Shown: piece by piece, positions 1-64,000 of the stretch
Position numbering within the stretch: the first letter of the stretch is position 1
How the letters are laid out: each line of letters begins with the position of its first letter
DNA from: Synergistales bacterium
GTDB lineage: Bacteria > Synergistota > Synergistia > Synergistales > JAFGMB01
Assembly (NCBI GenBank): GCA_963666205.1
Contig: OY762654.1
Span: forward strand, 2,208,001 to 2,272,000
Reading direction: 5' to 3'
Length of the DNA stretch: 64,000 bases
Notes under the pieces: model-generated
Seen by the model: the letters and a program-made list of their open reading frames with translations, nothing else
The model's database searches: none
Told to the model about the DNA's origin: nothing
Program-made: the position numbers and the translations under genes

Positions 1-2
1 GT

Positions 3-506
3 ATAGTCCTTTATGCCGGTTCATTTTCCAAGATCCTTGCTCCTGGTACCAGGGTTGGCTGGTGCACGGGGCCGCAAGCCTTGATCAAACTGATGCAGAG
101 CTTTAAACAGGGTGTTGATGTATCAACAAGCGTCGTAGCCCAGGCCCTTGTTTCAGAATACTGTCGAAAGGGATATCTGGATTCCTTCCTTCCCAGAATA
201 ATAAGCCATTATAGGAGGAAGCGGGATCTCATGGAAGAAGGTTTCCGTAAATATCTTCCCCTGGAAAAAGTGAAGTATGTTACTCCCCAGGGAGGATTTT
301 TCTACTGGCTTCAAACTCCTGATATTTCCACCAAGGCTCTTTTTGAAAGGGCCATAGACAAAAAAGTGGCCTTTGTTCCTGGTGATGCTTTTTATCCTGG
401 AGGTGGTCCTGACAGCAATTTCAGGGTCTGCTATACCTTTGCTTCTGCTCATGATATGGAAGAGGGTATCAGAAGACTTGCCGAAGCCATGGCGGAGCTC
501 CTCTGA
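3..506 (+). CDS. PLP-dependent aminotransferase, class I/II (ARO8/MocR-like), 5'-truncated by window edge
   Basis: The frame is open from position 3 and reads IVLYAGSFSKILAPGTRVGW (PLP-lysine motif SFSK..PG.R.GW). The C-terminus has PQGGFFYW and VAFVPGDAFY..NFRVCY. Confidence 0.9.
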   Translation: MVLYAGSFSKILAPGTRVGWCTGPQALIKLMQSFKQGVDVSTSVVAQALVSEYCRKGYLDSFLPRIISHYRRKRDLMEEGFRKYLPLEKVKYVTPQGGFFYWLQTPDISTKALFERAIDKKVAFVPGDAFYPGGGPDSNFRVCYTFASAHDMEEGIRRLAEAMAELL

Positions 507-608
507 TTCCTGATATGGGGATCTCATTTTCGACAGATCAGGGAGTTGTTATATACTGAAAAGGGAGTCTGTTGTTATACTTTCTTTTCTCCAGAGGAGG
601 GTTATGTT

Positions 609-1325
609 TTGAAATATGAGATCGAAAAGGAAGTCTTTGCGCGTTACCCGGGGTATTGCAGGGCAGTACTTCTTTGCAGAGGTGTTGATAATACCGGTGA
701 AGATGTAGCTCTTCTGGAACAGCTCAGGAACTGGGAAAATGATATAAGAAATAACCAGGGTATGGCCGAATACAAGGAAAATCCGAATATTGCTTCGTGG
801 AGAGAAACATTCCGTTCCATGGGACTTAATCCCAATAAATATCCTCCCTCAATTGCCAATCTCATCAAGAGGACCTACGGGGGGAAGGATCTTCCTTTCA
901 TCAATAAACTTGTGACCATTTTCAATATAATAAGCCTGAAGTACATCACCCCATGTGGAGGAGATGACCTCGATGTGGTTACAGGTTCAATAAGGCTCGG
1001 AATTGCTTCGGGTGAAGAGGAATATGTTCCTCTTGGACAGCCGGATAAAATAGAACATCCTTCTGAAGGGGAAGTCATATACTATGATACGGGAAATAAT
1101 GACGTATTCTGCAGGGGCTGGTGCTGGAAAAATGGTGACAGAAGCAAGATAGTGCCGGAAACAGTTAATGTGGCTATCAACATCGAAGGCATGCCTCCCG
1201 TTACTAAGACTGATCTAACGAATATTTCAAAAGAGCTGGCTCAAATGGTAGAGAGTCATTGCGGTGGTTCAACTCAGATCTTTCTGTTAACAGAGAATGA
1301 TCCTTCTTTTGAAATAGAACTTTAA
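609..1325 (+). CDS. B3/B4 domain protein (PheRS beta editing-like)
   Basis: Motifs WRETFRSMGLNPNKYPPSIANL, PFINKLVTIFNIISL, GGDDLD and GEVIYYD. TTG start at 609 follows GAGGAGG. Confidence 0.85.
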   Translation: MKYEIEKEVFARYPGYCRAVLLCRGVDNTGEDVALLEQLRNWENDIRNNQGMAEYKENPNIASWRETFRSMGLNPNKYPPSIANLIKRTYGGKDLPFINKLVTIFNIISLKYITPCGGDDLDVVTGSIRLGIASGEEEYVPLGQPDKIEHPSEGEVIYYDTGNNDVFCRGWCWKNGDRSKIVPETVNVAINIEGMPPVTKTDLTNISKELAQMVESHCGGSTQIFLLTENDPSFEIEL

Positions 1326-1342
1326 GAAATCCAGGAAGGGAT

Positions 1343-2254
1343 GTGGATAGGTTGTTTCGAAATTACCAGGAGATGATCGAAAAGGCAAGATCCCTTGGTC
1401 CGGTAAGCATGAGCGTTGCAGTTGCCCAGGACAGGGATGTGCTTGAGGCCGTAAAAATGGCTGAAGATGCAGGCATAGCAAGGGCCATTCTTGTGGGGAA
1501 CGAGGACGCCATTCGCTCCAGGGCAGATGAAGTTGGTCTTAGAAGGGATATGGAAATAATCCATGAAGGGGATGATTTCAAGGCCGCTCTCAAGGCTGTG
1601 GAACTTGTCTCTACAGGCAGAGCCGGGATCCTTATGAAGGGGCTTGTTAATACGAGTGTTTTCATGAAAGCAGTTCTGGATAAGGAAGTGGGATTGAGAA
1701 CGGGTAATCTTTTGAGTCATCTGGCTGTGTTTGAGATCCCCAATGCGAAAAAACTACTATTCCATACGGATGGGGGTATCAATGTAGCCCCTGATCTCGA
1801 ACAGAAAAAACAGATACTCATAAATGCTCTTTATGCTCTTAAGGAGATGGGGGTTATCAATCCAAAGGTGGCAGTGCTTACAGCAAACGAAAAGGTGAGT
1901 GAAAAAATGCCTGCTACTGTGGATGCTTCGAAACTGACAATGATGAATAATGACGGGCTTATCCCCGTATCCTGTGTTCTGGAAGGGCCCATAGCCCTTG
2001 ATGTTGCCACTGATCCCCATGCTGCTGAGCATAAGGGCATTGCCAGCAGGATCACCGGCGAAGTGGATCTTCTCCTTTTCCCGAATATTGAAGCGGGGAA
2101 CATTATGGGCAAGACCCTTATTCATTATGCCGGGGCCAAGATGGCGGGTATAGTTCTTGGAACTTCTCACCCTGTAGTCCTGGCTTCAAGGGCTGAAACA
2201 GCCGAGGGAAAACTCAATTCCATAGCTCTCGCGGCTCTTGCCGTTAAAAGGTAA
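1343..2254 (+). CDS. ptb: phosphate butyryltransferase / phosphate acyltransferase
   Basis: Motifs ILMKGLVNT, LLSH, TDGGINVAPDLEQK, EGPIALDVA, PNIEAGNIMGK and VLASRAE. Confidence 0.85.
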   Translation: MDRLFRNYQEMIEKARSLGPVSMSVAVAQDRDVLEAVKMAEDAGIARAILVGNEDAIRSRADEVGLRRDMEIIHEGDDFKAALKAVELVSTGRAGILMKGLVNTSVFMKAVLDKEVGLRTGNLLSHLAVFEIPNAKKLLFHTDGGINVAPDLEQKKQILINALYALKEMGVINPKVAVLTANEKVSEKMPATVDASKLTMMNNDGLIPVSCVLEGPIALDVATDPHAAEHKGIASRITGEVDLLLFPNIEAGNIMGKTLIHYAGAKMAGIVLGTSHPVVLASRAETAEGKLNSIALAALAVKR

Positions 2255-2264
2255 TTTTATTGAG

Positions 2265-2315
2265 TTTCAAACAGAAAGGGAGGGAAATATAATTTCCCTC
2301 CCTTTCTGTTTGAAA
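2265..2315 (+). terminator. long perfect inverted repeat (24-bp stem), probable intrinsic terminator
   Basis: TTTCAAACAGAAAGGGAGGGAAAT-ATA-ATTTCCCTCCCTTTCTGTTTGAAA directly after the ptb stop. Confidence 0.75.
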
Positions 2316-2586
2316 TCCCGTTCTTTTCGTAAATCTACAGAATTTACGATCTATACGATCGACTATAAGACAGAATATGCGCTAAAGAAAAAATTGCAGG
2401 ACAAGCTCTCTCTGCCTGGAAATGGAGTTAACAGGATAGAACTCCAGGTACCCAACCTCCTCGAAAATTATCCGTTTATCGATGAACTGGATCACAGGGA
2501 CACTTTTTTGTAAATTCATGGTTCCAGTCACCGTATCAAGGACCGGTTACAATAATTTCCAGACTCGGAGGAGTTACTGAATTGAG

Positions 2587-3024
2587 GTGATCCATATGCT
2601 GGTTGAAAAAGCGAAGGATTATTATCTGAATCATGAACTTAACTGCGCAGAGAGTCTCCTGAATGCAGCTAATGATATCTATGACCTTGATATCGAAAAA
2701 AATGGTTTAAGGATAATGGCTGCCTTCGGGGGTGGAATGGGTATAGAGAGTGTCTGCGGGGCCATAACAGGAGCCCTGGCGGCACTCTCGGTTATGTTCT
2801 GTGAGAACAAGGCTCACGAAAGTCCAGAACTTAAAGAACTCTGCAGGGGCTACTTTGCTGAATTCGAGGAGAAATATCATAGTAATATCTGTTCGCAACT
2901 CAAGGAAAAGTACAGGACCGAAGATGAGAAATGTCTGAAAGTAATAGAGATAGCTGCAGAACTGCTTGAAAAAGTGGTAAAAGAAGAACAGATACGAGTA
3001 AGACAGCAGGAAAATGTGCTCTAA
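2587..3024 (+). CDS. C_GCAxxG_C_C family putative redox-active protein
   Basis: NCAES, FGGGMG, VCGAITG, NICSQL and C-terminal KC. Confidence 0.85.
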   Translation: MIHMLVEKAKDYYLNHELNCAESLLNAANDIYDLDIEKNGLRIMAAFGGGMGIESVCGAITGALAALSVMFCENKAHESPELKELCRGYFAEFEEKYHSNICSQLKEKYRTEDEKCLKVIEIAAELLEKVVKEEQIRVRQQENVL

Positions 3025-3159
3025 AAGATAATCGGGGGACCTTTTCTTAAATGAACATCCCCCGATATACCAGTTTCTTTCAACCATGCAAGATGACATC
3101 AACCAATTGTCCATTCCGAGATCATTCACCTGGTAAAACAGCGAACCTGGTGAAGCCAT

Positions 3160-4485
3160 AAGAGTTTTCCCAACCCCTTCATAGTAAAAACCTGCATTGT
3201 AGATCCCAATGGGATGATACATGTTCCTGAAGTCAAAAAATTGTCTTCCTTTCATAATTTCCCCGAGTCATTGAAGGTCAATTCTCCTGAACTGATTTCA
3301 GTCTGTGAGTATTACCACTGCATCTGCTCCGGTACATGCATCATATTCGTCAGAAGAGTAGGACACGAAGGGATCATATTCTTTAAGGGCTTTTCTTGTT
3401 TCGGGAACCCCCTTCGGATCATAGGCTCTGATATTCGCGCCTGCGTTTACGAGGTTTGAGATTATAGCCAGAGAAGGGGATTCTCTAACATCAACGGTTT
3501 CTGCTTTGAAGCTGAGGCCAAGGATGGCAATGACCTCTCCATCAATGTATCCCTCAAAGGCTTCCGTTATTTTATAGACCATTCTGAGTTCTGGTTATCA
3601 TTTGCCAGTATTTCACTTTTGACGATAGAAACTTCCAGATCATTATCCCTTGCCATGCAGGTCAGAGTCCTGGTATCCCGGGTAAAGCTGCTTCCTCCAT
3701 ATCCCGGTCCCGGATGCAGAAATTCTGAACTTATCCATCCCCATTGTTTTTACCAGTTGATGGACGTCTGCGCCTACAGCTTCACAAAGGTTAGCCATTT
3801 AGTTAATGAAGGCAATTTTTGTTGCAAGGAAGGCGCTGTAGGCATATTTGATGAGTTAAGCTGTTTCTGGATTTGTTATTACAAAGGATATATCGTTCAG
3901 CTTGAGAGGGCTGTAGATACTTTTCATGATCTGTGAGGTTTCAAGATGATCGGAACCCATGACTATCCGGTCGGGATGGGTGAAGTCATAAAGCGCACTT
4001 CCTTGTCTGAGGAATTCCGGATTCGAGACCACATCAAATGTATGGATGAGCACTCTTTTGGATAATTTTTCTTCGATGATGCTGGCTATCTTACGGGATG
4101 TTCCGACAGGCACTGTTGAATTTTCAACGATTATCTTGTGATCTTCCATTATCCTTCCTATGGATGCTGCTACCTGCCAGACTGCTTACATGTCTGCTGA
4201 ACCGTCTGAAAGAGAGGGAGTTTCCTTGCACATGAAGATTACGTTGCTGTTTCTGATAACGGTATCTATTTTGCATGAAAAATCTATCCTTTCCAGGTTT
4301 CTGACCCGGTCAAAAACTACTTCCAATCCTGGTTCGTAAACAGGGATTTCACTCCTGTTGAGGGATTGGATCTTTTCATGGTCCATATCTGCGCAACTAA
4401 TATGAAAACCGAAATCTGCCAGGCAAATTGAGGTAACAAGGCGTGCATATCCTGTTCCGATAACACCTATCCTTAATTCCTGCAT
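3160..4485 (-). pseudogene. ugd: UDP-glucose/GDP-mannose dehydrogenase family pseudogene
   Basis: Fragments IGVIGTGY, PVYEPGL, STVPVGT, SNPEFLRQG, LIKYA..FLATKI, PGPGYGGSSF, LGLSFK and FFDFRNMY. In-frame TAA at 4186-4188, 3856-3858 and 3799-3801, a frameshift near 3720-3735, and TGA at 3298-3300. Confidence 0.9.
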
Positions 4486-4654
4486 TTTTTCACCATAATA
4501 GAACCTCCGTTATTGAAAGGACTGTAGTTCTACATTCCAATGTCGATTACTAATTATAGAGAAGGAAAATGAAGGAGAGGTTACATAAAGGTAAAGGCTG
4601 GGAAACATCTTATTTATTTGGAGGCTGACTGAAAAAAGAGGGAGTGAAAGTCTT

Positions 4655-4709
4655 TGTTACAGAGCTGCAATGTATATTTCAAAGATATGTAACACAGGAT
4701 TGATAAACT
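4655..4709 (+). promoter_or_regulatory. Pho-box-like array plus -10 element
   Basis: Four half-sites at an exact 11-bp period (TGTTAC 4655, TGCAAT 4666, TTTCAA 4677, TGTAAC 4688), then TAAACT at 4704, upstream of alkaline phosphatase. Confidence 0.6.
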
Positions 4710-4770
4710 TCATAAAGAAAGATCATCGAAAGGGTTGATATGCCCTATCAGAATTCAAGGAGTGAGTAAA

Positions 4771-6324
4771 ATGAGAATCATCAACAGATTCAGAAGAACC
4801 GGTTTTTCTCTAGTATTGGCAGTCTTCGTTGTTAGTCTTTTTATCTGCTTAGGAAACTCCTCTGTTTTTGCTGCAGAAAAAGCGAAATACGTTTTCATGA
4901 TGATAGGTGACGGTCTTGCTCTTACCCAGAGGAATGCCGCAGAGATTTACCTTGCTGCTTCCAAGGGCGAAAGCCCTAAACCAGGTATAGTTAAGCTTAA
5001 CATGAGCAAACTCCCTGTCCAGGGTATGTGTACAACCTACTCAGCTAATTCCATCATTACAGATTCTGCTGCTGCCGGAACTGCCCTTTCAACGGGACAC
5101 AAGACAAAATCTGGTGTCATAGCTATGGATCCCGGTGGTAACGAAAGATTTCCTATAATTACCGAAATGGCCAAGGCTGCAGGAATGAAGATCGGCATAA
5201 TCTCCACAGTGGATATAGATCATGCTACTCCTGCAAGCTACTACGCTCATCAGCCCACAAGGAATAATTACTACGAGATCTCCATGGAACTTGCCAGTAG
5301 TGGTTTTGATTACTTTGCTGGCGGAGATGTAAAAAAACCCACAGGAAACAAGAAAGACCAGCCCAGTTCCATCGAGGCTATTGAAAAGGCCGGCTACAAG
5401 AGGATTACAGACAGGGAGAGCTTCCTTGCCCTTAAGGCGGGTGAAGGTAAAGTCATGGCGGTTAATCCAGTTCTGGATGGTTCCAAAGCTATGCCCTACT
5501 ATATGGACCGTTCAGATAAGGAGATCACTATTGCTGAATTCACCAGGAAGGGTATAGAGCTTCTAGACAATCCCAAAGGCTTTTTCATGATGATAGAGGG
5601 TGGAAAGATTGACTGGGCTTGCCACGCCAATGATGCCGTTGCTTCCATAACCAATACAATAGCTTTTGATGAGGCGGTGGGAGTTGCCCTCGAATTTTAC
5701 AATAAAAATCCTGAAGAAACCCTCATCATAGTGACCGGTGATCACGAAACCGGCGGTATGACCATTGGTTTTGCGGGGACCCAGTATGATACCTTCTTTG
5801 ACAAGCTGAGCAACCAGAAGGTTTCCTACGAGGCTTTTGACAAGGTTATAGCCGATATGAGGAAGAATGCCAATGCTGAATTTGAAGATGTCCTTCCCCT
5901 CATAAATGAGTATTTCGGACTTAAAGTCTACACTGCAGAGAAGATAAGGGAGCTCAATGAGAAAGCCAAAACTGGAGATGCAGTGGCAAAGTCAGCTCTT
6001 GGAATGGCCCTCAAGGATTATGAAGTTGACCAGCTAAAGGCTTCTTTCTCTCAGAGCATGATCGGAAAGAAAGAAAGATCCAAGGACGATGAGACCTACC
6101 TTCTTTACGGCGGATATGAGCCTCTTTCCGTTAACATCACCCACATCCTCAACCAGAAAGCGGGTCTTGCATGGACCTCCTACTCTCACACAGGTGTTCC
6201 CGTGCCAGTTTCAGCGATCGGTGCCGGTGCAGAGATCTTCAATGGATATTATGATAACACGGATATTTTCTACAGGACTGTCCAGGTTATGGGAATCGGG
6301 GTCCGTAAGGTTGCCTCGAAATAA
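4771..6324 (+). CDS. phoA: alkaline phosphatase with signal peptide
   Basis: MIGDG, ITDSAAAGTALSTG (catalytic Ser), HATPA, EGGKIDWACHAND, TGDHETGG and HTGVPV. RBS AAGGAG precedes ATG 4771. Confidence 0.92.
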   Translation: MRIINRFRRTGFSLVLAVFVVSLFICLGNSSVFAAEKAKYVFMMIGDGLALTQRNAAEIYLAASKGESPKPGIVKLNMSKLPVQGMCTTYSANSIITDSAAAGTALSTGHKTKSGVIAMDPGGNERFPIITEMAKAAGMKIGIISTVDIDHATPASYYAHQPTRNNYYEISMELASSGFDYFAGGDVKKPTGNKKDQPSSIEAIEKAGYKRITDRESFLALKAGEGKVMAVNPVLDGSKAMPYYMDRSDKEITIAEFTRKGIELLDNPKGFFMMIEGGKIDWACHANDAVASITNTIAFDEAVGVALEFYNKNPEETLIIVTGDHETGGMTIGFAGTQYDTFFDKLSNQKVSYEAFDKVIADMRKNANAEFEDVLPLINEYFGLKVYTAEKIRELNEKAKTGDAVAKSALGMALKDYEVDQLKASFSQSMIGKKERSKDDETYLLYGGYEPLSVNITHILNQKAGLAWTSYSHTGVPVPVSAIGAGAEIFNGYYDNTDIFYRTVQVMGIGVRKVASK

Positions 6325-6369
6325 TAGAGTTTTTCAGATTTTGGACTACAATTTTTAATTTTATTTTTC

Positions 6370-6399
6370 CAAGGCAGGCGATATTCTTCGCCTGCCTTG
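6370..6399 (+). terminator. intergenic hairpin, weak terminator or stabiliser
   Basis: CAAGGCAGGCGA-TATTCT-TCGCCTGCCTTG with no long U tract. Confidence 0.5.
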
Positions 6400-6427
6400 C
6401 CTTTAGCAGAAAGCAGGTAAAATAATT

Positions 6428-7573
6428 ATGGCAAAAAAATTTATCAAGTGGTTTTTCTCAGGATCGAAAGGGAAGGATTATGTTTTTACAATTATCGTTA
6501 TGATTCTGACTGCTTCATTATTTCTTGTACCAACGGGTTTTGAAAACAGACTTCCCGATAATGCGGATCATGTTCTCGCAAAGATTCTTTCTGTTGATAA
6601 TTCTATGGTCCTTCAATTCGGTCTGATAAAGAGTGGTTCCCAGTTCCTGGAGATAAAGATATTGGAGGGGGATTTCAAGGGCAGGGTTGTGAACGGAGAT
6701 AATACCCTCCTGGGGAAAATGGAGCTTGATAAGATTTTTCAGCCAGGTGACAGAGCTCTGGTTGATCTAAGTCTCAATGGAGATAGAATAACCTATGTTC
6801 ATGCTGCTGACCATTACAGGTTGTCCACAGAGTTATTTCTTCTGACAGTCTTTGCCACCCTCCTTCTGATATTTGGTGGCTTTACTGGTCTGAAAGCCCT
6901 TCTCTCCTTTCTTTTTTCAGCATTGGCCATATGGAAATTGCTTATTCCTTCTTTTTTAAGAGGGTGTGATCCCATAGTGGTATCTCTCGGGATTGTAGGG
7001 TTGCTGACTGCTGTGATAATTTTCCTTGTGGCGGGTATGAACAGAAAGGGAATTGTAGCATTTCTTGGTGCTCTCATGGGGCTTGCCCTGACCTGTATGC
7101 TGGCTCTGTATTTCTCTGGTCCTTTCAGATTACATGGTGCAGTAAGGCCATTTTCCGAAACCCTTCTCTATTCCGGTTTTCCCCACCTGAACCTGACAAG
7201 GATCTTTCTGGCCGGAATATTTCTAGCATCATCAGGGGCTGTAATGGATCTGGCTATGGATATCGCATCTGCCCTTCATGAAGTGAAGGTACATAATCCA
7301 GGGATCGATAGAATGAAACTCCTGAAATCCGGTATGGTCGTTGGGAGAATGGTTATTGGCACTATGACTACTACTCTCCTTCTGGCGTATTCCGGGAGCT
7401 ATATCACGATGTTAATGGTCTTCATGGGTCAGGGGATCCCAATGGAAAATATACTTAATCTGAATTATGTAGCTGCAGAGATACTTCATACTATCGTAGG
7501 CAGTTTTGGTCTTGTTACAGTAGCTCCCTTTACGGCAGTTATAGGAGCTTTAATATATACGCATCTTCCATGA
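6428..7573 (+). CDS. YibE/F family membrane protein
   Basis: GAVMDLAMDIASAL, GTMTTTLLLAYSG and EILHTIVGSFGLV; multiple TM segments. Confidence 0.85.
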   Translation: MAKKFIKWFFSGSKGKDYVFTIIVMILTASLFLVPTGFENRLPDNADHVLAKILSVDNSMVLQFGLIKSGSQFLEIKILEGDFKGRVVNGDNTLLGKMELDKIFQPGDRALVDLSLNGDRITYVHAADHYRLSTELFLLTVFATLLLIFGGFTGLKALLSFLFSALAIWKLLIPSFLRGCDPIVVSLGIVGLLTAVIIFLVAGMNRKGIVAFLGALMGLALTCMLALYFSGPFRLHGAVRPFSETLLYSGFPHLNLTRIFLAGIFLASSGAVMDLAMDIASALHEVKVHNPGIDRMKLLKSGMVVGRMVIGTMTTTLLLAYSGSYITMLMVFMGQGIPMENILNLNYVAAEILHTIVGSFGLVTVAPFTAVIGALIYTHLP

Positions 7574-7621
7574 AATAATGAGATCAGGAAATCTTTAATG
7601 ATCCACGGGTAGAATATGCAA

Positions 7622-7646
7622 AGGGTGGGAATCTTTTTCCCACCCT
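7622..7646. terminator. hairpin between convergent genes
   Basis: AGGGTGGGAA-TCTTT-TTCCCACCCT. Confidence 0.55.
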
Positions 7647-7682
7647 GGAATTCTAATATTTAAAATTTGAATTTACCGATGC

Positions 7683-7937
7683 TTATTCCTCTTCTTCTTC
7701 CTCCCATTCCATATCATCCATTTCTTCTTCGAGAGGGACCATTTTCAAGTCGAGTGCTATTGTATCGGTGTCGTCAAAAAACGTTTTTTCAAGTCTGACC
7801 TTCTCCTTTTCGGTTTGAAAGAACTCTGATATTGCATCCTGAAGCTCCAGGATCTGCTCCTGGGTGAGTGATTTTCGAAAAGCGGAGTCCCTTCCTTTTC
7901 CCTCATATTTGCCAGAATAAGATCTGGTTTTTCCCAT
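7683..7937 (-). CDS. small hypothetical protein with basic N-terminus and very acidic C-terminus
   Basis: 84-aa ORF with RBS GGAGGGTGG; ends EEEMDDMEWEEEEEE. Confidence 0.7.
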   Translation of the reverse strand: MGKTRSYSGKYEGKGRDSAFRKSLTQEQILELQDAISEFFQTEKEKVRLEKTFFDDTDTIALDLKMVPLEEEMDDMEWEEEEEE

Positions 7938-8195
7938 GTTAGAACCACCCTCCGAATCAAGAGTTTATTTTGCTTCGAATTATAGGAATTTGAGGGTAAA
8001 AAAACAAGTGGGCAAACATATTTTTGCCAATTTTCCAAAAAAGCTGTAATTCCAGTGACCATAGTGTTTTACAAGATCTTCAACTTTCAGAAAAGATAGT
8101 TCCTGAGAACCATAAAAGAGGTATTTCCAAAGAGGTGTTTTGGGACTATAATCCGTTAGTTTCTAAAATTTCATGCTCCAGGGCAAGGAGGACAA

Positions 8196-8735
8196 ATGGA
8201 AATGGACCCCTTGGGTCTTGCTTTGATTTTCGGTGCTCGAATTCTGGACGTCAGCTGCGGTACTTTCAGGATATTGCTGCTTGTGAGGGGGAAACGGGTT
8301 CAGGCTGCCTTTATGGGATTCTGTGAAGTAAGCATCTACATGCTCGTTCTGGGCTATATTCTTGGTGGAGGCGGTGCCCTTACCCTGCCTCAGCTTATGG
8401 CATACGCAGGCGGATATGCAGCAGGTAATTTTATTGGGGCTTTCCTTGAAGAAAAACTTCTGAATGCTTACGTGATGCTTGAGATAATTGCGGAGAGGAA
8501 CGGCAATACCCTGGATCTTGTCGAGATACTCAGACAGGAAGGATTTGGAGCAACGGTTATCAATGGCAAGGGCAAAAAGGGTATAAGAAATATCATTAAG
8601 GTAGTTTGCCGGAGAAGCGATATTTCGAGAGTCTCAAGGATAATCGGGGATGAGTCCTGTGTCTTCATGTCAGATGTCAAGGCATGCTGGGGAGGTCAGT
8701 TCCCCGTTAACAAGAGTATTACCATGAAAGTCTGA
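8196..8735 (+). CDS. UPF0316 (DUF5698/DUF2179) membrane protein
   Basis: IFGARILDVSCGTFR, AYAGGYAAGNFIG and LRQEGFGATVING.G. Confidence 0.85.
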   Translation: MEMDPLGLALIFGARILDVSCGTFRILLLVRGKRVQAAFMGFCEVSIYMLVLGYILGGGGALTLPQLMAYAGGYAAGNFIGAFLEEKLLNAYVMLEIIAERNGNTLDLVEILRQEGFGATVINGKGKKGIRNIIKVVCRRSDISRVSRIIGDESCVFMSDVKACWGGQFPVNKSITMKV

Positions 8736-8825
8736 TAAAACCTTTTCCTTCAGAGTCTGGTTAATTTCTCCATGGTTGTAAGTAAAATATAATTGTTCCT
8801 CTGGCACTATTTCAAGATATTATTT

Positions 8826-8861
8826 AAAAGGGCTTTCCAGATCAGGGAAAGCCCTTTTTTT
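8826..8861 (+). terminator. intrinsic terminator
   Basis: AAAAGGGCTTTCC...GGAAAGCCC followed by a T-run. Confidence 0.75.
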
Positions 8862-8879
8862 ACGGATAATTTATAAATT

Positions 8880-8908
8880 TTGCAATTCAGTTGCATAAAG
8901 AGTATTAT
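8880..8908 (+). promoter_or_regulatory. sigma70 promoter overlapped by a putative Zur operator
   Basis: TTGCAA-N17-TATTAT. The palindrome TGCAA-N5-TTGCA (8881-8895) covers the -35. Confidence 0.65.
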
Positions 8909-8914
8909 CTGCCT

Positions 8915-9343
8915 ATGGAAATAAGCAGAGTAGTGGCTCTACTAAAGCAGCGAAATATCCATAAAACGGATCAAAGGATGGAAATACTTCGATGCGTAAA
9001 TGAAATGGATACCCCCTTCTCAGCCAGGATCCTTCATGAATACCTTTTGATACCTGAAATAAACAGAACTACCGTTTACCGAACCCTGGCCTGTTTTAAA
9101 GAAAAGGGGCTTGTGCAGATGGTATTTCATTCGGGAAGGACTGAATATTTCTTTTCTGCATGCAAAAAGAAATCTATTCATGGCCATTTCCAATGTGAAA
9201 TATGTGGAAAGTGGTTCTGCATGAAACCATTTTCCCCTGGAGATTTAAGTAGTATTCAGAAAATGGGTGAACCTGGATTTGAGATTCAGGGTATTGATCT
9301 GCTTTTTACAGGATTTTGTCCCGAATGTAAAAGGGAAATATAG
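8915..9343 (+). CDS. zur: Fur family regulator, probably Zur
   Basis: TDQRMEIL, INRTTVYRTL, HGHFQCEICG and GFCPEC; heads the zinc ABC operon. Confidence 0.85.
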   Translation: MEISRVVALLKQRNIHKTDQRMEILRCVNEMDTPFSARILHEYLLIPEINRTTVYRTLACFKEKGLVQMVFHSGRTEYFFSACKKKSIHGHFQCEICGKWFCMKPFSPGDLSSIQKMGEPGFEIQGIDLLFTGFCPECKREI

Positions 9344-9364
9344 AAGGGAGCAGGGTTTTATTAA

Positions 9365-10267
9365 ATGAGAAAAATTACAGAAATGATGATTTTAATTTTG
9401 GTATTTTCCATTGTCATGTTTCCCAATCCTTTGTATGCATCCCGGAAACTCCCTGTTGTCGTTTCTATCTTACCTGAAAAATATCTTGTCGAGAGGGTCG
9501 GGGGAGATCTGGTGGATGTAGATGTTCTTATCCAGCCAGGTGGGGATCCTCATCTGTTTGAGCCAAAGCCAAGTCAGATGAAGGTTCTTGCAAGAGCAAA
9601 AATATTTTTTGCTATAGGTCTTCCCTTCGAAGGCTCACTGCTTCCCCGGCTGAAAACTCTGAATCCGGATCTGAATCTGGTTCATGTTGATGAAGGGATA
9701 TTCATATATCCCATGGAAACCCGTTCAGGGATCCATGGTCATGAAAGGTCGGAAAAAGAGACTAATGGTAGTCAACACCTTCCAGGAGATACCCATATAT
9801 GGAATTCTCCAGGGAATGTGAACAGGATAGTACGTAATGTTACCAGTGCTCTTGTCAGGCTTGATCCTTTAAATAGAGATACCTATCTGGACAACTGTTT
9901 TTCTTTCCTATTAGAAGTTGACGAAATTGATTGTTCTTTGAGGGAAATGCTTCTTGAAAAAAGAGGATCAAAATTTCTGGTATTTCACCCTGCCTGGGGA
10001 TATTTTGCCAGGGAATACGGATTGGTCCAGGTTCCGGTGGAGATCGAGGGAAAGGAAGCCAAACCGTCAGATATTCAGGCTCTGATCGAAGTTGCCAGGA
10101 AAGATAAAATTGAGGTAGTGCTGGTTTCTCCACAGTTTTCTGATAAAAGCGCACAGATTCTCGCGAGGGAGATCAATGGCAGAGTGGTAAAGATAGACCC
10201 TTTAGCCGAAAACTGGATAGAGAATATGAAAAAAGCAGGACAGATCATCAGAGAGGCGGCAAAATAG
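9365..10267 (+). CDS. znuA: Zn ABC transporter substrate-binding protein
   Basis: DPHLFEPKP, His-containing loop, DTHIWNSP and VFHPAWGYFA. Confidence 0.9.
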   Translation: MRKITEMMILILVFSIVMFPNPLYASRKLPVVVSILPEKYLVERVGGDLVDVDVLIQPGGDPHLFEPKPSQMKVLARAKIFFAIGLPFEGSLLPRLKTLNPDLNLVHVDEGIFIYPMETRSGIHGHERSEKETNGSQHLPGDTHIWNSPGNVNRIVRNVTSALVRLDPLNRDTYLDNCFSFLLEVDEIDCSLREMLLEKRGSKFLVFHPAWGYFAREYGLVQVPVEIEGKEAKPSDIQALIEVARKDKIEVVLVSPQFSDKSAQILAREINGRVVKIDPLAENWIENMKKAGQIIREAAK

Positions 10268-10273
10268 AATAAA

Positions 10274-11050
10274 ATGAAGATGGATATAGTAATTGAGAAT
10301 GTAAGTTTCAGTTATGACAATAAAACTATTCTTGAAGATGTATCCCTTCATATCCCGCCAAAAGAATTTCTGGCAGTCATAGGTCCTAATGGTGGTGGTA
10401 AAACCACCCTGCTCAAACTGATCCTGGGTTTGCTGAAACCTGATAAAGGTGAAATATCAATACTGGGAAAGATTCCAGAGAAGGCTGTACACCGATTGGG
10501 CTATGTACCTCAAGACACCGGCAATCATGTTCAATTTCCCATCACCGTTATGGACACGGTACTGATGGGATGCCTGGGAGAAAAGTATTCTATTTCTCCC
10601 ACAAGGAAACATCGGTTACAGGCAATTAACTCTCTCGAAAAGGTAGGGATCCTTGACCTGAAGGACGAACTGACCGGGACCCTTTCCCAGGGACAGCGGC
10701 AAAGGGTTTTTATTGCCAGAGCACTGACCACTGATCCTGAGATACTACTTCTCGACGAACCCACATCAAGCGTTGACCTGGATACCCAGAAGGTTTTCTA
10801 TGATACCCTTCTGGAACTGAACAGCAGAATGACAATCGTTATCGTAAGCCATGATCTATTTGCTGTAACAAGCCATGCCACCGCGGTGGCATGTGTGAAC
10901 CGGAAGATATGTTATCACAGTGAGGGTGAGATCAAACCAGAGATGCTTGAGCTTGCCTACGGAACCTGTCCTGTAGAACTGATCGCTCACGGAATTCCGC
11001 ACAGGGTTCTTGGTGTTCATGGAGAAGGGGAAGGGCACTCCCATGAGTGA
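10274..11050 (+). CDS. znuC: Zn ABC transporter ATP-binding protein
   Basis: GPNGGGKTT, GYVPQ, LSQGQRQR, LLLDEP, VSHD and VACVNR. Confidence 0.9.
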   Translation: MKMDIVIENVSFSYDNKTILEDVSLHIPPKEFLAVIGPNGGGKTTLLKLILGLLKPDKGEISILGKIPEKAVHRLGYVPQDTGNHVQFPITVMDTVLMGCLGEKYSISPTRKHRLQAINSLEKVGILDLKDELTGTLSQGQRQRVFIARALTTDPEILLLDEPTSSVDLDTQKVFYDTLLELNSRMTIVIVSHDLFAVTSHATAVACVNRKICYHSEGEIKPEMLELAYGTCPVELIAHGIPHRVLGVHGEGEGHSHE

Positions 11051-11852
11051 GATCCTTCAGTATGAATTCATGCGTAATGCTATTATGGCGGCGGTACTCT
11101 CCAGTCTTATCTGTGGGCTTATAGGTACTCTGATCGTTTTAAAAAGACTTGTTATCCTTGCTGGGGGAATTGCCCATGCTGCTTATGGCGGAGTTGGTCT
11201 TGCAGCCTTTATGGGAATTTCTCTGAGGGCAGGTGCCTTATTTTTTTCACTTTTCCTTTCTCTGATAATGGGCAGGATAATCCTCCAGAAGAAAGCCCGT
11301 GCGGATACCGCCATAGGGGTCATATGGGCGGTCGGAATGGCCATAGGAGTGATCTGTATAGATCTTACTCCAGGATATGGTGTAGATCTTATGAGTTATC
11401 TTTTCGGCAGTATTCTGTCCGTATCGAAAATCGACCTCTCCATGATGGGTACTATTGCAATACTTGGAATTCTGATGTGCTTCAGGTACTACAGGCTTAT
11501 TCTTGTATATATCTATGATGAGGATTTTGCCCGTACAAGGGGTATCAATGTAACACTGATCCATTATCTACTCGTCATTTTTATTTCTGTATCAGTAGTA
11601 CTTATCATAAGAGTGGTAGGCTTGATCCTTGTCATAGCCCTTCTGACCATTCCCCCCTCCATCGCAGAGGGTTACTCCAGATCATTGGCAGGGATGATCT
11701 GTTTATCTTCATTTCTCAGCCTTCTTTTTTCTCTTTGCGGCCTGTGGATTTCATACACCTATGACCTCACTTCGGGTGCTTCCATCATCATGGTGGCAGC
11801 AGCAGGATACCTCTTTTCAGAGATGTTTCACCTTTCATGTCAGCGAAGGTGA
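11043..11852 (+). CDS. znuB: Zn ABC transporter permease
   Basis: YEFMRNA, GIAHAAYGG, YLFGSIL and VVGLILVIALLTIP; overlaps the znuC stop. Confidence 0.9.
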   Translation: MSEILQYEFMRNAIMAAVLSSLICGLIGTLIVLKRLVILAGGIAHAAYGGVGLAAFMGISLRAGALFFSLFLSLIMGRIILQKKARADTAIGVIWAVGMAIGVICIDLTPGYGVDLMSYLFGSILSVSKIDLSMMGTIAILGILMCFRYYRLILVYIYDEDFARTRGINVTLIHYLLVIFISVSVVLIIRVVGLILVIALLTIPPSIAEGYSRSLAGMICLSSFLSLLFSLCGLWISYTYDLTSGASIIMVAAAGYLFSEMFHLSCQRR

Positions 11853-11972
11853 AGAATTCTGAGAGAATTGTTATAATATTATCCAATAGACAATATTATC
11901 ACATTAATCTGTTCTCCCTTCATCAGGCCTAGCGCTATTTATCATGATATTGTTGTAATAAACAGGAGGTGA

Positions 11973-12452
11973 ATGATGAGAGACAGGTATTTATCTGAAC
12001 ACAGAAGAAAAGATGTTTATCCTGCCAGCCTGTGGGATTCAAATGTGGACAGGTTATTTCAGGAAATGTCCAGGATGTTCGATGAGTTTTTTGCCCCCAC
12101 TTCCTCCAAATGTATGACAAGAGTTCCGCGAATAGATTTTTATCGGAGAGAGGGGAATGTTATTGCAGAAATAGAGCTGCCTGGAATAGATCCTGAAAAT
12201 GTGGATGTAAAGATATACAGGGATAGGTTGGTTTTAAACGCAGTAAAAAACCAGGAAAGTGATTATGATGAAGATTTTTTCTTATGTTCAGAGAGGTATT
12301 TTGGAAATATCTCCAGAGTAGTACAGTTTCCTGTAGAGGTAGATCCTGATACTGCGAAGGCTTCCTACCGGAAGGGTGTTCTCAGGATAGAAGTTGAAGA
12401 GATGGAGCAGTCTGAACGAGGAAAAACTGTAGATATTGTATTTGAAGACTGA
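11973..12452 (+). CDS. Hsp20/alpha-crystallin small heat shock protein
   Basis: ELPGIDPENVDV, ERYFGNISR and ASYRKGVL. Confidence 0.88.
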   Translation: MMRDRYLSEHRRKDVYPASLWDSNVDRLFQEMSRMFDEFFAPTSSKCMTRVPRIDFYRREGNVIAEIELPGIDPENVDVKIYRDRLVLNAVKNQESDYDEDFFLCSERYFGNISRVVQFPVEVDPDTAKASYRKGVLRIEVEEMEQSERGKTVDIVFED

Positions 12453-12487
12453 CAGGGAGGCGGCCATAAGGCCCACCTCCCTGTTTT
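12452..12487. terminator. bidirectional terminator
   Basis: ACAGGGAGG...CCTCCCTGTTTT between convergent genes. Confidence 0.6.
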
Positions 12488-13280
12488 AATCTCTGCAATC
12501 TGAGTTCCTGTTTTGAAGAGCCCATATCCATTCGTCAAGAAAATCATTAAGTTCTCCTGGTGGAGATAACCATATCTGGGCTGCTGTTTCTCTGTATGTT
12601 CTATTTATAAGTACAGCCAACCCTCTTCCCCAAAGAGCTTTGAATGCCTCTTCATCGCTAAAATCATCTCCGAGATAGCAGGAAGGATGGTATGGGTGGA
12701 AATCAAGGATCCTTTTTACCAGTGAACCTTTGTCGAATCCCCTGGCGACAAGTTCAATCCCATCCTCAAATACGACGGATTTAAGGTTAAACCTTGTATC
12801 GAGTTCCTTCCATGCATCCTCAAGGTTTTGTCTCAGTTCTGCAATTTCCGATTCATCGAGATCTTTCCAGGAAACCTCCAGTGATGCGGATCTGACAGTT
12901 ATTCTGTCGGGAGTTGTGAAATTCTTTGCCTGTTGCATTGCCCTGTGGAGACCTTCAGCCTGATTAAAATCAACATCTGTGGTTTTTATGGTTCCATCTG
13001 TTGTCAACAATTCAACTCCAGAGGCCCCCCAAATTTCAAGAGGTGATCTTAATCCCATGAGATCCTTTGTTTTCAAGGCGGGCATAACGCTTATCACAAT
13101 GACTTCACAACCAAGGGATATCAGTTTGTCGAGCCTTTCGGCAGGAGTCAGCATGGCAAGGTTACGATTTTTATTTATGGCGTAGGGTGTAAGGGGCCCT
13201 TCATAGTTGAATATTAGAATACTTTTTCCGTTTTTGCGTATCTGATCGAAAAAGACACTTGTTATTTCTGGTCTTTCCAC
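12486..13280 (-). CDS. trehalose-6-phosphate phosphatase-like HAD IIB protein with degenerate motif I
   Basis: FNYEGPLTP in place of DYDGTL, GASGVE, GFDKG and YLGDDFSDEEAF. Confidence 0.8.
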   Translation of the reverse strand: MERPEITSVFFDQIRKNGKSILIFNYEGPLTPYAINKNRNLAMLTPAERLDKLISLGCEVIVISVMPALKTKDLMGLRSPLEIWGASGVELLTTDGTIKTTDVDFNQAEGLHRAMQQAKNFTTPDRITVRSASLEVSWKDLDESEIAELRQNLEDAWKELDTRFNLKSVVFEDGIELVARGFDKGSLVKRILDFHPYHPSCYLGDDFSDEEAFKALWGRGLAVLINRTYRETAAQIWLSPPGELNDFLDEWIWALQNRNSDCRD

Positions 13281-13430
13281 AGATCAAACACCTCCTGCAG
13301 AGGGGATAGGCATTTTGTTTAAGAGGATTGTAGGGAAATATAGCGTAAGAAATATTTATCGATCGTCCAATATAAATTCTTAAATTCTGAATAATTACAA
13401 ACTCCACACCAAGGTTATTATAACTCTAAT

Positions 13431-13470
13431 AAAAGGAGAAAACCTACTTAATACGTGGTTTTCTCCTTTT
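13431..13470 (-). terminator. intrinsic terminator after ogt
   Basis: AAAAGGAGAAAACC...GGTTTTCTCCTTTT. Confidence 0.7.
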
Positions 13471-13490
13471 CGATCTATATTATCTGTGTT

Positions 13491-13967
13491 TCAGATGTTT
13501 TTTTTCTCGTGATCAAGAAGCCATTTTTTTCTCCATAACCCGCCTCCATAGCCGGTAAGGCTTCCATCTTTTCCTATGATCCTGTGGCAGGGAATAATTA
13601 TTCCTATAGGGTTGCTATGGTTAGCACCTCCCACAGCTCTTACAGCCCTAGGGTTTCCCGTTGCTTCAGCGATATCTATGTAGGCTGCAGTCTCTCCATA
13701 GGGGATCAGTATCAATTGATCCCAAACGTTTTTCTGAAAAGGGGTTCCCAGTGGTTTCAGGGGCAGATTGAAACTTTTTCTCAGGCCGTTGAAATATTCG
13801 TCCAGCTGGCGGGCACAAAGAAGAATAACTTCAGAGGATGAATGCTTTGTATCTTTTTCTCTTTCTTCTTCAACAAAACTGACCCGGAAAATATGTGTAT
13901 CATCTCCTTTAATTTCGAGGTTTCCTATGGGTGATCTCAAGATCAGTGATGAAAGTTTCTTTTCCAT
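13491..13967 (-). CDS. ogt: methylated-DNA--protein-cysteine methyltransferase
   Basis: GTPFQKNVW, IPYGET, RAVGGA, IIIPCHRII and GYGGG. Confidence 0.93.
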   Translation of the reverse strand: MEKKLSSLILRSPIGNLEIKGDDTHIFRVSFVEEEREKDTKHSSSEVILLCARQLDEYFNGLRKSFNLPLKPLGTPFQKNVWDQLILIPYGETAAYIDIAEATGNPRAVRAVGGANHSNPIGIIIPCHRIIGKDGSLTGYGGGLWRKKWLLDHEKKNI

Positions 13968-14134
13968 CTGAAAACCCGCCCCCTTCTGGATTTTATATGT
14001 ATATATCATTTTATCAAATCTTGAAACACGTCTGGAGAATTTATCTCTGAAGGGTTATCTGATTTCAGAGTATTCATGGAAATGGATTACTGATACCATA
14101 TATTTAACATTCAGGAACAGTTGGGAGGAATCTT

Positions 14135-15304
14135 GTGAAAAATCCATCCATTTATATTGACAGTAACAAACTCCTTGACGATCTTCAGAAGCTGATAAGC
14201 ATTAATTCAGTTAATCCGGATCTTGATCAGGATGGCCCAGGGGAGCGGGAAATCGCCATTTTTATAAAAGATCTTCTTTCCAACACTGGTTTTGAGGTCA
14301 AGCTTCAGGATCTTGGCTGCAACAGAATAAACCTTACGGCTCTGTTAAAGGGAACCGGAGGCGGCCGGACCCTTATGTTGAACGGACATATGGATACAGT
14401 TGATACCAGGGGTATGACCATTGATCCTTTTGATCCTGTTTTTAGTGATGGAAAAGTTTATGGCAGAGGGAGTCTTGATATGAAAGCCGGAATAGCCGCC
14501 ATCCTTTCAGCCTCAGGGGCGGTAGTTAATTCAGGGATAAAACTCAAGGGAGATCTTCTGCTTACTTTTGTAGCGGATGAGGAATACAAGAGTATCGGTA
14601 CTGAAGCAGTGGCAGAAAACTGGCATGCTGATGGCGCTATTATATGTGAACCTACAGATATGAAGCTTGTACTGGCTCATAAGGGTTTCACCTGGGAAAG
14701 GATAGCTTTTCATGGGAAAGCAGCACATGGAAGCAGGCCCGATGAAGGTGTGGATGCCATAATGCATGCGGGTATATTTTTAGCGGCCCTGGATAATTTT
14801 CAAAGGGAGGTACTGAAAAAGAGAAAACATCCTCTTCTGGGTTCTCCTTCAGTACATGCATCCCTCATAGATGGCGGAATAGGCATAAGTACCTATCCTG
14901 ACAGTTGTATCATGGAGTTTGAAAGAAGAACTATTCCGGGCGAAACTCCGGAAACGGTAAGGGAAGAGATCGAATCTCTATTGTTGGAACTGGGAAGAAG
15001 ATACCCGGATTTCTTGGTTGATCATGAACAGTATTTTGTCAGAAATCCCCTGGAAATTGATAAAGGGGACAGGCTGGTAAAGTGCCTGGGAGGATCATGG
15101 AAAAACATCATGGGATTTCCCGTTGAGGTAGGAGGTTTCAGTGGATGGGCCGATTCTGCCATACTTAAAGACAAGGGAATACCCGCCGTCAACTTTGGCC
15201 CGGCAGGAAGGGGCCTTCATGCAGCAGAAGAGTACGTGGAATTCCAATCTGTCATTGATTGCACAAAGGTGCTTACTGATACTATAATTACTTTCTGTTC
15301 ATGA
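14135..15304 (+). CDS. ArgE/DapE family M20 deacylase
   Basis: LNGHMDTV, GRGSLDMKAG, ADEE, CEPT, GKAAHGS and LHAAEEYV. Confidence 0.9.
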   Translation: MKNPSIYIDSNKLLDDLQKLISINSVNPDLDQDGPGEREIAIFIKDLLSNTGFEVKLQDLGCNRINLTALLKGTGGGRTLMLNGHMDTVDTRGMTIDPFDPVFSDGKVYGRGSLDMKAGIAAILSASGAVVNSGIKLKGDLLLTFVADEEYKSIGTEAVAENWHADGAIICEPTDMKLVLAHKGFTWERIAFHGKAAHGSRPDEGVDAIMHAGIFLAALDNFQREVLKKRKHPLLGSPSVHASLIDGGIGISTYPDSCIMEFERRTIPGETPETVREEIESLLLELGRRYPDFLVDHEQYFVRNPLEIDKGDRLVKCLGGSWKNIMGFPVEVGGFSGWADSAILKDKGIPAVNFGPAGRGLHAAEEYVEFQSVIDCTKVLTDTIITFCS

Positions 15305-15458
15305 AGTTTTTTAAAATACTATTTACCCGTTCTGGAGGTTCTGGCTATCTAGCCAGAATAAACTTCTCCAGGTCGAATCCCTGATAGAAGCAGTATCTTG
15401 TTCAGTTTTCCTGAGCCTCGAAAATCTGTTAAATATGAAGTACAGGAGGATTAAAATT

Positions 15459-16706
15459 ATGCTGAAGTTTACCCTTGATCAGGACCAGGAAATGGTTCAG
15501 ATCATCAACAATGAAGCAAAACGGCAGGAAGAATGTCTTGATCTTATTGCCTCGCAGAGCCTGGCTCCCGAGGCCATACTGGATGTGAGCGGCAGTATTC
15601 TTACAAACAGGACCATTGAGGGTTATCCTGGAAAGAGATATTACGCCGGAGGCAGGTATCTTGACGAGATGGAGCTTCTTGCCATAAACAGGGCTAAAGA
15701 GCTATTTGGCGCAGAACATGTCAATGTTCAGCCCCACTGCGGCACTAACACCAATATGGCTGTCTATCATGCTGTACTTCAACCCGGAGACAAGGTTCTT
15801 GCGATGAATCTCGCGGCCGGAGGACATCTATCCCATGGACATCCCCTTAATTCCGGAACCAGGATCTATGAATTTATTCATTACGGTGTGGATAAAGAAA
15901 CTTCTCTCATAGATTATGACGAACTGCGGAACCTTGCACTTGAGCATAAACCCAGGATCATAGTAGGCGGAACCAGCAGTTATCCCAGGGAGATAGACTG
16001 GAAAAGATTAAGAGAGATCGCAGATGAGGTTTCTGCTTATGTAGTGGCGGATGTGGCACATACAATCGGTTTCATAGCTGCCGGCATCCATGTCAATCCT
16101 GTACCATATGCAGAGTTCGTTAATTTTTCTCTCTATAAGACTCTTCCTGGACCAAGAGGGGGATGCATTCTCTGCCGGAAGGAATTTGCAGCAGATATTG
16201 ACCGTGCTGTATTTCCCGGATATCAGGGCTCGATGCTTACCCAGCTTATCGCTGCCAAGGCAGTCTGTTTCAAGATCGCCGCAACGGAAGAATTTCAAGA
16301 CATTGCCAGGCAGATAATTATAAACTCCCGAACCCTGGCAAGAGACCTGGAGGAAAAGGGAATGACCCTTGTTACTGGAGGAACTGATAGTCACATAATC
16401 CTTCTTGATGTTCGGGGGAAAGGCCTTACAGGTAAAATTGCAGAAAAAACTCTTGAAAAGATAGGCCTGACTGTCAACAGGAACGTTATACCCTTTGATC
16501 CGGAAAAACCATGGATCGCCAGCGGTGTGCGAATAGGGACTACAGTGGCGACAATGCGGGATATGAAAGAAACTGAGATGCATCAGCTCGCATCCTTTAT
16601 TGATAAGGCCCTTTCTGATCCGGAGAATGAAACGATGCTGTATGAACTCAAATCCCAGGTTAAGGATCTATGCTGCAGGTTCCCTCTTCTTCAGAGAACA
16701 GTTTAA
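15459..16706 (+). CDS. serine hydroxymethyltransferase-family enzyme with non-canonical active site
   Basis: EGYPGKRYY, NVQPH, GGHLSHG, DVAH, YKTLPGPRGG and SGVRIGT; several conserved GlyA residues are substituted. Confidence 0.88.
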   Translation: MLKFTLDQDQEMVQIINNEAKRQEECLDLIASQSLAPEAILDVSGSILTNRTIEGYPGKRYYAGGRYLDEMELLAINRAKELFGAEHVNVQPHCGTNTNMAVYHAVLQPGDKVLAMNLAAGGHLSHGHPLNSGTRIYEFIHYGVDKETSLIDYDELRNLALEHKPRIIVGGTSSYPREIDWKRLREIADEVSAYVVADVAHTIGFIAAGIHVNPVPYAEFVNFSLYKTLPGPRGGCILCRKEFAADIDRAVFPGYQGSMLTQLIAAKAVCFKIAATEEFQDIARQIIINSRTLARDLEEKGMTLVTGGTDSHIILLDVRGKGLTGKIAEKTLEKIGLTVNRNVIPFDPEKPWIASGVRIGTTVATMRDMKETEMHQLASFIDKALSDPENETMLYELKSQVKDLCCRFPLLQRTV

Positions 16707-16745
16707 TTTTTAAATAAAGATAAATGTTTTCCCTTGTTATATTTC

Positions 16746-16779
16746 AGATCCCGGCTTTCCTGCCGGGATCTTTTCTTTT
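16746..16779 (+). terminator. intrinsic terminator
   Basis: AGATCCCGGC-TTTCCT-GCCGGGATCT followed by a T-rich tail. Confidence 0.75.
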
Positions 16780-16891
16780 AAAGACGGAATATTGTCTGTG
16801 CTGCGACCTTTTTGCCCAATTCTGTGTAAATTGCCTTCCCTGGAGCAGTATAATAAAGTAGTATAGGTTTTATCAGGCAGATGGAGGTGGA

Positions 16892-17218
16892 GTGAAAATT
16901 ATGGAAAGCTACGAAAACTGCAAGATTATCACAAAGGCAAATATCTATTTCGATGGAAAAGTCCAGAGCCGGACCATTTACCTACCCGATGGAGAACGTA
17001 AGACCCTTGGAGTCATATTGCCGGGAGAATATGAGTTTGCCACAGGCGATAAGGAAATAATGGATATTGTTTCCGGACGAGCTCAGGTTCTCATGCCGGG
17101 CAAGGAAGAATGGGAAAGTTTCGAACCGGGGGTCAGTTTTTCAGTTCCTGCAAAATCAAATTTCAAGATCAGGTGCAGTGAAGTTACTGAGTATGTCTGT
17201 TCTTATCTTTCAGAATAA
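16892..17218 (+). CDS. ppnP: pyrimidine/purine nucleoside phosphorylase (DUF1255)
   Basis: KANIYFDGKVQSR, KTLGVILPGEYEFAT and EYVCSY. Confidence 0.88.
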   Translation: MKIMESYENCKIITKANIYFDGKVQSRTIYLPDGERKTLGVILPGEYEFATGDKEIMDIVSGRAQVLMPGKEEWESFEPGVSFSVPAKSNFKIRCSEVTEYVCSYLSE

Positions 17219-17233
17219 GAGGAGATGAACTTA

Positions 17234-17602
17234 ATGAAAAAGCAAATACGTACAGACAAGGCGCCCATGCCTATAGGTCCTTATTCCCAGGGACTTATTG
17301 TGGGCAACAGGATTTATGTAGCAGGACAGGGTCCTCTTGATGTGATATCAGGTAGGGTCCCGGAGGGAGTGTCATCCCAGACCAGGCAGGTTCTTAATAA
17401 TATCAGGACTATTCTGGAAGCAGGCGGATCCTCCATGGATGAAGTGGTAAAGACTACGGTCCATCTTGCGGATCTGAAGGATTTTGAAGCGTTTAATGAG
17501 GTATATCAAGAGTTCTTTACAGAGCCATATCCTGTTAGGACGACAGTAGGGAGTCAGTTATACGGCATCCTGGTGGAGATCGACGTTATCGCTGAAAAAT
17601 AA
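17234..17602 (+). CDS. RidA/YjgF family reactive intermediate deaminase
   Basis: APMPIGPYSQG, AGQGP, VVKTTVHL, PYPVRTTV and VEIDVIA. Confidence 0.9.
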   Translation: MKKQIRTDKAPMPIGPYSQGLIVGNRIYVAGQGPLDVISGRVPEGVSSQTRQVLNNIRTILEAGGSSMDEVVKTTVHLADLKDFEAFNEVYQEFFTEPYPVRTTVGSQLYGILVEIDVIAEK

Positions 17603-17628
17603 TGCTGTCTTTTCTCTTCTATATCTTC

Positions 17629-17661
17629 AAGGACCTTGGAATGTCTCGAGGTCCTTTTTTT
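17629..17661 (+). terminator. intrinsic terminator
   Basis: AAGGACCT...AGGTCC followed by TTTTTTT. Confidence 0.7.
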
Positions 17662-17800
17662 GATTCTTTAAACTGCGAATCGGAATAGCAGTACATTCTT
17701 GAATTAAGGTTAATTCATCTAGAAATAATAAGGTTCCTGACTTTAGGAAGAAAGTTGATAAAAAAGAGATTCAAACTGGGAAGAAAATGATAGAACTGAT

Positions 17801-17940
17801 GAGATAATGACAACTGTTCATAAAAGAGCCTGGAAGCTTCTTTGGAATATGGTACTCCCGGAAATTATGTTAATGGAGCAAATATTGCAGGTTCCCTGAT
17901 GTTTGCAAGGGGACCCAGGAATGACCAGGGAATCGTCTAG
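17801..17940 (+). pseudogene. gdhA: 3' remnant of NADP-glutamate dehydrogenase
   Basis: Reads EIMTTVHKRA / (frameshift) EASLEYGTPGNYVNGANIAGSLMFARGPRNDQGIV*, matching the GdhA C-terminal NYV.GANIAGF....AM..QG.V motif. Confidence 0.75.
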
Positions 17941-18096
17941 TCCTCTGGACCTAATAGAGATAGTCCTATAGGCTCCCATAAAGGGGGAAACAGGACACAG
18001 GCTGAGTAAATTGAAAGTCACGGTTTATCCCTGATGGAGTATGTTAACTTGAATCTGTAGAGAAAACACTTGAGACTGCTCCAGGAGGGACATTAT

Positions 18097-18810
18097 ATGA
18101 AAAATATGGAGAGCCGCAAAGATACCCCCATTGATCCTGCTCTATTATCGGGTGGTTTTGCTTTTCTGGAAAAAGAGAAACCTGATCTCTGTTTTGATTT
18201 TATGGACAGTCTTCTTCGTCAGGGTAGAATGGAGATTGAAAGTTATGACCATGCCCTCCGGGTAGGTATGCTTGCCAGGATGTTGTCTGAAAGGCTTGGT
18301 CTTCCCGTGGAATATCAGGAACTCCTGGCGAATGCAGCACCTCTTCACGATATAGGGAAAATGTATATTCCAGAAGCCATCCTTTTCAAGCCTGGCAAAC
18401 TTAACCTGATGGAATGGGTTGTAATGACTAACCATACGACCCGGGGATGGGGTCTCTTGAAGGATAGTGAATCCAGGATACTTAAAATGGCTGCCAGAAT
18501 ATGCCTGTCTCACCATGAGAGGTGGGATGGGTACGGATATCCCAATGGGATATCCAGGGAAGATATCCCCCTTCCAGGACAGATCGTTGCAGTTGCCGAC
18601 AGTTTCGATTCAATAGTGTCCTGCCGTCCCTACAGGAAGGCTTTTGCCCTGGAAGAAGGCATTTCTGAAATCAAAGGCCTCAAGGGAACCCAGTTTGCCC
18701 CATTGGTGGTTCATGCTTTTTCCAGTCTAGAAACCGAGATAAAGGAATATTATTCCTCGGAAGAAACAATGTTTCATGATCTAGGGTTTCACGAGCATCT
18801 TGTAAGTTAA
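18097..18810 (+). CDS. stand-alone HD-GYP domain protein (c-di-GMP phosphodiesterase-like)
   Basis: HALRV, LHDIGK, KPGKL, HHERWDGYGYP, VADSFD and RPYR. Confidence 0.9.
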   Translation: MKNMESRKDTPIDPALLSGGFAFLEKEKPDLCFDFMDSLLRQGRMEIESYDHALRVGMLARMLSERLGLPVEYQELLANAAPLHDIGKMYIPEAILFKPGKLNLMEWVVMTNHTTRGWGLLKDSESRILKMAARICLSHHERWDGYGYPNGISREDIPLPGQIVAVADSFDSIVSCRPYRKAFALEEGISEIKGLKGTQFAPLVVHAFSSLETEIKEYYSSEETMFHDLGFHEHLVS

Positions 18811-18823
18811 GACAGACAATGAT

Positions 18824-18885
18824 CCATGTATCCATAAAGAAGCCCCCTGGAAAACTGTCCAGGGGGCTTCTTTATGGATACATGG
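18824..18885. terminator. 28-bp perfect inverted repeat / terminator
   Basis: CCATGTATCCATAAAGAAGCCCCCTGGA-AAACTG-TCCAGGGGGCTTCTTTATGGATACATGG. Confidence 0.75.
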
Positions 18886-18902
18886 TGTGAAAATGACGGA
18901 AA

Positions 18903-18965
18903 TTGACAGTGAAACAGGAAAAAGATATTCTAGAACCGTTCCGATAAGAGAAATACTATTCCGAG
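18903..18965 (+). promoter_or_regulatory. sigma70 promoter and possible IclR operator
   Basis: TTGACA-N17-TATTCT (18903-18931), followed by GTTCCGATAAGAGAAATACTATTCCGA with repeated TTCCGA. Confidence 0.6.
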
Positions 18966-18976
18966 GAGTGGTTCAT

Positions 18977-19762
18977 TTGTCAGAAAGAAGGGGGATCAGG
19001 GTCCTAGAGAGGGCTTTTTCAGTCCTTAACTGTATTGCGACAGCGGATGTTTCCCTTGGCGTCACGGAGATATCGAAGTTAACTGGACTTTCCAAAACTA
19101 CTGTTTACAGAATTCTGTCAACAATGCTGGATTCCAATGTCCTGATAAGAAACCCTGCCGGTATATACCAGCTGGGTCCTTCCGTACTTTTCTGGGGTGA
19201 AGGGTACCGTCACAAGTCTAGTCTTATTGAAATCTCCCGTCCTTTTATGGATGAACTCTGTTCATGTTCTCAGGAAACAGTTCATCTCTTCTCTTACGAA
19301 AATGGAACAGGTTATTATATAGACAAGAGAGAGAGCCCTCAGCCTGTAGGAATGAAATCAAGGATCGGAGCCCGAATAGATCTTTACTGTACATCTGCAG
19401 GCAGAGCTATTCTTGCAGGCCTTCCAACGGGTGAACTGAACCAGTATCTCGCAGCTGTAGAAATGGAGAAGAAGACATCTTCAACTATTATCGACAGAGA
19501 AGAATTGATACATATTCTCGAAGGAGTGAGAGAACTGGGTTTTGCTGAAGAGAATCAGGAAAATGAAGAGGGAATAAGGTGTGTGGGTGCAGCTCTTTTA
19601 AATCATAACGGTTACCCGGTTGGTGCCATGAGCATATCGGCTCCAGCCTACAGGTTTTCCTCGGAGAAGAGGAATATCTTTGGTCCATATCTCAGGGATA
19701 AGGCAAGTGAGATATCTATTCAACTTGGATGGAAGAAGAATAATTTTCAGGAGGGGAAATAA
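18977..19762 (+). CDS. IclR family transcriptional regulator
   Basis: VLERAFSVL, LSKTTVYRIL, ETVHL, CTSAGRAIL and ENEEGIRCVGA. TTG start follows GAGGAG. Confidence 0.92.
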   Translation: MSERRGIRVLERAFSVLNCIATADVSLGVTEISKLTGLSKTTVYRILSTMLDSNVLIRNPAGIYQLGPSVLFWGEGYRHKSSLIEISRPFMDELCSCSQETVHLFSYENGTGYYIDKRESPQPVGMKSRIGARIDLYCTSAGRAILAGLPTGELNQYLAAVEMEKKTSSTIIDREELIHILEGVRELGFAEENQENEEGIRCVGAALLNHNGYPVGAMSISAPAYRFSSEKRNIFGPYLRDKASEISIQLGWKKNNFQEGK

Positions 19763-20421
19763 TGACATATATAAAGAAATTCGAAATTCTGGAGAAGATA
19801 CATGCCAGAGGAATAGTTGCCGTAATCAGGGCAAAGGATGCTGAAACCGGAAAGGGTATTGCAGATGCAGTTTTCGAAGGCGGGATTCCCGCTATAGAGA
19901 TGACCATGACCGTGCCCGGAGCCTTAAAGATCATAGAGAATATGGCTGAATACTACAAGGGAAAGGATATTATCCTGGGTGCAGGTACTGTTATGGATCC
20001 GGAAACTGCCAGAATGTGTATTCTGTCGGGAGCTGAATATATTATTTCTCCCTACCTCAACCCTGAAGTTATAACCATGTGCAACCGTTATTCAGTCCCA
20101 TGTATGCCCGGGATCGGTACAGTCACAGAGCTTGTTCATGCGATGGAGATGGGTGTAGATGTAGTAAAAGCCTTTCCGGGGAATGTTCTTGGCCCCGGAT
20201 TTATCAAGGCTGTTCACGGACCTGTGCCCCATGCGAATATTATGCCCACCGGGGGTGTGTCCCCATCCAATGTAGAAGAATGGCTGAAAGCCGGTGCTTT
20301 TGCACTTGGAATGGGTGGTGCGCTCACCAAACCGGATGGGAAAGAAGGGGATTATGAAGCTATAAGAAAAACATCAGAGCTTGTGGTCAGAAAAATTGCC
20401 GCCTTCAGAAGCAGTAATTGA
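19762..20421 (+). CDS. eda: KDPG/KHG aldolase family
   Basis: VAVIRA, IEMT, GAGTV, VKAFP and MPTGGVS. Confidence 0.88.
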   Translation: MTYIKKFEILEKIHARGIVAVIRAKDAETGKGIADAVFEGGIPAIEMTMTVPGALKIIENMAEYYKGKDIILGAGTVMDPETARMCILSGAEYIISPYLNPEVITMCNRYSVPCMPGIGTVTELVHAMEMGVDVVKAFPGNVLGPGFIKAVHGPVPHANIMPTGGVSPSNVEEWLKAGAFALGMGGALTKPDGKEGDYEAIRKTSELVVRKIAAFRSSN

Positions 20422-20468
20422 TACAGAAATGGAATAGCGGTTTTTTTGTGAAGATGGGGGGTAGTCTA

Positions 20469-21551
20469 TTGCATAAAATAAAGAATCTGCACCTGTACAG
20501 GGCAGTATCACCTTTGAGTCGACCCATAGCAGATTCAACACATACGATATCTGAAATCGCTTTTTTTATTGTCGAGATCGAATTGAATTCCGGTGTGACC
20601 GGCCAGGGATATCTTCTTTCCTTTCACTATTCGCCTGAAGCTATTGAAGGTGCACTCAGGGATATAGTACCAATGGTCAAGGATGTCCCTGTATATGAAA
20701 CAGGAAAAATTGTAAGGAAAGTATCTGCTGAACATGAATACTTTGGACAGGAAGGGCTTCAGAAGTGGGCCCTTGCAGTTGTAAACGTGGCCATGTGGGA
20801 TTGCTGGGGCAAAACCCTGGGAATGCCCATATGGAAGATCCTTGGGACCTCTGTCGATAGAGTTGCGGTCTATGGGAGCGGAGGCTGGCTTTCCTATACC
20901 ATCGAAGAACTTGTAGATGAAGTTACAACTTATAAAAAACGGGGATTTCAATCCGTGAAGGTAAAAGTAGGTTCTACCAATATAGAAGAGGACCTGGAAA
21001 GACTGAGAAAGGTCAGGGAAGCAGTAGGGCCGGACCTCAGGATCATGATGGATGCAAACCAGGGTATGTCCCTTCAGGATGCTCTAATTCTGTCAAGGAA
21101 GGCTGAAGATATTGACATATTCTGGTTTGAGGAACCCATTGATCACAGAAACTATGAGGGTTATGCGGAGCTTCGGAGAAAGACTGGCATTTCTCTTGCC
21201 ATGGGTGAAAGGGAGTATGATACGGATCCCCTGAAGGCTCTCATACAAAGGCAGGCCATAGATCTCTGGCAGCCTGATCTTATCCGTATGGGTGGTGTGG
21301 AAAACTGGCTGCAGTCGGCGGCTCTGGCTGAAGCCTACCATATTCCGGTCCTTCCCCATTATTACAAGGACTATGATGTTCCCCTTCTCTGCACCATTTC
21401 CAATGCTTTTGGAGCAGAATCTTTTGATTGGATAGATGGAATAATTGACAATCCGATGAGGGTCGAAAATGGATATGCCTATCCCAGGGAGGCACCGGGA
21501 TGGGGATTCAGATTTCAGGAAAAATATCTGAAAGAGATTCGAATTAAGTAA
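20469..21551 (+). CDS. mandelate racemase subgroup enolase-superfamily enzyme (acid-sugar dehydratase/cycloisomerase-like)
   Basis: AMWD, KVK, MDANQ, WFEEP, MGE, QPD, PH and PGWG. Confidence 0.88.
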   Translation: MHKIKNLHLYRAVSPLSRPIADSTHTISEIAFFIVEIELNSGVTGQGYLLSFHYSPEAIEGALRDIVPMVKDVPVYETGKIVRKVSAEHEYFGQEGLQKWALAVVNVAMWDCWGKTLGMPIWKILGTSVDRVAVYGSGGWLSYTIEELVDEVTTYKKRGFQSVKVKVGSTNIEEDLERLRKVREAVGPDLRIMMDANQGMSLQDALILSRKAEDIDIFWFEEPIDHRNYEGYAELRRKTGISLAMGEREYDTDPLKALIQRQAIDLWQPDLIRMGGVENWLQSAALAEAYHIPVLPHYYKDYDVPLLCTISNAFGAESFDWIDGIIDNPMRVENGYAYPREAPGWGFRFQEKYLKEIRIK

Positions 21552-21597
21552 ATGTTAAGCACTCTGGCACCAGTGTGTTTTAAGGAGGCTATGATCG

Positions 21598-23073
21598 ATG
21601 CAGACGATTCGCTCGGTAATTTTGGGAAATAGCGATAACGTTGCAGTTCTTATAGATGGGGGGGGAAAAGGTGACAGCCTGTACGTTAGAAAGGGTGATA
21701 TTGTCCTTACCGAGGATATCCCTGCCGGACATAAGGTAGCCTTGTCGGATCTGGACTTGGGATCTGAAGTCCGGAAATACGACCATGTGATAGGCCTTGC
21801 TACATGTTTTATTGCCAGGGGGAGCCGGGTCCATGTGCATAACGTGAAGACCCATCTTGAGCTGGGAACGGATTTTGTATTTGATCCCCGACCTGTGGAA
21901 ATAGAAATTGAAGAGAGCCCTGGTACATTCAAAGGTTTTTTGAGGCCAGACGGAAGAGTGGGTATCCGCAACGAACTCTGGGTAATACCTTCCGTAGGGT
22001 GTGTCAACACTATTGTAAAGGCCATGGCCTCCAGATACGAGGTGCCTGCATGGATAGACAGGCTTCAGGTCCTGGCTCACCCTTATGGATGTTCCCAGCT
22101 GGGAAGAGATCTGGAATTTACTGTTGATGCTCTGGCTGGCTTGGCGTATAACGGAAATGCTGCGGGGGTGCTCATAGTTGGATTGGGGTGTGAGAATCTG
22201 CAGCCCGAAATGATGAAAGAAAGACTGAATGACCATCCAAATATCCGTTTTCTGCAACTGCAGGATGTTGTAGATGAAGAAGCTGCCTTTTTCAGACTGC
22301 TTGACGAAATAGCTGAAAACTCTTCCAGGGAGAGGGTGGATTGTCAACTTTCCAGTCTCATAATTGGAGTCAAGTGCGGAGGAAGCGATGCCTACTCCAG
22401 CCTGACGGCCAATCCTCTTGTGGGGCATGTCGCAGACAGGGTGGTGTCCTGGGGAGGAACGGTCCTGGCCACAGAGATCCCGGAGATGTTCGGTGCAGAG
22501 GATATGCTCATATCCCGAATGAGTGATGGAAAAGTGTTCGATGATTTTGTGAAGATGATTAACTGGTTCAAGGAATATTTTCTTTCATATGGTCAGCCGA
22601 TCTATGAGAATCCGTCACCTGGGAATAAAGAAGGCGGCATCACTACACTGGAAGAAAAATCCATGGGTGCCGTTAAAAAAGCTGGAATCGGCCCTGTTAC
22701 AGACGTTCTGGATTATGGCAGGCCGTCCCGGAAAAAAGGGGTCAACATAGTGTTCTCGCCTGGAAATGATCTTGTTTCCACTACTGCCCTGGCTGCTTCA
22801 GGCGCTCATATCGTCCTTTTTACAACCGGAAGAGGGACCCCATTCGGGGGCGTTGTGCCCACAATAAAAATATCTACAAATTCCGAACTGGCCAGGAAAA
22901 AGGCTGGCTGGATAGACTTTAACGCAGGTACTATTCTTGATAACGGAGACTGGGATGACCATATCCTTTCCCTGTCGGAACTGCTAAAGGAAACAGCTTC
23001 GGGAAAACAGACATGCAACGAGAAAAATGATCTGTTCGAGATCGCAATTTTAAAGCATGGCGTTACCCTGTAG
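21598..23073 (+). CDS. uxaA: UxaA/GarD family (altronate-type) dehydratase
   Basis: SAF domain (IPAGHKVAL, VHVHN), GRVGIRN, HPYGCSQLG, LGCE, KCGGSD, ENPSPGNKEGG and FTTGRGTP. Confidence 0.88.
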   Translation: MQTIRSVILGNSDNVAVLIDGGGKGDSLYVRKGDIVLTEDIPAGHKVALSDLDLGSEVRKYDHVIGLATCFIARGSRVHVHNVKTHLELGTDFVFDPRPVEIEIEESPGTFKGFLRPDGRVGIRNELWVIPSVGCVNTIVKAMASRYEVPAWIDRLQVLAHPYGCSQLGRDLEFTVDALAGLAYNGNAAGVLIVGLGCENLQPEMMKERLNDHPNIRFLQLQDVVDEEAAFFRLLDEIAENSSRERVDCQLSSLIIGVKCGGSDAYSSLTANPLVGHVADRVVSWGGTVLATEIPEMFGAEDMLISRMSDGKVFDDFVKMINWFKEYFLSYGQPIYENPSPGNKEGGITTLEEKSMGAVKKAGIGPVTDVLDYGRPSRKKGVNIVFSPGNDLVSTTALAASGAHIVLFTTGRGTPFGGVVPTIKISTNSELARKKAGWIDFNAGTILDNGDWDDHILSLSELLKETASGKQTCNEKNDLFEIAILKHGVTL

Positions 23074-23108
23074 GAGCCCCCTTTTCATGGAGCCCCTTTC
23101 TGTAGTTT

Positions 23109-23810
23109 TTAGTTAATGAACATGCTGGCGCCGGGTCCCAGAGGAAGTCCGGCGAAGTACCAGATCGCAAGAAGGCCGGTCCATACGAACATGAAGAATA
23201 GGAAGATGGGTATTCCCTGGGATACGATGGTGCCAATTACCTCATCCTTTTCATACCTGGTAGCAAAGCCGAGGAGAATGGGGAAGTAGGGCATCATTGG
23301 AGTGATGCTTTTGGTGTAGGAGTCACCAATCCTGCAAATAAGTTGAGCCAGCTGAGGTGAGTAGTTAAGGTAATAGAGCATGGGGATTATAGCTGGCGCC
23401 ATAAAGGGCCACTTTGTTGATCCGCTGGTGACAAAAATGTTAATGAAGCTGGAAAGAAGAATAATAGCTACCAGAAGACCAAAGCCTGTAAGTACCATGT
23501 TCTGAAGCCAGGCAGCAAGTTTTACAGCCATCACGATGGCCATGTTGGATTTTTTAAAGGCAGCTATGAAGTTCGCTATGGGAAGGATGATGACGGTATA
23601 ACTTGCCATATGACCTACCCTTGAGGTCATTCCATCTATCATATCCTTTGCTTTCGTGATTGTGTTCCGACTTTCCGTCCATAAGTCAAACCGACAAGGA
23701 TTGAAGTAGAGCAGCATAAATGGAACCATTCCCCTTATAAAAGGGGAGGGAATAATGGTGTTCTTTACAGGGTCGCGAAGGGGACCGCCGGGAATGATTT
23801 TTTCTGTCAA
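23109..23810 (-). pseudogene. abgT: truncated AbgT family transporter
   Basis: Only the C-terminal half is present (SPFIRG, SGSTKW..MAP, RIGDS, ITPMMPYF, LPLGPG). No RBS. A compensating frameshift pair lies near 23660-23705. Confidence 0.78.
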
Positions 23811-23831
23811 TAAAAATGAACTCTAAGATTC

Positions 23832-25106
23832 TTAATGGTTCGAAAGAACTTCCCTTATAACCTGGCTCAGGAGTTTTACTCCTTTTAAAAGAGCGGTCTC
23901 GTCAAAATCAAAATATTCATTATGATGACCAGCGGTAATATCAGCACCCAGCATTATGTATGTAGCCTTGCCTCCTTTCTCCTGGACCCGCTTCATCATC
24001 CAGGCAGCGTCATCGCTGCCTCCGAGTTCCGCATACTTTTCGACTTCATTGAAATCCTCCATACCGGAAGCTGTTTTCACTACAATGTCTACCAGTTCTT
24101 CATCACTTGTAGTTGTTATGGATTCACCTTGTTTGTATATTCTGGATCCGACTTCGTACATGGAAGCACTGGATTCCACGATGGTAGTTGCTCTTTTGAA
24201 CATATAGGTAGCAATAGTTTCAGTTTCTCCCCTTGTTTCAGCTTTAAGGAGGGCATTGGGAGGAATTACATTCCGACCTTCTCCAGCTTTGAGAATACCC
24301 ACATTGATCCTGGAAACTCCGTCCCGGTGAGGAGCTATGGCATGCATATTCAGTGCTGCATTTGCTGCAGCGAGAAGGGCGTTATGACCTTCATTCGGAG
24401 CTGCACCGGCATGGGCTGAACGGCCATAATATTCAACATCGAACTTGGTAGTGCAAAGAAAACCCGAGGAACCTCCCACAACCTTGCCAGTGGGAAATCC
24501 CATTCCGAGATGGATGGCCAGGAAGTAATCGGAATCATCAAGTATTCCCTTTTCAACAATGGTTTTTGCCCCGCGGACACCCTCTTCAGCAGGCTGGAAT
24601 ATCAGTTTTATGATACCTTTCAATGTGTCTTTCCTGTTAACGAGAATTTCAGCAAGGCCCAGTCCCATGGCTGTATGTCCATCATGGCCGCATGAATGCA
24701 TGGCCCCGGGATTAACGGATGAAAAGCCTTGTTTAAAGGGACGGTGCTTCTCATCATTTACCTCGTTTACTTCTACGGCGTCAATGTCAAATCTCAATGA
24801 AATTACAGGGCCTGGTTTTCCGGTGTCGAGAATTCCAAGAACTCCCGTAAAACCATTCATTCTTTCGATCCATTCCTTTACAGCTCCCTGTTTCAATGCC
24901 CGGTCGATCTGTCCGGCGATGGAGTTTTCATCCCGTCCCATAACAGAAGATTCCTCAATGATCTCTCTTCCCGTCATAATCACATAGCCCAGTTCCGAGA
25001 GCCTTTCTGCTATCAGTGAACTGGTTCTGAACTCGAACCAGCCAGGTTCGGCATGTTTATGAAGATCCCGTCTTAAAGCTGTCATCCAGTTCTGTAATTT
25101 TTCCAT
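23832..25106 (-). CDS. M20 amidohydrolase, AbgA-like (aminobenzoyl-glutamate hydrolase subunit A family)
   Basis: RRDLHKHAEPGWFEFRT, the AbgA-type insertion, RFDIDA, MHSCGHDGH, FQPAEEGVRGA and GHHNEYFD. Confidence 0.88.
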   Translation of the reverse strand: MEKLQNWMTALRRDLHKHAEPGWFEFRTSSLIAERLSELGYVIMTGREIIEESSVMGRDENSIAGQIDRALKQGAVKEWIERMNGFTGVLGILDTGKPGPVISLRFDIDAVEVNEVNDEKHRPFKQGFSSVNPGAMHSCGHDGHTAMGLGLAEILVNRKDTLKGIIKLIFQPAEEGVRGAKTIVEKGILDDSDYFLAIHLGMGFPTGKVVGGSSGFLCTTKFDVEYYGRSAHAGAAPNEGHNALLAAANAALNMHAIAPHRDGVSRINVGILKAGEGRNVIPPNALLKAETRGETETIATYMFKRATTIVESSASMYEVGSRIYKQGESITTTSDEELVDIVVKTASGMEDFNEVEKYAELGGSDDAAWMMKRVQEKGGKATYIMLGADITAGHHNEYFDFDETALLKGVKLLSQVIREVLSNH

Positions 25107-25108
25107 AT

Positions 25109-26314
25109 TTATTCTCCAACCTCCTCCAGAACATCGAGGGCTACCTGACAGAGATATTTCACTCCAAAGGGAAGAGCTTTGTCATCCGGGAGGAACCTGT
25201 TGTTATGAAGTTTCGGGAATTTTCCTGCGGGTTTATCCTGAGGTCTGCAGCCTACCCATACGAAGGCAGAAGGGACCTTTTCGCTGAAGAATGCGAAATC
25301 CTCTCCCCCTGGGTTGGGCATGTCGATTTCATATAACCCATTTTCCCCAACTATCTTTTTGATCGTATTTCGAGCTATGGCAGTAATTTTAGGATTATTC
25401 ATTACCGAGGGGTATCCCCAGCGGTAATTGACTTCACATGCACCCCCCATCGCTCTGACCGTGCCTTCAACTGTCTCTTCTATTCTCCGGGCAAGCAACT
25501 TTCTTGTTTCTGGAGCAAAAGTACGAACTGTACCATCCAGTTCAACCCGGTCTGCGACTATGTTATAGCGTGTTCCTCCTGTTATTTTACCGATGGTGAT
25601 CACCGCAGAATCCAGGGGACTTACATTTCTTGATATGAGGGTCTGTAGCGAAGATATAGTCTCTGCTGCTATTACTACAGCATCTATGCCGAATTCCGGA
25701 GTAGCTGCATGAGTGCTTTTCCCGGATATGGATATCTGTAGTCTGTCGGATGCAGCTGACATTACTCCTTCCCGGATACCCAGTTCACCTGTTTTAAGGG
25801 TTGGCCAGACATGGACACCAAGAATGGCAGAAACCCTTGGATTGTCAAGGACACCATCTCTTATCATCCCCGGTGCACCTCCTGTGGGACTGCTTTCCTC
25901 AGCTGGCTGAAAAATGAATTTTATGGATCCCTTTATCTGATCTTTCATTTCAGAAAGGATATGAGCTGCCCCTAGAAGCATGGCAGTGTGGGAGTCATGT
26001 CCACAGGCGTGCATCACACCCTCATTTTCAGAGGCAAAACTGCAACCAGTTTCCTCCTGAATCTGCAAAGCATCCATGTCTGCTCTCAATGCTATGACAG
26101 GACCAGGATTATTTCCATTGAGAACAGCTACGACTCCTGTTCCTCCAATACCTGTTTTGACTTCCAGGTCCATGGAATTGAGGATATCTTTCACTTTTGC
26201 GGATGTCCTGACCTCTTCATAACTCGGTTCCGGGTGGCGATGGAGATCTTTCCAGTATTCGAGGTATGTGTTCCGGTACTTCTGTTCAAGGGTTTTTATA
26301 AGATCTTGAAGCAC
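25109..26314 (-). CDS. M20D amidohydrolase (HipO/IAA-amino acid hydrolase family)
   Basis: LHRHPE, LRADMDAL, MHACGHD, FQPAEE, GEDFAFF and LHN. Confidence 0.92.
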   Translation of the reverse strand: MLQDLIKTLEQKYRNTYLEYWKDLHRHPEPSYEEVRTSAKVKDILNSMDLEVKTGIGGTGVVAVLNGNNPGPVIALRADMDALQIQEETGCSFASENEGVMHACGHDSHTAMLLGAAHILSEMKDQIKGSIKFIFQPAEESSPTGGAPGMIRDGVLDNPRVSAILGVHVWPTLKTGELGIREGVMSAASDRLQISISGKSTHAATPEFGIDAVVIAAETISSLQTLISRNVSPLDSAVITIGKITGGTRYNIVADRVELDGTVRTFAPETRKLLARRIEETVEGTVRAMGGACEVNYRWGYPSVMNNPKITAIARNTIKKIVGENGLYEIDMPNPGGEDFAFFSEKVPSAFVWVGCRPQDKPAGKFPKLHNNRFLPDDKALPFGVKYLCQVALDVLEEVGE

Positions 26315-26548
26315 GATGAAACCTCCTTAATAAATGCCTTCCTGAAAATAATTCAATTCAGATATTGTGATAGACACAACGTTATATTTATCAATTTTAA
26401 CGACTAGTATCTGAAAGACCAACTTTAGAGGCTGTTTAAGGAGAAATACAGAAGATGCTCCAATAGAGCATCTTTTCGGATATATATATAACTGATCTTT
26501 AATGGGATAACGGGCTAAAAAGTCAGGAGAAAATTCGTGGATAGAAGG

Positions 26549-27268
26549 TCATTTTTTGACCTTCTTGATGATCTTTTCCAATCCGTACATAAGGTGGGCT
26601 TTCATCATTTCTGCAGCTTCCCGGGGTTTATGTTTTTTGACCAGATCCACTATCTGGCGGTGTTCTACCATCATCTTATCCCAGTCCTCATCCTTCAGGT
26701 CCAGATATTCGTGTCTTTGGGCATCTATCTCGCTCCTTATGGAACGGAGAAGTCTCAATGCAAGTTTGTTGCCTCCTATCCTGGCTATTGTTTCATGAAA
26801 ATCGGAATGGAATTTGAGGTTTTCTTCAGTTTTGGGATGGATCTTCTCTTCACTATCGGTACTCAGGAGAAGTACTTCTTCCAGTTCCATTATGTCATTG
26901 GAGGTAGCTCGCTCGGCTGCCCAGTATACATTCTGGCTTTCCAGCATGATACGGATCTGCATCAGTTCTACCCATGAAGAGTCATCGGAAAGGTAGTTCA
27001 TGAGTTCAGTGTTAGTGATCTTTCTCAGAGCATCTTCGGAGATAAAGGTCCCCTGGCCTGGTCTGGAATCCACAATACCAAAAACAGCAAGAGATTTAGT
27101 CGCTTCTCTTATGCTGTTTCTTCCAACCTCGAACTGCTCGGCCAGTTCCATTTCACTCGGTATCTTTTCTCCAGGAGTCCATGTTCCGTCTTTTACTGCT
27201 TCAAGCATCTGTTTCAGAACTTCCTGGTAGAGGGTAGTTCTGCTTGCTGGTTTAATCATTGGAATCAC
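26549..27268 (-). CDS. FadR/GntR family regulator
   Basis: PGEKIPSEMELAEQFEVGRNSIREA, RPGQGTF and an FCD domain (FHETIA, EHRQI). Confidence 0.92.
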   Translation of the reverse strand: MIPMIKPASRTTLYQEVLKQMLEAVKDGTWTPGEKIPSEMELAEQFEVGRNSIREATKSLAVFGIVDSRPGQGTFISEDALRKITNTELMNYLSDDSSWVELMQIRIMLESQNVYWAAERATSNDIMELEEVLLLSTDSEEKIHPKTEENLKFHSDFHETIARIGGNKLALRLLRSIRSEIDAQRHEYLDLKDEDWDKMMVEHRQIVDLVKKHKPREAAEMMKAHLMYGLEKIIKKVKK

Positions 27269-27384
27269 CTTTTCTGACTTTTAACTAAGATAATATATAA
27301 AAAGATTAAAAAAAGAAAGCAAAAAATCTAACAGGTCCATATCTGTCGCCTCAAGAGAGTATACAGTATCCATTGTTTATTTTA

Positions 27385-27445
27385 TTGACACTCTCTTCTT
27401 ACTTGGATATTATAACAGATAATCCAAACATCCTACATTAGGATT
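27385..27445 (+). promoter_or_regulatory. TRAP operon promoter with putative GntR operator
   Basis: TTGACA-N17-TATTAT (27385-27413), then AATCCAAACATCCTACATTAGGATT. Confidence 0.65.
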
Positions 27446-27578
27446 ATTTGAATACAGTATATTGTTACCTCAAGCACAAAGTCTATCCTCAGGGACTCGT
27501 TGATATTGAGAAGACCCTTTTCAGCTAACCAGATAGCGGAAGATTTAAAATCTATGTAATTTAAAGGAGGGAGTAGTT

Positions 27579-28124
27579 TTGCTGGGAGATAGCAATGGTT
27601 CAGGCTTACTGGACAAGGTCGAGACAATCCAGCATGTTCTTTTGTTTTTCCTGATGATGTTGGTTGCCATTCTTGTTTTTATCCAGGTTCTTCTGAGATA
27701 TGTTTTTAAAGCCCCTTTGATGGGGATAGAGGAGGTTCTTCTATTTCCTACAGTATGGCTTTATTTCATTGGAGGAATGAACGCTTCATGCGAGAGAAGC
27801 CAGATCGTCGCTCGTGTACTTGAGGTTTTCGTAAAAAAAGAAAAAACCATATTTTTTATCCGCACCATAGCATCTATTCTTGCTTTCGGGGTAGTCCTCT
27901 GGCTCACCTACTGGGGTTGGGATTTCTTCAAATATTCCATGAAAATGCAGAAAGAAAGCGCGACCCTTTACATCCCCCTCATTTATTCGGAGTCATGTGT
28001 TTTCATAGGTCTTGTGGTGATGTCCTTCTATACCTTCCTTGAGATCTTCCATAACCTGAGAATCTTCAAGTATGGCGGAGGTCATGAAGTGCTCGAAAAA
28101 GAACTGGAAGGAGGAGAGATCTAA
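27579..28124 (+). CDS. dctQ: TRAP transporter small permease
   Basis: QVLLRYVF, GIEEV and four TM segments. Confidence 0.88.
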   Translation: MLGDSNGSGLLDKVETIQHVLLFFLMMLVAILVFIQVLLRYVFKAPLMGIEEVLLFPTVWLYFIGGMNASCERSQIVARVLEVFVKKEKTIFFIRTIASILAFGVVLWLTYWGWDFFKYSMKMQKESATLYIPLIYSESCVFIGLVVMSFYTFLEIFHNLRIFKYGGGHEVLEKELEGGEI

Positions 28125-28125
28125 A

Positions 28126-29430
28126 ATGATGGGTACAGTCGCACTTGCACTGCTTGTTCTTGTTGTCCTTCTGACCCTTGGTGTTCCCCTTCCTTTCTGT
28201 TTTGGAGGAGGCCTCATGTTCATGAGTATTGTCGGCGGGGCTACAATGAAGGGCATGATGCTCTGGGGCCTGGGTCAGATAACCAACCCGGTGCTGCTCT
28301 GCGTTCCTCTTTTTATCTTTGCCGGGACCCTTATGAGTGAGAGCGGTATAGCGAAATACCTTCTTGATTTTGTCAATGTTTTTGTGGGAAGTAAAAGAGG
28401 AGGCCTTGGTGTCGTTGCCTCCGTCAGTTGTGCCATAATAGGAGCCATTTCAGGAAGCGGTTTTACAGGGGTAGCAGCTACAGGACCGATCCTCATCCCC
28501 AGGATGGAACAGGAAGGTTACCCTCGTGGCTATGCAACGGCCCTTGTAACAAATTCCTCAATTCTTGGTCTTCTCATCCCTCCCAGTGTTGTCATGATAG
28601 TCTACGGCTGGGTTACTGAGACATCCATCCTTGCCTGTTTTCTTGCAACCGTGGGGCCAGGTATACTTGTGACTTTCCTCTTTGCTGTTATCAACCTTGT
28701 ATGGTCCAGGAAATTCGACCTGACCATAGAGCCAAAGCTGCCTATGAAGGAGAAACTGGTCCAGATAAGGACACGTACCTGGATGGCTCTTCCTGCCCTT
28801 ATGATGCCCTTCATTATCCTTGGCGGGATTTACGGCGGAATAATGACCCCTACTGAAGCTGCTGCAGTAGCTGTTATATACTCGATCCCTGTTGGATTCT
28901 TTGTATATAAGGGACTTAATGCCAGGAACTTTTTCAAGATCGCCTGGAGTTCTGCCACTTCTGTCGGAGCCATCATGGTGATGATCATTTTCTGCCTGAT
29001 GCTAAGTCAGACCTTTGTAATGATGAGGGCACCCCAGGCAATAGTACAGCTTCTCTTCGGAGTGACCCAGAACAAGATAATTCTTCTTGTACTCATAAAT
29101 CTTCTTCTTTTCTTTGTGGGTATGATCGTCAATGACATAACTGGAATTATCCTCGTAGCGCCTTTACTGCTGCCCCTGGTTCAGGCTATAGGAATAAGTC
29201 CCATACATTTTGCTGCGATCATGGGTGTAAACCTTGCCATGGGTGGTGTTACCCCGCCCTACGCGAGCATTCTGTATCTTGGAATGAGAATCGGGAACGT
29301 GGAATTCATGGATATTATAAAACCTGCCATGGTTCTCCTCCTGCTGGGCTATGTTCCGGTAGTCTTCCTGACATCTTTCTGGCCTGGACTCTCAATGTTC
29401 CTTCCAACTCTTCTCGGGTTTGTCCATTAG
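28126..29430 (+). CDS. dctM: TRAP transporter large permease
   Basis: VPLFIFAG, GAISGS, LIPPS, TPTEAA and GGVTPP. Confidence 0.92.
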   Translation: MMGTVALALLVLVVLLTLGVPLPFCFGGGLMFMSIVGGATMKGMMLWGLGQITNPVLLCVPLFIFAGTLMSESGIAKYLLDFVNVFVGSKRGGLGVVASVSCAIIGAISGSGFTGVAATGPILIPRMEQEGYPRGYATALVTNSSILGLLIPPSVVMIVYGWVTETSILACFLATVGPGILVTFLFAVINLVWSRKFDLTIEPKLPMKEKLVQIRTRTWMALPALMMPFIILGGIYGGIMTPTEAAAVAVIYSIPVGFFVYKGLNARNFFKIAWSSATSVGAIMVMIIFCLMLSQTFVMMRAPQAIVQLLFGVTQNKIILLVLINLLLFFVGMIVNDITGIILVAPLLLPLVQAIGISPIHFAAIMGVNLAMGGVTPPYASILYLGMRIGNVEFMDIIKPAMVLLLLGYVPVVFLTSFWPGLSMFLPTLLGFVH

Positions 29431-29590
29431 TTCCCGGATCAGAGGTAACTGAAATACCTGAAAGTAATGTGTAGCATCGGAGTTTCTGTTTTTAAGACAA
29501 TACCTTTTTGTTGAGAAAGGTTCATACAGTTCTTCTTTCAGGAGAACTATGAAAAAAAGATAGTACCAAATCAAAAGGAGGCGACAAGAA

Positions 29591-30598
29591 GTGAAAAAGT
29601 TTGTTCTGTTTCTGACCATCATTGCCCTGGTCTTCACCATGGCAGCCGCAGGCACCGCTGATGCAAAACCGAAGTATGTCTGGAAACTTTCCCATGTCCG
29701 TCCCCAGGGGACAACCATTGACAACGACCTTACCTGGTTCGCTGACAAGGTTATGAAAGATTCTGAAGGCAAGATCAAGATCGATATTTTCGCCGCCAGC
29801 CAGCTTGGAGACTATACAGTGGTCCATGAGAGGATCAGTGTGGGAGCAGTAGATATGGCCTGCCAGCCCCCAGGAGTTGCCGCTGACAAAAGGATCCAGA
29901 TCCTGAACCTCCCCTCACTTGTGACAAACTGGGAAGAGGCCAAGACTGTCTATGCCACAGGCAGCGTGCTTATGGATACAGCTGCTGAACTTTTCGCCAA
30001 ACAGGATATCAAGTATCTTGCTGCTTATCCCGTCTATTTCGGCGGTATAGCCCTCAAAGCAGATCCTGTTTCTCCTGGAGATCCCGATGTCAAGAAGGGC
30101 ATAAAAGTCCGTGTTCCTCCGATGAAGTCCTTCCAGCTTCTCGCGAATGCTCAAGGTTACCAGGCTACCCCCATACCCTTCTCAGAGGCCTTTACAGCCA
30201 TTCAGACTGGTATTGTCGACGGAGTCATAGGTTCCGGAGCAGAAGGTTATTATGCTAACTTCAGAGATGTCATCAAATATTACATTCCAGCCAATACCCA
30301 CTTTGAGCAGTGGTATCTTTACATGAACATGGAAACATTCAATAAACTCCCGGATGATCTCAAGAAGGTAGTTCTTGATGCTGCTGCTGAGTTTGAAGCC
30401 CGCAGAATGGTGCAGGCAGAAAAAGATCAGGCTGCAAATGAAAAACGCCTTGAGGATTACGGTGTGAAGGTTGTAACCCTCAGCAACGAAGAGCTTGCTG
30501 CCATAGGTAAAAAGGTCCGGGCAGAAGTATGGCCCGAAATGGAGAAGGATCTTGGTGAAGAATGGGCCAAATCCATTCTCGACAAAGTAGTTCAATAG
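29591..30598 (+). CDS. dctP: TRAP substrate-binding protein
   Basis: Signal peptide, SQLG, KGIKVRV (conserved Arg) and PFSEAFTAIQTGIVDG. Confidence 0.92.
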   Translation: MKKFVLFLTIIALVFTMAAAGTADAKPKYVWKLSHVRPQGTTIDNDLTWFADKVMKDSEGKIKIDIFAASQLGDYTVVHERISVGAVDMACQPPGVAADKRIQILNLPSLVTNWEEAKTVYATGSVLMDTAAELFAKQDIKYLAAYPVYFGGIALKADPVSPGDPDVKKGIKVRVPPMKSFQLLANAQGYQATPIPFSEAFTAIQTGIVDGVIGSGAEGYYANFRDVIKYYIPANTHFEQWYLYMNMETFNKLPDDLKKVVLDAAAEFEARRMVQAEKDQAANEKRLEDYGVKVVTLSNEELAAIGKKVRAEVWPEMEKDLGEEWAKSILDKVVQ

Positions 30599-30613
30599 AG
30601 TCCTGAAATCCGA

Positions 30614-30643
30614 GAAGGGGAGCAGCTCTGACTGCTCCCCTTC
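30614..30643 (+). terminator. hairpin after dctP
   Basis: GAAGGGGAGCAG-CTCTGA-CTGCTCCCCTTC. Confidence 0.65.
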
Positions 30644-30793
30644 ATATATGGGATGTACTGATATTTCTCAAAAATTTTTTCTTCGAAACAAATGTAGGAT
30701 CTTCGGAAATTAGGATAAGAAAACTTTTATAATTCCAGTATTTTAATGAGAAGTACAAAATCGTGCCTTATTTATCGGAAGGAGGAAGTCAAA

Positions 30794-31879
30794 TTGAAAT
30801 TTGCAGTTCTCGGAAGTGGCAATGGAGCCAGAGCCTGGTGTGCCCAGATAGCTGCCAAGGGTCATCCGGTAACGATGTGGGAGCCCCTTGAAGCTACAGA
30901 GGATTACCTTAAACTCAGAGAAGAAAAGGAAATGTATCTGGAAGGTGATATTCAGGTAGGCGGCAAGCTTGCCGGAGTTACCATGGATATAGAAGAGGCT
31001 ATGAATGGAGCCGAGTTTATCCTGGTTATCGTTCCTTCCTTTGCCCACGAACCTATCTTTAAAAAAATGATCCCCCATCTCAAAGATGGACAGAATATAG
31101 TTGTAGTACCAGGAAACTTTGCCGGATTCCGTTTAAGGAAAATGATGAAAGAGGCAGGAGTAGTAAAGGATATAACCATATCTGAAACTGCTTCAATGCC
31201 CTATGCCTGCAGGATAGATACCTATAATACGGTGATGATCTTCAAGAGAAAATTTGAGATGAAGATGGGTACTTCACCCCAGTCTAAAAATGCAGAGATG
31301 TGCGAAATCCTCAATGATATTTTTGAGGGTTACGTCAAGTATCTTCCTGCTGAAAACCTTCTCGAAGTAGACCTTGATAATATCAACTATATTCTTCACC
31401 CATTCCCGGTTCTTTTCAACTACGGGGAGATAGAGAAGAACGGAAAGACATACATGCACTATATGGATGGTATAACTCCTGTTCTTTCTGAAAAGATGAT
31501 GAAGATGGACGAGGAGCGTATGGCCATAGGAGCAAAGTTGGGACTCAAACTGCAGGACTGCCTTTCCCAGCTCAAGATGTACTATGGTCAGAATGACACT
31601 GAAACCATATATGATTTTGTAAACAGCGATGATTCCCCCTATAAAGATCTTGTAGGGCAGAATATCAAGGGCCGTTACATTACGGAGGATGTTCCCGGTG
31701 TTGTTGTTCCTGCTCTTCAACTTGCAAATAAAGCCGGTATGGAAGCGCCAATATCCGAACTTGCTGTGAAAGTTGCTTCCTTCCTCCATGATACGGATTA
31801 TGCTGCCAAAGGAACAACTCTTGAAAGTCTTGATATAGCTGATCTCTCTATCGAAGAGATCGTCACTATGGTATCGTAG
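30794..31879 (+). CDS. NAD/NADP-dependent opine (octopine/nopaline) dehydrogenase family
   Basis: AVLGSGNGA, VPSFAHE, PGN, ET.SMPYACR, N.N.ILHP, MDEER and RYITEDVP. Confidence 0.88.
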   Translation: MKFAVLGSGNGARAWCAQIAAKGHPVTMWEPLEATEDYLKLREEKEMYLEGDIQVGGKLAGVTMDIEEAMNGAEFILVIVPSFAHEPIFKKMIPHLKDGQNIVVVPGNFAGFRLRKMMKEAGVVKDITISETASMPYACRIDTYNTVMIFKRKFEMKMGTSPQSKNAEMCEILNDIFEGYVKYLPAENLLEVDLDNINYILHPFPVLFNYGEIEKNGKTYMHYMDGITPVLSEKMMKMDEERMAIGAKLGLKLQDCLSQLKMYYGQNDTETIYDFVNSDDSPYKDLVGQNIKGRYITEDVPGVVVPALQLANKAGMEAPISELAVKVASFLHDTDYAAKGTTLESLDIADLSIEEIVTMVS

Positions 31880-31996
31880 AGGTTATTATTTCTTCCAATA
31901 CAAATTTATTGATCTGAAAGAATGCCTCCGGGTACCTGGTAACATGGGTCCCAGGAGGCATTCGGATTAAGTGAACGTAAGTGAGGGATCAGGAAA

Positions 31997-32917
31997 ATGG
32001 ACCGGAATGGAGAACAAATTGTCAATAAAGAACATAAGATAGGGGTTGTTACTCTTCTCGCTCTAGCCTTGCCTATCCTGTCCTGGGGATCTGCTTTTCC
32101 GAGTATAAGGTATGCTCTCACCGGTTATTCTCCAATACAGATAGCTACTCTCAGGTTTATCATCGGATCTCTGCTTCTTCTGGTCTATGCTATGTTGAAG
32201 GGATTCGGTCTCCCTGATAAAAGAGATATACCAATGATATGCTTTTTATCCCTTAGCGGAGTTGTGCTGTATCATGTCCCTCTAAACATGGGGGCTAGAA
32301 CTGTAACGGCAGGAACGGTAAGTCTTCTTAATGCCACCGCGCCTGTTTTTACAGCCATCTTGTCCATGTTCCTGATCAGGGAGCGGATTCAGGCTAAAGG
32401 ATGGTTAGGGATCTTTGTCAGTTTTCTGGGTGCAGGTCTGCTGGCTTTTAATGGGGTTGAGGGTTTCCTGTTTTCTTTCGGGGCAATGTGGATTCTTTTT
32501 GCTGCTTTTTCGGAGAGTTTTTATTTTATTTACCAGAGAGGTCTGCTACTTAAATATGGCCCGGTAAGGCTCACAATGTACGTAATGTGGCTAGGGGCTA
32601 TCATTATGGTCCCCTTCAGCGGTAACCTTCTCGCATCTTTTCGTAATGCTCCCACGGGTGCATCCATAGCGGTTCTGTATATGGGTATTTTCCCGACAGC
32701 TATAGCATATGTTCTCTGGGCTTATGACCTTTCCATATTTCCAGCATCAAGAGTAGCGAGCCTTCTATATCTTTCACCTGTTATTTCGATTCTTCTAGGG
32801 TGGTTGTGGCTTGGAGAAAAGCCAACCCTGATGATAATTGCAGGTGGTACACTTGCAATTGCAGGTGTGGCATGTGTGCAGAGATCCAGAATTTGTAACC
32901 GCAAGAATATCGGGTAA
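31997..32917 (+). CDS. DMT/EamA family transporter
   Basis: WGSAF, LRF, two EamA repeats and YLSPV...LGE. Confidence 0.9.
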   Translation: MDRNGEQIVNKEHKIGVVTLLALALPILSWGSAFPSIRYALTGYSPIQIATLRFIIGSLLLLVYAMLKGFGLPDKRDIPMICFLSLSGVVLYHVPLNMGARTVTAGTVSLLNATAPVFTAILSMFLIRERIQAKGWLGIFVSFLGAGLLAFNGVEGFLFSFGAMWILFAAFSESFYFIYQRGLLLKYGPVRLTMYVMWLGAIIMVPFSGNLLASFRNAPTGASIAVLYMGIFPTAIAYVLWAYDLSIFPASRVASLLYLSPVISILLGWLWLGEKPTLMIIAGGTLAIAGVACVQRSRICNRKNIG

Positions 32918-32951
32918 AAGGATGGATCCTTCTGTTGATCCATTGATTGTA

Positions 32952-33686
32952 TTACATGTGCAGGAGGGTATCTTCCAGGTGAATTGCAGATCTGGAATAG
33001 GCCATGATATCGTCCATATCCTGCAGCAGATGTTTAACCATTGCTTCTTTTGCCTTTTTAACGTTCCGGGACCTTATATGTTTGAGAATAGTCCGATGCT
33101 CCTCCATCATCTTGTTCCATCGCTGTTCTGGAAGTTCCAGATAATGATGTCTGTGGGCCTCAAGTTCTGCACGTATTGTGCGTAGGAGTTTTACCATAAG
33201 ACCATTCCCTGCTATTTCGGCCAGTCTGTCATGAAATTTTGTCCTGGTCTGGAGCATGGTTTCCTTGAGAATATCTATATTCTCAATATCCTCCAGTATG
33301 ACTTCTTCCAGATTATCCAGTTCCTTGAGGGTTGCGTTGTGGGTAACCCATTCCACCATCTGGCTTTCAAGAAGTGCCCTGAGTTCCATTTTCTCCGCAA
33401 GAGAGACGTCTTCAGTCAGAGAATTGATAAGTTCGTTATTTGCTATTCTTCGAAGAGCATCCGGTGCAATAAAGGTCCCCTGGCCCGGGCGGGATTCAAC
33501 TATCTTGAAAAGGGAAAGAGCCTTCATAGCTTCCCTTATGCTGTTCCGGCTAACCTGGAACTGTCCGGCAAGAGAAAGCTCTCCATCCATTTTACTTCCA
33601 GGTTCCCACGATCCATTTTTTATGGAGGAGATTATCTGTGCCATAACATTTTCATAAAGGGTGGAGCGGTTTGCGGGTTTGAACAA
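32952..33686 (-). CDS. FadR/GntR family regulator, paralogue of 26549-27268
   Basis: QFQVSRNSIREA, SRPGQGTF and FCD domain. TTG start follows GGAGG. Confidence 0.9.
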   Translation of the reverse strand: MFKPANRSTLYENVMAQIISSIKNGSWEPGSKMDGELSLAGQFQVSRNSIREAMKALSLFKIVESRPGQGTFIAPDALRRIANNELINSLTEDVSLAEKMELRALLESQMVEWVTHNATLKELDNLEEVILEDIENIDILKETMLQTRTKFHDRLAEIAGNGLMVKLLRTIRAELEAHRHHYLELPEQRWNKMMEEHRTILKHIRSRNVKKAKEAMVKHLLQDMDDIMAYSRSAIHLEDTLLHM

Positions 33687-33950
33687 GGGGGATTCCTCCA
33701 GAAAAGTATTATATGTGCTCTCTTTCACTTTTGGTCTATTTCCTGAAGCATTATACCAAAAGGTTAAGATGATTTGTCCTCTATGGTATTATTTTCTGGT
33801 AGTAAAGATCAGAATCAGGCTTTTGGTAAGGATCATGTGTTTAAATTTCAGGAAACATGATGATTCTCTTAACGTTCAACGGTGGTATTCTTAGCTCAGA
33901 GCCGGTGAAGAAAAGATGGTTTCACGATTAAAAGAGGAAGGGGTCATTTA

Positions 33951-34568
33951 TTGAAGGATTACTTCGGAATGCGCAAAGGACAGCCTCTTATCCTTTTATT
34001 TAATATTGCTGTTCTGACTGTTTTTGCGGTTGTTTTTGCTTCAAGGGCAAATTATGAATTTCTAACCTACATAGGTGTTACCCTTTTTTTTATGACCCTG
34101 ATAATATTGACCAACAGGAGAGTATATTATCCTGACTTTCTGTTATGGATTCTTTCCCTATGGTCACTGGCCCACATGTGTGGGGGTGGATTGATCATAG
34201 GTGGGGAAAAACTCTATGAATTTATGATCTTTGATATTGTGGGCGAACCCTATCTTATATTCAAGTATGATCAGTTTGTTCACATTACAGGATTTGCAGG
34301 GGCAACCCTTGCAATGTATTACCTTATAAAGCCTCTTTTAAGGAATCCACACAGATGGATAGCCCTTTCAGTTGTTGTTATAATGGCCGGTCTAGGTGTT
34401 GGAGCGTTAAACGAGATAGTCGAATTTTTCGTATCCGTACTGGTGGGTGAAACCGGGGTAGGTGGGTATGTTAACACTTCCCTTGACCTGGTTTCTGATC
34501 TTCTTGGAGCCTTGATAGCCATGGTCCTGATATTTACAAAAGAAAAAAAAGTCTCACCAGTTGTATAG
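33951..34568 (+). CDS. membrane protein, DUF2238-like
   Basis: HMCGG, YDQFVH, GALNEIVEF and NTSLDLVSDLLG. Confidence 0.7.
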   Translation: MKDYFGMRKGQPLILLFNIAVLTVFAVVFASRANYEFLTYIGVTLFFMTLIILTNRRVYYPDFLLWILSLWSLAHMCGGGLIIGGEKLYEFMIFDIVGEPYLIFKYDQFVHITGFAGATLAMYYLIKPLLRNPHRWIALSVVVIMAGLGVGALNEIVEFFVSVLVGETGVGGYVNTSLDLVSDLLGALIAMVLIFTKEKKVSPVV

Positions 34569-34603
34569 GTTTTACGCTTACTTCCTGCAGGGGTTGGTCC
34601 TGA

Positions 34604-35395
34604 TTGGGTTATATTGAGAATGTACTTGGATCTTTTAATCTTGACATGGTGGGAATGTTCCTGCTCGGCTTTTGTGCATTCTTTGTCGGATTCTCCAAGA
34701 GTGCTCTCCCTGGTGCAATTATCCTCATTATACCGGTAAGTGCTGCTGTTCTTCCGGCAAAAACTGCTGTTGGAGTTGTCCTTCCTTTACTTATGTTCGG
34801 TGACCTGTTAACTACGGGTTACTTTTTCAGAAAAATCAATATCAACCATATGAAATTTATTCTTCCCTCTGCTTTTTGCGGTGTAATTGCAGGATATATG
34901 CTTATGGAAAGAATGAGTAGTGAGGACTTAAAACCCATGATAGGTTTTGTTGTTCTCTGCATGTTGATACTCAAACAGGTGATCCAGATATCCGGCGGCA
35001 GGTTTTCCGGATACTCGAAGAAGTATGATCCGGAACATGTAGACAAACCCCTGGTCTCGATCTTTTTTGGATTGATAATGGGTACCATAGCCACGGTGGC
35101 ACATGCTGCAGGCCCTCTGACTGCCCTTTATCTGATCTTGAACCGTTTCCCCAAAACTCAGTTTGTAGCTACTGCTGCGGGATTTTTCCTTTTCATTAAC
35201 TGGATGAAAGTACCTTTTTACCTTAACCTTGGTATTCTCAGTTGGGATGTGCTTAAGCTTGATATTTTACTTTTCCCCTTTATAATTTCAGGATTTCTCA
35301 TTGGTATCAGGGTTCTTGGTTATATACCTCAGCGTAAATTTGATTTTGTTGTCCTGGTACTTGCATTTCTAGCTTCACTAAAACTGATCTTTTGA
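34604..35395 (+). CDS. TauE/SafE (TSUP) family transporter
   Basis: GFSKSALPG, LPLLMFGD, AHAAGP and NWMKVPFY. Confidence 0.85.
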   Translation: MGYIENVLGSFNLDMVGMFLLGFCAFFVGFSKSALPGAIILIIPVSAAVLPAKTAVGVVLPLLMFGDLLTTGYFFRKININHMKFILPSAFCGVIAGYMLMERMSSEDLKPMIGFVVLCMLILKQVIQISGGRFSGYSKKYDPEHVDKPLVSIFFGLIMGTIATVAHAAGPLTALYLILNRFPKTQFVATAAGFFLFINWMKVPFYLNLGILSWDVLKLDILLFPFIISGFLIGIRVLGYIPQRKFDFVVLVLAFLASLKLIF

Positions 35396-35439
35396 GACAC
35401 ACAAGGCAGTGATGTATGTTGCCTGCCTTGCGTGTCTTT
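35395..35439. terminator. bidirectional terminator
   Basis: GACACACAAGGCAG...CTGCCTTGCGTGTC between convergent genes. Confidence 0.6.
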
Positions 35440-35452
35440 ATACTGAGGATTG

Positions 35453-36397
35453 TTACTCTACGGAAACCAGGGAGTCCTTTTTGGATTCATTGACAATAAG
35501 CTGAAGTACATCCGGTCTTGCATAATGGCCCATTACATCAAAATCAAAGCGGCTCTGGGGAATAAGTGTCAGGTCAAGATCAGCTATCAGGATATTTTCC
35601 CTGTTATAAACAGGTTCTACAACATATTTCCCAAGAGGGTCGATTATAGCACTTCCACCCGGGCACATATGGTCCGGCTGGGATTCAAGATCTGAGTAGA
35701 ATTCCAGGTCCTTGGGATACATGTCTTTAGAAACATACTGGTTGCAGGAGAGGACAAAACACCTTCCTTCCAGCGCTATATGGCGTATGGTAGACTGCCA
35801 TTCTTCCCTTGAGTCTGCCGTTGGTGCCAGGTATATTACGGTACCTTTGCCGTATATTGCAGTTCTTGCCAGTGGCATGTAATTTTCCCAGCAGATAAGT
35901 CCCCCCATTTTCCCATAGGGGGTGTCTATAACAGTCAGAGTGCTCCCATCTCCTTCTCCCCAGACTATCCTTTCGCTTCCCGTTGGTTTGAGCTTCCGGT
36001 GTTTTCCCAGGAGCCTGCCATCAGGTCCAAAATAGAGTATAGTGCAGTAAAGAGTGCCTCCTTCTCTTTCTATTATCCCCATCACAAGGTGAACCCCATA
36101 TTGCCTTGCGGCCTTTCCAAGAATTTCAGTTGTGTCTCCCGGGACACTTACAGAATTATCGAAGTATCTGAAAAAATCCTTCCTCCCCCGAGGGTCCCGG
36201 CTTCCAATAACGGTACCAAAGGAAAGTCCTCTGGGATAAGCAGGAATGAAGGCTTCTGGAAACAGTATTATCTTTGCTCCTTTTCCCGCCGCTTTCTTCA
36301 TCAGATCAAGGGTTTTTGCGATGGTTGCTTTTTTGTCCATGATTACAGGAGCAGCCTGAATTACTGCAACCTTTACAGTATTGTTGTTATTGTCCAT
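35453..36397 (-). CDS. nitrilase (carbon-nitrogen hydrolase, branch 1)
   Basis: Catalytic triad FPEAF, HRKLKPT and ICWENYMP, plus DVMGHYARPD. Confidence 0.9.
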   Translation of the reverse strand: MDNNNNTVKVAVIQAAPVIMDKKATIAKTLDLMKKAAGKGAKIILFPEAFIPAYPRGLSFGTVIGSRDPRGRKDFFRYFDNSVSVPGDTTEILGKAARQYGVHLVMGIIEREGGTLYCTILYFGPDGRLLGKHRKLKPTGSERIVWGEGDGSTLTVIDTPYGKMGGLICWENYMPLARTAIYGKGTVIYLAPTADSREEWQSTIRHIALEGRCFVLSCNQYVSKDMYPKDLEFYSDLESQPDHMCPGGSAIIDPLGKYVVEPVYNRENILIADLDLTLIPQSRFDFDVMGHYARPDVLQLIVNESKKDSLVSVE

Positions 36398-36509
36398 TAG
36401 AATTCCTCCCCTGGCTTGATCCATTGTTCTATTATTGAATTATAACCACAAATATATTATTTATGGTAAAATCAACACGAATTAATCCAAAATGTCAATT
36501 TCATACGGA

Positions 36510-36637
36510 CTAAAAGGGAGTAGTTAGTCAGGCAGCGTCAACATGCTGGTGAAGTTCACCTGGCTCTGCCGTTGGTATTTATGCCAATTAACGAGACTTT
36601 TAGCGTGGTAATTCCATGCTGAAGTCTCGTTTTTTTT
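36510..36637 (+). ncRNA. yybP-ykoY Mn2+ riboswitch with terminator expression platform
   Basis: CTAAAAGGGAGTAG...CGTCAACA...ACGAGACTTTTAG. The overlapping terminator ACGAGACTT...AAGTCTCG-T-run lies upstream of mntP. Confidence 0.9.
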
Positions 36638-36667
36638 ATCAGCTGAAATCATTAATGGAGGTTATAT

Positions 36668-37255
36668 ATGATAAATAGTCTTGCCTTTATCCTTGGTGTC
36701 AGCCTTTCTATGGATGCTCTTGCTGTTTCCTGTACCATACCGGTTTGTGTTCCCGGAGTTTCCATGATCAGATCATTAAGGGTGGCTCTCAGTTTCGGTT
36801 TTTTTCAGGCAGTGATGCCCCTCATCGGATGGTTTGCTGCAGAGCGGTTTCTCTTTCTTATTGAGCCTGTGGATCATTGGCTGGGTTTTATCCTTCTCTC
36901 AATCGTTGGAGGGAAGATGATCAGGGAAGGGCTTGCTGCAAAGGAAGGATGTTCTGTCCTGCCCGGGGATCCGACAAAGGGTAAATATTTACTGGCCCTT
37001 TCTATTGGTACAAGTATTGATGCACTGGCTGTAGGTGTCAGTTTTATAGGTATGAAGATAGATGTCTTTACTACTGTCACTGTCATAGGGCTGATAACCT
37101 TTTCTCTTTCATTTATCGGATTAAGGCTTTCCCGGAGATTATGCGGAGATAGCAGAAAAGGAAAGATGGAAGTCATTGGAGGTCTGGTCCTGATACTTAT
37201 AGGGATAAATATAGTATTGGAACACCTTGGTATTTTTCATATCTTGACACTTTAG
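36668..37255 (+). CDS. mntP: manganese efflux pump
   Basis: LSMDALAVS, FGFFQAVMP, DHW and TSIDALAVG. Confidence 0.92.
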   Translation: MINSLAFILGVSLSMDALAVSCTIPVCVPGVSMIRSLRVALSFGFFQAVMPLIGWFAAERFLFLIEPVDHWLGFILLSIVGGKMIREGLAAKEGCSVLPGDPTKGKYLLALSIGTSIDALAVGVSFIGMKIDVFTTVTVIGLITFSLSFIGLRLSRRLCGDSRKGKMEVIGGLVLILIGINIVLEHLGIFHILTL

Positions 37256-37276
37256 ATCAAAGAGTGGAGGTTCATA

Positions 37277-37720
37277 ATGTCTGGAAGAGTTGTTGCTGTA
37301 TGTGTTTCTGAAAAAAAAGGAACTTCGAAAAAAGATGTGGGTAAGGCAAAACTGGTTCCTGAATTGGGGCTGGAAGGGGATGCCCATGCCGGTTTTGCCC
37401 ATCGTCAGGTCAGTCTTCTCAATGCAGAGGATATAAAAGAGGCTTCTGAAAAAATGCCCGGGTTGATACCCGGAAGCTTTGCTGAAAATATCACGGTTGA
37501 GGGTTTCGATGTATCCTCAGTTCCAGTAGGAGATCGTCTGAGAATAGGAGAATGTCTTCTTGAAGTTACACAGATCGGGAAAGAATGTCATTCCAGATGT
37601 GAAATATATAAAACGATAGGAGACTGTATCATGCCAAAGAAGGGGGTCTTCTGCAGGGTACTCGAGGGAGGGTGTATCTCCAGAGGAGACAAGGTCATCC
37701 AATTGGTCGAAGAGTCCTGA
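37277..37720 (+). CDS. MOSC domain protein
   Basis: GLEGDAHAG, RQVSLL, FAENIT, TQIGKECH..C and DCIMP. Confidence 0.9.
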   Translation: MSGRVVAVCVSEKKGTSKKDVGKAKLVPELGLEGDAHAGFAHRQVSLLNAEDIKEASEKMPGLIPGSFAENITVEGFDVSSVPVGDRLRIGECLLEVTQIGKECHSRCEIYKTIGDCIMPKKGVFCRVLEGGCISRGDKVIQLVEES

Positions 37721-37820
37721 CAACATCGTTATGACCAATCAGCCCTCTCTGCAGGATAAAAGGATTTAACCACTCTTCAATTTGCCTCATCAGTGTGGTA
37801 TATTATCACTATGGAGGTGT

Positions 37821-38951
37821 ATGGCCATGCTGTTCGAGTCGACTGAAATACGGGGTCTGGTCCTGAAAAACCGTTTTGTAAGATCTGCCACGTGGGAGGG
37901 TCTTGCTAATGAGGATGGTTCTTGTACATCAAGGCTTATCGATCTAATGACAGAACTTGCAATTGGGGGAGTCGGTCTTATCATTTCAGGACATGCTTAT
38001 GTGAGCAGGGAGGGGCAGGCAAGTCTCAGACAGCTTGGGATTTATGATGATATCCTTCTTCCCGATCTTATCGAAATGGCCGATGCTGTTCACCGTGAAG
38101 GAGGAAAGATAGCAATTCAGCTGGCTCATGGCGGATGTCATGGTGCTAACAAGATCACGGGTCTTGAAACAAGGGGGCCATCAGTGCCGGATGAAACCAG
38201 GGGGTTTTCCTGCAGAGAAATGTCAGAAGACGATATTGCTGAAACTGTCTTATCCTTTGGCAGGGCTGCACTTAGAGCGAAAAATGCCGGTTTTGATGCT
38301 GTCCAGATCCACGCTGCCCACGGTTATCTTTTAAGCCAGTTCCTGTCTCCTTTCTATAACAGGCGAACGGATACATATGGAGGATGTCTTGAGAACAGGG
38401 CAAGGATAGTTCTTGAAGTCATGAATGCCATCAGGCAGGCTGTGGGGAAAGATTATCCGGTAATGATAAAAATTAATTCCCAGGATTACCTTGAAGATGG
38501 ACTTACGGTGGATGAAATGGTAAAGGTCTGTATGCTTCTTGAAGATGCTGGTATAGATGCTGTTGAAATTAGTGGCGGTACCGTGAATGAGGGCAGCCGG
38601 TACAAGGCTAGCAGAACTCTTACCCTGGAACTTCAGGAAGATGAAGTCTATTATAGGGAAGCTGCGGCTCAGTATAAAAAGAAAGTACATGTGCCTCTGA
38701 TCCTTGTAGGGGGTATCAGATCTTTCTCAGTGGCTGATAATCTTGTAAGAAATGGTATAGCTGACTATATAGCCCTTTCCAGGCCATTTATACGGGAGCC
38801 CTTTCTGGTCAATCGATGGAGATCAGGAGACTTGAGAACAGCAACATGTATTTCATGTAATGCCTGTTTCAGGCCGGCTCGCCAGGGGGAAGGACTCCAT
38901 TGTGTTGTTGAGGAATGTATTAAGAACAAGTTGATGAAAAGAGATTATTGA
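37821..38951 (+). CDS. NADH:flavin oxidoreductase (Old Yellow Enzyme family)
   Basis: NRFVRSATWE, QLAHGG, QIHAAHGYLLSQFLSP, NRRTD.YGG and C-terminal CISCNAC. Confidence 0.92.
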   Translation: MAMLFESTEIRGLVLKNRFVRSATWEGLANEDGSCTSRLIDLMTELAIGGVGLIISGHAYVSREGQASLRQLGIYDDILLPDLIEMADAVHREGGKIAIQLAHGGCHGANKITGLETRGPSVPDETRGFSCREMSEDDIAETVLSFGRAALRAKNAGFDAVQIHAAHGYLLSQFLSPFYNRRTDTYGGCLENRARIVLEVMNAIRQAVGKDYPVMIKINSQDYLEDGLTVDEMVKVCMLLEDAGIDAVEISGGTVNEGSRYKASRTLTLELQEDEVYYREAAAQYKKKVHVPLILVGGIRSFSVADNLVRNGIADYIALSRPFIREPFLVNRWRSGDLRTATCISCNACFRPARQGEGLHCVVEECIKNKLMKRDY

Positions 38952-39167
38952 TTGATAATCTCTTATTTTTATGACATATCACACCTTTATTATTAACCTT
39001 CCGTGAATTTTGCCACCCCTTCCTTGAGTTTGCGGCATCTGTTTCCAAATAATTAAATCCCCTGTTAAATATCAGATTTATCTTACAGTGAATTTGACAT
39101 GTTTTTACGGCAGATGTAAGATGAGCACTGTGATCAAGTATCTGTTTAAACAAGGAGGGGAGGTCGA

Positions 39168-39686
39168 ATGAAAAGATCTGGAAAATCGATTATATATATT
39201 CTTGTTATTGTCCTTCTTTTCTCCGTTATTTCAATTTCAGCGATGGCAGGGGAGAAAACCTGGGGTGCAGTATCCAGATATGATATCGTTACCACAGCCC
39301 AGAGAGCTGGAGATTTCACAATTCTTGTAACTGCCCTTAAAGCTGCAGGGCTTGAAAGGCTTATGAGGGAGCAGAATTCATATACCGTTTTTGCTCCCAC
39401 TGATGAAGCTTTTTCCAAGTTACCTGAGGGGACAGTAGAAAATTTGCTTCTTCCGGAGAATGTTGATCAACTTAAAGCGATCCTGACATATCATGTGATA
39501 ATAAACAGGAGAATTATCTCTCCGATGCTAAGAGGGGTGCATGGACTGAAAACAGTGAATGGCAAGATGCTCAATGTCAGTTATTCTCCCGCTAAGGTCC
39601 GCATAAACAATGCCTTTGTTATTCAACCTGATATTACGACCAGGAACGGAATAATCCATGTTATCGATACAGTTCTGATACCATAA
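39168..39686 (+). CDS. secreted fasciclin (FAS1) domain protein
   Basis: Signal peptide, YTVFAPTDEAF, ILTYHV and NGIIHVIDTVL. Confidence 0.92.
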   Translation: MKRSGKSIIYILVIVLLFSVISISAMAGEKTWGAVSRYDIVTTAQRAGDFTILVTALKAAGLERLMREQNSYTVFAPTDEAFSKLPEGTVENLLLPENVDQLKAILTYHVIINRRIISPMLRGVHGLKTVNGKMLNVSYSPAKVRINNAFVIQPDITTRNGIIHVIDTVLIP

Positions 39687-39707
39687 CGGGGAAACACCAG
39701 GATCCAG

Positions 39708-39746
39708 AACATATGGGGGATACCAGACATGTATCCCCCATATGTT
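39708..39746. terminator. bidirectional terminator, 16-bp stem
   Basis: AACATATGGGGGATAC...GTATCCCCCATATGTT. Confidence 0.7.
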
Positions 39747-41266
39747 TATCTGCGTGACCACAGCCAGACCTTGAGTATCTTTTTGATCCATGGTGTTAAT
39801 CTTTTCCCATTATAGATATCTCCAGCTCTTTTAAAGATCTCAGTCTGTGTAGGGTAGGGATGGATGATCTCTGAAAGTTTTCCAATAGTCAAGCCAGCCT
39901 TTATGGCTGTTCCGATTTCACTGATCATATCTCCAGCATGATTGGCTACTAGAGTTGCTCCAAGGATCTTCCCATTTTCCCCCCCAAAGATAATCTTTAA
40001 AAAGCCCCTTTCGTCTCCTTCAAGGAGGCCCCTGTCAATTTCAGTCAGAGACACTTTTATGGAATCAAAATCGAGACCTCTTTCAGTTGCGTCCCTTTCA
40101 TACATGCCAACATGGGCTATCTCAGGATCAACATATGTGCACCAGGGGATACAGAGAGCACTTAGCTTCTTTCTTCCTGCAAAAAGTGCATTCTGAAGAG
40201 CTATTCTGGCACTGGCATCTGCAGTATGGGTAAATTTATATTTCATACAGGAATCTCCTGCAGCATAGATCCTGGGGTTTGTTGTTTGAAGATAATCTGT
40301 TACCTTTACTCCATTTCTTTTGTCATATTCAACTCCTGCTGCCTCCAGGTCCAGATCTTCAATGTCCGGGATTCTTCCTGTAGCAATAAGAAACTCGCTT
40401 ACTCTACAGGTCCTTTCTCCTTCTCCATCTGTTTGTATAAGGGCCTCTTTGAAACCATCCCTCACCCTTATGGTCTTTAACTGGGAGTTAAACATTATGT
40501 CGATTCCTTCGTCGATGAATATCTCAGCTACTATAGATGCAGCATCAGGGTCTTCCTTTGGAAGAAACTGGTGTCCTCGCTGGACGATGGTAACCTTGCT
40601 TCCCAGTCTGGAGAAAGCAAGGGCGAGTTCACATCCCAGTGGACCTCCTCCCAGTATCATGAGTGTTTCGGGTATTTTAGAGATGTTGAAAATACTCTCG
40701 TTTGTGATATAGCCGCAGGTGTCAATTCCTTCTACAGGGGGAATGAAGGTTGTGGCTCCACTGGTGATAATCGCTCTCTTGAATTTAAGGACCCTGTTTT
40801 CAACGGAAAGACTATTTGCGGAAGTAAAGTGCCCCTTACCGAAAAAAAGGTGAATTCCTTCTTTTACAATTCTTTCAGCCGAATCATGTTCACTGATCTT
40901 TGATCTTACCTGGCGAAGCCTGGCCATGACATCCGGAAAATCAACCTGGAAATCAGAAACCCTGATCCCGAATCGATCCGAATCCCGTATCTCCCTTAAC
41001 AGTCTGGAACTCCGGATAAGCAGTTTTGAGGGCACACATCCATAATTCAGGCAGTCTCCTCCCAGAAATGTTTTTTCAATCAGAGCCGTTTTTGCTCCAA
41101 GTCTGGCTCCACCTATTGCAGCAACCAGTCCAGCTGATCCTGCTCCGAGAACAACAAGATCATATGTCCCGGCAGGTACAGGATTTTGCCAGTTCTCCGG
41201 ATGTACATTTTTTAAGAGTTCCTTATTGTAAGTATCCATGGGCATGGGATGACAAAAGTCTTCCAT
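39746..41266 (-). CDS. pyridine nucleotide-disulfide oxidoreductase (mercuric-reductase-like, lacking the MerA C-terminal cysteines)
   Basis: GAGSAG, GGDCLNYGCVPSK, GGGPLGCE, YAAGD, FTH and HPYPTQ. Confidence 0.88.
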   Translation of the reverse strand: MEDFCHPMPMDTYNKELLKNVHPENWQNPVPAGTYDLVVLGAGSAGLVAAIGGARLGAKTALIEKTFLGGDCLNYGCVPSKLLIRSSRLLREIRDSDRFGIRVSDFQVDFPDVMARLRQVRSKISEHDSAERIVKEGIHLFFGKGHFTSANSLSVENRVLKFKRAIITSGATTFIPPVEGIDTCGYITNESIFNISKIPETLMILGGGPLGCELALAFSRLGSKVTIVQRGHQFLPKEDPDAASIVAEIFIDEGIDIMFNSQLKTIRVRDGFKEALIQTDGEGERTCRVSEFLIATGRIPDIEDLDLEAAGVEYDKRNGVKVTDYLQTTNPRIYAAGDSCMKYKFTHTADASARIALQNALFAGRKKLSALCIPWCTYVDPEIAHVGMYERDATERGLDFDSIKVSLTEIDRGLLEGDERGFLKIIFGGENGKILGATLVANHAGDMISEIGTAIKAGLTIGKLSEIIHPYPTQTEIFKRAGDIYNGKRLTPWIKKILKVWLWSRR

Positions 41267-41485
41267 TTTATGCTCCTTTCCCTTTCAGTTACCTTTTGGG
41301 AGATACAGAAGAGTTCTTAGGATAACAATAATCCTGGATTAACATTATCAGATCTTCCAGTAAATGAAAAAACGATTGAATATGTCAGAGCGTTCTTTAT
41401 CTACTATCTAGAATTATATCTTTTTTGACAGATTTGACCAGAAAAGCAGAAGATAAGAAAAATCTTAAGGATCCCATGGTGGATA

Positions 41486-42073
41486 TCAGTCCTTCAAAAG
41501 ACGGTGAGCTTCGACCATTCTCTGTATGCCTGTGATAATGACCAGAAAAGCAAAAAACAGGGTTAATAATGAGAGATATCCTGAAAAAATTATCATGAGG
41601 GAGAATAAAATAAAGCCTTCTGTTCTTTCTGTCAGACCAGCCTGATAATAAAAGGATTTTTCTGATCTTTTTTGTGAAAGGGCCCCGACTGTCAGAAAAA
41701 CCGTCATAGAAAACAGTATCGTAGAAATAAGGATAAGGAGTGCCATTCTTGAATCAGGGAACCGTATGGCCAGGGCCAGGATAATGGCTATCTCGACCAG
41801 ACGGTCACCGGTTATATCCAGAACTGTTCCCCATTGAGATGAGGATCCCCGGGTTCTTGCTATTGTCCCATCCACAGCGTCAAGAAATCCTGAGACCCAG
41901 AGAAAAGTTACACCTGTAAAGGAGAAATCTAGCAAAACAAGAAGAGATGACAGAATACCCAGAAGAAAGGCTCCCAGTGTTACCTGATCTGCTTTCAGGT
42001 TAATTGCTATACAAAGATCTGCCACTCTTTCTACATAGGGCTGGATCACTTTTCTGGCATAAGTATCGAGCAT
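41486..42073 (-). CDS. CDP-alcohol phosphatidyltransferase family (YnjF-like)
   Basis: DAVDGTIAR...GTVLDITGD signature and KSFYYQAGLTERTE. Confidence 0.9.
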   Translation of the reverse strand: MLDTYARKVIQPYVERVADLCIAINLKADQVTLGAFLLGILSSLLVLLDFSFTGVTFLWVSGFLDAVDGTIARTRGSSSQWGTVLDITGDRLVEIAIILALAIRFPDSRMALLILISTILFSMTVFLTVGALSQKRSEKSFYYQAGLTERTEGFILFSLMIIFSGYLSLLTLFFAFLVIITGIQRMVEAHRLLKD

Positions 42074-43140
42074 TCTGTAACCTCATTTTCTCTTTCGAGG
42101 AAGAGCAGATCTGGAGGAGAATAACTTACGTAAACTTCTTTTCCTGCCAGATCCTCCAGGTCACCATTGTTTTTCTGCAGGGTTTCCATATTTAATCCTC
42201 TGGGTGTCGTTATTTTACAATGGACCATTCCCTGTCTGAATAGGGTTTGTTCAAGAACTGCTCTGAAAGCGAATCTGCCTTCAGGGTTGAATTGTGTTAT
42301 TTCGAGTGACTCGGGACGAATAATGAGTTCTCCTTCTCTTTCCCCTTCATTTTTTCCCAGGGAAAGTTCTAATCCTTCCAGTGTGAGAAAGAGTCCCTTT
42401 TCTGTTCTGCCGGATAGTATATTAGGGATTCCCAAAAACCGGGCAGTGTAAAGTCTGGATGGTTTTTCATAAAGGCTTCGAGGTGTTCCTGTTTCGACTA
42501 CATTACCATTTTTCATTATGGACATTCGGTCAAACATCATAAAAGCCTCTTCTCTGTCATGGGTTACAAAAATGATAGTCATACTGTATTTCCTGTGAAT
42601 GTTCAGTACGAGTTCACGCATTTCTTTGCGAAGATTTGGATCAAGTGAGCTGAAGGGTTCATCCATGAGCAGTACCGGGGGATTGGTTACCATTGCTCTT
42701 GCAATAGCAACTCGTTGACGTTGACCGCCGCTTAATTCCGAGGGGAAACGATCTCCAAGATCCTTAAGGCCTACTGATGAAAGCATATCGCGAGCCTGGG
42801 TGATCCTCTTCGATCTTGGGACTCCCTTCATTTTCAGACCGAAGGCTACATTCTTCTCTACATTCATGTAGGGGAAAAGCCTGTCCTGTTGAAAAACCAT
42901 ACCAAGAGATCTTTTTTCTGCCGGTATTCCGGTGATGTCACTTCCATTCTGGAAAAGAGAACCTTCATCCACCGGTAGAAGCCCGGCAAGGATCTTCAGC
43001 AGAGTAGTCTTGCCACACCCGGATTCTCCTATGAGTCCAAAAAATTCCCCGTGTTTTACCCGGAGATCCTGAATACAAAGGTGGAAGTCCATGAAAGGAG
43101 CGTATGATTTCTTTAAATTAAATATTCTTATATCAGCGAT
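42046..43140 (-). CDS. ABC transporter ATP-binding protein (PotA/YnjD-like); start probably non-canonical
   Basis: GESGCGKTT, LSGGQRQR, LLMDEPF and VTHD. The frame is open to ATC at 43140 after AGAGGA; the first ATG is at 43092. Confidence 0.88.
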   Translation of the reverse strand: MADIRIFNLKKSYAPFMDFHLCIQDLRVKHGEFFGLIGESGCGKTTLLKILAGLLPVDEGSLFQNGSDITGIPAEKRSLGMVFQQDRLFPYMNVEKNVAFGLKMKGVPRSKRITQARDMLSSVGLKDLGDRFPSELSGGQRQRVAIARAMVTNPPVLLMDEPFSSLDPNLRKEMRELVLNIHRKYSMTIIFVTHDREEAFMMFDRMSIMKNGNVVETGTPRSLYEKPSRLYTARFLGIPNILSGRTEKGLFLTLEGLELSLGKNEGEREGELIIRPESLEITQFNPEGRFAFRAVLEQTLFRQGMVHCKITTPRGLNMETLQKNNGDLEDLAGKEVYVSYSPPDLLFLERENEVTECSILMPEK

Positions 43141-43142
43141 GA

Positions 43143-43943
43143 TTACATCCTCTTTTCTATGTATAGTCGATTCAGAAATACATCAAGGAGAACCATTAAT
43201 CCTGTGGCTACCAGGGCAAAAAGTATTGAATAGGCTGCTCCTGTACCCTGATCTCCTCCGTTAAGATAAGGAAACATTTTCACAGTAAGGGTGATTACCT
43301 GACCTCCTCCTATCAAAAGGGTTATAACGTACTGGCTCATAGATATCAGAATGGTCAAAGCAGAACCAACAATAATACCGGGAAGCAGGAAAGGGAATAC
43401 GACATGGACAAACCTTCTGATCATTCCTGCCCCAAGTATTTTTGCCTGCTCTTCCCATTCAAAACCCAACCTGGAAAAACTTATTGTTGTTGCCCTGATC
43501 ATATAAGGTAGAGTCGGCAGCATGTGGGCCAGGATAACTCCAGACACTTTTTCTGTCAGTCCCAAACTGATAAATGTTCTGTGGAGCCCCACCAGAATAA
43601 CAATAGGGGGGACCAGTATGGGTAGCATTAATATAATTTCCAGAACACCTTTAAAGGGGAAATTGTATCTGCCAAGGGCGTCTCCAGCGGGGATAGCAAT
43701 TACAGCATTGATTATAGTAACTGCAACCGCTATATAAAGGCTGACTCCTATGGACTGCCAGGTTCCTGAAGCTGTACCCAGAACATATTTCCATGCTCTA
43801 AGTGAGAATTCTGCAGGCAGTATATCAGGCCAGGACCATCCCCCTGAAAAACTCAGTATGAAAAGATAGAGTATGGGGAAGATTCCTGCGATCAGGAAAA
43901 GACCGAATACAATAAAAAGCATGAGCATGAATATCCTTTTCAT
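43143..43943 (-). CDS. ABC transporter permease (YnjC C-half-like)
   Basis: WSWPDILP, HMLPTLPY, EEQAKILGA and SQYVITLLIGGG. Confidence 0.88.
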   Translation of the reverse strand: MKRIFMLMLFIVFGLFLIAGIFPILYLFILSFSGGWSWPDILPAEFSLRAWKYVLGTASGTWQSIGVSLYIAVAVTIINAVIAIPAGDALGRYNFPFKGVLEIILMLPILVPPIVILVGLHRTFISLGLTEKVSGVILAHMLPTLPYMIRATTISFSRLGFEWEEQAKILGAGMIRRFVHVVFPFLLPGIIVGSALTILISMSQYVITLLIGGGQVITLTVKMFPYLNGGDQGTGAAYSILFALVATGLMVLLDVFLNRLYIEKRM

Positions 43944-44827
43944 TACTTAACGATCCTCTTCAGGGGATGAGTTTTTCTGACGAAGGAGTATAAGAAGCCT
44001 GTCATAAGAATTGTAAGAAGAATAAGTATGTTTATTGCCATAGCTGTAGGCTGACCGGAAAGGTCTCCTCTGCTGTATATTTCATATGAGGATACGGAAA
44101 GGACTTTGGGATAGGTGACTCCAAGAATAGAAGGGACTTCATAGGCTCCAAAGGTATAGGCGAATATGATAAAACAGCCAGTTTCAAGGGGTGTTATCAT
44201 GATGGGAAAGACTATTTCCCTGAAGGTCCTCAAACTGTTAGCACCAAGAACTCTGGCTGTTTCTACCCAGCTATATTCTACTCTCAGTATTACCGGATAA
44301 AGGAGCAGGACCAGAAAAGGACTGGTTTTCCATACATAAGCAATAATGACCCCCCAACCGAAGGATTCGTTTGTCATGACAGGAAAACTGGACATTTCTG
44401 TTATTAATCCCGTTCTGAAGAGCATCCGTGCTATCCATCCGCTCTGTATGAACATGAGAAATATCATGTAGGCTGCAACGATATAGGGAAAAACCATGGG
44501 TATCTGAAACAATCTCTGAATATAGACACTTCTGTCTCTTTTGCAGTTTATTCGGACAAGGAAAAGACAGTATAGGACGAAAATCGCCAGTAAAGCCGAT
44601 AAAAAAGTTGAGATAGATGCTATTCGCAGGGTTATTGAAAAGGATCTCCAAAAATCGAAGGATCCAAGAAGATTCAGGTAATAGGCAAAAGTAAAATACG
44701 GATCTCCTGTCAGGGGGGCTAATCCCAGACTCTGGATAATACCGTAGATTATTCCCCCGAAAAACAGAAAGCCCAGAGATGCAAGGGCCGGTAACAGAAG
44801 AAAAAAAGGTTTATTTTTTCCCGACAT
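43943..44827 (-). CDS. ABC transporter permease (YnjC N-half-like)
   Basis: QSGWIAR, WKTSPF, ETARVLGA and FGAYEVP. Confidence 0.88.
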   Translation of the reverse strand: MSGKNKPFFLLLPALASLGFLFFGGIIYGIIQSLGLAPLTGDPYFTFAYYLNLLGSFDFWRSFSITLRIASISTFLSALLAIFVLYCLFLVRINCKRDRSVYIQRLFQIPMVFPYIVAAYMIFLMFIQSGWIARMLFRTGLITEMSSFPVMTNESFGWGVIIAYVWKTSPFLVLLLYPVILRVEYSWVETARVLGANSLRTFREIVFPIMITPLETGCFIIFAYTFGAYEVPSILGVTYPKVLSVSSYEIYSRGDLSGQPTAMAINILILLTILMTGFLYSFVRKTHPLKRIVK

Positions 44828-46046
44828 TTTCAAACCATTCTTTTTCCATAGAATCAATATAATCTGATGAAAATTCAGGGACGCCGTAATTTTGTAGTAT
44901 TTGAGGAGCAATTACAGACGGTCCCAGGTCTATGGTTTTCAGAAGTTCCTTCTGGTTTATCGAAATTCTTGAAGTGTCCAGGACCATACCGTCCCCCCAG
45001 ACATCCGGTTTGAATTTTTCTATCTGGGCTTCCGGGGAAAGAAAAAGATCGATCGCAACCATTGCTCCCTCTTTTTTTGTTGAATTGAAGGGTACGGCCA
45101 GGTAGTGGGTATTTGAAAAGGTGCCTCCTTCAAGAACAAAGGTTCTGGAAGAGTCCGGGAAGAGGCCATTATTTATCTGGTTGAGAGCGTGCAGAGGATT
45201 GTAATTCATGGTGATCCATACCTCTCCATTAGCGTATAACTGGTCCAGGACTCCTATCCCATCCGGGTAGGTCGTGCCCTTCCTCCACAAATATGGCTTT
45301 ATTTCATTAAGGAAGTGCCATGCATGTTTGTTGCTATTATCCAGGATACCCTGTTGTTTCTTTTCCTGGTATCCTTTATATCCTCCATACTCTTCCAGGA
45401 GAACATGTCTTACAAAAGAGCTACCGGTAAAGTCCGGAGGGGCAGGGTAGGTGAATCGTCCAGGGTGTTCCCTGACCCATTGTCCCAGTTCCCCTATCGA
45501 TTTAGGAGGGGTCTGGATCTTTTTACTGTCATAAACAAAAATAAACTGGGATTTTCCCCAGGGAGCTTCATACCCGTCAGTCGGATAATTGAAATCAAAG
45601 TTCAGATCCTCTGCCTCCATGTCGAAATATCTGGTGTAATTGGGAAGTTTCCCAGTGAAGGGTCCAAAAAGGAGATTATTTTCCCTTGCAAGTTTGAAAT
45701 TCTCACCATTGATCCAGAGTATGTCAGCGCTTCCATCGAGTTTTTTCATAGTTTTTTCAGTAAGAAGTTTGTTGATTATCTGCCTGATATCCGTTACTGG
45801 TATCCTGCGAATGGTTATGTCATATTTTTTCTTCAGACGGGGTGCTATCCATTTATCTATATAAAGATTGGTGCCGTTATTTCCGCCCCACATATACATG
45901 TTAACGGTCTGGCCATTGCTCTTTTGCAGGATGAAATTCCAACTCTCTTCCAGGAGATCCCCTTTTTCACCGGAAATGGCCCATTTGAGAGGGAATATGC
46001 AAATGGCGATCAAAAACATCAGCATTATAAGTGTTAATTTTCTCAT
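44811..46046 (-). CDS. ABC substrate-binding protein, YnjB-like
   Basis: YMWGG, WINGENF, EAPWGKSQF, PGRFTYPAPPDFTGSSF, NTHYLAVPFN and WGD. Confidence 0.85.
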   Translation of the reverse strand: MRKLTLIMLMFLIAICIFPLKWAISGEKGDLLEESWNFILQKSNGQTVNMYMWGGNNGTNLYIDKWIAPRLKKKYDITIRRIPVTDIRQIINKLLTEKTMKKLDGSADILWINGENFKLARENNLLFGPFTGKLPNYTRYFDMEAEDLNFDFNYPTDGYEAPWGKSQFIFVYDSKKIQTPPKSIGELGQWVREHPGRFTYPAPPDFTGSSFVRHVLLEEYGGYKGYQEKKQQGILDNSNKHAWHFLNEIKPYLWRKGTTYPDGIGVLDQLYANGEVWITMNYNPLHALNQINNGLFPDSSRTFVLEGGTFSNTHYLAVPFNSTKKEGAMVAIDLFLSPEAQIEKFKPDVWGDGMVLDTSRISINQKELLKTIDLGPSVIAPQILQNYGVPEFSSDYIDSMEKEWFENVGKK

Positions 46047-46269
46047 TTACTATCACCTCCTTTTGTAATGCATGAACAATTTATTGCGATCAGGGTAACG
46101 TTGTATTTTATAAGGATCCTACGTTCTGTTATATAATAAACTAAGAAGTCTTTCAATTACCTGATTAAATAAAAGGGAGATATTTCCTTGCAGACAGGGA
46201 GATGATGTTATTACACAGGAAAAAGCACGGGTAAGTTATGTCCTTCCACTTCTCATAGGGGCGATTTTA

Positions 46270-46878
46270 GTGACAGTGATAATTCTTCTGCGAGTTACCG
46301 GAGGAATCGATAAATTCCAGGATATATGTGCAGATCTGGAATGTCTTGGAGGGTGGGCTCCCCTTGGATTTATCGGTCTTTATATACTTGCTGTAGTATT
46401 AGTTATTCCGGGAAGTGCTCTGACTGCCCTTGCGGGTGTTCTTTTCGGCTCCATCCGGGGGGTCGTATACGTTTCCATTGCATCTACTCTGGGAGCCACC
46501 CTTGCTTTTCTTATAGCCCGCTATCTGGCCAGGGATTTTATTTCAGCAAAATTGTCCAGGAGTGAAGCTTTCATGAAACTGGATGATATGTCCGATAAAT
46601 ATGGAATCTGGATCGTCGCCATAGTAAGACTGGTACCTGTCTTCCCCTTCAATCTGATCAATTACGGTCTTGGCCTTACCCGGGTGAGTCTTTTCAATTA
46701 TGTGTTCTTTTCCTGGCTTTTTATGCTGCCTGGGACTTTTCTTTATGTTGCCGGTGGAGACGCTCTGAAAAGGGCTGTTTCTGAAGGGACCATTCCCTGG
46801 AAACTCGTCCTGCTTGTAGTGCTTACAGGTCTTATCCTTTATTTCCTTGCAATAAACTTTAAAAAAAGGCTTAAATGA
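46270..46878 (+). CDS. TVP38/TMEM64 (DedA superfamily, YdjX-like) membrane protein; true start probably about 60 nt upstream
   Basis: IPGSALTALAGVLFG, STLGATLAFLIARY, RLVPVFPFNLINY and MLPGT. Confidence 0.9.
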   Translation: MTVIILLRVTGGIDKFQDICADLECLGGWAPLGFIGLYILAVVLVIPGSALTALAGVLFGSIRGVVYVSIASTLGATLAFLIARYLARDFISAKLSRSEAFMKLDDMSDKYGIWIVAIVRLVPVFPFNLINYGLGLTRVSLFNYVFFSWLFMLPGTFLYVAGGDALKRAVSEGTIPWKLVLLVVLTGLILYFLAINFKKRLK

Positions 46879-47679
46879 TCATTTTCTGATGAAAGGCAGT
46901 TTTATAAGCATCAGAAGAGGAAGATTCCCTGTCTGTTTTGAATCGGGCAGCCCCAGAGTCATTTTAAGCTGTCCATTTGAAGAGACAGGAGTGTAATTAC
47001 CAAAAAGCCTGTCCCACCAGGAAAAAGAAAAACCGTAATTACTGTTCATCTCCCTGTTTATAACCGAATGGTGGATTCGGTGCATATCGGGTGTAACTAT
47101 GATCAGTCTTAAAAACCTGTCAATATCTGAAGGGATATATACATTGGAATGGTTGAAGAGAGAAGCTCCGTTCAATATCACCTCGAAAGTCAGAACAGCC
47201 ACAGGAGGACATCCCAGAAGAAGTATCACAATACCCTTCAGAAGGAGGGAAAAGAGTATTTCCATTGGGTGGAATCGGATACCTGACGTTATGTCGAGAT
47301 CCATATCGGTATGATGAACCCCGTGGATTTTTCTGAGAAAATGATGCTTGTGAAAAAGTACATGCTGAAAATATATAGTCAGATCCAGGACCAGAACCGA
47401 GACCAGAAAGGCTATTACAGGAGTATTCCTGATCATATTGAAAAGGCCGGTTTCCCATGTTACAGCTAAAAGAGCAAATCCGGTTGCCCCTAAAGGGGAT
47501 ATAAGCCTTTCCAAGAGAATATTGCTCCCCGCAAGGGTCAGGTTGATCTTCCAGCGGAGAGGCTTCGGGATCGAGAGCTTCCGCTTTGGAAACTTGACTT
47601 CCCAGATGGACATGGAGAGAAAAATTACCAGTGAAAATATTATTCTCGTGTTTCTTGCCAGATCTGACAATAAGGTCAC
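46879..47679 (-). CDS. sterol desaturase / fatty acid hydroxylase superfamily protein
   Basis: His boxes HVLFH, HGVHH, FNHSN and HRIHH, plus RFHPME, NSNYG and WDRLFG. Confidence 0.9.
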   Translation of the reverse strand: MTLLSDLARNTRIIFSLVIFLSMSIWEVKFPKRKLSIPKPLRWKINLTLAGSNILLERLISPLGATGFALLAVTWETGLFNMIRNTPVIAFLVSVLVLDLTIYFQHVLFHKHHFLRKIHGVHHTDMDLDITSGIRFHPMEILFSLLLKGIVILLLGCPPVAVLTFEVILNGASLFNHSNVYIPSDIDRFLRLIIVTPDMHRIHHSVINREMNSNYGFSFSWWDRLFGNYTPVSSNGQLKMTLGLPDSKQTGNLPLLMLIKLPFIRK

Positions 47680-47720
47680 TCCTTTTCTGTGTTTATTATG
47701 AAAATATCGGACAGGTCTGG

Positions 47721-48515
47721 TCAGTTGGTGTTTATCAGGGTTTCTCTGATCATTTTTTCTGCAAGAGGAAGGGCGAATTCCCGCAAAAACCTTAGTATTG
47801 CATCTTCTGAATAGAGAACGATTCCATCTCTGTCGACATAATTTTTGCTAAGAACACATTCCAGCTGTTCAGAGCCCTCTTCCCAGCTGTTTCCCAGTAT
47901 TTCTATAACTTGATCTCCGGAATACACATTACGAAGGGGAAGAAACAGTTCTACATCAAACTTTGCAGCAAGTTCGATATATGCATCAAGGGCAATGCCG
48001 AGCTGATTGATCTTGATCCTTCCATCGTGGCTCTCTCTTTCTCCTGCTATTATGGTATTACAATTGAGAATTTTTGCCAGAGGTATCCTGATGCCATGGA
48101 AATAAAGGTGACATCCGATACAGGGTGTGTAGAAACCAAAGTCCCTGACAAGGGAGTAATTATGTCGTCCGCATAGCTGCCACCAGATACTGGGTGAACC
48201 CAGGAAGACCGGGTCAAAGATGTGAATATTCTTCATGGCTGGTGCTTCGCGAAGAAGTTCTACGGCTCTAAAGGGGGTATCCCAGTTGCCATACTCGGTT
48301 CCAGTGTAGGCTATGGTCGGAAGAATATCCTCAAGGTCAAGACTCCCTGAAGCTTCGATCACTGCTGCCACGCTGTCCCTGCCTGCTATTTCTGCAATAG
48401 CAATATGGCGACTTTTCAGGCATTTTTCAATTGTTTCTGAAGGTAACATCCATTCCGGAAAAGAGTGTATCATTTCAGGTTTACCAGCAAGAATACTCAG
48501 GAGTTCAGTCCTCAT
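47721..48515 (-). CDS. hypothetical protein, degenerate PP-loop (adenine nucleotide alpha-hydrolase-like) with CxxC
   Basis: EIAGRDS after a beta strand, TPCIGCHLYFH, IIAGERESHDG and QLECVL. RBS GAGGAGG; overlaps the upstream gene. Confidence 0.7.
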   Translation of the reverse strand: MRTELLSILAGKPEMIHSFPEWMLPSETIEKCLKSRHIAIAEIAGRDSVAAVIEASGSLDLEDILPTIAYTGTEYGNWDTPFRAVELLREAPAMKNIHIFDPVFLGSPSIWWQLCGRHNYSLVRDFGFYTPCIGCHLYFHGIRIPLAKILNCNTIIAGERESHDGRIKINQLGIALDAYIELAAKFDVELFLPLRNVYSGDQVIEILGNSWEEGSEQLECVLSKNYVDRDGIVLYSEDAILRFLREFALPLAEKMIRETLINTN

Positions 48516-49818
48516 ATAAATTCCTCCTCAGCGAAGTATATCTTCCTGGAGAGTAGGGCTGGTCCGATGGACTGTCCATGAGACCAGCGAGTTTACCCCT
48601 GTCCATGAGATTAAGGATCATATACATTATTTCCTTTCCTCTGAGTAGTCCGAGGCAGCCTCTGGAACAGGAGACTTCGTCAAAGGCTGATACACTGTCT
48701 TTTCGAGTGTACTTTCCTTTCATTACTATGGGAACTGTTTCACCTGAATGGATCATGGTCCCCACACTTGCTGTCGAATGGTCTGAAGTGACAATAAAAA
48801 GGATTTTCTCATCGGGTATTATTTCCTCTAAAACAAATTTGAATGCTTTATCAAGATCCGCTATTGTTCTCTGTTTCAATAAGGGGTCTCTTTTATGGGC
48901 GGCTTCATCCGGGGCCTTTGAATGCACATAGATAAAATCATGATCTTCAGATCCTTTAGCCAGCTTGAGCCTTTCAAGGAGATCTTCGCAAGCATTTCCG
49001 CTATCCTTTGCTTTTATTATGTTCATTCCAAGTATGGAACATAAGCCATGATAAATAGCGCCAGAAGCGATACAAAGAGATCTGAGACCCCATTTTTCTT
49101 CAAAGGGAATGATCTCTCCCAGCTTTCCAGGTCTTTGCAGACCTACTATGTTTACAGCAGGGAGACCTTTTTTCTGTCTTGAGATATTAACAGGGTGTCT
49201 GGAGAGGGTATGGAAACTCCACAAGGTATAGGAATTAACGGCATCAGCTGTTTTTTGTGCAAGTTCCCGGTTGTCAGCATCTTCCCTGGGAAGTACCTTC
49301 ATAATTGGTCTTCCCTCGAAGATGGGATTGGAATCAGTTATCTCATGGGAAGCTCTGCCCTTAAGAAGCAGTATCCCCCCGATACCTCCTGTGGGATGAA
49401 AGGAAAAGTCTATGCCATTGAAGGAGTAGCGAGAGATACTTTCCTGAAGGAGAAGACATTCTTCCCGGTCAAGTTCCATCTTCTCCTTATGAAGAATAAA
49501 GGATTCATCCTGTTCCCTTACCGAAAAGGTTCGTGCAAGTATAGCCACGTCGTCTTCATCCAGAGGAAGGCCTTCTCCTACAGCTTCAATTACCCCTCTA
49601 CCCGGGAACTGGTCCATATCATAACCGAAGATGCTGAAGTGTGCCATTTCACTCGGCATCGCTATTCCCTGCAGAGTACTGTGATACATGCCATTAGCAC
49701 CAAAGGCACTAATGGCATCAAGGTTGGGTGTATGGGCCGCCTGTAGAGGAGTAAGTCCATTCAGTTCTTTTATTCCTTTGTCGCCGAGTCCGTCCAGAAC
49801 AAGTAATATACATCTCAT
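48505..49818 (-). CDS. ApgM-like cofactor-independent phosphoglycerate mutase / alkaline-phosphatase-superfamily phosphotransferase
   Basis: LDGLGD, TPLQAAHTPNLD, PSEMAH, GRGVIEA, HSKAPDEAAH, TSDHST and HSGETVP. Confidence 0.88.
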   Translation of the reverse strand: MRCILLVLDGLGDKGIKELNGLTPLQAAHTPNLDAISAFGANGMYHSTLQGIAMPSEMAHFSIFGYDMDQFPGRGVIEAVGEGLPLDEDDVAILARTFSVREQDESFILHKEKMELDREECLLLQESISRYSFNGIDFSFHPTGGIGGILLLKGRASHEITDSNPIFEGRPIMKVLPREDADNRELAQKTADAVNSYTLWSFHTLSRHPVNISRQKKGLPAVNIVGLQRPGKLGEIIPFEEKWGLRSLCIASGAIYHGLCSILGMNIIKAKDSGNACEDLLERLKLAKGSEDHDFIYVHSKAPDEAAHKRDPLLKQRTIADLDKAFKFVLEEIIPDEKILFIVTSDHSTASVGTMIHSGETVPIVMKGKYTRKDSVSAFDEVSCSRGCLGLLRGKEIMYMILNLMDRGKLAGLMDSPSDQPYSPGRYTSLRRNLYED

Positions 49819-49910
49819 AACAGGATTGTATGATAATATTTCCCCTTTTTAAAGGGGTTAGCCTGATATGGGAAAAGGGGAGGGAAATTACAGTTATAGT
49901 TTCAGTCAGT

Positions 49911-50594
49911 TTAAACCTGTGGCTGCAGGTCCATTGTTCTGTATGGAGTTGCTGGTCGAAGATAAACAGGGTTGGCAGACACATGTGTAAATTCGGTTCC
50001 GTAACGGGCAACAGGAGATGTCCTGCCGGATTTTATGGATCGGATGAAATCATTAACGGAAGTTATTTCATCCATGAAGAAAGTGGCATATCGTCCCACT
50101 TCTTCAATAGTATGAGCGTCACTGCCGCCAAGAGAGGGAAGGCCCATTTCTGCAGCCAGAGAATAGGCCATACTGTTATGGATCGATCTGGTTCTGCCGT
50201 TCATTACCTCAATAGCAGATAATCCCGGAGTATTGATTATGTTGTTGCCCATTCCACGGCCGTTATCCCTGAAGGGATGAGCGCTTACTGTAATTCCTCC
50301 CTGTTCTGAAACTCTACGGATGAGTTCCCTGGCTTTCACATTACGGAAGGGGATATCACTGGTACCAAAAACAATAATGTCACCAAGGTCTGTTAAAATC
50401 TCCACGCCGGGAATTACCAGTAGTCCATATTGGCGGGTAAGATCATCAGCCAGATCGAGTATTCCCATAGATTCATGGTCTGTTATGCATATCCCGTCAA
50501 GACCTGTCTCTCTGGCCTTTAAAACTGCACTTTCGACAGGGAGGGAACTGTCCCTGGAAAATTCGGATGTATGAATATGAGTATCTATTATCAT
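49911..50594 (-). CDS. PHP domain phosphoesterase
   Basis: DTHIHT, ITDH, GVE, AHPFR, IEVMNG and GGSDAH. Confidence 0.9.
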   Translation of the reverse strand: MIIDTHIHTSEFSRDSSLPVESAVLKARETGLDGICITDHESMGILDLADDLTRQYGLLVIPGVEILTDLGDIIVFGTSDIPFRNVKARELIRRVSEQGGITVSAHPFRDNGRGMGNNIINTPGLSAIEVMNGRTRSIHNSMAYSLAAEMGLPSLGGSDAHTIEEVGRYATFFMDEITSVNDFIRSIKSGRTSPVARYGTEFTHVSANPVYLRPATPYRTMDLQPQV

Positions 50595-50753
50595 TAACTT
50601 ATTTCTCCGTATGGTTATATATATTATAACTATACGGAATTATACTTTAGCTGAAGGGAAATTGCAAATAACCCCTAGGGGGGATATCAGTTCCATGAAA
50701 CCTTGTATTTTACAGATAATGTAATAAAAGGTACTTTCAGTAACTGTAAATCG

Positions 50754-50790
50754 TTGACTTGACTTGTTGAAAGTACTATTATCTATAGTA
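50754..50790 (+). promoter_or_regulatory. sigma70 promoter with palindrome over the -10
   Basis: TTGACT-N17-TATTAT; TACTAT-N5-ATAGTA at 50774-50790. Confidence 0.55.
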
Positions 50791-50844
50791 ATACAATAGA
50801 AACGATACACTATTGTAGCATGATAAACAAGGGGGAGAGTGTGT

Positions 50845-51132
50845 ATGGCACTGAAATGGAAGGACGATCTCACTGAGCAGCTTGCGCAGGCAGTTCTAAA
50901 ACTTGAAAATGTGGATGAAGTTTATTCTTTCCTTGAAGATGTAGCTACAATAGGGGAAATCAGGGCGCTTGCCCAGAGACTGGAAGTCGCCCGTCTTCTT
51001 GATGAAGGATATACCTATCCTCAGATAGCTCAGCAGACTGGTGCCAGCACTGCCACCATAAGCAGAGTAAAAAAGTTCCTTGAATACGGGGCAGACGGTT
51101 ACAGGGTTGTTCTCGAAAGACTCAAGAAATAA
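50845..51132 (+). CDS. YerC/YecD family TrpR-related regulator
   Basis: FLEDVAT..E...AQRLEVA and TGASTATISRV...L.YG.DGY. Confidence 0.92.
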   Translation: MALKWKDDLTEQLAQAVLKLENVDEVYSFLEDVATIGEIRALAQRLEVARLLDEGYTYPQIAQQTGASTATISRVKKFLEYGADGYRVVLERLKK

Positions 51133-51168
51133 TTACTTTTGTTTAGAAAATCTGTGATATAGGAGCTA

Positions 51169-51205
51169 AAAAGCGCCATCACGTTCTTGGTGATGGCGCT
51201 TTTAT
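51169..51205 (+). terminator. intrinsic terminator
   Basis: AAAAGCGCCATCAC...GTGATGGCGCTTTT. Confidence 0.75.
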
Positions 51206-51337
51206 CTTTGAATAATTCAGAAAAACTGCTGGAAATCCTTTTCCTGTCATCCAAAGAAGAGGAAATAAAAAATATTGTATATTTCCGTACTTGTTTCTAC
51301 AGGAAAGAGATGTTAATATCCAGCTGGACTATCATAA

Positions 51338-51433
51338 GGCATCCGAGCCCGAAGGCCTAAGGGGTAACCTATGGCTAAGGGACGTCGGGTACTGGCGGAA
51401 ACGACAGTGCCTCCCGTGATTGGAAAGGATTCC
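51338..51433 (+). ncRNA. Moco/Tuco RNA motif (riboswitch candidate)
   Basis: TCCGAGC, tetraloop receptor CCTAAG...TATGG, GAAA-capped stem and GCCTCCCGT...TGGAAAGGA, upstream of tupA. Confidence 0.88.
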
Positions 51434-51526
51434 ATTGTCCATCCTACCAGGATTGGAATATTTCCATGAACTAAAGGTTCGCATTATGACTTCCAAAACT
51501 ATTTATCCCTATTGGAGGTTTCACGT

Positions 51527-52360
51527 ATGCGTAAATCCTTTGTAAGGTTTTTGTTTCTTCTTGTTATTGTTTCCTTTCTGGCAGTTTCGTTTTCTGCCTT
51601 TGCCTCCCCTCCGGTCTTGAGAATGGCGACGACCACCAGTACTGATAATACCGGTCTTCTTGATTTTCTGGCACCTCGGTTCATGAAAGATACAGGGATC
51701 GAGCTTCAGTGGGTATCTGTGGGAACAGGAAAAGCTCTTGAACTGGGGAAAAATTGCGATGTCGATGTTCTCTTGGTCCATGCTCCGGATTCCGAGAAGA
51801 AATATGTTTCTGACGGTTACGGTGTTAACAGAAGAGAGATCATGTTCAATGATTTCGTAATAATAGGTCCTGCCTCAGACCCAGCAGCAGTAAAGGGACT
51901 GGATATCAAGTCGGGTTTCAGCAAAATGGCGAATAAAAAGGTTTTTTTTGCCAGCCGTGGGGATAACTCGGGAACCCATAAAAAAGAATTATCCCTCTGG
52001 GAAGCAGCGGATATGAACGTGCCAGACAGGGAAGAGTGGTATATTCAGACAGGACAGGGAATGCTTAACACCATAAACATAGCTGCAGAGAGGGAAGCCT
52101 ATACAATGACCGACAGGGGTACTTTCATCAAGTATGAGGCTAATCACAAAGGTAATCCTCCCCTGGTTATCCTCATGGAAGGCGATCCCAATCTTAGAAA
52201 TCAGTATAGTGTAATGGCTGTTAATCCAACGAGGAGTGATAGCCTGAAATATGACCTTGCCCTTAAATTTATTGATTGGATCTCTTCCCCCAGGGTTCAG
52301 CAGCAGATAGCTGATTTCAGACTCATGGACAAACAGCTTTTCGTACCAAATGCAAAATGA
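51527..52360 (+). CDS. tupA: tungstate ABC transporter substrate-binding protein
   Basis: ATTTS motif, GTGKAL, VHAP, NDF, SRGDNSGTH and DRGT. Confidence 0.92.
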   Translation: MRKSFVRFLFLLVIVSFLAVSFSAFASPPVLRMATTTSTDNTGLLDFLAPRFMKDTGIELQWVSVGTGKALELGKNCDVDVLLVHAPDSEKKYVSDGYGVNRREIMFNDFVIIGPASDPAAVKGLDIKSGFSKMANKKVFFASRGDNSGTHKKELSLWEAADMNVPDREEWYIQTGQGMLNTINIAAEREAYTMTDRGTFIKYEANHKGNPPLVILMEGDPNLRNQYSVMAVNPTRSDSLKYDLALKFIDWISSPRVQQQIADFRLMDKQLFVPNAK

Positions 52361-52450
52361 TCCGGCGAATCCGATGACGTAAGGCATACTTGAAGGAGCA
52401 CAGTCTGGAAATGACGGGTGCTCCTTTCTTTCTTTTTTTTGAGGTGAAAT

Positions 52451-53146
52451 ATGGATTATATGTCCCATGCTTTCTCTACTGCCTTCAAGCTTCTTTTAAT
52501 GGGCAATGAGGAAACCTATTCAGCCATTTTTGTTACATTGAAGGTTTCTTCCCTGTCCATGCTCTTTACACTTCTGGCGGGTGTTCCCCTTGGTTTTGTT
52601 CTTGGAAGCAAAGACTTTCCCGGAAAACGGATAACCAGAACAATTGTGGATACCTTTCTTGCAATTCCCACAGTAGTTGTAGGCCTTATGGTCTATACTT
52701 TCATTTCCAGAAAAGGGCCTTTGGGCAGTATGGGACTGCTTTTTTCCCTTAAGGGAATAGCAATAGGCCAGTTCATTCTTGCCATGCCTATTGTTATATC
52801 CCTTACCGCAACAGCTGTGGAGAGCCTGGAAGAAAAACTGACCCAGACCCTGATGACCCTTGGTGCACGTAGAAAAGATCTGGTGGCAGGGATCATATGG
52901 GAGGCGCGTTTTGCGGTAATCTCTGCTGCTATTACGGCATATGGGAGAGTGATATCCGAAGTGGGGGTATCAATGATGCTTGGTGGCAATATTAAATGGC
53001 ATACCCGTACGATCACGACCGCCATTGCCCTTGAAACAGGAAAAGGAGAGTTTGCACTTGGCCTGGCATTGGGAATTGTTCTTCTAGCTATTTCTTTTGC
53101 TGTAAATATTATTGCATCTATTATGAGAAGGAGATCCCTTTTATGA
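52451..53146 (+). CDS. tupB: tungstate ABC transporter permease
   Basis: PTVVVGL, SR.GPLG and GRVISEVG.SMMLGGNI...TRTITTAIALET. Confidence 0.92.
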   Translation: MDYMSHAFSTAFKLLLMGNEETYSAIFVTLKVSSLSMLFTLLAGVPLGFVLGSKDFPGKRITRTIVDTFLAIPTVVVGLMVYTFISRKGPLGSMGLLFSLKGIAIGQFILAMPIVISLTATAVESLEEKLTQTLMTLGARRKDLVAGIIWEARFAVISAAITAYGRVISEVGVSMMLGGNIKWHTRTITTAIALETGKGEFALGLALGIVLLAISFAVNIIASIMRRRSLL

Positions 53147-53805
53147 AAAAGATCCTGTATTCCCTCAAGGGAATCCAGCACTATTATTCTGGTAGAGAGG
53201 TGCTTCGCATAGACCATGCTTCCCTTTATAAGGATGAGATAGTTGGTCTGACAGGACCTAACGGATGTGGCAAAAGCACTTTTCTGAGGATCCTGGCCTT
53301 TCTGGAAAATCCGACCTTCGGAGATCTTCAATTTCCTGGAGGCACTGTTGCTGATATGGAGAGCCAGAGGAGGAGGGTGACTTTACTCCTTCAGAATGGA
53401 TGTCTGCTGAAAAGATCAGTAATGGAAAATGTTACTTATGGTCTGAAGATCCGTGGTGTCTCTGTTGAAGAGAGAGAGGACAAAGGTCGAAAAGCTCTGG
53501 AAATGGTGGGCCTTCAACCTGAACAATTCCTCAGAAGAAGATGGTTTGAACTTTCCGGGGGAGAGGCTCAGCGGGTATCTCTTGCAAGCAGGTTAGCATT
53601 AAGTCCTGAAGTCCTTCTGCTGGATGAACCGACTTCAAGTGTAGATTCAGATAGTGCAGAGCTTATTAAACTGGCACTGGAAAGGGCAAGGCATAATTGG
53701 GGCACTTCAATGATAATAGTGAGCCATGATGACCGATGGCTTGATAAAGTCTCAGACAGGATATTCAGACTGGAAAAAGGGGGTCTTGCAGACCTGATCC
53801 GTTAA
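53143..53805 (+). CDS. tupC: tungstate ABC transporter ATP-binding protein
   Basis: GPNGCGKST, LSGGEAQR, LLLDEPT and VSHD. Confidence 0.9.
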   Translation: MKKILYSLKGIQHYYSGREVLRIDHASLYKDEIVGLTGPNGCGKSTFLRILAFLENPTFGDLQFPGGTVADMESQRRRVTLLLQNGCLLKRSVMENVTYGLKIRGVSVEEREDKGRKALEMVGLQPEQFLRRRWFELSGGEAQRVSLASRLALSPEVLLLDEPTSSVDSDSAELIKLALERARHNWGTSMIIVSHDDRWLDKVSDRIFRLEKGGLADLIR

Positions 53806-53840
53806 AGTCAACAGTCCTCTCATAAACTTGTTAAAAAGAG

Positions 53841-53865
53841 AGGGGACAACAAAAGATTGTCCCCT
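53841..53865. terminator. hairpin between convergent genes
   Basis: AGGGGACAA-CAAAAGA-TTGTCCCCT. Confidence 0.55.
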
Positions 53866-53902
53866 GGTTCACTGATCCTGATCTTCTATGGGGTTGGATC
53901 AT

Positions 53903-54346
53903 CTATTCACAGATTCCGGGCTTGTGAACAAGGACATCACAGGGAGCATATCTTACAACCTTTGCTGCCACACTACCTATAAAAAACCTTTCAAGGTTGG
54001 TCATGCCTCGATGCCCTATGAGGATGATCTCGCATTGATCTTCCTCTGCTTTCTTCACTATCTCTTCAGGAGGACTTCCGGTCTTTATTGTCAGAAGATG
54101 GGGGAGATGTGAGTCTGGAAATTTCTGCGTCGTTTCCTTGATCATCTTTAAAAGTCCCTCCTTTATCTTTTCTATATCCGGGACTATCGAATATTCAACA
54201 GAACCTGGGATCGATTGATCCCTATACTCGATAACGTGTATAAAATCCAGTTTATCCAGGCCCATCCTTTGAGCATAACCGAAAGCAAAGGATATAAGGC
54301 AACGACTTATCTGACTGTTGTCAATTGCGACAAGAGCCTTTCGCAT
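53903..54346 (-). CDS. universal stress protein
   Basis: LVAID and IGHRG...RFFIGSVAAKVVRYAPCDVLV. Confidence 0.92.
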   Translation of the reverse strand: MRKALVAIDNSQISRCLISFAFGYAQRMGLDKLDFIHVIEYRDQSIPGSVEYSIVPDIEKIKEGLLKMIKETTQKFPDSHLPHLLTIKTGSPPEEIVKKAEEDQCEIILIGHRGMTNLERFFIGSVAAKVVRYAPCDVLVHKPGICE

Positions 54347-54413
54347 TAATATCTCTCCTCTCTCTTCCTGCAGGACCCGGAAAACAGGGTTTAGAGCATA
54401 AGTAAATCAATGA

Positions 54414-54860
54414 TCACTTTTCTATTTCTTTAGGTCTGTGCACAAGCACATCGCATGGCGCATGTCTTACGACCTTCGCAGCGACGCTTCCAATGAAAAA
54501 CCGTTCAATATTGCTCAATCCCCTGTGTCCGATCATGATGAGCTCATACTTGTTCTTCTCGGCCATTTCAACTATCTCAGCGTAAGGAGTACCTCCTGCC
54601 AAAACCAGTTCGTATGGAATTGAGGATATTCCCGAAGATGCCTGACCCTCTTTGATCATCTCCGATATTTCACTTTTCGTTTTATCCTCGTCAAGATGAG
54701 CCGAGTAATCAACATAGCCAGGTACGGTCATGTCTTTATAGGTCATAACGTGAATGAAATCAAGATGATCCAGCCCTGTGGATTTAGCGTATTGAAAAGC
54801 GAATGCAATCAGAGCCTGACTGATGTCGCTCTGATCTATGGCTACCAAAGCTTTCTTCAT
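54414..54860 (-). CDS. universal stress protein (tandem paralogue)
   Basis: LVAID and IGHRG...RFFIGSVAAKVVRHAPCDVLV. Confidence 0.92.
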   Translation of the reverse strand: MKKALVAIDQSDISQALIAFAFQYAKSTGLDHLDFIHVMTYKDMTVPGYVDYSAHLDEDKTKSEISEMIKEGQASSGISSIPYELVLAGGTPYAEIVEMAEKNKYELIMIGHRGLSNIERFFIGSVAAKVVRHAPCDVLVHRPKEIEK

Positions 54861-54952
54861 ATTTCATCACTCCTTCTTCTGTGTGATGTGCTAATTATAC
54901 ACTGCAAAACAGAGGATGGGAAATATGGAATACAAAATATTCTCATCTTATC

Positions 54953-54990
54953 TTGACATATTTAGGTATTCAGGTATCATAATACCTAAA
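54953..54990 (+). promoter_or_regulatory. promoter with putative Rrf2 operator
   Basis: TTGACA at 54953; inverted repeat TTTAGGTATT-N10-AATACCTAAA (54961-54990). Confidence 0.65.
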
Positions 54991-55002
54991 AGAGGTGAAG
55001 CT

Positions 55003-55416
55003 ATGAATGGAGTTATTCAGATATCTGATGCACTTTCCCTTGCATTGCATGGTATGGGACTTCTGGCTTCTTCGGGTAAAAGAATGAATGTCAGGGAAAT
55101 GGCGGAAAGAATCAACGTTTCCGAGGCGCATCTGGCCAAGGTATTCCAGAGAATAGTGAAGTCCGGACTGGTCTATTCTACCAGGGGGCCATCTGGAGGT
55201 TTTGAACTTACCAGGCCACCTTCTGAAATCAGTCTTTATGAGATATATGAAATTATTGAGGGAGTGCCGGATTCCGGATACTGTCTATTGAAGGTTACTG
55301 AATGTCCCTTCAATTCATGTGTATTCGGAGGAATGATAGAAAGTATGACCAGGGAGTTTACAGATTATCTCAAAAACAGAAATCTTGAAGAACTGATCAG
55401 GAGTGAAGCTGTATGA
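55003..55416 (+). CDS. Rrf2 family regulator with three Cys (Fe-S type)
   Basis: SEAHLAKVFQR, STRGPSGGF, ISLYEIY.IIEG and C..C..C. Confidence 0.92.
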   Translation: MNGVIQISDALSLALHGMGLLASSGKRMNVREMAERINVSEAHLAKVFQRIVKSGLVYSTRGPSGGFELTRPPSEISLYEIYEIIEGVPDSGYCLLKVTECPFNSCVFGGMIESMTREFTDYLKNRNLEELIRSEAV

Positions 55417-56180
55417 GTGTAAAAGTGACAAGGCAGATCATCAGGATAGATGAATCAAAATGTAACGGATGCGGACAGTGTGTAGAAGCATGCCATGAAG
55501 GTGCCATCCGGATGGTTCATGGAAAGGCAAAACTTGTAAGTGATATTTACTGTGATGGACTTGGGGACTGTATAGGGGAGTGTCCTCAGGGAGCCATAAC
55601 TTTCGAGACCAGAGAGGCTGAACCCTACGATGAAAAGGCGGTTCAGCCTCACATGGAGGCAGTAACGGGAATTGACTGTCAATCTGGAGGATGTACAGGG
55701 TCTAAGACAAGGGTTTTGAACAAAGGTAATGAACCGGGAAATTCCTCACCTGTCGTTTCTGAAAATGGGCCAATGGTTTCAGAACTTGGGAACTGGCCGG
55801 TACAACTTAAACTGGTACCTGTAAATGCTCCGTATCTCCAGAGTTCAGATATAGTTTTAGCAGCTGACTGTACAGCCTTTTCTCACGGGAATTTCAATCA
55901 GACTTTCCTCAAAGGCGAAAACATAGTGTGTCTTATCGGTTGTCCCAAACTTGATGATAAAGAATATTACAGAGACAAGATCGCGGAGATCATGGAACTT
56001 AACGAAATCCATTCCATAACTGTTGTTTACATGGAAGTTCCATGTTGTGGAGGAATGGTGCGACTAGTGGAAGCAGCCATAGAAAAGGCAAGATTGGACA
56101 TGGATCTTAAACTTGTCAAAATTGGCATAAAAGGTGATAATTTGGGAGAAAAGATAATACGCTACCGTTATAAACAGTAA
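55413..56180 (+). CDS. 4Fe-4S ferredoxin-domain protein (hcp-associated type)
   Basis: CNGCGQC...CHEGA, CDGLGDC...CP, NWPVQL, ADC, GCPKLD and MEVPCC. Confidence 0.9.
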   Translation: MSVKVTRQIIRIDESKCNGCGQCVEACHEGAIRMVHGKAKLVSDIYCDGLGDCIGECPQGAITFETREAEPYDEKAVQPHMEAVTGIDCQSGGCTGSKTRVLNKGNEPGNSSPVVSENGPMVSELGNWPVQLKLVPVNAPYLQSSDIVLAADCTAFSHGNFNQTFLKGENIVCLIGCPKLDDKEYYRDKIAEIMELNEIHSITVVYMEVPCCGGMVRLVEAAIEKARLDMDLKLVKIGIKGDNLGEKIIRYRYKQ

Positions 56181-56235
56181 GCATTATACCCTGGTATTGT
56201 CTAATATCCAGTCAACTCAAGAGGGAATGAGATAA

Positions 56236-56524
56236 ATGTTCTGTTACCAGTGCGAGCAGACTGCAAAGGGCTCCAGGTGTACTTCCTGGGGTGTTTGTGG
56301 AAAAAGTGCGGAAGTTGCAGATCTTCAGGATCTTCTTATCTGTGTATGACCTGAAGGCCGGATGTATACTGCTTTCCCCGCTCTACCCGGGTATAAGAAA
56401 TATCCGTATAAATCCCACCCTCCCCGCTTTTCTCAGGCCTGAGCTGTTGAATATGTTTCAGGAAAAGCTTAACCTGATGACGGTAACGACACCAGGGGAG
56501 GGCCCTAAAACTATACTTGGATAG
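56236..56524 (+). pseudogene. hcp: hybrid cluster protein (hydroxylamine reductase) with large internal deletion
   Basis: [23 protein letters not shown]...LQDLL is joined out of frame to YDLKA..ILL....GIRNIRINPTLPAFL...ILG*. Confidence 0.9.
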
Positions 56525-56573
56525 CAAACCTTAACTGGCTTTAGTGCATTAGCCTTTGTATGGAGGTATAACC

Positions 56574-56912
56574 ATGGAAAAATATGTTTCTGATGATTCA
56601 ATTAGCGGGAAAGTACTCAGGCTTGGAGATCTAGTCCAGTACCAGCAGGATTCAGTGGTGAGCAGGGCCATCATCCAGGGAGAAAAGGGAACGGTTACGC
56701 TTTTTGCTTTCGACGAGGGGCAGTTTTTAAGTGAGCATAGCGCTCCCTTTGATGTGCTTGTCCAGGTTTTGGAGGGAGAAATGGAGATAAGAATTGGAGA
56801 AGATCCTAATAAAGTGTCTTCTGGAGAAGTCTTGATAATGCCTGCTAATATCCCTCATTCTCTTAAAGCTGTAAAAAAGGTTAAGATGAACCTCGTAATG
56901 ATAAGGTCTTGA
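56574..56912 (+). CDS. cupin domain protein
   Basis: VVSR, TLFAFDEGQ.LSEHSAP and MPANIPHSL. Confidence 0.9.
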   Translation: MEKYVSDDSISGKVLRLGDLVQYQQDSVVSRAIIQGEKGTVTLFAFDEGQFLSEHSAPFDVLVQVLEGEMEIRIGEDPNKVSSGEVLIMPANIPHSLKAVKKVKMNLVMIRS

Positions 56913-56918
56913 GATAGA

Positions 56919-56948
56919 GAAAGGCCCGGGATTCTCCCCGGGCCTTTC
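56919..56948. terminator. bidirectional terminator
   Basis: GAAAGGCCCGGG-ATTCTC-CCCGGGCCTTTC. Confidence 0.72.
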
Positions 56949-56951
56949 AAT

Positions 56952-57089
56952 TTATTTCTCCCTACGGGAGAAAAGAGTGTCGATAATGAATCAGCCAGTA
57001 CAGGCTTTTTCTGTCTTTTCTTCTTTTACGGTGTTTTCAGATTTCTCATTCAGTTTTTCGGCCGTATTTTCTTTTCTCTTCCAGAACAT
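56952..57089 (-). CDS. small protein, candidate selenoprotein (32 aa to UGA; 45 aa with Sec)
   Basis: RBS AGGAGGTG 8 nt before ATG. Reads MFWKRKENTAEKLNEKSENTVKEEKTEKACTG-UGA-FIIDTLFSRREK-TAA, with a hairpin after the UGA. Confidence 0.6.
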
Positions 57090-57104
57090 GGAGCATACAC
57101 CTCC

Positions 57105-57123
57105 TATACCTATATAGGGTATA
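57105..57123. promoter_or_regulatory. CsoR/CstR-type operator palindrome
   Basis: TATACC-TATATAG-GGTATA abutting the RBS of the small ORF. Confidence 0.55.
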
Positions 57124-57227
57124 ACAAAAATAGATAAAAATCAAGCTCTACAGATCTGCAGGATAAGGGGAGACAAGGGTAATCTTTTACGGGAGGTTAA
57201 AAATCTTTTTATAAGGGGCAGGTCAGG

Positions 57228-58010
57228 ATGGGGTCCTTTAAGCTTAATGTACTTGTAGAAATAGTGAGGAAGGCTTCTTTGATCATAACTGAACAGGGGG
57301 ACAGGTCCATAGCTAGAAGCAGGTCAAGTTCGGACTATACGACATTTACCGATTTAAAGGTAGAAAACTTTATTAAGGATAAACTTATCAAGCTTTCCCC
57401 GAAAAGCCTCATAATTGCGGAAGAATCATTTGACCCCGAAAGTGTTTGGGGTTGGGAAGATTCCGCTTTTGTCCTGGATCCGTTGGATGGGACGATAAAT
57501 TTTCATCATAACTGTAATTCATCGGCTATCTCCCTTGCCTTTTTTGAGGACGGACTTCCGCTGTATTCGGTTATTCTGGATCCATTCAGGAATGAACTGT
57601 TTGCGGCGGAGAGAGGCTGCGGTGCTACAATGAACGGAAGTAAGATCAAGGTATCAGCAGTTTCTTCCTTGAGAGACGCCCTGGTCGGTTTTGGTACAAC
57701 TCCCTATGACAAGGTCAGAGGTCTGCAAATGATCAAGGTTGCAGGGATGGTTTATTCCCGCTGCCAGGACATAAGAAGATTGGGTGCCGCAGCACTTGAT
57801 CTGGCCTATGTTGCATGTGGAAGGCTTGATTCCTTTTTCGAAATGGATCTTAAATCCTGGGATTTCTATGGAGGCCTGCTTCTTTTAACAGAAGCAGGGG
57901 GTAAGGTCTCTGACTGGAATGGGGAAAATATTGAGGGACTCGGTAAAAGAGATATTCTTGCAACCAACGGTTTGCTTCATGCGGAAATGCTGGATAGGAT
58001 ACAGATGTGA
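57228..58010 (+). CDS. inositol monophosphatase family (SuhB-like)
   Basis: AEE, LDPLDGTINF, RRLGAAALDLAYVACGR, WD and EAGG. Confidence 0.92.
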   Translation: MGSFKLNVLVEIVRKASLIITEQGDRSIARSRSSSDYTTFTDLKVENFIKDKLIKLSPKSLIIAEESFDPESVWGWEDSAFVLDPLDGTINFHHNCNSSAISLAFFEDGLPLYSVILDPFRNELFAAERGCGATMNGSKIKVSAVSSLRDALVGFGTTPYDKVRGLQMIKVAGMVYSRCQDIRRLGAAALDLAYVACGRLDSFFEMDLKSWDFYGGLLLLTEAGGKVSDWNGENIEGLGKRDILATNGLLHAEMLDRIQM

Positions 58011-58086
58011 ATAGTTCCTCCCTACTGTACTTGAAAGGAGATTTCAAGCTATAATACCCTCTATCCAGATCAAGGAGGAAGATAAG

Positions 58087-58566
58087 ATGGCTGAAAATAA
58101 GACAAATCCGGTAGCAACCTTTAATACAAACATGGGTAGTTTTGAAATAGAGCTTTTTGGGGACAAGGCTCCGGCTACTGTCGAAAATTTTGTTGAGCTT
58201 GCAGAGAAAGGTTTTTACAACGGACTCATCTTTCATCGGGTGATCGATGGTTTCATGATCCAGGGTGGATGTCCCCTGGGCAAAGGAACTGGCGGTCCGG
58301 GATACAAGATCAAGGATGAATTCCATCCCGACTTGAAACATGATTCGGAGGGTATCCTTTCCATGGCTAATGCAGGTCCTGATACGGGAGGATCCCAGTT
58401 TTTCATTACACTGGCTGAAACAGCCTGGCTGGACAATCACCATGCTGTTTTCGGCAAGGTCAGTAGCGGGATCGAAGTTGTACGGTCCATCGGCAGTGTT
58501 AAGACCGGTTATGCTGATAAACCTGTTGAAGATGTTGTGATAAGGGAGATCGTAGTGTCAAAATAA
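58087..58566 (+). CDS. ppiB: cyclophilin-type peptidyl-prolyl isomerase
   Basis: [33 protein letters not shown] and HAVFG. Confidence 0.95.
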
Positions 58567-58602
58567 GCATTAAATGGTTGGTTTTGTGACCTCTATCTGA
58601 TT

Positions 58603-58653
58603 ATAAAGACCCGGCTTCCGGTAAAATAAATTTCCCGGAAGCCGGGTCTTTAT
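58603..58653 (+). terminator. intrinsic terminator, 19-bp stem
   Basis: ATAAAGACCCGGCTTCCGG...CCGGAAGCCGGGTCTTTAT. Confidence 0.75.
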
Positions 58654-58792
58654 CTTTATGAACCAGGTTCGGCATTTCAATGCTATAATAAAATTACGAT
58701 TATTGTAGATTAAATTTAATTTAGTTCCTGAAAAATGTTTTGAGTAAAGCTTTTCCATCACAGGGGTGTTGGTTCTATTGGAGAGAGAGAAG

Positions 58793-60712
58793 ATGGATAT
58801 TACGGGTATTCAGATCGAAAATCTGAAATTAACGGACCTGATAGATCTTGAAGAGCTTCAGAAGCTTCAGGATTGTTTTGCTTTGAGCAACAATATTGCA
58901 TCCATAATCCTTGATCCTGAGGGCAAACCAATAACCAGGAGCAGTAATTTTTCCGAATTCTGTCGAATTGTCAGATCCTCATCCAGAGGAAGCGGAAATT
59001 GTAAAAAAGTGGAACAAACCCTTTCCCGTACTCAGGAGAATAATATTCCCTCTGTGATTAACTGCGATACTTTTCCTGCCATTATGGAAGGTGTCGTTCC
59101 CGTAATTGTCAAGGGTCACCATCTGGCCAGCTGGAATATCGGTCAGGTTGTTGATTCTGATATGGATGCTGGTGAAATATCGGATAAGGCAGGTTTCCTG
59201 TGCCTTGATGAGGAAGAACTTGTTTCAGCTTTTGGCAAATTAAGGAGAATGTCCCGTTCCGAGTTTGAAAGAACACTCAAGTTTCTGGAACTTCTCACCC
59301 TCCAGGTTTCCCTTCTTGCCGTCCAGAACCTTGAACAGAAGCAGCTTATCCTTGAAAGAGATAGAGCAGAAGATGCTCTGAAAAAGATACGACAGAGACT
59401 GGAGCTTGCCCTTAATAGTGCAGATCTGGCCATGTGGGACTGGAATATCAAGTCTGGAGAATTGCTGTTTAATGATCGTTGGGCTGAAATGATCGAATAC
59501 AGGCCAGAGGAGATACTACCTCATTTTGATTCCTGGCAGAAACTGGTACATCCTGAAGATGTGACAAGGGTAATGAGTTACCTTCGTTCTCATCTGAATC
59601 GGGATATCCCTTTTTTCCGGAGTGAGTACAGAATGAAGACCCGCCTTGGAAAATGGAAGTGGATCCTTGATTCTGGAAAAGTCGTAGAATGGGATGAAAA
59701 AGGGGAACCTCTTCGTGCCGTTGGTACCCATATGGATATTAGCCAACAGAAAAAAGCAGAGGGGAAACTGAACCAGAACTCTGAAGAACAGAATATCCTC
59801 CTTGATAATATTGACATACAGATCTGGTATATGAAAGACGCAGAACATTATGGCAGGGTCAATCAGGCACATGCAGACTTCCTTGGCATGGATAAAATGG
59901 AGATACAGGGTCGAAGTCTTTCCGAGATAGAAGGGAGAGACCGTTCCATCAGTGAAATCGAATCCAATAACAGGGTTATCAGGAAAAAGAGAACTGCAAA
60001 ATTTGAAGAATGGAGAAAGAACAGTTCCGGAGAGGACAGGCTTCTTTCAATTACAAGAACCCCTAAGCTGGACGAAGATGGAAACGTAGAGTATATAATC
60101 TGTACTGCCACTGATATTACGGAAAGAAGAGAATATGAGCGCAAACTGGCCTACATGGCAGTTCACGATCCTTTGACCGGATGCTATAACAGGCATTCCC
60201 TCGATCAACTTCTCAAGAAAGAAGCAGGCAGATCCAAACGCTATAAACATCCCATAGAACTGCTGATGATAGATATAAACCGGTTTAAGGAAATAAATGA
60301 CCGTTTCGGGCATCAGACAGGGGATAAAGTGCTTCAGGAAGTGGCGACCATACTGCAGAAGCAGGTCAGGGAATGTGATCTTGTCGTAAGGTATGGAGGA
60401 GATGAATTCCTTATCCTCCTGCCGGAAACGAGCGGACAGACCCAGACACTGAAAGAACGGATTATAAAAGCGGTGCATGACTGGAACAATCAGAATAATA
60501 TATTGACATTCCCTCTCAGCCTGTCCATAGGGTGTGCACACTGGGATCCAGAAAGTCCCCAGTCTATTGAGGATGTTCTTGCAGAAGCAGACAGAATGAT
60601 GTACGAGGAAAAGCGAAGGGAAAAACAGGGAGAAAGTCCTTTCATCAGGCTTGTTGACGATTCTGAAAAGATGGGAACCTACCGAAGGATAATACCTCCA
60701 TCCTCAAACTGA
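58793..60712 (+). CDS. cytoplasmic diguanylate cyclase: PocR sensor + 2 PAS/PAC + GGDEF
   Basis: PocR (LQ.LQD.F, SNFSEFC, GQV), PAS (WDWNI, VHPED), HDPLTG, I-site RECD and YGGDEF. Confidence 0.9.
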   Translation: MDITGIQIENLKLTDLIDLEELQKLQDCFALSNNIASIILDPEGKPITRSSNFSEFCRIVRSSSRGSGNCKKVEQTLSRTQENNIPSVINCDTFPAIMEGVVPVIVKGHHLASWNIGQVVDSDMDAGEISDKAGFLCLDEEELVSAFGKLRRMSRSEFERTLKFLELLTLQVSLLAVQNLEQKQLILERDRAEDALKKIRQRLELALNSADLAMWDWNIKSGELLFNDRWAEMIEYRPEEILPHFDSWQKLVHPEDVTRVMSYLRSHLNRDIPFFRSEYRMKTRLGKWKWILDSGKVVEWDEKGEPLRAVGTHMDISQQKKAEGKLNQNSEEQNILLDNIDIQIWYMKDAEHYGRVNQAHADFLGMDKMEIQGRSLSEIEGRDRSISEIESNNRVIRKKRTAKFEEWRKNSSGEDRLLSITRTPKLDEDGNVEYIICTATDITERREYERKLAYMAVHDPLTGCYNRHSLDQLLKKEAGRSKRYKHPIELLMIDINRFKEINDRFGHQTGDKVLQEVATILQKQVRECDLVVRYGGDEFLILLPETSGQTQTLKERIIKAVHDWNNQNNILTFPLSLSIGCAHWDPESPQSIEDVLAEADRMMYEEKRREKQGESPFIRLVDDSEKMGTYRRIIPPSSN

Positions 60713-60758
60713 AGAAAAAGCCTGGTGGACTCTGGTCCACCTTTTCAATGATATATGT

Positions 60759-62369
60759 CTAAGTAGAAGTTTCTTCTATTTCACCTATCATTTCCTCGAA
60801 TCCGAAAATGGTTCCATCAATATTATCGATTGTCATATCAAGAGCCCTTAATCCCTTGAATTCATATCCATCAGGAAGCCTGTTCGCATACCTTTTAACC
60901 TTGAGCAGGGCCTGGAGATAATTTCTTTCCTGGTAAGAGATTATGTCTGTTGCGAAGAGGGCGTCGGGGTGTTCTTCCAGAAAGAAAAGATTGGCCATTT
61001 CAAGATTTTCTTCAACATCCATTTCCTCATACCATATATCTGCAAGGATGGTTCTGAAACGGGCCCTGTCCTCTGCTGACACGAGCTGTCTTACAGCCCT
61101 ATCGATGGTTTTCAGGTTTTCTCTCAATTCACCGCTTATTAAATGAGGATTGAGCATTGGTAGCGAAAAGAGGGAAATATAATGAGCCTCTTCTTCTATA
61201 GAAACTTCTCTTCGAAGAAGTTTTCCGTAGGCTGGTCTAAGGGTGACCGAGGCATCTTCAGGTTCTGATCGTACAAGCTCTCTGAACACCCATCCTGTAT
61301 TGAAGCGCCTGTGTTCGAAAGGTGAATCTATGAGCCAGGTTACGTAGCCTGTATCAAAAAGTCCCTTTCGTCCTGCTCTGCCGGCCATCTGGAGAAATTC
61401 GTTCTTTGATATCGGTTTTTCGTCATGATACATTACAAGCTGGGCAAAAACAGCATACTCAGCAGGCAGGTTTACCCCAAGGGCCAATGCATTTGTCCCT
61501 ACCACCACATCAAGTATCCTTTCCCTGAAGGCAGATTCAACAAGAAGCTTCTCCTTGGGAAGCATTCCGCCATGATATATTCCAATTCCTCTAAGAAGGG
61601 GGGGCATAACTTTGGGTACATCAAGTATTCTGGCAATTTCATAAAGGCGTTTCCTTTTTTCAATTCTGACCCTTTTCCTGTATTTCGAGAGTCTTGTTGC
61701 AAGCTTTGATGCCCCTTTCTGGGAAAACAAAAAAACAAGAGCATCATGTATCCTGTCCAGTTTGAACCCTTTTTTAGTCTGAAAGACAAGTTCAGTAGCT
61801 CTTTCCCGGTTTTCATATACAGTGAAGTCTTCTCCAGTTATTCTTGAAAGATAGTTTCCGACCGAATGAGTTCCACCAAAGGTAGCGGACATAACCAGGA
61901 TCCTGGTTGCAGAGTGGGTATCCTTTATACCGTCAATATATGCCCTTGCCCTGTGGGGGTCTGTAAATATATAGTGAAATTCATCAACAACAAGTTTCTG
62001 ACCAGGCACAGATGCATATTTCAGGGTATATATTTCCTGAGTGCAGCAGAGAAGCGATGCGCCGGTATTCCTCTTGAAATCACCTGTTTCTATTCCCACG
62101 TTAAATCCCATTCTCCTGAGGTCAAGATATCGTTCATTGCTCAGGGCCTTTATTGGGGCAGTGAAGATAATCCGTTCACCGGGTGGTTCAAGTATCTCCC
62201 CTCTGGTGTTAAGGATCCCTGCCCAAAGGTAGGCTACCAGAGTTTTACCTGAACCTGTGGGAGAGGAAAGAACGGCATTTTTCCCCTTTACGTATGAAAA
62301 TGCCTTAAGCTGCCAGTCATAAAAATCGAATACCTTCATTTCCTCTATTTCCCCTCTGACCGGGGACAT
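60759..62369 (-). CDS. Ski2-like DExH-box helicase
   Basis: SPTGSGKT, APIKALSNERY, ETGD, DEFH, MSAT, YHGGMLP..K..VE, ALGVNLPA and QMAGRAGRKG. Confidence 0.9.
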   Translation of the reverse strand: MSPVRGEIEEMKVFDFYDWQLKAFSYVKGKNAVLSSPTGSGKTLVAYLWAGILNTRGEILEPPGERIIFTAPIKALSNERYLDLRRMGFNVGIETGDFKRNTGASLLCCTQEIYTLKYASVPGQKLVVDEFHYIFTDPHRARAYIDGIKDTHSATRILVMSATFGGTHSVGNYLSRITGEDFTVYENRERATELVFQTKKGFKLDRIHDALVFLFSQKGASKLATRLSKYRKRVRIEKRKRLYEIARILDVPKVMPPLLRGIGIYHGGMLPKEKLLVESAFRERILDVVVGTNALALGVNLPAEYAVFAQLVMYHDEKPISKNEFLQMAGRAGRKGLFDTGYVTWLIDSPFEHRRFNTGWVFRELVRSEPEDASVTLRPAYGKLLRREVSIEEEAHYISLFSLPMLNPHLISGELRENLKTIDRAVRQLVSAEDRARFRTILADIWYEEMDVEENLEMANLFFLEEHPDALFATDIISYQERNYLQALLKVKRYANRLPDGYEFKGLRALDMTIDNIDGTIFGFEEMIGEIEETST

Positions 62370-62485
62370 GTAAATCCCCCCGGCATGGACTGTTTTTATC
62401 AAGTGATGCCGAACTGAATTATTATTCTGATCCTGAAAGTGAGAAGGTAACTATATTCCATAAAAGCAAATTATTCCAGACCTTC

Positions 62486-63265
62486 TCAATTGATGGAGCA
62501 GGCCGTCATCTGAAGTGCCGGGTCCTCCATAGCTGAATAGAGGGGGCCTGCATATTCCATAGGGATTTCAGACCACAGCCGGCTAGATATCCGCGGGGGT
62601 TCCCTATCTTCAAAATGGGCAACAAGGGGGTTATCCCAAAGTCCCTTTTCGAGTATATTGTCAGCAAAAGAATCTCCATACACTATCCTGCCGATATTGA
62701 TGGCCGCATTTATGTCCCTGTCGATGATCTGGCCGGAGCTGCTAAGGTAGGATTTCCCCCTTAGATGTCCCGTGCGGGATTTTCTTCTCCATCTCTTGGT
62801 GCCGGAGTATTCTATCTCTTCCAGTGCAAGGGAGTCTATCTGACTGGTAAAAGCCTCGTCCACAAGATGAACTTCTATCCTTGCAAGGGAACATTCAAAG
62901 CGAAGGGTGTTTACAAGGTGGAGGGTAATGTTAAGGTATGGGTTATCTCTCAGGGATTTATACCTTATCTTGTAGGGGTTCTTTACAGAGCGATTCCCCA
63001 GGGCTATGGACCGGATCCCGAGGCGGAGACATTCACCTATGACATAGTGACATCTTTTTAGAAGATATGTATTTATTTCCAGGAGTTCTCCATGAATTAG
63101 ATAAGGATTTTTCTTAGCCATTGCCCGGATCTTTTTCATTTTGCCTTTTTCCAGGGTATTGGGTATCAGTATTGGTTGCTGTCCTGAAAGATTTGACACT
63201 ATTGCCAGAAGATATCTTTCACCCATATCAATGGCCATTGCATTACACTGGTTTGTTTTCTGCAT
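62486..63265 (-). CDS. TnpB-derived RuvC-domain-only protein (IS200/IS605 TnpB family, N-terminal lobe absent)
   Basis: AIDMG (RuvC-I), IALGN, VDEAFTSQ and IIDRDINAAINI (RuvC-III). RBS AAGGGGAGG precedes ATG 63265. Confidence 0.82.
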   Translation of the reverse strand: MQKTNQCNAMAIDMGERYLLAIVSNLSGQQPILIPNTLEKGKMKKIRAMAKKNPYLIHGELLEINTYLLKRCHYVIGECLRLGIRSIALGNRSVKNPYKIRYKSLRDNPYLNITLHLVNTLRFECSLARIEVHLVDEAFTSQIDSLALEEIEYSGTKRWRRKSRTGHLRGKSYLSSSGQIIDRDINAAINIGRIVYGDSFADNILEKGLWDNPLVAHFEDREPPRISSRLWSEIPMEYAGPLYSAMEDPALQMTACSIN

Positions 63266-63320
63266 TGATAATCCCTCCCCTTGATCCGTAATAAACAGTG
63301 CCTTGTGAAAGTCGCAAATC

Positions 63321-63361
63321 AAAAGAGGGCGACAATCTCTAAACAGACTGCCGCCCTCTTT
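63321..63361 (-). terminator. intrinsic terminator upstream of the TnpB-derived gene
   Basis: Minus strand AAAGAGGGCGGCAGTCT...AGATTGTCGCCCTCTTTT. Confidence 0.72.
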
Positions 63362-63425
63362 AAAAAACCTGGTTATTGTGTGTAAAGTGTTCCTTCCCGG
63401 ATATTATTTCATTTTTCATGATCAT
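63360..63425 (-). other. possible 21-aa leader peptide or sORF within a small transcript
   Basis: MIMKNEIISGKEHFTHNNQVF* after AAAGGAGTGG; the stop abuts the terminator. Confidence 0.4.
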
Positions 63426-63491
63426 TTACACTATCCACTCCTTTCTGGTTGTGAAGTGGAATGATACAAGCTCATTGTTGAACTTACTCTA

Positions 63492-63520
63492 AATATAGTG
63501 TTAAAAAAGGAAAGAGTCAA
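63492..63520 (-). promoter_or_regulatory. sigma70 promoter
   Basis: Minus strand TTGACT-N17-TATATT. Confidence 0.7.
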
Positions 63521-63870
63521 GGATGAACACACTAACTGTAACCTATTTGTTACTGATGGATTCACTGATATTGATGATATATATGGAAATAATAGATACT
63601 TATAGGGATAGTATAAATATGCTGGATTAGAATGTAAGACAGGTATGTGGAGAATCAGAAATGGAGATGAGAGTGGTGGATGCTCTTGATTCAACCCCCT
63701 GGTATAGTCATGTCCATGGGTATGTTTCTCGCTGCAACATCCGGTGTTTTTGTTACCATATCTGTAAGCCGGATGTTCTGCGTGAGAAAATTTATATGAT
63801 TGGATTTATTATTCCAGTAAAATGACCATATGAAATCCGGATCGTAATTTTCTGAGAAGAAGGTGCTTGA

Positions 63871-64000
63871 ATGAAATTATTAGAAACGATCAGGCAGGAA
63901 GCTGAATCTCTTCAGGATCAACTTATATCCTGGAGAAGGGATCTGCATCAGATACCCGAAGTTGAAATGGGAACTGTCAATACAGAGGATTATATTTGCA
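63871..64000 (+). CDS. M20 amidohydrolase, 3'-truncated by window edge
   Basis: MKLLETIRQEAESLQDQLISWRRDLHQIPE...; RBS AAGGTG. Confidence 0.8.
   Translation, partial: MKLLETIRQEAESLQDQLISWRRDLHQIPEVEMGTVNTEDYIC

Follow-up and report, generated by a model that had tools for sequence, protein, structure and literature searches.

VhuU, a very short Sec-bearing chain, works together with a larger methanococcal hydrogenase protein. Among bacteria, Table 1 of PMC13188914 includes several CxxU selenoproteins (SelW-like, AhpD-like, GrdA, DUF1858 and the CC/Se-motif family NF041239), which combine the CxxU motif with an in-frame UGA, a coding-region SECIS whose G-initiated loop lies 16-37 nt downstream and a presumed redox role. 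The bacterial SECIS rule given in that source describes a loop of 3-9 nt with G in the first two loop positions, a distance of 16-37 nt from the UGA and a stem of 4-16 bp (PMC13188914). It also lists small families with C-terminal Sec (UXX-star, KCU-star, the dual-CXXC small protein and the selenobacteriocin TIGR04081), which are short and are cut at the UGA by gene callers. On the regulatory side, the CstR persulfide regulons described for S. aureus, E. faecalis and S. mitis share an operator core, a repressor of the x-C-x-C type, and targets that include CoA-disulfide/persulfide reductase and rhodanese (10.1101/2021.07.25.453692; PMC11672702). Within the W-X-Y-Z scheme set out in PMC11672702, x-C-x-C marks candidate persulfide sensors.

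The locus described here resembles all of these systems in part. It lies in a stretch of 64,000 nucleotides from a Synergistales genome, hereafter the window, and combines a CxxU motif, an in-frame UGA and a SECIS-like hairpin with an operator core nearly identical to that of the CstR regulons. Judged from its sequence and that of its relatives, the gene is real and very likely Sec-recoded, and it represents an uncatalogued, narrowly distributed family. We propose that this stand-alone gene encodes a 45-residue CxxU selenopeptide under the predicted control of a CstR-like, non-copper repressor of the CsoR family, and that the peptide likely acts as a small redox buffer in persulfide or oxidant stress; as a complete chain we regard this as possible rather than probable, and its parts differ in strength.

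Gene organisation and genomic setting

An earlier sequence-only reading had claimed a ribosome-binding site, ATG 57089, C-T-G-UGA, 12 open codons, TAA, a hairpin with its loop 26 nt past the UGA and a palindrome. Inspection of the sequence located each of these where it had been placed, on the minus strand of the window. Read along that strand from 57123 to 56919, the order is pseudo-palindrome, Shine-Dalgarno, 32-codon frame, UGA, 12 open codons containing an 8-bp hairpin, TAA and a terminator-like repeat. The features are as follows.

57116..57144, minus strand: inferred sigma-70 promoter (-35 at 57144-57139, 17-nt spacer, weak -10 at 57121-57116 within the operator)
57105..57123, no strand: predicted CsoR/CstR-type pseudo-palindromic operator, kept in 5/5 orthologues
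57098..57105, minus strand: Shine-Dalgarno AGGAGGTG, 8 nt before ATG 57089
56952..57089, minus strand: selenopeptide coding sequence, stop included (45 aa)
57000..57002, minus strand: Cys30 codon of the CxxU motif, invariant in 5/5 orthologues
56991..56993, minus strand: in-frame UGA, predicted selenocysteine 33, TGA in 5/5 orthologues
56955..56973, minus strand: predicted SECIS hairpin, 8-bp stem with G-initiated triloop GTA at +26 to +28
56952..56954, minus strand: true stop codon, position fixed in 5/5 (TAA in 4, TAG in 1)
56919..56948, no strand: terminator-like inverted repeat common to the convergent cupin gene (terminator scan, orthologue T-runs)
56556..56912, plus strand: convergent cupin gene, context only, closing an Rrf2-ferredoxin-(hcp)-cupin cluster
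57228..58010, plus strand: divergent inositol monophosphatase family gene, context only, which could share the operator

In the peptide, residues 1-29 are charged and variable, C-T-G-U occupies positions 30-33, and the 12-residue tail is hydrophobic and conserved. The gene stands between the convergent cupin gene on one side and the divergent inositol monophosphatase gene on the other, with no same-strand gene downstream. A role as a leader peptide was ruled out, since no gene follows on the same strand. The -35 element of the inferred promoter keeps an invariant TTG in 5/5 orthologues, and a consensus promoter scan does not list the promoter. The terminator had been called bidirectional; its plus-strand direction is listed by the terminator scan, while the other direction rests on the convergent genes and on T-runs in the orthologues. 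Genome-wide there are 3488 in-frame C-x-x-TGA sites, and the selenopeptide site is one of two that pass a filter for a rule-conforming hairpin, a ribosome-binding site with ATG within 100 codons and at least five open codons.

Assembled RNA contigs, which cannot show strand, ends or level, were available from seven runs: those of X1 and X2 cover the gene plus its neighbours, those of X3, X5, X6 and X12 do not cover it, and X4 gives one contig over 56938-57088 with adapter-like ends on both sides.

Two further observations concern the surroundings. Between the ferredoxin and cupin genes, the hcp gene (window 56236-56521, plus strand) has lost its middle, with about 40 N-terminal and 80 C-terminal codons left; hcp is whole in G001, and a second hcp is found in the host genome at G000 C1:2084026-2085681. 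At window 62486-63322 (minus strand), a 278-aa ORF encodes a Cas12f1-like TNB domain (PF07282); it is syntenic in G001 and G002 and is possibly a domesticated TnpB-like gene.

Orthologues and the reading of the UGA

DNA, protein and profile searches found one syntenic orthologue in each of the five genomes from a single Synergistales family, and the orthologous loci are labelled Synergistales. The selenopeptide pattern was not found in the other 263 of the 268 Synergistota genomes searched. The family set consists of the host genome, G000, and G001-G004; these five genomes amount to about three independent lineages, so shuffle counts overstate significance. All five orthologues adjoin the inositol monophosphatase gene and four also adjoin the cupin gene, the G004 contig ending before the cupin position. 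They are 40-46 aa long, with an N-terminal part of 24-30 residues that is Lys/Glu-rich and variable in length and sequence, followed by the core K-[AP]-C-T-G-U-F-[IF]-I-D-[ST]-[IL]-x-S-R. The arrangement of C-T-G-UGA, 12 more codons and then a TAA or TAG stop is kept in 5/5.

Homologues with TAA or TAG in place of the UGA, or with no conservation beyond it, had been named in advance as signs against recoding. In fact, the codon is TGA in all five orthologues, and the sequence after it is conserved with a coding pattern. Across the 12 post-UGA codons, pS is 0.43-1.04 against a pN of 0.18-0.32 in eight between-genus pairs, with a similar direction in the eight pre-UGA codons. In the first five post-UGA codons, which precede the hairpin stem, the third position varies in 5/5 and the second in 0/5. 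The downstream stop stays in place while switching between TAA and TAG, and each of the two remaining frames on this strand is interrupted in at least 3/5 orthologues. Such a pattern is expected from protein-level selection and not from a 3′ UTR. We conclude that the UGA is very likely decoded as Sec by SelB reading the hairpin.

The competing view is that the UGA is an ordinary stop, giving a 32-aa peptide that ends in C-T-G, and that the downstream conservation reflects 3′ UTR structure. TGA is indeed a common stop in the host genome (720/1947), gene callers end the gene there, and no Cys homologue was found, which deprives the Sec call of its usual anchor. Set against this are the TGA in 5/5, the coding pattern in unpaired codons ahead of the stem, the fixed second stop and the SECIS geometry, and we consider an ordinary stop very improbable indeed.

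The machinery on which Sec decoding depends, and whose absence would have spoken against the earlier proposal, is present. The host genome (2.95 Mb, 100% complete) carries selA, selB and selD over cut-off plus tRNA-Sec (selC), its selD having an internal TGA, and it also holds two GrdA and two GrdB. Across the family, tRNA-Sec, selD with TGA, GrdA with TGA and selA are each found in 5/5 genomes. SelB is found in 4/5, the exception being G003 (86% complete), whose selA contig ends inside selA.

The predicted SECIS hairpin

In all five orthologues a hairpin with a G-initiated triloop stands at +26, the loops being GTA, GTA, GGC, GGC and GGT, and its geometry conforms to the published bacterial SECIS rule in 5/5. 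In the alignment 87.5% of cells are paired and 3/8 pairs have changed on both sides, with all slid controls lower; coming from five related sequences, these figures are not a probability. The SelD and GrdB hairpins of the same genome are also G-triloops, and the FdhA SECIS is likewise similar. As a background rate, a G-triloop stem follows 5/720 TGA-ending ORFs of at least 200 aa, and three of those five are the two GrdB copies and a formate-dehydrogenase-type gene. Under the consensus SECIS model, whose cut is -7.5 kcal/mol, 2/5 orthologue hairpins pass on a 42-nt fold and 3/5 on a 48-nt fold, compared with 3/5 of the GrdA controls. The three hairpins short of the cut reach -5.6 to -6.2 kcal/mol on the 42-nt fold, and two same-genome GrdA hairpins reach -5.2 and -5.7.

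A conserved hairpin in a stand-alone unit with its own terminator would also fit an RNA as the active product, with a stress-induced SECIS transcript soaking up SelB-tRNA-Sec or acting as an sRNA and the peptide being incidental. The covariation is compatible with such a role. However, on either side of the UGA silent substitutions leave the amino acids unchanged, Cys30 and an Arg written as CGT or AGG among them, and no Rfam match reaches the gathering score (three weak matches, all far below it), which makes an RNA product highly unlikely.

Search for relatives

None of the five orthologues matched an NCBIfam 20.0 or Pfam family at E up to 5, and there was no PDB sequence match. No entry with the selenopeptide motif context appears in the 119-family selenoprotein Table 1 of PMC13188914. 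A profile search of the 263 other Synergistota genomes returned no homologue; of 12 weak matches (E 2e-4 to 0.1), 11 were inspected and were out of pattern. A pattern allowing TGA, TGC or TGT likewise gave no homologue in those genomes, its one extra match being the end of an unrelated gene. Over the genome collection, the strict TGA pattern gave 10 matches, namely the four orthologues and six judged to be chance, and a metagenome pattern search gave two, near-identical to G002 and G004. Longer proteins (0/7991 candidates), plasmids, phages and viral contigs yielded no homologue, and no paralogue was found in the host genome.

The gene had been called unannotated. That holds for the full 45-aa form and fails for its truncated product, as the protein collection contains eight matches among 387 candidates, all called genes of 27-33 aa cut at the UGA. 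A HMMER search over 1.84 billion representatives found nothing beyond two truncated members. Among the papers listed by literature searches, none deals with the peptide or the regulon; BSepDB or paper supplements could contain the family.

A search for homologues with conservation past the UGA, or with Cys at that position, had been suggested as a check. The former is seen in 5/5; a Cys homologue aligned to the UGA was not found by any search run, the sensitivity of which is limited by the 16-residue core. Thus, the selenopeptide looks like a new orphan family on present sequence collections, with Cys forms best described as not found rather than absent.

The predicted operator and its regulon

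The palindrome before the selenopeptide gene is conserved in 5/5, and a single base separates the G003 operator from the S. mitis cst operator core as given in 10.1101/2021.07.25.453692. The sequence-only reading had assigned it to the CsoR/CstR operator type, which is borne out by a C-tract/G-tract pseudo-palindrome in the promoter of 5/5 orthologues that marks a redox regulon. Control of the divergent inositol monophosphatase gene by the same predicted operator is also conceivable.

The genome was searched with a half-site matrix whose sole training set was four selenopeptide operators. Scores of at least 18 occur at 15 positions, 11 of them intergenic, compared with 12% of the genome being intergenic. 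At a score of at least 16 there are 18 intergenic sites. Of the 17 besides that of the selenopeptide, eight precede redox-type genes, four with an in-frame UGA: a CC/Se-motif selenoprotein (NF041239), a UxxC YruB glutaredoxin, a CxxC YruB glutaredoxin, a small membrane protein with two CxxxCP motifs, a BFD-like gene with an in-frame UGA, a desulfoferrodoxin-ferritin, a CoA-disulfide reductase-rhodanese and a two-UGA rhodanese, whose site is ambiguous between divergent genes. Of the other 9/17, which count against the regulon, three are copies of a single repeat and six lie at unrelated loci. One further operator site precedes a thioredoxin reductase gene. The site recurs in relatives before the glutaredoxin (5/5), desulfoferrodoxin (4/4) and CoA-disulfide reductase-rhodanese (2/2) genes, at the 98.0-100th percentile of 2572 upstream regions. 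The copZA operon carries no operator, standing at the 69th percentile with best scores of 5.8 upstream of its lead gene and 7.7 at copZ. These sites place the selenopeptide gene in a predicted CstR-like redox regulon.

Several loci with such sites deserve separate mention. The two YruB glutaredoxin genes (G000 C1:2711598-2711834, L125:149-385; and C1:2813460-2813735) are near-identical, one UxxC and one CxxC, with the same operator before each. Both forms occur in G001 and only the Cys form was seen in G002-G004, so that they are possibly a selenium-dependent backup pair. The CC/Se-motif (NF041239) gene with its in-frame UGA lies at G000 C1:578105-578422 (L124:206-523, minus strand) and has the top-scoring operator in the spacer of a near-consensus promoter. 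At G000 C1:701226-701261, two tandem operator sites span the consensus promoter and ribosome-binding site of a 152-aa membrane protein, which carries two CxxxCP motifs, matches no NCBIfam model at 1e-8 and is also seen in G004. The thioredoxin reductase (G000 C1:288085-289272, L132:1086-2273, minus strand) has a C-terminal extension of about 90 residues showing no Cys. An operator-like site scoring 16.4 at G000 C1:2484871 lies immediately ahead of the -35 element of a region without genes, and identical intergenic copies of a matrix-scoring sequence at G000 C1:234491, 549553 and 682335 are probably a repeat or the end of a mobile element.

The probable repressor and the likely inducing signal

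The host genome has one CsoR-family gene (C1:2830910-2831224), whose product has Cys44 and Cys73 spaced 29 apart, Ser four residues before the second Cys and no His anywhere in the protein. All four CsoR-family sequences found in the family are x-C-S-C, which puts the host protein among the candidate persulfide sensors, and the position of the Asn wedge of CstR (x-C-N-C) is occupied by Ser. The marks of a copper CsoR regulon, an x-C-H-C repressor and an operator before copZA, are both missing, and copper regulation was ruled out on the Ser at the His ligand position and the copZA operon without an operator. Because the repressor lacks the Cu-binding His and copZA lacks a site, the signal is likely thiol, persulfide or oxidant stress and not copper. 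The CsoR-family protein probably binds the selenopeptide operator and is released when its Cys pair becomes oxidised or persulfidated. Counting against this, no conserved operator precedes csoR itself (32nd-97th percentile), which is located away from the regulon genes and was not found in G003 (86% complete). The peptide had earlier been described as metal- or sulfur-stress-responsive. The operator reading behind that description stands, thiol, persulfide or oxidant stress is favoured over copper, and induction itself is a prediction.

CxxC and CxxU are common metal-binding pairs, and the peptide could instead be a metal or Fe-S binder or a selenium store, with its CxxU chelating Cu, Hg, Zn or stress-released iron. 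The regulon does hold ferritin and Fe-S-type proteins, and the neighbouring cluster is Rrf2-ferredoxin-hcp. With two ligands only and no His in the peptide, no operator before copZA (69th percentile) and no Cu-binding His in the repressor, metal binding or storage appears distinctly unlikely.

A proposed mechanism

In the redox-buffer model, the repressor would sit on the operator, overlapping the -10 and abutting the ribosome-binding site, and would be released by persulfide or oxidant stress, so that a short transcript is made; SelB would then read its hairpin and insert Sec. The Cys30/Sec33 pair may react with sulfane sulfur or peroxide and so alternate between a reduced and a selenenylsulfide state, with re-reduction falling to glutaredoxins, thioredoxin reductase or CoA-disulfide reductase from the same regulon; we judge this whole cycle evenly poised. 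The charged N-terminal part would form a soluble, disordered spacer, and the hydrophobic tail may dock on a partner or on the membrane. Against the buffer model, a 45-aa peptide has no thioredoxin fold to tune the CxxU couple. A structure model from five sequences gave one long helix with a mean pLDDT of 60 and a pTM of 0.20 and is uninformative.

An alternative is a detached subunit: as with VhuU, the peptide would lend its Cys/Sec pair in trans to a single partner, bound through the tail, and that partner could be an enzyme of the regulon or the repressor. Conservation is confined to the motif and the hydrophobic pattern of the tail while the N-terminus varies, the helical hydrophobic moment of the tail is about 0.4 in 2/3 sequences tested, and the regulon thioredoxin reductase ends in an extra domain without visible Cys, all of which suit such docking. 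Nevertheless, no candidate partner gene is adjacent and the helical moment of the G000 tail is only 0.06, leaving the detached subunit unlikely, if worth bearing in mind beside the redox buffer that we prefer.

Significance and comparison with known systems

Current bacterial selenoprotein finders lean on Cys homologues, and a conserved family of 40-46 aa without detectable ones would mark a blind spot. The deep-Sep method may miss selenoproteins lacking Cys homologues, and all known selenoproteins seem to have them, according to PMC12013277. As a chemically accessible molecule, the selenopeptide would serve to model the behaviour of a bare CxxU. In addition, the shared operator offers a testable link, in five genomes of one family, by which a strict anaerobe may tie selenoprotein expression to a repressor of the persulfide/oxidant type. 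It is tempting to go further and picture a Sec-only micro-selenoprotein family that lacks both a fold and a Cys ancestor. It might have arisen de novo within a single Synergistales family and then come under a CsoR-family regulon extending over the whole genome, through which sulfur or oxygen stress would induce much of the small selenoproteome along with superoxide reductase and persulfide reductase; we consider this wider scenario doubtful.

Compared with the bacterial CxxU selenoproteins of PMC13188914 Table 1, the selenopeptide has no profile match, is only 40-46 aa long, shows no recognisable fold and no Cys homologue that we could find, and occurs in one family. The C-terminal-Sec families share its shortness and its truncation at the UGA by gene callers, but their motifs (UxxT, GxGU, CU, RxU and SGUG; PMC13188914) differ, and in the selenopeptide Sec precedes a conserved 12-residue tail. 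It also lacks a glutaredoxin fold, and no radical-SAM gene lies in the syntenic block of G000-G002. VhuU is UxxC in the same Table 1 whereas the selenopeptide is CxxU, with no sequence match between them and no hydrogenase gene near the selenopeptide. The predicted regulon is closest to the CstR persulfide regulons of S. aureus, E. faecalis and S. mitis (10.1101/2021.07.25.453692; PMC11672702), with which it shares a near-identical operator core, an x-C-x-C repressor and CoA-disulfide reductase and rhodanese targets. In contrast to the single cst operon, the Synergistales sites are scattered over the genome, the repressor has Ser instead of the Asn wedge and adjoins rpsB, and the targets include a superoxide reductase-ferritin, glutaredoxins and several selenoprotein genes.
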